Source: a virus (Duplodnaviria > Heunggongvirae > Uroviricota > Caudoviricetes). Taken from it: a stretch of 18,910 nucleotides of DNA. The position numbers were made by a program, and so were the translations under genes. Below are positions 1 through 18,910 of this stretch, one piece after another. Below the pieces are notes generated by a model. That model had not been told where the DNA came from. It did no database searches and saw only the letters and a program-made list of their open reading frames with translations. Each line of letters begins with the position of its first letter. Position 1 is the stretch's first letter. The stretch lies in the IMG/VR virus record IMGVR_UViG_3300031227_011131; one strand, given 5' to 3'.

Positions 1-783
1 ATTTTGGGGCGCAAACTGGTCAAGGTTGATTGCAACCCGTACATGACGCTTTCGAGCATTTATGGGTCAAAGACTGTCGAGGTTGATCCTGAAACTAAAC
101 AGAACAGGGTTGTTTGGCAGGACGGTCCGGTTATCAAGTCGATGCAAGAGGGTTTGGACGATGATGGCAATGAAGTTGGCGAGCCGGCCATTCTGTTTTT
201 TGATGAGGCTGCTGCTATCCCGGCAGATGTGGCCATAGCTCTGAATGGTCTGTTTGCACAGCGTCAACATCGTCGGGAAATATGTATATCGGAAGATGGC
301 AATCGCAAGGTTGTGTCGCACAGCGGCATGCGGATAGTTTGTGCTGCCAACACAATTGGTCGCGGTTTGCTTGGGTTGGGCCAGTCCGAGTATCACGCTC
401 AGGCGGACGGGCTTGACATTAGCACGCTTGACCGTATTGACGTGGTTGTTCCGATTGGTTACTCCAAGAAAGCTGAAAAAAAGCTATTGATGGAAAAGAT
501 TGGCAATGACCGCATTGTCGCCAAGATGATTCAGTTCAGGGATGGGGTTCGTGATTCCATCAAACAGGGCAAGACATTTACTCCGTTCGGTACTCGGAAG
601 CTAGTTCAGGTTGCCGACATGAGCAATGTTTTGGGCGACATTCTGAAGGCTATCTACTACGTGGTTTATACTAAGCTGATGCCGGAAGAAGTCGTCAAGT
701 ACAACGAGATAGCTTTTGCTGCCTTTGGCAAGGATATTGTCAAGGAAGTTCAGGACACGGACGGGGATATTGACTATATGTAG
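1..783 (+). CDS. MoxR/CobS-like AAA+ ATPase, C-terminal part (5' end outside window)
   Basis: Frame open from base 1. Walker B ILFFDE, sensor-1 VCAANT, Arg-finger LDISTLDRID; Walker A is upstream of the window. Followed by a terminator. Confidence 0.85.
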   Translation: MLGRKLVKVDCNPYMTLSSIYGSKTVEVDPETKQNRVVWQDGPVIKSMQEGLDDDGNEVGEPAILFFDEAAAIPADVAIALNGLFAQRQHRREICISEDGNRKVVSHSGMRIVCAANTIGRGLLGLGQSEYHAQADGLDISTLDRIDVVVPIGYSKKAEKKLLMEKIGNDRIVAKMIQFRDGVRDSIKQGKTFTPFGTRKLVQVADMSNVLGDILKAIYYVVYTKLMPEEVVKYNEIAFAAFGKDIVKEVQDTDGDIDYM

Positions 784-813
784 AGTTGTGTTCGGCGTGT
801 TCAGTTCGGGGGG

Positions 814-850
814 GGCGGGCAAGTTCTTAGGGGCTTGCCCGTCTTTTTTT
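814..850 (+). terminator. Intrinsic terminator
   Basis: ggcgggcaag (814-823) pairs with cttgcccgtc (834-843), then T7. Confidence 0.85.
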
Positions 851-867
851 AATTTGTTGCTACTCTT

Positions 868-876
868 TGATATAAT
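868..876 (+). promoter_or_regulatory. Extended -10 promoter (TGA-TATAAT)
   Basis: tgatataat directly after the terminator and upstream of ORF 930; no canonical -35. Confidence 0.65.
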
Positions 877-929
877 AGAGTTATGTGGTTTCTTTTGACG
901 GGCCATGGTTTGAGAAACAGGAAGTGGCG

Positions 930-1496
930 ATGACGCATGATCGTTACCTGATTTATTCTTTAAAAGGCAAGTGGATAGAAGCGCAGGTTCCGTTCAATCT
1001 TGGTGGAAACAAAATCAAGGGAGTTGTTACGGATGTTTTTCGAGACATCTTTGATGATACGATAAAGCTTATCATCAAGAACAGGACGTACGTATTTTCC
1101 GAGCCAGATAGGATATTTGAGATAGAGGGTGGGATTGCTTTCATTTATGGTGATGAGACAAGTGATGACCTCAAGGATGAGGATTTGTTTGTTGAATTGA
1201 GAAAAATTGCAAGCAAGGGCGGTAATGTAGACGATGCAATATCGAATCTTGAATCAACCGGGAAGAATGGAACAATTGAGTTTACAGTGAAAGGCATGGC
1301 GGATGAGAAAAGCGATATACAATGCTGCAAAAAAAGGCCAATTGAAACTTCCGAACGGGGTAACAGTAGTAAAAAAAGGAGCAACAGCAGCCCAACAAGC
1401 CCAAAGTGTAAGAAGTCAGGAACAGCGGAAAGTACAGACAAAGGAAATGGCAAGGCGAGTAAAAAGAAAAGAGATGGTAAACGTGGGAAGAAATGA
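930..1496 (+). CDS. Hypothetical protein; K/S-rich tail overlaps next ORF
   Basis: ATG 930 preceded by aggaagtgg; part of the 885-1496 ORF. The last ~65 codons may be off-frame read-through. Confidence 0.65.
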
Positions 1497-1569
1497 TCGT
1501 TGTCCTTGTGGTAGTGGCAAGAAGTTCAAGAAATGTTGTGGTTCATTTTCTCAAGGAGAATTTGTATGA
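1303..1569 (+). CDS. SEC-C (SecA C-terminal Zn-binding) motif protein
   Basis: [19 protein letters not shown] is a canonical SEC-C motif. Start uncertain (1303 or 1474). Confidence 0.8.
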
Positions 1570-1964
1570 ATTTTGCACCTGAAGATGCTTTTTGGATTAT
1601 GTGGCGTATGCCGAATGGTGCCAAGAACTATGGCAAAGTAACTAATCATCATTGGGACAAACTTTGTGGGTTGTGTCCTGGGGAAAATGTTATCAAGGTT
1701 TACTATCCCACAAATGCTGTCAACGTGGTTGAGCCTACAAACATTCAGGGTGCACAGCCACAGGTTCGGATGAAACTTCAACCTTTGCTTGAGATTATGG
1801 AATGTGAAAAGCATTTTCAGTACTTTAATGTGTCCATTTTTGCTGGTTGGCAGATGGTAGGCAATCCCAATTACATAAAGTTGCTTGATGATATGGTGGC
1901 AGAGTATCTTCAGCAGATGAAGGAGGCTCCTCCGAGAATGGGCAATACGATAGAACATAAATAA
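1566..1964 (+). CDS. Hypothetical protein
   Basis: SD aggag, ATG 1566 overlapping the SEC-C stop (ATGA). Confidence 0.7.
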
Positions 1965-1987
1965 AAAGTAGAAAATTCTACAAGGTC

Positions 1988-1997
1988 GGTGATATAA
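1988..1997 (+). promoter_or_regulatory. GGTGATATAA promoter motif
   Basis: Same motif recurs at 5257, 10163, 12220 and 18865, each intergenic and upstream of a gene start. Confidence 0.65.
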
Positions 1998-2056
1998 GGA
2001 TAGGTAAGTTTGATTAAGTTTGATTGAGTTTGGTTTTTTGGTTGGAGGTGTTAGGA

Positions 2057-2935
2057 ATGTCTGGATTCGACCTTGTAGGTTTCAATGATGCCCATGAAGA
2101 CTATCTTGGAGTGACGTGTTGGTGGACAGTTTCGAGAAATGACATTGCCGTGGACGATGTTGTCAAGGCTTTGGCTGATTGTGGTCTTGATGAGGGTCTT
2201 GTAAAAGCCCCCACATCCAAAAGGGCTTTCACAAGGGCAGCTCGGAGTATTGACAAGGGCAGTCGAAATGTTTTCACGCGGAAGATTGTTGATGCGACAG
2301 ACCGTTCTGTTCTTGGCATTGTTCGCGAGACTCGCGATGCGTCAGAAGAAAAGCTCAGTTACAAGCAACAGGTGACTGCTTCGCTCAACAAGGAAAGTGG
2401 TCGTGTTACTACGTATACCGATGGTAATGGTGGCGAAAAAATAGCTGAGGTCATCAAAAAGCGGTATACTCATTATCGCGATGTCATCACTGATGCAGAC
2501 ATTCGGCTACTCATTCGGTCAGTCATTCGGAGCATCAATGGTGTTTCTCTTCGTCCGACTGGCGGGATTTACTTTATCCCAAAATCTCAGGTTGGTACGA
2601 TTGTCAAGCTGGATGAGTTTCTTCGTCGGCTTGGTGTTGGCGTGATGTACATTATGCGCGTGCCAGAGGGTGAGACAGAACGGGTTGTGGCTTGGGAAGG
2701 CGCGGAGATGGAAATCCGTGATCGTGTGGAGAAGATTCTGTCGGCTACTCTGCGCATTGAGAAGAGGGCCAAGTTCATCAAGAATCAGGAAGCGAAGCTT
2801 GTCGAAGTACAGCGGGTTTTTGATCTTTATCAAGAGTTGACTGGCGAAGAGGAGCGGGCAGAGAATCTTCGTGAGTACATTGAGGACGCGGGCAATCAGG
2901 TTGTTCAGAAGCTTGCGGAGATTCAAAACTTGTAG
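2057..2935 (+). CDS. DUF3150/DUF6744-like protein
   Basis: SD ggaggt, ATG 2057. LRPTGGIYFIP motif and helical C-terminus resemble this family, which often accompanies MoxR AAA/vWA genes in mobile elements. Recognised from memory. Confidence 0.55.
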   Translation: MSGFDLVGFNDAHEDYLGVTCWWTVSRNDIAVDDVVKALADCGLDEGLVKAPTSKRAFTRAARSIDKGSRNVFTRKIVDATDRSVLGIVRETRDASEEKLSYKQQVTASLNKESGRVTTYTDGNGGEKIAEVIKKRYTHYRDVITDADIRLLIRSVIRSINGVSLRPTGGIYFIPKSQVGTIVKLDEFLRRLGVGVMYIMRVPEGETERVVAWEGAEMEIRDRVEKILSATLRIEKRAKFIKNQEAKLVEVQRVFDLYQELTGEEERAENLREYIEDAGNQVVQKLAEIQNL

Positions 2936-2955
2936 GCCAAAATCGCGCACAAGTC

Positions 2956-2983
2956 AAATGGGGTCGAGTTTTCGACCCCATTT
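2956..2983 (+). terminator. Perfect 12-bp hairpin after gene end (terminator/processing stem)
   Basis: aaatggggtcga-gttt-tcgaccccattt. Confidence 0.65.
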
Positions 2984-3007
2984 ATTTCCAAAAAACCAAA
3001 AAAATGG

Positions 3008-3035
3008 TTGAAATGCTGTTTAGTAGTGGTATAAT
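3008..3035 (+). promoter_or_regulatory. Sigma70-type promoter
   Basis: TTGAAA-16 nt-TATAAT with TGG extended -10. Confidence 0.7.
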
Positions 3036-3100
3036 AAACTTGATAAGGTATGAAATGTATGGCAAGACAGCTTTGAAGGGTGTTTTTGGGACGTAGAACA

Positions 3101-3301
3101 ATGCTTAGCCGTAAACGAAGTGACAGGATGGCACTTGTGCGTCGTCGTATGGCAAAGGAAGACGTTGTTGCGGTGTTTGTTTGTAATGATGGTGAAGTGA
3201 TTGAAATTAGGTCTGATAATCTTGACTTTGATTTGCCAAAAGAGGGCGACTTGTATTCCAAGATGATTGGTGTTAGAAAATTCAGCCTACTCTGTTCTTG
3301 A
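3101..3301 (+). CDS. Small hypothetical protein (start uncertain)
   Basis: ORF 3080-3301 downstream of the promoter; ATG at 3101 or 3128. Confidence 0.5.
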   Translation: MLSRKRSDRMALVRRRMAKEDVVAVFVCNDGEVIEIRSDNLDFDLPKEGDLYSKMIGVRKFSLLCS

Positions 3302-3366
3302 TTTGCTGTCCAAATATAGGAATGCTGTGAATTACAGTATTCTGCCGAATTGTGTCAAAAAAATTG

Positions 3367-3404
3367 CCTCTACTGGGTATAATCTCAGTAGGGGCTTTGT
3401 TTTT
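3367..3404 (+). terminator. Hairpin whose loop is exactly TATAAT, followed by a T-rich tract
   Basis: gcctctactggg-TATAAT-ctcagtaggggc (12 bp, 2 G:U), then tttgtttt. Confidence 0.5.
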
Positions 3405-3417
3405 CAGGAGGTGACAA

Positions 3418-4065
3418 ATGTCGGATAAGAAGCTGATTTTGATAAGCGAAGAGCTTGATATTCGTTCAAGGGATTTGCAAAAGCGTCAAATTGAGAATGA
3501 TGTGTTACAGGCTCAAGTTGAAGAATATAAGGCCAAGATGGTTGTGGCGGCTGATATGCTCAATGTAGGCCAAGAAGCTTTGCAATTTTTGGAAGATGTT
3601 GCTAATAGTCGTCGTGGCGCGATGAAGGTCAGGATTGAGCAGATTATTACAGAATCATTGCAGTTGATTTATGGTACAGATTATGCGGTTGCGCTTACTT
3701 ATGATGTCAAGAACAATCGTAGTTTCATGGATATTGAACTTGTTCTGCAAACGAAGGACGGGGAAGTAAGGAGGACAATGAATGGTTTTGGGGGCGGTGT
3801 TTCAGATTGCATATCAGTTCCTTTGCGGTTACTTGTATTGCTTGGTTCTCGGCAGACGGATAGGGTATGTGTGTTAGATGAAAGTTATAAGCATGTAGAC
3901 CTTGAGCGAATTGAATCGGTAGCTGAGTTTTTGGCTGACATAGCTCAACGTCTTGGAATACAGATTTTGTTGTTTTCTCATCATGCTGCAATGGCAGAAG
4001 AATCAGATGCTGTATATGACATTCGTGATGAGAGTGGCAGGGCAGTACTTGAAAAGACATCATGA
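3418..4065 (+). CDS. Split SbcC/Rad50-like ABC-ATPase, C-terminal half
   Basis: SD aggaggt. Coiled-coil N-terminus, signature FGGG, Walker B VLDE, D-loop YKHVD, H-loop FSHH; no Walker A. Confidence 0.8.
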   Translation: MSDKKLILISEELDIRSRDLQKRQIENDVLQAQVEEYKAKMVVAADMLNVGQEALQFLEDVANSRRGAMKVRIEQIITESLQLIYGTDYAVALTYDVKNNRSFMDIELVLQTKDGEVRRTMNGFGGGVSDCISVPLRLLVLLGSRQTDRVCVLDESYKHVDLERIESVAEFLADIAQRLGIQILLFSHHAAMAEESDAVYDIRDESGRAVLEKTS

Positions 4066-4102
4066 AGAAAATGCAGATTTTTGTGTAAATTTTTTTTACT
4101 GC

Positions 4103-4117
4103 GGTGACATATATAAT
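4103..4117 (+). promoter_or_regulatory. Promoter for the non-coding locus
   Basis: ggtgacatatataat, a variant of the GGTGATATAA motif with TATAAT at 4112-4117. Confidence 0.6.
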
Positions 4118-4153
4118 GTAAGGAGTTCATTGACAACAGAACTTTTCGAGAGA

Positions 4154-4226
4154 ACAATCGGGGAACTCTCGCGCCATAGTATGGTGCGTGATGTAAAAGT
4201 CATCTGCGAGCGAGTCCCCCCATTGT
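4154..4226 (+). ncRNA. Unidentified structured RNA module 1
   Basis: acaat/attgt, gggga/tcccc and ctcgc/gcgag nested stems, inner gcgccat/atggtgc hairpin; preceded by cattgacaac (4128). Confidence 0.5.
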
Positions 4227-4244
4227 CCAACAACATTGACAACT

Positions 4245-4329
4245 TGGTGATGTAAGGTTGTGTGGGTAATGAGTGTCCTGCGTTGCGGTCGCCCAATCGG
4301 CCCAGAGTGGACAACCCCTTGCATCATCA
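4245..4329 (+). ncRNA. Unidentified structured RNA module 2
   Basis: 13-bp closing stem tggtgatgtaagg/ccttgcatcatca; preceded by cattgacaac (4234). Confidence 0.55.
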
Positions 4330-4356
4330 TATCTTTGACAATCGAGGAATGGTATT

Positions 4357-4457
4357 GACGACACGGCGGTAGTGGCTTGCCGAACTGTCAGACGCGGTGC
4401 GCGCTACTAAGCTACTGGTAGTGTTTAGGCTGGCGTTCTGTCAGGTTCCGTGTTGTT
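4357..4457 (+). ncRNA. Unidentified structured RNA module 3 (three-way junction)
   Basis: 10-bp closing stem gacgacacgg/ccgtgttgtt, hairpin cggtag/ttgccg, long arm ending in gcgctacta/tggtagtgt; preceded by tctttgacaat (4332). Confidence 0.55.
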
Positions 4458-4491
4458 TTTTACAGTCGAGTTCGCTTTGATAACTGAGTTT

Positions 4492-4625
4492 GGATGACAG
4501 GTGAGTGGGTTAAGAACCACCCCGACGTGCGACGTGCCGGGAGACATGTAACGCGGACCCGGCGCAGAAATGCCCGTACTGAGCGGCCATAGGGTAGAGA
4601 GACACGGCCTCTACGCCTGTCATTC
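4492..4625 (+). ncRNA. Unidentified structured RNA module 4 (multibranch)
   Basis: 12-bp closing stem ggatgacaggtg/cgcctgtcattc; internal gtgg/ccac, cccg/cggg, gca-GAAA-tgc and gtagag/ctctac; preceded by gctttgataac (4474). Confidence 0.55.
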
Positions 4626-4694
4626 TTTTCGCCCGTAAGGTTGTGGATTGAAACAAATGTGTTTGATTGTGATTGTGTAACGAAGGAGTTAGAG

Positions 4695-5228
4695 ATGGCA
4701 AAGAAAAAGATTCGTGTTGTGACGGCAAGCGATGATGGATTGGTAGCTGCGATAAATGAAGGCGCGAATAATGATGCCGAATTGAAGTCTTTGATGTACA
4801 AGGACAAGGCTTACAAGAAGCAAATTACGGCTGCAACACCCGAATTGGAAGATGGTGAAACGTCTGTGCGGCTTTTGGGGGAAAATTCAGAAGCTCTTGT
4901 AACAGTCAATACATCATTCGACATTGACACGAACGATGCAGATTTCGATACAGTCAAGGAAGCGGCGGAAGCGGGCAAACTTGACGGCATTATAGAGCGA
5001 AAGGTTGTGGCAACTATTTCCTCTGACAATTTGGCTGCCGTGAGATTGGTACTTGGTGAGGCGGAGTTTGCTCGGTTTGTTACGGTTCAAACAAATTATT
5101 CGGTTGACACGGCAGGCTATAGCGAGATGGAAGTTTCGGCTGAATCGGAAATGGAAGCTTTCAAGGAAGCTCTTGAGGGTTGCGTGAGCGAGAAAACAGT
5201 CAAGAAAGTAAAGTTCAAAAAACTTTGA
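4695..5228 (+). CDS. Acidic hypothetical protein
   Basis: SD aaggag, ATG 4695; codon usage matches the window. Confidence 0.8.
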   Translation: MAKKKIRVVTASDDGLVAAINEGANNDAELKSLMYKDKAYKKQITAATPELEDGETSVRLLGENSEALVTVNTSFDIDTNDADFDTVKEAAEAGKLDGIIERKVVATISSDNLAAVRLVLGEAEFARFVTVQTNYSVDTAGYSEMEVSAESEMEAFKEALEGCVSEKTVKKVKFKKL

Positions 5229-5256
5229 GAATAAGTAGTAAAAAAAGCATATCATG

Positions 5257-5266
5257 GGTGATATAA
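5257..5266 (+). promoter_or_regulatory. GGTGATATAA promoter motif
   Basis: Intergenic, about 60 nt before the AAA gene. Confidence 0.65.
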
Positions 5267-5325
5267 GATTGTGCGGCAAAGAACGCACTTGTATCCATTG
5301 AGCACAGTAGAACAGGAGTAAGAGT

Positions 5326-6591
5326 ATGGCTAAGAACGATGAGAAACTGAACGAAGCAAGTCAAACAATGGACGGGTGTTATGGGGTGCAGACGACTATT
5401 GAGGTCGTCACAAAGTTTCTTGACACGGTATTCAAGATGAATGCTGCTATTGAGGGTGGCGGGACAGGCAGATTTTCGTCCTGTATATGGGGGCATGCGG
5501 GAATCGGCAAAACAGATATGATAAAGTCTTTTGAGAATCACCCTGTGACATGGGGTGGAAAGGAGTATGAGGGATATAGGGTAATTGATGTCCCTATTGC
5601 CCAGTTTGAAGAGATGGGTGATTTGCACGGAATTCCAATGGATTGTGTGCGGATGACCAATAACGGTGATGAGCAGTGGGTTCCTCAGAAGGATGAGGTT
5701 GTTCGTGCTTATCGAGAGAACGATTGGAAAATTGACACAGCTTCTAAGCCACGTACATTCATGGCCCCCCCGCCTTGGGTTCCTGACAAGCCCGGTCCTT
5801 CGATTCTTTTGTTGGATGATTGGAATCGGGCATCAATCCGCATCATCAAGGGCATAATGCAGTTGCTTCAGAACTACGGCATGGTTTCATGGAGTCTGCC
5901 TCTTGGTTGCAATATCGTCCTTACGGGCAATCCTGACGAGCAGGATTATTTGGTCACTACGATTGATCAAGCCATTCTGACCAGGATTAAGCACGTCACG
6001 TTGAAAGAGGATGCGAGCGAATGGGCGGTATGGGCTGTTGCCAACAAGATTGACAATCGGCTCATAAACTGGGTTTTGGCATATCCTGAGATGATGATTG
6101 GCAAGGAGCGTACGAATCCAAGAACGCTATCGGAGTTTGGTCGTTTCTTGAATTTGGTTGGCAGTGTTGAGTCCGAGCGTGAGGAAGTTGTGCTACATGC
6201 TCATTCTTTGCTGGATGAGGAAACAGTAGCTTCTATGCTTGTGTTTTTCACTCGCGAGATGGAAGACATCGTTGAGCCGGAAGATGTTCTTGAAGGCAAA
6301 GAAAAGGCTTTCAAACACATTGAGAACTTGATGACCAAGCGCAAGGAAGCTCGTGTTGATGTCGTCGGCATCACAATGGAGCGTTTGTATGCTCACATGG
6401 TACAGCCTGATTGCAAGCAGAGTCCGAAGCGAGTTAAAAACTTTCAGCGGTTCATCACTATGGGTTGTATTCCAGAGGATATGCGCCATAGCGTTTGCCG
6501 TCGGATTGCTAAGCGTCGTGAGAACAGGTTCAATCATTGGATTATCGGTGACAAGAAACTGAAAGCCTTGATTATGGACACTTTGCGGTAA
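5326..6591 (+). CDS. MoxR-like AAA+ ATPase
   Basis: Walker A WGHAGIGKT, Walker B ILLLDDWNRA, sensor-1 LTGNP, Arg finger AILTR; SD aggag. Confidence 0.9.
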   Translation: MAKNDEKLNEASQTMDGCYGVQTTIEVVTKFLDTVFKMNAAIEGGGTGRFSSCIWGHAGIGKTDMIKSFENHPVTWGGKEYEGYRVIDVPIAQFEEMGDLHGIPMDCVRMTNNGDEQWVPQKDEVVRAYRENDWKIDTASKPRTFMAPPPWVPDKPGPSILLLDDWNRASIRIIKGIMQLLQNYGMVSWSLPLGCNIVLTGNPDEQDYLVTTIDQAILTRIKHVTLKEDASEWAVWAVANKIDNRLINWVLAYPEMMIGKERTNPRTLSEFGRFLNLVGSVESEREEVVLHAHSLLDEETVASMLVFFTREMEDIVEPEDVLEGKEKAFKHIENLMTKRKEARVDVVGITMERLYAHMVQPDCKQSPKRVKNFQRFITMGCIPEDMRHSVCRRIAKRRENRFNHWIIGDKKLKALIMDTLR

Positions 6592-6606
6592 GGGTGGTTT
6601 GGCAAG

Positions 6607-6646
6607 GGGGCGATAGGATTCTCAGAAATCCTATCGTCCCATGTTT
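6607..6646 (+). terminator. 14-bp hairpin, probable terminator
   Basis: ggggcgataggatt-ctcaga-aatcctatcgtccc; weak U-tract. Confidence 0.6.
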
Positions 6647-6662
6647 ACGAAGGACAATTGAA

Positions 6663-6935
6663 GTGAAAAAACAGATATTAGCAGCAATAACTGAGTATAT
6701 TTCTAGGCAAGAGCGTCGAAGTAATCCCCAGGGCAGTTTTGGCAATCATAAAAGGTGGCATCCTTCTGTGCAAGAAACTTGTGAATGTTGCGAGTCTGTT
6801 CGTTCTCCTTCGAGGGCATTTCCGTATTCGTTGATGCTACATTGCAGAACAGCGAAGCATGTTGCGAATTTGTATGGTGTTGATGAGAAAGAGTTACGGC
6901 GGGAAGCACGTTTTGTAAAGGTGCTAGCTGAATAG
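6663..6935 (+). CDS. Cys/His-rich hypothetical protein (CECC...RSPSRAFPYSLMLHCRT)
   Basis: GTG 6663 with SD agga. The motif resembles a conserved phage hypothetical family (from memory). Confidence 0.7.
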   Translation: MKKQILAAITEYISRQERRSNPQGSFGNHKRWHPSVQETCECCESVRSPSRAFPYSLMLHCRTAKHVANLYGVDEKELRREARFVKVLAE

Positions 6936-6970
6936 AGATTGGGTGAAATACTTGGAAAGGGGTTCGGATA

Positions 6971-7418
6971 ATGGCTGATGAGCTTCAGAATTGTCATGAT
7001 TGCGGTGCGAAGCCAGGCGAGTATCATAAGCCGGGTTGTGATGTAGAGAGATGTCCGTTTTGTGGCGGGCAATTGCTTAGTTGTTCATGTTGTTACAAAA
7101 TTGGGTTTTGATTATGACTTGAATGCTCCTTTTGTTGGCTTACCAAGGCACATTTATGACAATGGTTTGACTCCAAAATTAGAAGCACAATGGGACATTT
7201 TATTGGAACAGGAGGGCAGGCTTTCATGGACTGGTGTTTGGCCTTGTGACGCAGAGGCAATTGAATTTGGTTTTTATTGCAAGTGGCGGCCCGGTGCTGG
7301 CGGTTGGACAAGGTGTGACAAGGATGACCCCGAAGCTAGGCCAGACTTGAATCGTCTATGTGCAGAATGTGTTTGGGATAGAGAAAAGAAACGAATGGTA
7401 TTACGTGATAGCAAGTAA
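6971..7418 (+). pseudogene. Zn-finger phage protein ([21 protein letters not shown] ... DLNRL) with +1 frameshift at A4 run 7097-7100
   Basis: ATG 6971 frame encodes the Cys-rich N-terminus and stops at 7111. The C-terminal part lies in the 7062-7418 frame; skipping one A gives [12 protein letters not shown]. Confidence 0.7.
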
Positions 7419-7436
7419 TTGAAGGGGCTTTGTGAT

Positions 7437-8594
7437 ATGGATAGGTTGTTGACATTGCGGTTGGCGAAGCGAGCTTATTTCAGGTTAAATTCACTTTTTT
7501 CAAGATTGGTTTACAAAGCGGCATTTGAAACAGGCATTGCGAAGGACAACAGGACTGAAATAAGAGCCCTTTACAGTCCGTTCTATAGGGGAATCAAGTC
7601 GATAGTACTTGGCAAGGATGTAGAAGGTTCTCCTTTTGAGTTACCCAAAGATGATGACTTGACGCAAGATCAATTGGATATCCTTTTGGCTTTACGGCAT
7701 TATCTCATTGCCCGTCTTGAAGATGATGTCGATTCGTGGAAAAAAGCTATTACTATTGTTGAGGGCATAAAGGATTGTGCCTCTACAATTTCTGGTTGTA
7801 CTGGTCAGCCTTACGTTAAAAAGATTAGAGAACTGTGTTCTTTTGTTGATACAGCTTTTCCTTCGGTGGATCAATTGATATCAGACAATAAAATTGTGGA
7901 TGGTTGGCCCCCTATTGGTACTCGTCTTTACGCACAATACGATAGCGAGTATTATGCGGCTGAGATAGTTCTGTGTATGAAAGGCCGCAAATTGATTCAT
8001 TCGATGATGCTCATATTGACTGGTCCTTCAACTGGCATTTGTTGTAGTTCTCCAACTGTTGCTTTGGAGTTTGCTACTATATTCATTAGGAAGAAAGGTC
8101 AAAAGATTCGCAGTGGTTGGGACAATTGGATGTATAATCTCAGTGAGATTGGGGATGGTTCTATTTCATCTGAGGTAGCGCGGTTGTGTGATGATGGTGA
8201 GATAAGGGACGAGAAAGAGTTTACTACTGTTGTTAGTGGTAAAATCAAGGCACGCAATTTACCGTCTACTCCTGTGGCGAACGAAGTGATAAGTCGCAAT
8301 GAGGCGAAAAGTGGTTTTGATTTGGCTGAAGTTAGTGGAGGGTCAATGGCAACACTAAGAGCCACCTGTCGGGGTGATAAAGATGATGGGGCGCCTGCAA
8401 CATCTTCCGAAGAAATGAATGCAGTAGTTAAGCTTCTCAAACTTGACACTGAGAGAACAGTACTTGACACTGAGGTTTCCGAGCGTGAAAAGCGTTTGGG
8501 TGAGATAGCAAAAGAGATTAGTGAGATATTGAAGGACACGGCAATCAATCAATTAAGAGACATTATTGCAAGAAGCGAGGGCGTTTCATCGTAA
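7437..8594 (+). CDS. Hypothetical protein with central RAMA-like domain
   Basis: GTRLYAQYDSEYYAAEI...SSPTVA...SGWDNW fits the RAMA pattern (L..Y....A.I..SPS.A..GW..W); coiled-coil C-terminus. Confidence 0.6.
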   Translation: MDRLLTLRLAKRAYFRLNSLFSRLVYKAAFETGIAKDNRTEIRALYSPFYRGIKSIVLGKDVEGSPFELPKDDDLTQDQLDILLALRHYLIARLEDDVDSWKKAITIVEGIKDCASTISGCTGQPYVKKIRELCSFVDTAFPSVDQLISDNKIVDGWPPIGTRLYAQYDSEYYAAEIVLCMKGRKLIHSMMLILTGPSTGICCSSPTVALEFATIFIRKKGQKIRSGWDNWMYNLSEIGDGSISSEVARLCDDGEIRDEKEFTTVVSGKIKARNLPSTPVANEVISRNEAKSGFDLAEVSGGSMATLRATCRGDKDDGAPATSSEEMNAVVKLLKLDTERTVLDTEVSEREKRLGEIAKEISEILKDTAINQLRDIIARSEGVSS

Positions 8595-8640
8595 AAAATC
8601 GCGTTTGAAGTCAAGAAGATGGAAGTCTTTTAGGCTCAAC

Positions 8641-8733
8641 AAGTCAAAATGGTTGTAAGCTCGCCAAGGAAACTTGGCGGGTTTTTTTTTGGAAAAATGA
8701 TGAATATTTTTTAGATTGGTGATAGTAATAGTG
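8641..8733 (+). repeat. Terminator-plus-promoter intergenic module, copy 1
   Basis: aagtcaaaatggttg..ctcgccaag-GAAA-cttggcggg-T9-ggaaaaatgatgaat..ggtgatagtaatagtg; homologous to 10082-10178. Confidence 0.8.
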
Positions 8734-8762
8734 TTGACATTTTTGTCGTGATGCTATACTAT
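8734..8762 (+). promoter_or_regulatory. Sigma70-type promoter
   Basis: TTGACA (8734) with TGC-TATACT (8755) or TACTAT at 17-nt spacing. Confidence 0.65.
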
Positions 8763-8787
8763 ATGAGTTTTAACATGAGGAAGGTCG

Positions 8788-9144
8788 ATGTTTGGTTTGT
8801 TGACGGACATTTTCAACATTGTTAGATTTCTTGCGGTGTTGTTCGCAGTTGGTTGGGTGTTTATTTTTAGGATTTGGAAAGCGATGAAGTTGTTGTATTG
8901 TCAAAAATGTCAGGATGTGATTCGGTTGATAGAGGCGCGTCGGTATTGTCGTTGCGGTAGCATTTCTGGCAAATACATTGACAGTTTACAGGCGGAGTAT
9001 AGTGGGGCGTGTGCGATTCCTATTGGTTTTTCGAACAGTGATTTTTTACGTGCGATGCGGAATCAACCTGATAGTGGTTTAGGAGAGCATTTTGAGGCTT
9101 TTGTGATTCCGAGGAATTGTGAGACTTTTGTGATGAGAGATTAG
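8788..9144 (+). CDS. Zn-binding hypothetical protein (CxxC..CxCG), possibly with N-terminal TM segment
   Basis: MKLLYCQKCQD...YCRCG from ATG 8884; in-frame hydrophobic 32-aa leader from ATG 8788. Confidence 0.7.
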   Translation: MFGLLTDIFNIVRFLAVLFAVGWVFIFRIWKAMKLLYCQKCQDVIRLIEARRYCRCGSISGKYIDSLQAEYSGACAIPIGFSNSDFLRAMRNQPDSGLGEHFEAFVIPRNCETFVMRD

Positions 9145-9145
9145 G

Positions 9146-9223
9146 ATGATAGAAATTGTGTTGTGTGTTGTGACTTTTTGTGTTGTTGGGTATGTTTTGA
9201 ATTTGATGAACAGGTGGGATTAG
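9146..9223 (+). CDS. 25-aa hydrophobic microprotein
   Basis: MIEIVLCVVTFCVVGYVLNLMNRWD, starts 2 nt after the previous stop; not in the ORF track. Confidence 0.45.
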   Translation: MIEIVLCVVTFCVVGYVLNLMNRWD

Positions 9224-9297
9224 GATTTAGTGTTGTAATTTTTTGGAAAACTTGTTGCAAATTTGATTTTTGTGTGTAATATATTTGTAGTCATTAT

Positions 9298-9373
9298 CGC
9301 GGCGTAGAGCAGTGGACAGCTCGCCAGTCTCATAAACTGGAAGTCGCAGGTTCGAATCCCGTCGGTTACCCCA
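9298..9373 (+). tRNA. Chimeric tRNA: fMet(CAT) 5' part plus foreign (His-like) 3' end
   Basis: CGCGGCG..CCAGT-CT CAT AA-ACTGG..GCAGG TTCGAAT, then CCCGT CGGTTAC C CCA, which does not pair with the acceptor 5' strand. Confidence 0.8.
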
Positions 9374-9437
9374 TTTTGGCGGCTATGTATAATGTCGCGG
9401 GGATGGCATTGCATCGATCATCGTAGGAGGCGCAAGA

Positions 9438-9719
9438 ATGGCCAAGAATAGCATACGGCAGCGTATACCGAACTTCGTGGGTGGAGGGTCCCCGGAGACC
9501 GCGGAGTTTGGGACGATAGAAGAGCTGCTTTTGATACCGTGGGTGGCGCAGTGGATGCAAGTGATGGACGGCGTCCCATTTCTGCGGTTCTCGAAGTCGA
9601 AGGATATTCTAATGGTCGAGCACGGTCAAGAGAAGCAAGAGTCGTTCTGGGCCGTTGGTTATCTAAAGGACCCCGGCTCGGTGGATCTGCCCGAGTGGGT
9701 TAACCAACAGCGGATATGA
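9438..9719 (+). CDS. Hypothetical protein, GC-richer codons, flanked by 11-bp direct repeats
   Basis: SD aggagg; catcgatcatc at 9412-9422 and 9734-9744. Confidence 0.7.
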   Translation: MAKNSIRQRIPNFVGGGSPETAEFGTIEELLLIPWVAQWMQVMDGVPFLRFSKSKDILMVEHGQEKQESFWAVGYLKDPGSVDLPEWVNQQRI

Positions 9720-9751
9720 AACTTGCGGGGCTCCATCGATCATCCTACTTT

Positions 9752-9822
9752 GGCGCTGTCGTCTAATGGAAGGACGGCGGGTTCTCAGCCCGCAGGCCAG
9801 GGTTCGACTCCCTGTAGCGTCA
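9752..9822 (+). tRNA. tRNA-Glu(CTC)
   Basis: GGCGCTG/TAGCGTC acceptor, GCGGG-TT CTC AG-CCCGC, CAGGG TTCGACT CCCTG; CCA not encoded. Confidence 0.9.
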
Positions 9823-9830
9823 CGAGATTA

Positions 9831-9901
9831 GCGGGCGTCGTCTAATGGCAGGGCCTCAGCCTTCCAAGCTGATGACGAGGGTTCGAATCCTGTCGCCGCT
9901 A
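9831..9901 (+). tRNA. Chimeric tRNA: Gly(TCC) 5' part plus fMet 3' end
   Basis: TCAGC-CT TCC AA-GCTGA. The 3' strand CCTGT CGCCGCT A mispairs with its own 5' half but pairs with the 9298 fMet 5' half. Confidence 0.8.
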
Positions 9902-9930
9902 TCATGGTTTGAGTTATTGAGGAAAGAGAA

Positions 9931-10065
9931 ATGACTGATGACCTAATTGCGAAATGTAGAACATCAACACAGTGGTTGCCAGAACCGAAGGTGCAACCGT
10001 TGTGCCTGCATTTCGTGTTTGTATGCGATAATGCCGGATGCGGTGTGGAGGTTTGTAGCCCATGA
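9931..10065 (+). CDS. 44-aa Cys-containing microprotein
   Basis: SD gagg; MTDDLIAKCRTSTQWLPEPKVQPLCLHFVFVCDNAGCGVEVCSP; not in the ORF track. Confidence 0.5.
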   Translation: MTDDLIAKCRTSTQWLPEPKVQPLCLHFVFVCDNAGCGVEVCSP

Positions 10066-10081
10066 CTTAGGCTCAAAAAAT

Positions 10082-10178
10082 AAGTCAAAGTGGTTGCAAG
10101 CCTGTCAAGGAAACTTGACGGGTTTTTTTTGTTGGAAAATGATGAATTTTTTTGGATAGCTCGGTGATATAATAGTGC
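10082..10178 (+). repeat. Terminator-plus-promoter intergenic module, copy 2
   Basis: cctgtcaag-GAAA-cttgacggg-T8, then ggaaaatgatgaat..ggtgaTATAATagtg (TATAAT 10168-10173). Confidence 0.8.
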
Positions 10179-10198
10179 TGACAGTCATGTCTGAAGAA

Positions 10199-10221
10199 GC
10201 TCTTTGATAACTGAGTTTGGA
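10199..10221 (+). promoter_or_regulatory. boxA-like antitermination element in tRNA-operon leader
   Basis: gctctttgataactgagtttgga resembles rrn boxA (E. coli TGCTCTTTAACA); 20-nt identity to 4475-4494. Confidence 0.6.
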
Positions 10222-10269
10222 AAACGCCAAATGTCATCAATCGGCTGGGGAGTAATGTCCTCAGTTGTT

Positions 10270-10343
10270 CGGAGCGTGGGCTAGTTTGGTAAGCCACCAG
10301 TTTTGGGAACTGGTAATCGGAGGTTCAAATCCTCTCGCTCCGA
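10270..10343 (+). tRNA. tRNA-Pro(TGG), canonical
   Basis: CGGAGCG/CGCTCCG acceptor, CCAGT-TT TGG GA-ACTGG, GGAGG TTCAAAT CCTCT. Confidence 0.92.
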
Positions 10344-10356
10344 TTTTCTTAGGTAA

Positions 10357-10511
10357 TAAAGCGATGTGAAAAAGGGTACGACGCTGTTGTGTGTAGTCGT
10401 GAGCGAAAGCAGCGGCAAGGGAGATATTCTCGCCCAACACACAACAGAATTAAGCGGAAGCCGCCTGCTAAGTAGGTTGTCGTCCTTGAAACCTTAGCAA
10501 GCATCGCTTTA
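10357..10511 (+). ncRNA. Unidentified structured RNA with possible pseudoknot
   Basis: 11-bp closing stem taaagcgatgt/gcatcgcttta; perfect 11-bp ctgttgtgtgt/acacacaacag; tgctaag (10466) complementary to cttagca (10493). Confidence 0.65.
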
Positions 10512-10514
10512 CAT

Positions 10515-10604
10515 CTGGGTGTAGCTCAGCTTGGCCAGAGCACTCGGCTTGGAACCGAGAGGCCGGAAAGGTATACGCTGGTTCAAATCCAGCCACTCAG
10601 ACCA
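10515..10604 (+). tRNA. tRNA-Pro(TGG) with 17-nt variable region, CCA encoded
   Basis: CTGGGTG/CACTCAG, CTCGG-CT TGG AA-CCGAG, AGGCCGGAAAGGTATAC, GCTGG TTCAAAT CCAGC, ACCA. Confidence 0.85.
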
Positions 10605-10606
10605 AC

Positions 10607-10798
10607 GGCGGCGGGTGCCTTACAGCATTCATCCAATAATGCATGCCGCTTGTGGATGAATGACGGGTTACTACCGCCAACTTCTTCTGTCTATAGGTGA
10701 CACCTTCCTATTCTGTGACGGTATGGCGACGAGCGGGTGGAACCCGTGGACGACCATATTGGAGAAAAAGTGGTGTGACTCCGGGGAGAGCGACCCGG
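10607..10798 (+). ncRNA. Structured spacer RNA(s) between tRNA-Pro genes
   Basis: Perfect 10-bp cattcatcca/tggatgaatg within ggcgg/ccgcc; further stems atagg/cctat, gtatgg/ccatat and ccggg/cccgg. Confidence 0.45.
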
Positions 10799-10801
10799 CG
10801 A

Positions 10802-10883
10802 CGGAATGTGGCGCAGTTTGGTAGCGCGCTCGGTTTGGGGCCGAGGGGCCGAGAGGTCGTGAGTTCAAGTCTCACCATTCCGA
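10802..10883 (+). tRNA. tRNA-Pro(TGG) with 13-nt variable arm
   Basis: CGGAATG/CATTCCG, CTCGG-TT TGG GG-CCGAG, GGCC-GAGA-GGTC arm, GTGAG TTCAAGT CTCAC. Confidence 0.85.
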
Positions 10884-10967
10884 TTATGGGTGTCAATGTC
10901 GTGCGAGCCAGTTAGAAGAAAGCATTACCCTGCGAGTAATCTAGCCCGTCAATCGAAACAGGATGCC

Positions 10968-10992
10968 TTGGGAGATACGGTGTATCTCCCAA
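10968..10992 (+). other. Perfect 11-bp hairpin before tRNA-Lys remnant
   Basis: ttgggagatac-ggt-gtatctcccaa. Confidence 0.6.
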
Positions 10993-10994
10993 AA

Positions 10995-11056
10995 CGGGGC
11001 GTAGCGCAATTGGTAGCGCACCTGACTTTTAATCAGGTTGTTGCCGGTTCAAGTCC
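10995..11056 (+). pseudogene. tRNA-Lys(TTT) truncated after the T-loop
   Basis: Intact D arm and CCTGA-CT TTT AA-TCAGG; GCCGG TTCAAGT CC, then non-pairing TTCTGGGAAAA. Confidence 0.8.
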
Positions 11057-11078
11057 TTCTGGGAAAAAGGAGTATGAC

Positions 11079-11342
11079 ATGGAATTAAAGCGTGTGGAAT
11101 GCAAAGAAGACATGCACATTGAAATGGGCTATTTAGTTTTGTGGAAGAAATTTGAGATGGGGCAGTCGTGTGTCAGAGAAGAAATGCTTGATGATACAAT
11201 TTGGGACATGGCATGTTGGGGGTGGCGTAATGGCGAGAAGCGTATCATAATTGAAGGTTACGAACATGACATTAGTTGCCGATTTGATGAAATTGGGGCA
11301 GTTTTTGAGTTGCCGGATAGGCATAGCGAAATTTCCTTATGA
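11079..11342 (+). CDS. Hypothetical protein
   Basis: SD aaggag, ATG 11079 (upstream part of the tracked ORF overlaps RNA genes). Confidence 0.65.
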   Translation: MELKRVECKEDMHIEMGYLVLWKKFEMGQSCVREEMLDDTIWDMACWGWRNGEKRIIIEGYEHDISCRFDEIGAVFELPDRHSEISL

Positions 11343-11410
11343 ATGAGAATCTATCTAACATAGATATATGATATGAAACTTAGTGCTTTTCAATAGAAAA
11401 TGTAACTATA

Positions 11411-11434
11411 GGGGACGTAACTCAATGGAAGAGT
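11411..11434 (+). pseudogene. tRNA 5' fragment (acceptor 5' strand plus D arm)
   Basis: GGGGACG TA ACTC AATGGAA GAGT, with no anticodon or T arm following. Confidence 0.5.
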
Positions 11435-11443
11435 GGTTTTTGA

Positions 11444-11473
11444 TTGACAATTGAGTTACTGTTATGGTAGTGT
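11444..11473 (+). promoter_or_regulatory. Promoter for the HTH/Zn-finger gene
   Basis: TTGACA-18 nt-TAGTGT with TGG extension. Confidence 0.45.
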
Positions 11474-11501
11474 GTTCATGTCTTATTCAAGGAGAAAAGA
11501 C

Positions 11502-11858
11502 ATGGACAAGGCTCTGTTAGAAGATGCGGCAAGGCGTCGTCTTTCTACGCATAGGATGGCCGACGAACTGGGATGTAGTCAGACGAATGTTATGTATTGG
11601 TTGAGAAAACATGGCCTGAAGACAGACACCTCGGTAAGACGTGGCATCAAGAGGAAGGGATTGAATGTTAGTTGTTATATTTGTGGCAAACCAACAAAAG
11701 AGGGCAGACGCCTTTGCCCTTGCTGTACGATAAAGGTAAGACGGTATAGGGTAAAGCTGGATGGTAAACCATTAGCAGTCGAGCGCCGGACAGTGCAAGA
11801 GCATAGAAAGGTGCACTCGTGTACGAGGACCTATTGCCGAGGGTTAGGCGAACGCTGA
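11502..11858 (+). pseudogene. HTH plus Zn-finger protein, likely N-terminal part of an HNH homing endonuclease lacking the nuclease domain
   Basis: SD aaggag. HTH (MADELGCSQTNVMYWLRKHGL), CYICG..CPCC, RRYRVKL, after which the sequence turns into stem-rich GC-richer DNA with no HNH motif. Confidence 0.55.
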
Positions 11859-11950
11859 GGCGTCTGGCTGGACAACCCCGTGCCCAGGTAGGTTGAATTC
11901 CTGAAGCACCTTTTCGTAAACTGGGCGATAGTTGCTCTGCGACATCTAAC
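11760..11950 (+). ncRNA. Probable structured RNA of unknown class
   Basis: agtgca/tgcact, ctcgt/acgag and gcccag/ctgggc stems, T-arm-like agg-ttgaatt-cct; lies immediately 5' of tRNA-Leu. Confidence 0.35.
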
Positions 11951-11975
11951 AGAAAGACACCGTAAGTTGTCAATT

Positions 11976-12049
11976 AGGAGCGTGACGGAACTGGCATACG
12001 TGGTCGGCTCAAACCCGGCATTTTGTGGGTTCGACTCCCTTCGCTCCTA
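11976..12049 (+). tRNA. tRNA-Leu(CAA), short variable loop
   Basis: AGGAGCG/CGCTCCT, GTCGG-CT CAA AC-CCGGC; one T.T mismatch in the T-stem. Confidence 0.85.
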
Positions 12050-12060
12050 TCATTGAAATC

Positions 12061-12185
12061 ATAGGGAGAGATGTGGGATGTGAATACCACAGGCAGCTTC
12101 GGAAACTATGGTTTTCGGGGTCCGTCGGGCAGCCCTTAGCGGGGAGTAAGTCGGGCTAAGCAGGTTTGAATCCTGCCCTCTCTAT
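12061..12185 (+). ncRNA. tRNA-like RNA with two extra arms in place of the anticodon/variable arms
   Basis: 8-bp atagggag/ctctctat, D-like tgtgg/ccaca, 11-bp hairpin with TATG loop, agccc/gggct arm, T-arm gcagg-TTTGAAT-cctgc. Confidence 0.6.
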
Positions 12186-12219
12186 GTTTTTCAGGTTTTT
12201 TCGTGAAAAATTAGCGATA

Positions 12220-12229
12220 GGTGATATAA
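12220..12229 (+). promoter_or_regulatory. GGTGATATAA promoter motif
   Basis: 19-nt identity (taggtgatataaaggtagt) with 18863-18881. Confidence 0.7.
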
Positions 12230-12273
12230 AGGTAGTTGAAAACATGGACACAGACACGAACAAGGGGAATGAA

Positions 12274-12426
12274 ATGACAATGGAAGAGATGGAACTAATA
12301 GATATTTACTGGAGAATAATGGCAGAGTATCGGAAGGAGTATTTTCTGGGCGAAGCAGATGTCGTCGATCAAATGGACGAGAAGTTGGACGAAATCTACG
12401 ATAGGCTCCAAAGTCTCGCTGTATAA
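12274..12426 (+). CDS. Small acidic hypothetical protein
   Basis: SD aagggga, ATG 12274. Confidence 0.6.
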   Translation: MTMEEMELIDIYWRIMAEYRKEYFLGEADVVDQMDEKLDEIYDRLQSLAV

Positions 12427-12460
12427 ACAATCCAAAAAAGAGGCTGAAAAGGAGTTGGGC

Positions 12461-12751
12461 ATGGAAATGACAGCAAAAAAGAGAATTGAAACTTTGGGCG
12501 ATTATCGTAATGTTGCCTCACTGTTGAAGGCAGCAATAGAGTCAAATGATGTTGAGGCTATTGAGAATCTTTCGGCCTGTGCTGAAGAGATGTATGATTC
12601 GCTTCGCTATCAAGCACCGTGGATCACTAAAAGGACGGATGAGCAGTTGGGCATGCAAGAGGTGTTCAAAGCCGCTCGCGTTATTTATTGCGAAGTTCGG
12701 GACTATTGGATAAAGACTCAAAATGAGGATCTAGTTCCATACGAGGGATAG
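12461..12751 (+). CDS. Hypothetical protein
   Basis: SD aaggag, ATG 12461; followed by a terminator. Confidence 0.7.
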   Translation: MEMTAKKRIETLGDYRNVASLLKAAIESNDVEAIENLSACAEEMYDSLRYQAPWITKRTDEQLGMQEVFKAARVIYCEVRDYWIKTQNEDLVPYEG

Positions 12752-12767
12752 TGGTTGGTAGGTGGCT

Positions 12768-12804
12768 CGCCTCACTGAGAACATCAGTGGGGCGTCTTTT
12801 TTTT
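12768..12804 (+). terminator. Intrinsic terminator
   Basis: cgcctcactga-gaaca-tcagtggggcg followed by a T-tract. Confidence 0.85.
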
Positions 12805-12952
12805 GGCTCGCCTAATCGGTATGGCACTCTTTGGATTTCATTTCCAGAATTTTTTATGCACAATTTGGCACAAAAGAAGAGCGTGATGAAGCTATAATGG
12901 AAACATGGTGACGTTTTGAAATTGAATCTTGATTGTGACAGGGGAAAGAGTC

Positions 12953-13589
12953 TTGAATGACAGAGAAAAGCAAGAATTGAGCTATTGGCAGCGTAAAGGC
13001 ATTTCATTGGGTCGTCATTATTTCGTTCAGAAGCATAAAGAACGTTTGGAGATATTTAGGAAACTTCACAGTTTTCCAAGCGGCTTGATTGCTATTGATA
13101 TAGGTTGTGGCCCTTTCGGCGGGATGTCCTTAGTTTACAAGGGAGAGCGAGAAAGCCCACGGCTTTAGGCGTGGGAGTAGTCACAAGGCGTCTAATTTTT
13201 ATCTTGTGGATTCATTGAACAATGCGTACAAGGAATTGATAGATCAGGTAAATGGCTTTGTCTATTTGGCGAATCATTCCGAGAGTTTGAATATAGCCGA
13301 TAGTAGTGTAGAAATTGCCTTTTGTTGCAATGTTCTCGACCATACGGAAAGCAGATCAAAAACGTTGAAAGAGACACATCGCGTATTGAAGTTAGGTGGT
13401 TTATTTTGTCTATCTGTGCATTGCAGGACAAAGGAGCAATTGAGTTCTTTGCACAAGCAGGCTTTCACGTATGCGGAATTGACGGCTGAACTTCTTGAGT
13501 CTGGTTTTAGCAATTTGGGTAGTAGGTCAGACAGGCGTACTGCTGACGGTCATATTGTTTTTGATGGTGTGTTTCAAAATGGAGTTTGA
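12953..13589 (+). pseudogene. Class I SAM-dependent methyltransferase interrupted by a 46-bp element
   Basis: Motif I IDIGCGP in the 5' piece; VDSL..Y, CCNVLDH and VLKLGG in the 3' piece. Deleting 13139-13184 fuses them in frame (LVY-KASNFYLVDSL). Confidence 0.85.
13139..13184 (+). mobile_element. Minimal IS200/IS605-derived (PATE-like) element
   Basis: Follows TTAC; imperfect hairpin cccacggc-ttta-ggcgtggg; ends agtagTCAC. Confidence 0.75.
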
Positions 13590-13876
13590 TGATGATAGTT
13601 GTGGTTGATTGTATTCCGAGTGGCGGCAGACCGATATATGATAAGAGGATTGATGGAACTGTCCAAGTTGTAGACGAGGTTGATGGAAAATTTGATGCTG
13701 TTGAGACAGGTCATGGCGCCGCTCGGGTGCTTGTGCCACTTTTTGGGCAAACACGGGAAATGACAAGTGTTATGACTGAGGTGATTGAGGAATATGCTAT
13801 AGAGGAATCGAATATTGTCATTGTTTTACAGGATGACAAGATTGGACTTTTGATACACAATGGAAACGCCATCTAA
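13586..13876 (+). CDS. Hypothetical protein
   Basis: Start overlaps the methyltransferase stop (TTGA/TGATG); normal codon usage. Confidence 0.65.
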   Translation: MMMIVVVDCIPSGGRPIYDKRIDGTVQVVDEVDGKFDAVETGHGAARVLVPLFGQTREMTSVMTEVIEEYAIEESNIVIVLQDDKIGLLIHNGNAI

Positions 13877-13903
13877 ATTCTCATTCATTATTGGAGAATA
13901 GTC

Positions 13904-14086
13904 ATGATTGATGCCGACTTGTTTAAATTGATCGAAGCATCCATTGCCGAGTCAATGGAAAACGACCGCATATTCAACTGCAAAGAGGGGCAATGTCAAA
14001 GTAAGGCGTTCATAGCCATGGTGAATCACGTTCGAGGATGTCGAAAAAGAAAAGATCAGGCTTTGTTGGACGAGATAGACACTTAG
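13904..14086 (+). CDS. Small hypothetical protein
   Basis: SD ggag; 60 aa. Confidence 0.55.
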   Translation: MIDADLFKLIEASIAESMENDRIFNCKEGQCQSKAFIAMVNHVRGCRKRKDQALLDEIDT

Positions 14087-14276
14087 GATGGCAAGTAGTC
14101 ATCGGCATCTTGGGAGTTATTTGTCAGTGATATTGCTGTGCATATAGCCAAGTTGACGAACGATGATATCATTGCTATAACAGAGAGGATATTTGGTGGA
14201 GAGATGAAGTTCATCAAAATGACTCAAGGCGAACGCGAAGCTTTTTGAGAAAAGTCGTCAATTTTTGGTTTGGCGT

Positions 14277-14285
14277 TGATATAAT
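14277..14285 (+). promoter_or_regulatory. Extended -10 promoter (TGA-TATAAT)
   Basis: Intergenic, upstream of tRNA remnants. Confidence 0.6.
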
Positions 14286-14297
14286 AAGTAGCAGATT

Positions 14298-14332
14298 GCC
14301 CATAGCTTAACTGGGAGAGTACCTGACTGGCG
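14298..14332 (+). pseudogene. tRNA 5' fragment
   Basis: TTGCCCA TA GCTT AACTGGGA GAGT A CCTGA CT, then no complementary anticodon strand or T arm. Confidence 0.5.
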
Positions 14333-14532
14333 TGGATTGGGCTTCTGATACGCTAATCAAGTGGAGGATATATGTTAGGGCAAAAGTTCAAGACTGTTAT
14401 AGAATGATCCTCAGACAATGGAACAGCTTCAGTTTAGGCTTCAGGAGTCGATTTCATGCGGAGGGTATTTTGGTCGGTTCGTCCTGGAGTTGAAGTAGCT
14501 TTTTGGTTGGTCAAAAAAGAGAACTGACTTTT

Positions 14533-14589
14533 GGGGCCATAGCTCAATTGGGAGAGCACCTCTTTCGTAAAGAGGAAGTTGCGGGTTCG
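14533..14589 (+). pseudogene. tRNA (anticodon CGT, Thr) truncated in the T-loop
   Basis: GGGGCCA TA GCTC AATTGGGA GAGC A CCTCT-TT CGT AA-AGAGG AAGTT GCGGG TTCG, then unrelated sequence. Confidence 0.8.
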
Positions 14590-14732
14590 GCTTCATATTT
14601 TCGAGGTCTCTCCTCAAGGAGAGTGGATTGAAATAACATCTTAATTTTGCGGGCAAGACAGGAAGTTTGAAGATGTCGTAATTGTCGTTGCAACAATTCT
14701 TTTATATTGGCGATTAGATGGAGGACGTTGAA

Positions 14733-14912
14733 ATGTTTGAATGGCTTTTTGGTCGTCGTTTGTGCGATGCTCCTGCTGATGTTCGTCGTCGTGGTCGCGC
14801 ATTGGTTTTTGGAGCTTCAGCTTCAGTAAAGCCTTCTGTTGAGATAGAGAAGGATAACGAAAGTGAGGAAAGCGATTGTGGAGAAGAAGAAGACGAAGAC
14901 AGCGACGGGTAG
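14733..14912 (+). CDS. Small protein with acidic tail
   Basis: SD ggagg, ATG 14733. Confidence 0.6.
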   Translation: MFEWLFGRRLCDAPADVRRRGRALVFGASASVKPSVEIEKDNESEESDCGEEEDEDSDG

Positions 14913-14971
14913 ACCTATTTTGTCATTTTATTTATGACCCAGAAGTTGGGGAATTCTATATTCAGGACGAT

Positions 14972-16255
14972 TTGTCTTATCGGATAGCCAGGAAGATTGC
15001 ATCAGATGATTATACGGCGATGGAAACAAAGACAAGAAGGATTAGTTTGAATTATATTTCAAAGGTTGCTGGCGAATTGGTACGGGTATCTCGGCTCCTG
15101 GTGGGATTCAGGGTCGAGATGACTCCCAAGACGGTGAAATCGGCTCGCTTGGAGTTCCTCAAGAGGCTTAGGGGTATAGAACGGGCAATCAAGACCGAGG
15201 ACGACGTGGAGGCTCAGGGGAAGGTTCTTAACGGTCTGCTCGAAACGGTGGAGAGGTTCTTCTATGATTGGCTTCTTGGAAAGCACATGCAGCGTGTCAC
15301 GTCTGGGGTGTCAAATGAGAAGCTCGATCCCATTGCCAGCGATCTACAGGGAACAGCGTGGGAATTCGTGATGGGCATCAGGGGACACGATCTGGAGATA
15401 CAGCTTACACCTCACTGGACACTCGATCCTGGCGAGTTTGAGAAGGTCAAGAAGAGGCTATTTGAGTCGATCAAGCGTAAGGCAAGGGCCGCGTTCAAGG
15501 ATGCGAACGAGTTTGTGGTCTATTCAAGCCAGGCTGGAGAGACTGTTGAGTTGGCCGAGAAAGTTACGGTTGGCAAGATGACCCTGGTTCCAGTTCAGGG
15601 CTCCGAGTCGAAACAGATGGCGAGGGCGGTGAAAGACGTGAAGAGGGCTGTGGGAGCGATCAAGTCCTCTGGGCTCGGCAAGGTGGTCCAAAAACCGATG
15701 GTCATTTTGGTACAACGACACGGCGAGGGCTTGGTGAGTGCTAAGTATGCCCCAGCGAAGGACATCATCACATTGTTGGGTCTAGCTAGTGACGGCACTG
15801 TGATTCACGAGTTCGGTCATCGGTATTGGTACAAGATTCTGGACAGCGGGCGTCGAAATTACTGGGATAGGGCGTTTAGGGGTGATTTGATAGAGATAAC
15901 CAAAACCGACATTGACGATGTATTGGACTTGGCCAAGCGTTCGCGTGGCGAGAACAAGTTGGATCAGTTGCGGGCTGGTGTTAAGACTTACGGTCGCTCT
16001 GGCGATCCTGTTCGCTCTCACAAGGCCAATTCTTTCTATCGGTCTATCTACCGTTGGTATGAGAAACCCGACTATTGGGAGAGGACTCGGAAGTTCTGGA
16101 TGGACGATTACGTTGGCAAGCCCGTGATGATGAACCATGTGACGGACTACGGGAACACGAACGCAGAGGAGGCCTTTGCGGAAGTGTTCATGCTCTACGT
16201 GCTGGGCGATTCGATAGTGCCGACTGTGGAGTATTGGTTCGAGCAGATCATCTGA
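14972..16255 (+). CDS. Zincin-like metallopeptidase domain protein (HExxH), GC-richer than flanks
   Basis: VIHEFGH plus downstream YGNTNAEEAFAEVF, as in lethal-factor-like/MPTase zincins. Start uncertain (TTG 14972 or ATG 15020). Confidence 0.7.
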   Translation: MSYRIARKIASDDYTAMETKTRRISLNYISKVAGELVRVSRLLVGFRVEMTPKTVKSARLEFLKRLRGIERAIKTEDDVEAQGKVLNGLLETVERFFYDWLLGKHMQRVTSGVSNEKLDPIASDLQGTAWEFVMGIRGHDLEIQLTPHWTLDPGEFEKVKKRLFESIKRKARAAFKDANEFVVYSSQAGETVELAEKVTVGKMTLVPVQGSESKQMARAVKDVKRAVGAIKSSGLGKVVQKPMVILVQRHGEGLVSAKYAPAKDIITLLGLASDGTVIHEFGHRYWYKILDSGRRNYWDRAFRGDLIEITKTDIDDVLDLAKRSRGENKLDQLRAGVKTYGRSGDPVRSHKANSFYRSIYRWYEKPDYWERTRKFWMDDYVGKPVMMNHVTDYGNTNAEEAFAEVFMLYVLGDSIVPTVEYWFEQII

Positions 16256-16432
16256 TTCCACCAACTTGATGATCGGTGGGATGTTAATAGATGCATCCAT
16301 TAACATTCCACACAGGGGATTATAGTCCTTCTGGCGCAAGATTAGCCATTCTATGAATTACTCATCATTGGGAATGGCGGCTATATAGATTTTAGTTGGT
16401 TAAGTTGATTGGCAATTTGTAATGGAGGTAAA

Positions 16433-16921
16433 ATGGGTGACATTGTTGATGTCAGGTTGTACATTTATTCGTTGTGTGTTTCTTATGATTTTCCAAGGCC
16501 GGACGTATACGATTCAGAAGGCGGCGTAGATAAGATATCCACGAGTTCAATTTATGTTGGCAAGCATGAAACGGATTCTGAGTTTCACGCTAAGAAGTTG
16601 TTTGCTCGATGGTTATGCAAGTTAGAAGCAGTCGGAGAGCGTTCTGACAAGATTGCTGAAATTATTGCACGTGGTTTGAATGGCAAAATTGACATTTTCA
16701 TAAAAAACAAACAAGAGATACAATGCAAGTGTGGCAGGCCATTGGGCAGGAAAAACAAGACAGGCAAATGTCAAAAGTGCATTTTGGATCAATCAAAGTG
16801 TCCTAAGAATCGTAAAGAGTTGATAAAAGATTTGCGGCGGTTTGGAAGCAATTCTGCAATTGCTCGACATTACGGTGTATCTGAGTCGTCTGTTCGTAGG
16901 TGGTTAAAAAGGATAGAGTAA
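16433..16921 (+). CDS. Homing-endonuclease-like protein: Zn finger plus C-terminal HTH, possible degenerate GIY-YIG N-terminus
   Basis: SD ggagg; LYIYSL...IYVGKHET, CKCG..CQKC, SAIARHYGVSESSVRRWL. Confidence 0.55.
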   Translation: MGDIVDVRLYIYSLCVSYDFPRPDVYDSEGGVDKISTSSIYVGKHETDSEFHAKKLFARWLCKLEAVGERSDKIAEIIARGLNGKIDIFIKNKQEIQCKCGRPLGRKNKTGKCQKCILDQSKCPKNRKELIKDLRRFGSNSAIARHYGVSESSVRRWLKRIE

Positions 16922-17187
16922 TGGCTGACGATGTAGTTTTGGTTGGGATAAGTTTTGACAATGAGTTGGCTGTTTTGTGGCATCACGATGTTATACTTGG
17001 CAGATTGATTCCCTGCAAGAACACAGCAATGCAGATTGTGCCGTGGTTTTACAGGGCAGATAGTGGCGAAGCACTAAAAGCTACTGGTGATTCGATAGAT
17101 TCGGCAATAGCATGTGTGTTAGGGAAACTGAAAAAGCAAGGTGTCATAGAAGATACCAGTCATTACATTACGATGTGTGAGCGGTAA
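16921..17187 (+). CDS. Hypothetical protein, 3' end altered by mini-element
   Basis: ATG overlaps the previous TAA; the stop codon lies inside the 17172-17219 element. Confidence 0.65.
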   Translation: MADDVVLVGISFDNELAVLWHHDVILGRLIPCKNTAMQIVPWFYRADSGEALKATGDSIDSAIACVLGKLKKQGVIEDTSHYITMCER

Positions 17188-17219
17188 AGCCCATCGTTTT
17201 AGGCGTGGGAGTATGTCAG
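17172..17219 (+). mobile_element. Minimal IS200/IS605-derived element, degenerate copy
   Basis: Follows TTAC (17168); gagcg..aaagccca..g.tttaggcgtgggagta.gtca shared with 13139-13184. Confidence 0.7.
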
Positions 17220-17238
17220 GTTTTGGAGATGGATTGAA

Positions 17239-17712
17239 TTGAGATGGCGAAGCAAGGGCGAATTTAGAGGAAAGTATTATGCTGGGCGTTGGGGTTACTT
17301 TTCAAAGGCTATTGGTCTTGCCAAGGAGTTTGATGTCAAGACGGTCTTAGAGATTGGGCCTTATACGACTTCTTTTTCTTCTGATTCAGATGTTATGGAT
17401 AGAGAGGATTTTGGCATTTCCAATAGGCTTATTCTTCATGATGTGGATATAATTCCTTGGCCAATTGACAACAAGTGTTATGACCTTGTAATTGCGACTC
17501 AAGTTTGGGAGCATTTGAAACATCCCAAAGAGGCATTTGCGGAAACAACTCGTATCGCCAAGCATGCCATTTTGTCATTTCCTTACAAGTGGAATAGCGG
17601 TACAAGAGAGCATCGTGGCATTGATGATGATAGAATTATAGAGATGACATCTTCTGATTTTTCGCGTCGTGAGATTGTTGGTCGTCGTGCAATTTTTGTT
17701 TGGTCATTTTAG
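17239..17712 (+). CDS. Class I SAM-methyltransferase-like protein
   Basis: VLEIGP motif I, YDLVIATQVWEHL; TTG start with SD ggag. Confidence 0.7.
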   Translation: MRWRSKGEFRGKYYAGRWGYFSKAIGLAKEFDVKTVLEIGPYTTSFSSDSDVMDREDFGISNRLILHDVDIIPWPIDNKCYDLVIATQVWEHLKHPKEAFAETTRIAKHAILSFPYKWNSGTREHRGIDDDRIIEMTSSDFSRREIVGRRAIFVWSF

Positions 17713-17763
17713 GCAGAGCAGGTGATACGTCATTATGACAATTGAGTTTGGAGAACAAGTAGT

Positions 17764-18417
17764 ATGAAAAACGAAATGGTATTGTGTATTGAAACGAGTT
17801 TGCTTTCGGAGAAGTTATCGGGTTGCGGTTTTGTTCCTATTGATACGGATAAGATGTTGGATGTTTTGGCTCCTGAGAATTTATGGCTTATTAGTAGGGC
17901 CAGGATAGAGGAGAACGAGGATTTCAGGCAAGTGATACCGTATGTCATTCTGACTTATGGGAATGATATTGTGATTTATTCTCGCACATCAGAAGGCGGG
18001 GAGGCAAGATTACATGATAAGATAAGTCTTGGTTTGGGCGGTCATGTCAATTTGTTTGATGCTGCGAATGCGTTGGCTAGTAGTGCAGCGATAAGCGAAC
18101 TTGTTACTTGTGCCCCGGACGGTGAGATTATAGTTGACAAAGCGATGAGTCGTGAGCTAATTGAAGAAGTTGGATTTACTCGCAACATGCGTAATATAAG
18201 GAATGAGTGTTTTTTAGGTTTCATTTTTGACGGTAGTGATGCTGTGAGTCGGAGTCACTTGGGCGTTGTATGGCGGATAGAGTTAAGGGAGAGAATTGAG
18301 TTGCATTCGTGTTCTGACATCAAAGATTGCCAGTATGTTCCTATTGAGCAGCTTATACAGTATGATTCACAGATGGAGAATTGGTCTAGGCTATGTCTTG
18401 ATTTTCTTGGGACTTGA
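17764..18417 (+). CDS. NUDIX-family hydrolase (COG4112/YmaB-like predicted phosphoesterase)
   Basis: RQVIPYV..YSR...GEARL...SLGLGGH, Nudix-box remnant RELIEEVG, HLGVV. Confidence 0.8.
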   Translation: MKNEMVLCIETSLLSEKLSGCGFVPIDTDKMLDVLAPENLWLISRARIEENEDFRQVIPYVILTYGNDIVIYSRTSEGGEARLHDKISLGLGGHVNLFDAANALASSAAISELVTCAPDGEIIVDKAMSRELIEEVGFTRNMRNIRNECFLGFIFDGSDAVSRSHLGVVWRIELRERIELHSCSDIKDCQYVPIEQLIQYDSQMENWSRLCLDFLGT

Positions 18418-18483
18418 CTTTTCTGTTGGATGAGTTATCATATAGTAGTTGTATTGTATTTCTTTTTCAAAAGGAGGCAACAG

Positions 18484-18771
18484 ATGCCTGGTGGAGATGG
18501 AACTGGTCCTGGTGGCCAAGGTCCGTTGACTGGTCGTGGGATGGGATATTGCAATGGCAATCCTACTCCTGGTTATATGAATCCTGGTTTTAGTGCTGTA
18601 AGAGGCGTTGCTCCGGGCGGTAGGGCTCGTGGTTTGCGTAACATGTCCCAAACGACTGGCGTGCCTGGTTATGTTCGTCAGCCGTCTGCACAGGGCGTTG
18701 CGCGTCCATTTGGAATGGGACGTGGACGTGGACGTGGACGTGGACGTGGACTTGGTAGGAGAGGCTGGTAG
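18484..18771 (+). CDS. DUF5320 family Gly/Arg-rich protein
   Basis: MPGGDGTGPGGQGPLTGRGMGYC start, SD aggagg, GR-repeat tail. Confidence 0.85.
   Translation: MPGGDGTGPGGQGPLTGRGMGYCNGNPTPGYMNPGFSAVRGVAPGGRARGLRNMSQTTGVPGYVRQPSAQGVARPFGMGRGRGRGRGRGLGRRGW
18718..18753 (+). repeat. (GGACGT)5 plus one variant, coding GR repeat
   Basis: Direct inspection. Confidence 0.9.
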
Positions 18772-18792
18772 CCTAAAGAGATTGTCAGTTTA

Positions 18793-18834
18793 GGGAGGGG
18801 GAAGTAAGTGCACAACTTCCCTCTCCCTTTTTTT
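18793..18834 (+). terminator. Intrinsic terminator
   Basis: 13-bp gggagggggaagt/acttccctctccc followed by T7. Confidence 0.9.
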
Positions 18835-18864
18835 CATAGAAATTCTGCAAACTTTTTCCGATTA

Positions 18865-18874
18865 GGTGATATAA
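18865..18874 (+). promoter_or_regulatory. GGTGATATAA promoter motif for the next gene (ATG at 18908)
   Basis: After the terminator; SD ggaagga before the ATG at the window end. Confidence 0.7.
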
Positions 18875-18910
18875 AGGTAGTGATACCTGATTTGGAAGGA
18901 GTTGAAGATG

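Follow-up and report, generated by a model that had tools for sequence, protein, structure and literature searches.

A tRNA-Met gene of a giant phage split in its T-loop by a foreign-looking piece of tRNA cluster

Where the tRNA array of an uncultured giant phage begins, two tRNA-like sequences carry the same T-loop sequence and lose their base pairing at the same point. The question that this raises is whether they are two genes or the separated halves of one, and, if halves, what came between them and by what route. The window, by which we mean the whole stretch of DNA that was analysed (18,910 nt), lies at about 84,005–102,914 of a 221,945-bp contig (ena:ERZ27316532:k141_455309, placed via L001) from salt-lake metagenomes, and the phage is ~222 kb in size. 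All of the genes in the window are on the + strand, as is every feature described below, the GC skew is strong, and the PHROG and Pfam matches are phage-like. The tRNA region starts at 9298 and continues for ~33 kb past there. We examined contig positions 83,442–131,634 (~48 kb; L001, L009, L011 and L012), apparently the whole downstream tRNA region, and the tRNAs found downstream in this stretch are Thr, Leu, Arg, Ile, Gln, Ser, Leu, Thr and Ser, with Leu(CAA) and Ser(CGA) each present twice in the array. Just 5' of the first tRNA sequence is a promoter-like site (TTGCAA, 16-nt spacer, TAATAT; 9255–9282) that was picked out by eye and falls under the threshold of a consensus scan, so we treat it as putative; a promoter-like site likewise heads the operon or array in L015 and L024. 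On the 3' side stands a native gene, ORF44 (9931–10065; gene call in L001, homologue in L015), which matches L015 4875–5157 by both blastn and tblastx. It is followed by an intrinsic-terminator-like hairpin (10098–10125) that is conserved in L015 and would end a small operon. Rfam does not recognize an element further along, at 12064–12186.

The locus contains a Met(CAT) gene interrupted in its T-loop, and the interruption leaves two hybrids, one with a Met 5' part and a His 3' part and the other with a Gly 5' part and a Met 3' part. The 5' part (positions 1–62) of the initiator-like tRNA-Met(CAT) occupies 9298–9359, as located by Rfam, by the pairing matrix described below and by ARAGORN on a deletion construct. 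It holds the acceptor strand CGCGGCG, the D arm (with A11:U24), the anticodon arm, the T-stem strand GCAGG and the T-loop. The 11-mer GGTTCGAATCC at its end (9349–9359) forms the left junction and is repeated directly at 9880–9890, a spacing of 531 bp, where it forms the right junction. Behind the left copy comes a foreign 3' end of tRNA-His type (9360–9375), made up of the remainder of the T stem, the acceptor strand CGGTTAC, C73 and CCA. The insert ends with the 5' part (positions 1–62) of a tRNA-Gly(TCC) at 9831–9890, assigned from the Rfam alignment, and behind the right copy lies the displaced Met 3' end (9891–9901), with T-stem TGT, acceptor strand CGCCGCT and A73, which is identified by cognate-level pairing with the Met 5' part. 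This displaced end resembles the 3' ends of the Met tRNAs of Pseudanabaena phage Pan5 and of G001, a relative discussed below. The Rfam tRNA model (RF00005) gives 43.4 bits at 9303–9364, covering model positions 6–65 only, such that the acceptor stem is missing, and 38.5 bits at 9831–9900, with four flagged non-pairs, in the T and acceptor stems. The D and anticodon arms are intact in both hybrids in the same alignment. Much of this had been read from the letters in the original prediction, and it holds: the exact positions of the 11-mer repeat, the breakage of both tRNAs 3' of the T-loop with the arms upstream intact, and an insert that ends in the 5' part of a tRNA-Gly(TCC) and carries an ORF and a tRNA-Glu(CTC) in between, as Rfam and ARAGORN place them.

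An 11-bp repeat shared by two tRNA-like sequences is unsurprising by itself, because it is the universal T-loop consensus; the non-chance part of the evidence is the cognate fit of the Met pieces across the insert. In a 9 × 9 pairing matrix with 12 scored positions, each 5' part in the array was tried with all of the 3' ends that stand behind a T-loop. The 3' ends were restricted in this way because counting G-U pairs across 20 kb gave many chance matches of 11/12. True cognates form 10–12 Watson–Crick (WC) pairs in the matrix and non-cognates at most 8. The Met 5' part paired with the 3' end at 9889–9900 reaches 10 WC and 1 G-U of the 12, the sole non-pair being 1:72, and with the 3' end that now adjoins it the count is 5 WC and 2 G-U of 12. 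When the 531 bp are removed in silico, ARAGORN calls a tRNA-Met(CAT), in agreement with the earlier claim that the deletion rebuilds this tRNA. ARAGORN finds no tRNA at the hypothetical junction of a circle made from the insert (Gly 5' part joined to His 3' end), and the Gly 5' part is without a cognate 3' end throughout the 48 kb examined.

Neither hybrid is called by ARAGORN, and neither makes a canonical cloverleaf. The Met-5'/His-3' hybrid (9298–9375) forms 3 of 7 acceptor pairs and 4 of 5 T-stem pairs even with G-U counted, and the Gly-5'/Met-3' hybrid (9831–9901) forms 6 WC and 3 G-U of the 12 pairs. In E. coli, the identity of tRNA-Gly follows G1:C72, C2:G71, G3:C70 and U73. The Gly hybrid has mismatches at 2:71 and 3:70, a G-U at 1:72 and A as its discriminator. 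Judged by base pairing, both hybrids are most likely dead, since their acceptor and T stems are unable to pair and the Gly hybrid is also without the 1:72, 2:71, 3:70 and 73 determinants. The target tRNA is not restored, in line with the original prediction, for the His-type 3' end supplied by the insert does not pair with the Met 5' part. The identity of the rebuilt gene is less clear-cut. Bacterial initiator tRNAs are marked by a 1:72 mismatch, by A11:U24 and by G:C pairs at 29:41, 30:40 and 31:39 of the anticodon stem. The rebuilt Met gene has the C1×U72 mismatch and A11:U24, and among the three G:C pairs it has G30:C40 only. The 'fMet' label given in the original prediction is therefore earned in part, by the first two marks, and an elongator Met or a lysidine-type Ile tRNA would be alternatives.

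To be meaningful, this arrangement must exist in the DNA, and it does. Six assemblies, made from different samples by three pipelines (ENA megahit k141, JGI and Logan), share an identical 607 bp, and a seventh (L007) departs from them by 4 SNPs and nothing else. For sequencing runs the evidence comes from Logan contigs rather than raw reads; here two further runs yield separate low-depth contigs that span each junction, and none of the contigs of X3–X6 omits the 531 bp, while most of their loose ends come from tRNAs of other organisms. A false join at the 11-bp repeat has nothing in its favor beyond the presence of a short repeat. Against it are the same 607 bp in six assemblies from three pipelines and the separate contigs that bridge each junction, and because k values of up to 141 far exceed an 11-bp repeat, we regard the chance of a misassembly as negligible. 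The copies are at least 99.96% identical throughout, and the arrangement is fixed in every sampled copy. They are one lineage sampled repeatedly, and do not amount to independent evolutionary support.

Between the two tRNA pieces at its ends, the insert carries ORF93 and a complete tRNA. ORF93 (9438–9719) is a cargo ORF of 93 aa with a GGAGG ribosome site, and is flanked by two copies of a 14-nt direct repeat, CATCGATCATCGTA, at 9412–9425 and 9734–9747. GCGGGG stands shortly 5' of each copy of this repeat. The tRNA-Glu(CTC) (9752–9823) is intact; it is called by ARAGORN, scores 56.6 bits over its full length with Rfam, and pairs with its own 3' end at 10 WC and 2 G-U of 12. ORF93 has a GC content of 0.553 and a GC3 of 0.691, and the insert looks foreign because GC3 in the window's 22 other genes ranges from 0.35 to 0.55. 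A search among 5.8 billion proteins returned near-identical copies of ORF93 and no homologue outside this phage. The protein has no Pfam match, no PHROG match and no nuclease motif, and its ESM Atlas model, which is of low confidence (pLDDT 0.39), gave no usable match.

A match outside this phage bears out the assignment of the foreign 3' end to His. In a scan of JGI metagenome contigs, the 20-mer TTCGAATCCCGTCGGTTACC, which spans the T-loop and the foreign 3' end, occurs at a single locus, L008, where positions 477–553 are an intact tRNA-His(GTG) with an encoded G-1. Its 3' end is identical to window 9360–9375, and the 5' strands of the L008 tRNA pair with the window's 3' end at all 12 positions (10 WC and 2 G-U), so the His assignment that had been made from the letters is now tied to a real tRNA-His gene. 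L008 itself is an unrelated, AT-rich, phage-like tRNA array. A 23-mer of the His 3' end has no exact match in the GTDB species genomes, and in IMG/VR there is neither an exact match to the Met 5' part or to the His 3' end nor a relative of a 391-aa neighbor. A blastn search of the INPHARED phages gave generic tRNA matches of 75–85% identity only. In contig 83,442–131,634 (L001, L009, L011 and L012) we found no His 5' part, no 3' end cognate to the Gly or Lys 5' parts, no intact Met, His or Gly tRNA and no second Met. The donor is probably another genome, on account of the foreign composition and the missing reciprocal hybrid. As neither an intact Met allele of the same sequence nor a donor with the order His-ORF93-Glu-Gly was found in these searches, the order of events is read from a single lineage.

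The relatives show that the head of this array has changed over time. The 421-aa ATPase encoded at 5326–6591 has hundreds of relatives with 50–74% identity, and the closest, L015 (ATPase 74% identical), is syntenic with the window across the ATPase, the 385-aa gene, an ORF44 homologue, the terminator, a second promoter, a boxA-like leader and a tRNA-Pro that is 88% identical. At the site itself, L015 passes straight from the promoter to the ORF44 homologue; no tRNA intervenes, and the site is empty. A homologue search with the 385-aa neighbor found none beyond this phage. In G001, which is more distant (ATPase 57% identical), a promoter-like site heads an array of 30 tRNAs, the first of which is an intact Met(CAT) with a T1×T72 mismatch. 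The group thus does include an initiator-like Met in the leading position of an array, and the comparison with related phages that had been suggested for finding an intact fMet locus succeeds in this respect; it fails for the allele, as the L015 site is empty and the G001 gene is of different sequence, the tRNAs of G001 being 60–70% like those of the window and therefore unsuited to an allele comparison. G001 also has a second tRNA cluster ~55 kb from its main one, which makes an unseen cluster possible in the present phage. No tRNA lies within 10 kb of the ATPase in L016–L023. Because the order and content of the arrays differ greatly even at 74% protein identity, their turnover must be rapid.

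We propose, with a probability of roughly 0.7, that a foreign, GC-richer piece of a tRNA cluster (531 bp) was put into the T-loop of the Met gene by illegitimate or break-repair recombination at the T-arm. This mechanism is what we infer from features that are themselves observed: how the locus is built, that the two Met pieces fit as cognates do, that the foreign 3' end is of His type, that the arrangement exists in the DNA and that the insert has an odd composition. The piece would start in a tRNA-His T-loop and stop in that of a tRNA-Gly(UCC), with ORF93 and a complete tRNA-Glu(CUC) in between, and both junctions lie within the 11-bp T-loop identity GGTTCGAATCC. A break at the Met T-loop, or just 3' of it, for which a homing endonuclease that recognizes a T-loop motif is a candidate cutter, would have been repaired by copying from the His T-loop to the Gly T-loop in a co-infecting genome, probably that of another phage, and this would leave the structure that we observe. 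The T-arm would be the only homology available between tRNA genes that are otherwise non-homologous. The Met and His T-arms match at 17 of 19 bases, and the two differences form a compensating pair, 51:63; since the hybrid has the A51 of Met and the C63 of His, the crossover lies inside the 11-mer.

Two other histories could place the same pieces side by side. The original prediction had a His...Gly segment excised from within the genome as a circle by exchange between T-loops and then re-integrated into the Met gene by a tyrosine integrase. The direct 11-bp repeats at the two ends do resemble attL and attR, and the T-loop is a documented crossover site for integrases, as in mycobacteriophage Ms6, which uses the T-loops of tRNA-Ala genes (PMC1762012). 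However, contig 83,442–131,634 holds neither the reciprocal His-5'/Gly-3' chimera that was forecast nor an intact His or Gly tRNA, and the gene tables for this stretch list no integrase or recombinase Pfam family. The insert is foreign in composition, it is 531 bp long without an encoded recombinase, and it does not restore the target tRNA in the way that integrase-borne islands do. This part of the prediction finds no positive support in the 48 kb examined, and we consider such a circle unlikely. Alternatively, an older array of the form Met-...-His-ORF93-Glu-Gly-...-Met could have suffered two separate losses, each from T-loop to T-loop, that fused Met to His and Gly to Met. Duplicated tRNAs do occur in the array (Leu(CAA) and Ser(CGA), two of each), and deletion between neighboring T-arms is reportedly the classic route to hybrid tRNA genes, said to have been described for T4 by McClain and Foss in 1984 (Cell 38:225). 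Such a history would nevertheless require two Met copies with identical stems around a compositionally foreign block, and both events would have had to hit the same 11-mer; a second Met is absent from the 48 kb examined, and the relatives carry either no Met or one Met at the site. We find this account improbable as well. Break repair or illegitimate recombination is favored over site-specific integration because the 48 kb examined shows no recombinase, the target tRNA is left unrestored, and the homing endonuclease SegB, considered below, offers a precedent.

A functional reading was also weighed, in which base pairing within the operon transcript brings the Met pieces together across the insert, after which either the insert is removed or the two pieces cooperate. 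When the 611-nt transcript is folded with RNAfold, the MFE structure and the centroid structure both keep the long-range pairing of the Met acceptor and T arm. The arrangement does not vary among the sampled copies, and 20 kb further downstream the phage has genes for RtcB, an Rnl1 of T4 type and a Macro-domain protein. On this route RNase P and RNase Z would free the tRNA-Glu, and the pieces would be trimmed and sealed, or would work as a two-piece tRNA, with the help of the RtcB and Rnl1 ligases of the phage. If true, a virus of bacteria would possess a tRNA split at the T-loop. Yet the fold is no stabler than those of shuffled sequences (z = −1.3), and Rfam gives only tRNAs, and no intron family, in 9000–15000 at E values of up to 1. 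The supposed intron contains a tRNA and a foreign ORF and begins with the 3' end of a tRNA-His, as a DNA recombination scar would, and the closest relative, L015, is without the Met gene. We also know of no bacterial or phage system for splicing at the T-loop. A working split tRNA is thus very improbable in our estimation, and we hold out just as slight a chance for the processing and sealing route.

Returning to the proposal of a foreign piece introduced at a T-arm break, the rest of the array offers both further scars and possible cutters. The tRNA region encodes a GIY-YIG protein (82 aa; L001 19985–20233), an HNH protein (179 aa; L012 13091–13630), a LAGLIDADG-like protein (256 aa; L011 15511–16281) and an HNH/HTH remnant (11502–11858). 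The remnant is the endonuclease-like ORF nearest to the insert, the GIY-YIG, LAGLIDADG and HNH genes lie 9.5–29 kb downstream, and no homing endonuclease gene is found inside or adjoining the 531 bp. On one side of the LAGLIDADG gene stands an intact tRNA-Leu(TAA), and on the other a second copy of the 3' portion of this tRNA, which starts at the anticodon loop and takes in the next gene's ribosome site and its start codon; this duplication is a second insertion scar in a tRNA. The third is tRNA-Lys(TTT) (10995–11056), which is intact up to the T-loop and is then followed directly by the ribosome site of ORF87, so that it is broken right after the T-loop.

The best-documented enzyme of this kind is T4 SegB, a GIY-YIG homing endonuclease that is encoded within the T4 tRNA cluster and recognizes a 27-bp site with the conserved 5' part GGTTCRANTCC (PMC2330249). 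SegB cleaves many T2L tRNA genes towards the 3' end, and its action leads to co-transfer of the tRNA genes nearby (PMC2330249). Both junctions of the split Met gene lie in GGTTCGAATCC, which fits the SegB motif, and the start of the SegB recognition site is therefore the motif found at both junctions here; this fit is weak evidence because the motif is universal in tRNAs. The present phage is like T4 in that its tRNA region is rich in free-standing endonuclease genes. The differences are that the segB gene moves together with its flanking tRNAs, whereas the insert has no endonuclease gene in or beside it; that repair in crosses of T4 and T2L uses a homologous array and leaves no hybrids (PMC2330249); and that the GIY-YIG protein of this phage, at 82 aa, is much shorter than SegB. 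By analogy, cutting of T-loops by the endonucleases of this phage may have been the trigger. From the scars in the array, the endonuclease genes and the published T-loop specificity of SegB, we hypothesize that endonuclease cutting at T-loops may drive the turnover of tRNA arrays in giant phages generally, and the link to T-loop-specific homing endonucleases is the part of this work most worth testing.

In the split Met gene, nature has left a clean record of how a phage tRNA cluster is reshuffled. This record presents the T-arm as a portable patch of homology by which pieces of unrelated arrays can be taken up with their cargo, the target tRNA being lost in exchange, and the break in Lys(TTT), the LAGLIDADG/Leu duplication and the nearby GIY-YIG and HNH genes point the same way. 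What the phage gained is ORF93 and a tRNA-Glu(CUC), which we take to be working. GAG is among the most used codons of the phage (41.9 per 1000), and one might speculate that heavy GAG use together with this tRNA is the reason why the insert has persisted. For annotation the locus carries a warning, as a covariance-model match to a tRNA in an array of this kind may come from a dead hybrid.

It has long been known that different tRNA genes can recombine into hybrids, and the present scar is real but familiar in kind. A chimeric tRNA pseudogene in the rice plastid is attributed to Hiratsuka et al. 1989 in the account given by PMC12371153. The likeness to known hybrid tRNA genes is that 5' and 3' parts of different isoacceptors are joined in the conserved T-arm to give a non-cognate product. 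Unlike the T4 and rice hybrids, the hybrids described here do not come from a deletion between neighbors or from an inversion; instead, an insertion splits one gene in two and brings foreign cargo with it. The islands and prophages placed in T-loops by tyrosine integrases (Ms6, PMC1762012; the Islander database, PMC4383910) share with this locus the split in the T-loop, the direct repeats of a core sequence and the displaced 3' fragment. They differ from it in that the insert here has no integrase and does not regenerate its target, measures just 531 bp, and has at each end a fragment of a different, non-target tRNA.

The tRNA-Lys(TTT) gene (window 10995-11056) is the second tRNA of the array to be broken directly after the T-loop. 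It is intact up to and including this loop, but where the 3' strands of its T- and acceptor stems should follow, the sequence instead holds the ribosome site and the beginning of ORF87 (11079-11342). A search for its cognate 3' end across the 48 kb of the contig read (contig 83,442-131,634) returned none.

A partial tRNA duplication lies downstream on the same phage contig, in the stretch L011 (15410-16340; contig ~116.9-117.8 kb), where a LAGLIDADG-like gene of 256 aa (15511-16281) has an intact tRNA-Leu(TAA) on one side and, on the other, a second copy of the 3' part of this tRNA. The copied part begins with the anticodon loop, so that its TAA anticodon doubles as the stop codon of the LAGLIDADG-like ORF; the ribosome site and first codons of the next gene are also found within the duplicated stretch. 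Together, the gene and the tRNA duplication look like the scar of a homing-endonuclease insertion. Genes for a T4-type RNA ligase 1, a Macro-domain protein, and RtcB are interspersed with the downstream tRNAs (L011 10001-15250).

Within the 531-bp insert in tRNA-Met(CAT), the 93-aa ORF93 has on either side a copy of a 14-nt direct repeat, CATCGATCATC[G/C]TA (window 9412-9425 and 9734-9747), and both copies are preceded by GCGGGG. ORF93 may itself have entered the donor array as an inserted cassette, or the repeat may instead serve as a signal for processing.

The array has tRNA-Leu(CAA) in two near-identical copies, both short-armed and ~10 kb apart, one in the window (11976-12049) and the other in L009, another stretch of the contig (12903-12976). 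The 3' strand of the T-stem reads CCCTT in the window copy, leaving one non-pair, and CCCAC in the L009 copy, which is fully paired. After tRNA-Leu and tRNA-Arg, L009 also contains tRNA-like oddities (13040-13460), among them a T-arm followed by the 3' end CCGGCCC-ACCA, which is not complementary to its 5' partner, and a minihelix of ~44 nt that consists of only an acceptor and T-arm.

In the array of the closest relative, L015, the stretch 5686-5753 matches the YrlA (Y RNA-like) family at 38.5 bits, below the gathering score of 69, and is adjoined by a tRNA-like sequence. The same relative carries a metallo-beta-lactamase-fold gene (L015 3569-4459), with a Pfam match to Anti-Pycsar Apyc1, in the position occupied in the window by a 118-aa zinc-ribbon-like ORF (8788-9144). 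The two phages thus have different genes at this position, a slot of variable content that immediately precedes the tRNA operon.

Follow-up and report, generated by a model that had tools for sequence, protein, structure and literature searches.

A stem-closed, strongly structured 155-nucleotide RNA module between two tRNA-Pro genes of an uncultured salt-lake phage

The stretch of DNA analyzed here (the window; 18,910 nt) is part of a 221,945-bp salt-lake metagenome contig from an uncultured phage. PHROG and Pfam matches nearby include a CobS/CobT-like AAA+/vWA pair, ATPases, and a NUDIX protein, and the matches of the surrounding open reading frames (ORFs) point to a large phage; a T4 Rnl1-type RNA ligase is encoded approximately 10 kb downstream. 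Genes standing in a row upstream of the tRNA region (L098 6213-10596/window 1-783) encode a 569-aa CobT-like vWA protein, a protein with a WGR domain, and an AAA+ ATPase that is CobS/MoxR-like. The tRNA cluster itself occupies positions 9300 to 12200 on the plus strand, the strand that carries all nine tRNA matches of the window. The element under study (hereafter RNA155) begins 13 nt past one tRNA-Pro gene of this cluster and ends 3 nt ahead of the next one, on the same strand, the latter distance being exactly as the first-pass annotation had it. The features of the immediate neighborhood are as follows:

10098..10133, plus strand: intrinsic-terminator-like hairpin with T-run (12-bp stem, GAAA loop), closing the upstream unit
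10140..10173, plus strand: promoter-like block of putative function, ending in an extended -10 (TGaTATAAT, 10165-10173)
10270..10343, plus strand: tRNA-Pro(UGG) 1, canonical, no encoded CCA, 64.2 bits
10344..10356, plus strand: linker after tRNA-Pro1, U/A-rich, single-stranded, UUUUCUUAGGUAA
10357..10511, plus strand: RNA155
10512..10514, plus strand: linker before tRNA-Pro2, CAU, 3 nt
10515..10604, plus strand: tRNA-Pro(UGG) 2, long variable arm, encoded CCA, 59.5 bits

The first 27 nt of the promoter-like block (TGWTGWAATTTTTTGGA..., 10140-10166) recur at 9231-9257 (repeat family D5, 74% identity). Each copy precedes a tRNA transcription unit and is followed by a -10-like TATAAT or TAATAT; the block is probably a phage-specific promoter element. 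No promoter-like or terminator-like site was found on the plus strand within RNA155, nor did we find a credible ORF there; the frames present are 25 to 59 aa long and either use a GTG or TTG start codon located within a stem or extend into the tRNAs. The three tRNA-Pro genes differ at their 3' ends, with CCA being encoded by tRNA-Pro2 (10602-10604) and not by tRNA-Pro1 (10343-10346) or tRNA-Pro3 (10883-10886); the three copies would need differing routes of 3' maturation. The spacer between tRNA-Pro2 and tRNA-Pro3 (10605-10801; 197 nt) is also folded (z of -3.0 to -3.4) and closed by a stem, of approximately 12 bp, that abuts the tRNAs.

RNA155 has a predicted minimum free energy of -60.4 kcal/mol (z = -4.26), and none of 200 dinucleotide shuffles was equally stable. 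It contains two perfect inverted repeats of at least 10 nt (one of 11 and one of 10), whereas a repeat of this kind was present in 6 of 2,000 dinucleotide shuffles. Also by the standards of its surroundings, RNA155 is in the extreme tail: 160-nt segments across the 18.9-kb window have a mean z of -0.58 (standard deviation, 1.33), and just 3 of the 205 segments have a z of -4.3 or lower. The most structured segment of the window, with z values of -4.8 and -4.3 for a pair of overlapping 160-nt segments, is the gap between a DUF6744 gene and the gene for a 215-aa ATPase (3281-3520). Also among the most structured is segment 10956-11120 (z = -4.6), which overlaps a called, perhaps spurious, 148-aa ORF; it includes a tRNA-model match at 11000-11061 that covers model positions 6 to 65 only, hence without the acceptor stem, and a weak YrlA match (17.5 bits) at 10956-11046, away from RNA155. 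The predicted fold of RNA155 consists of eight helices:

10357-10367 with 10501-10511, plus strand: P1, closing stem, 11 bp (10 Watson-Crick pairs and one U-G), pair probability 0.72-1.0
10368-10372 (GAAAA, 5' side) and 10496-10500 (AGCAA, 3' side), plus strand: purine-rich 5x5 internal loop, from folding
10373-10377 (AGGGU) with 10491-10495 (ACCUU), plus strand: P2, pair probability approximately 0.65
10378-10383 (ACGACG) with 10478-10483 (UGUCGU), plus strand: P3, pair probability approximately 0.88
10384-10394 with 10437-10447, plus strand: P4, perfect 11-bp helix; the whole arm (10384-10447) is capped by a three-way junction
10396-10416, plus strand: P5/P5a, on the junction above P4, a GC-GAAA-GC hairpin within GUCGU/GCGGC, with a GAAA tetraloop
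10419-10435, plus strand: P6, on the junction above P4, a GGG..GAGA/UCUC..CCC hairpin
10454-10461 or to 10464, plus strand: P7, small hairpin, GC-GGAA-GC (0.57) or GCGG-AAG-CCGC (0.28)
10463-10477, plus strand: P8, hairpin CCUGC-UAA-GUAGG, 6 bp with UAA loop, pair probability 0.68-0.96
10478-10511, plus strand: 3' strands of P3, P2, and P1, including a 7-nt bulge (10484-10490)

Taken helix by helix, base-pair probabilities were 0.9 to 1.0 for P1, P4, P5, and P8, approximately 0.9 for P3, and 0.5 to 0.7 for P2, P6, and P7. The junctions leave few nucleotides unpaired (1, 2, and 1 in the upper three-way junction; 0, 6, 1, and 0 in the lower four-way junction), and a GNRA reading is possible for two of the four hairpin loops, GAAA and GGAA. 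The plus strand folds better than its reverse complement, with 53 pairs, including 7 G-U, at -59.8 kcal/mol, compared to 47 pairs at -51.6 kcal/mol. The structure is a thermodynamic prediction for a single sequence, no relative of RNA155 having been found in the collections searched.

Most of the helices had already been pointed out in the first-pass annotation. The 11-bp closing stem, identified in both the sequence and the fold, the acgacg/tgtcgt helix (P3), the perfect 11-bp arm topped by a junction with gc-GAAA-gc and gaga/tctc hairpins (P4, P5/P5a, and P6), and the cctgc/gtagg hairpin (P8) were all recovered, as was the gcgg/ccgc hairpin, albeit as one of two alternative forms of P7. The aagg/cctt pairing proposed below P3 is present as a complementarity (10372-10375 with 10484-10487), but forming it costs 2.2 kcal/mol more than forming P2. 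The proposed pseudoknot between tgctaag and cttagca did not hold up. UGCUAAG (10466-10472) is indeed complementary to CUUAGCA (10493-10499, one position off from the 3' arm given originally), but a 7-nt Watson-Crick match of this type arises in 35% of 2,000 shuffles, with a mean of 0.57 per sequence. Moreover, the 5' arm consists of P8 nucleotides (the 5' strand, the loop, and the first base of the 3' strand) and the 3' arm overlaps P2, so that the interaction would be an alternative pairing, unable to coexist with either helix. Forcing it raised the free energy from -60.4 to -56.0 kcal/mol, a cost of 4.4 kcal/mol, and its probability in the ensemble is approximately 0.01.

A search of Rfam 15 over 10345-10514 yielded no family, neither at gathering thresholds nor at an E value of <10 with permissive filters, in agreement with the earlier remark that no family was recognized. 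By these models, RNA155 lies outside the catalogued ribozymes, riboswitches, GOLLD, ROOL, YrlA, tmRNA, RNase P RNA, 6S RNA, and pRNA. Since T4 RNAs C and D (rnaC and rnaD) do not have an Rfam family either, such an absence is weak evidence of novelty. The same phage is present in at least four other assemblies (L001 to L004) and in Logan contigs of four salt-lake runs, and because the element is 100% identical in all of them, population variants are lacking. A covariance model (R1) built from the single RNA155 sequence retrieved nothing but RNA155 itself from the window and a 38-kb portion of the phage genome, and it found nothing in 9 related IMG/VR records searched whole, in two relatives' tRNA arrays searched with filters off, or in 74 metagenome loci (656 kb). 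Likewise, nhmmer searches of approximately 1 Mb gave no match for RNA155, for spacer 10605-10801, or for a structured spacer of a related phage (L015; see below), and blastn against GenBank phages and plasmids gave chance hits only (E ≥ 2). Neither an exact 26-mer nor a degenerate junction pattern was matched, and a loop-to-loop pattern had 0 matches in viral contigs and 3 in GTDB genomes, where about 2 are expected by chance; these were rejected by the covariance model. A second copy is absent from this 38-kb portion and from the related phages' loci. The neighboring genes differ in how far they can be traced: a 421-aa ATPase encoded 3.8 kb upstream has relatives at 34 to 63% identity in 9 IMG/VR and 74 metagenome contigs, whereas a search among 5.8 billion proteins gave no relative for the product of the 391-aa gene located 1.7 kb upstream, which, hence, offers no synteny route to close relatives of the element. 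Atlas look-ups of the 459-aa and 385-aa neighbors yielded no usable lead. RNA155, in short, is a real, strongly structured, and probably transcribed RNA module of no known family and with no relatives in the collections searched.

To our mind, the most economical reading is that RNA155 looks like a passenger RNA of a phage tRNA operon, which would make it a known kind of thing: a self-contained, stem-closed module that would be released by the maturation of its neighbors and that resembles T4 RNAs C and D in its location. We give this reading a probability of roughly 45%. To the direct observations reported above (fold statistics, strand preference, operon context, and lack of a coding frame), it adds transcription, cleavage sites, and stability, which we infer. 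RNA155 is probably transcribed, and the promoter-like block at approximately 10140-10173 would drive its expression together with that of the three tRNA-Pro genes. The nascent RNA would then fold on itself, with the 11-bp closing stem leading via P2 and P3 to the four-way junction, one arm of which would be the perfect 11-bp helix with the GAAA-capped three-way junction at its end. UUUU follows tRNA-Pro1, and cleavage in the U-rich trailer of this CCA-less tRNA by RNase Z, or by RNase E (plus exonucleases), would probably generate the 5' end, while RNase P cleavage at the 5' end of tRNA-Pro2 (10514/10515) would set the 3' end. The proposed cuts follow established tRNA-processing pathways. The released piece would measure approximately 171 nt (10344-10514), have its ends protected by P1, and persist as a small stable RNA similar to T4 RNAs C and D.

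Because RNA155 would pair only with itself, both flanking tRNAs might be left to fold independently. In silico, the tRNA-RNA155-tRNA stretch indeed folds as cloverleaf, module, and cloverleaf, and the pairs of the flanking tRNAs have a mean probability of 0.83, compared to 0.62 ± 0.15 with shuffled spacers. Since the native value is reached by 5% of the shuffled spacers, this insulation test is weak (P of approximately 0.05), and its outcome partly follows from the strong self-pairing of this spacer. A second reservation concerns P1, which keeps positions -4 to -14 of the tRNA-Pro2 leader base paired and may hinder RNase P as easily as help it.

RNA155 is not the only structured spacer in this phage group. 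In the tRNA arrays of two related phages (L014 and L015), HNH ORFs and a tmRNA are accompanied by several long spacers that lack ORFs and are strongly folded (z values of -3 to -5.5). At 2049-2925 of L015 (IMGVR_UViG_3300032304_002285), an ORF for a zinc-finger/HNH endonuclease within the array directly precedes a tRNA-Pro gene, which is followed by a 317-nt ORF-free spacer with a 13-bp closing stem and a z of -4.2; the tmRNA is located at 5869-6272 of the array. An nhmmer comparison showed no homology among the relatives' structured spacers or between these and RNA155. Stem-closed, self-folding inserts are thus a recurrent yet fast-changing trait of the tRNA arrays of this phage group. For the passenger reading this is a mixed blessing, as nonhomologous spacers fit fast-evolving filler equally well as functional RNAs.

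Several other explanations deserve consideration. First, the lower part of RNA155 could be a cis-acting processing stalk, in which P1, the 5x5 loop, and P2/P3 form a T7-type signal for RNase III (or a similar enzyme) that separates tRNA-Pro1 from tRNA-Pro2, with the upper part being dispensable and the fragments degraded. In its dimensions (11 bp below a symmetric internal loop rich in purines and, above it, another 11 bp interrupted by a 7-nt bulge), this part resembles phage RNase III signals and rRNA leader-trailer stalks, and the next spacer (10605-10801) has a comparable closing stem between tRNAs. However, RNA155 has no uninterrupted helix of approximately 20 bp, a cleavage signal would not need the elaborate P4-P8 superstructure, and tRNA operons normally do not need RNase III. 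We therefore consider this explanation unlikely, although it is the one to be taken most seriously next to the passenger reading.

Alternatively, RNA155 might have no function at the RNA level and represent a recombination scar, a decayed insert, or a MITE-like DNA inverted-repeat element that is palindromic by chance. Its perfect 10-bp terminal inverted repeats would suit such an origin, as would the fact that the element is unique to this phage and is accompanied by a gene (the 391-aa gene) that is equally devoid of relatives. Against this speak the seven G-U pairs and the advantage of 8 kcal/mol, which favor the transcribed strand, and the GNRA-type loops; in addition, a nested hierarchy of eight helices is unlike a simple palindrome. 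The element is also a single-copy one (in 38 kb of the phage and the related phages' loci) without a target-site duplication at its flanks, and for these reasons a MITE or small IS element in the strict sense was rejected despite the 10-bp terminal inverted repeat. Overall, we find an absence of any RNA-level function rather improbable.

A third alternative holds that RNA155 is a trans-acting, protein-binding small RNA similar to Y RNAs, the closing stem and adjoining loop of which would dock an RNA-binding protein of the phage or its host, such as a Ro60/TROVE-type ring, amid the RNA-repair genes of the phage. The above-mentioned Rnl1-type ligase fits this setting, and a related phage (G008), whose neighboring ATPase is 57% identical, encodes a TROVE protein (68 bits) near the corresponding position. 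A further point is a sequence in the neighboring spacer 10605-10801, where the 5' strand of the closing stem is directly followed by CCUUACAGCAU (10618-10628); this matches the Class I RNA motif of Dictyostelium at 10 of 11 positions, given the full spelling of that 11-nt motif, which we take to be CCUUACAGCAA. In Dictyostelium, the motif sits beside the 5' stem and has five near-invariant letters (PMC7919456). RNA155 itself has CCUUAGCAA abutting the closing stem, immediately 5' of the 3' strand of P1, but this likeness is on the 3' side, is two letters short, and was noticed post hoc; the 5' strand of P1 is followed by GAAAAAGG instead of the Class I motif. Furthermore, the YrlA model (RF02553) does not match RNA155, which has no T-arm, and the 38 kb searched (record positions 74192-112422) contain no TROVE or DUF2828 gene, the upstream 569-aa vWA protein being CobT-like. 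Among 10 related or partly related records, DUF2828 was found in none and TROVE above the cutoff in one. The ORF-free region upstream of the G008 TROVE gene was compared with RNA155, and the likeness was not significant. For RNA155, the Y-RNA-like reading is thus a minor rival and an improbable one, while it does provide a lead for the neighboring 197-nt spacer.

A candidate Ro60/Y-RNA locus lies at 11610-14236 of the related phage L103 (IMGVR_UViG_3300029288_000063). Here, an aberrant tRNA-Met-like gene of 92 nt (12231-12322) and approximately 500 nt devoid of ORFs, with many GNRA-capped hairpins, precede a 575-aa TROVE (Ro60-like) ORF (12509-14236; 68 bits).

Going one step further, one could speculate that RNA155 is the only sequenced member of a novel class of small, structured, trans-acting phage RNAs cut out of tRNA precursors. 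It might dock a host tRNA-targeting defense protein or RNA-repair protein or serve as its decoy, with the purine-rich GAAAA/AGCAA loop beside the closing stem as the recognition site; we see slim odds for this scenario. Least probable is the ribozyme- or aptamer-like architecture suggested in the first-pass annotation, i.e., a self-cleaving ribozyme or ligand-binding aptamer: the multihelix layout with two GNRA-type loops and the occurrence of theta (HDV-like) ribozymes directly after phage tRNAs (PMC10879173) might speak for it, but no self-cleaving ribozyme or riboswitch model matched at an E value of <10, the pseudoknot is at chance level, the nearly fully paired junctions leave few unpaired nucleotides from which to build a pocket or active site (the 1+2+1 nucleotides of the upper one would not suffice for a hammerhead core), a tRNA comes next, so that there is no downstream gene to regulate, and conservation is lacking. 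Several more specific candidates were also discarded: a retron msr-msd (no reverse transcriptase domain in the ORFs scanned or in precomputed Pfam lists), an RNase P RNA-like element (unfit helix order, no model match), a T-box-like tRNA sensor (a CCA but neither a UGGN nor a model match), an 11-nt tetraloop receptor in P8 (incomplete motif), and a TnpB/IscB guide RNA scaffold (no nuclease gene).

Non-tRNA RNAs packed into the tRNA clusters of large phages form the background to the passenger reading, and RNA155 is a clean, well-delimited example of approximately 155 nt and eight helices, flanked by tRNA genes at distances of 13 nt (upstream) and 3 nt (downstream). As a singleton, it does not by itself advance the question of what such RNAs do, but it can be placed among the systems known so far. 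T4 RNAs C and D, the sequences of which date from the 1970s, are non-tRNA species of 119 to 139 nt encoded in a phage tRNA cluster on the tRNA strand. Gaps of 1 to 6 nt separate them from the preceding tRNA and from one another (rnaD and rnaC come 1 and 6 nt, respectively, after tRNA-Arg), and a homing endonuclease is found in the same cluster. RNA155 shares this layout, being located in a phage tRNA cluster, on the same strand, and a few nucleotides away from a tRNA, and rnaC is comparably folded (z = -4.6). On the other hand, there is no sequence or structural homology between the T4 RNAs and RNA155: rnaC has a tRNA-type T-arm and an acceptor-like stem, whereas RNA155 has no T-loop and does not match the tRNA model. 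In addition, RNA155 lies between two tRNAs and the T4 RNAs lie at the end of their cluster, and the latter were shown to accumulate, which for RNA155 we can only infer. The function of T4 RNAs C and D (species 1 and 2) is still unknown (PMC9697503).

Stem-closed small RNAs that are often located within or next to phage tRNA arrays and RNA-repair genes are also found among the Y RNAs and YrlA, partners of Ro60 (Rsr); YrlA differs from RNA155 in that the latter has no tRNA-like domain and no match to RF02553. The RNase III stalks of rRNA operons and phage T7 resemble RNA155 in having a stem formed by flanking sequence within a stable-RNA operon. For the rRNA operons, there is also a weak boxA-like string in the RNA155 leader (10198-10210), to which we attach no weight, as it has 3 mismatches to the Escherichia coli consensus and such hits are fewer than expected by chance (not significant). 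The RNA155 stalk, however, reaches only 11 bp before the internal loop and encloses a spacer, not the functional RNA.

Three further RNA types invite comparison. GOLLD and ROOL are ornate, protein-free RNAs of phages and prophages that are often found next to tRNA islands and whose function is unknown (PMC12286853). They are much larger than the 155 nt of RNA155 (GOLLD is in many cases longer than 800 nt, and ROOL is large as well), contain many pseudoknots, and are widely conserved with covariation; none of their Rfam models matches RNA155. [quoted passage not shown] These fold into a compact, nested double pseudoknot that contains a catalytic C, whereas RNA155 has a nested multihelix fold without a supported pseudoknot, and they adjoin their tRNAs directly, whereas RNA155 begins 13 nt past its tRNA and matches no HDV-type model. 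GOLLD, ROOL, and theta ribozymes are thus, in our comparison, looser parallels to RNA155 than T4 RNAs C and D, which are the closest documented parallel.
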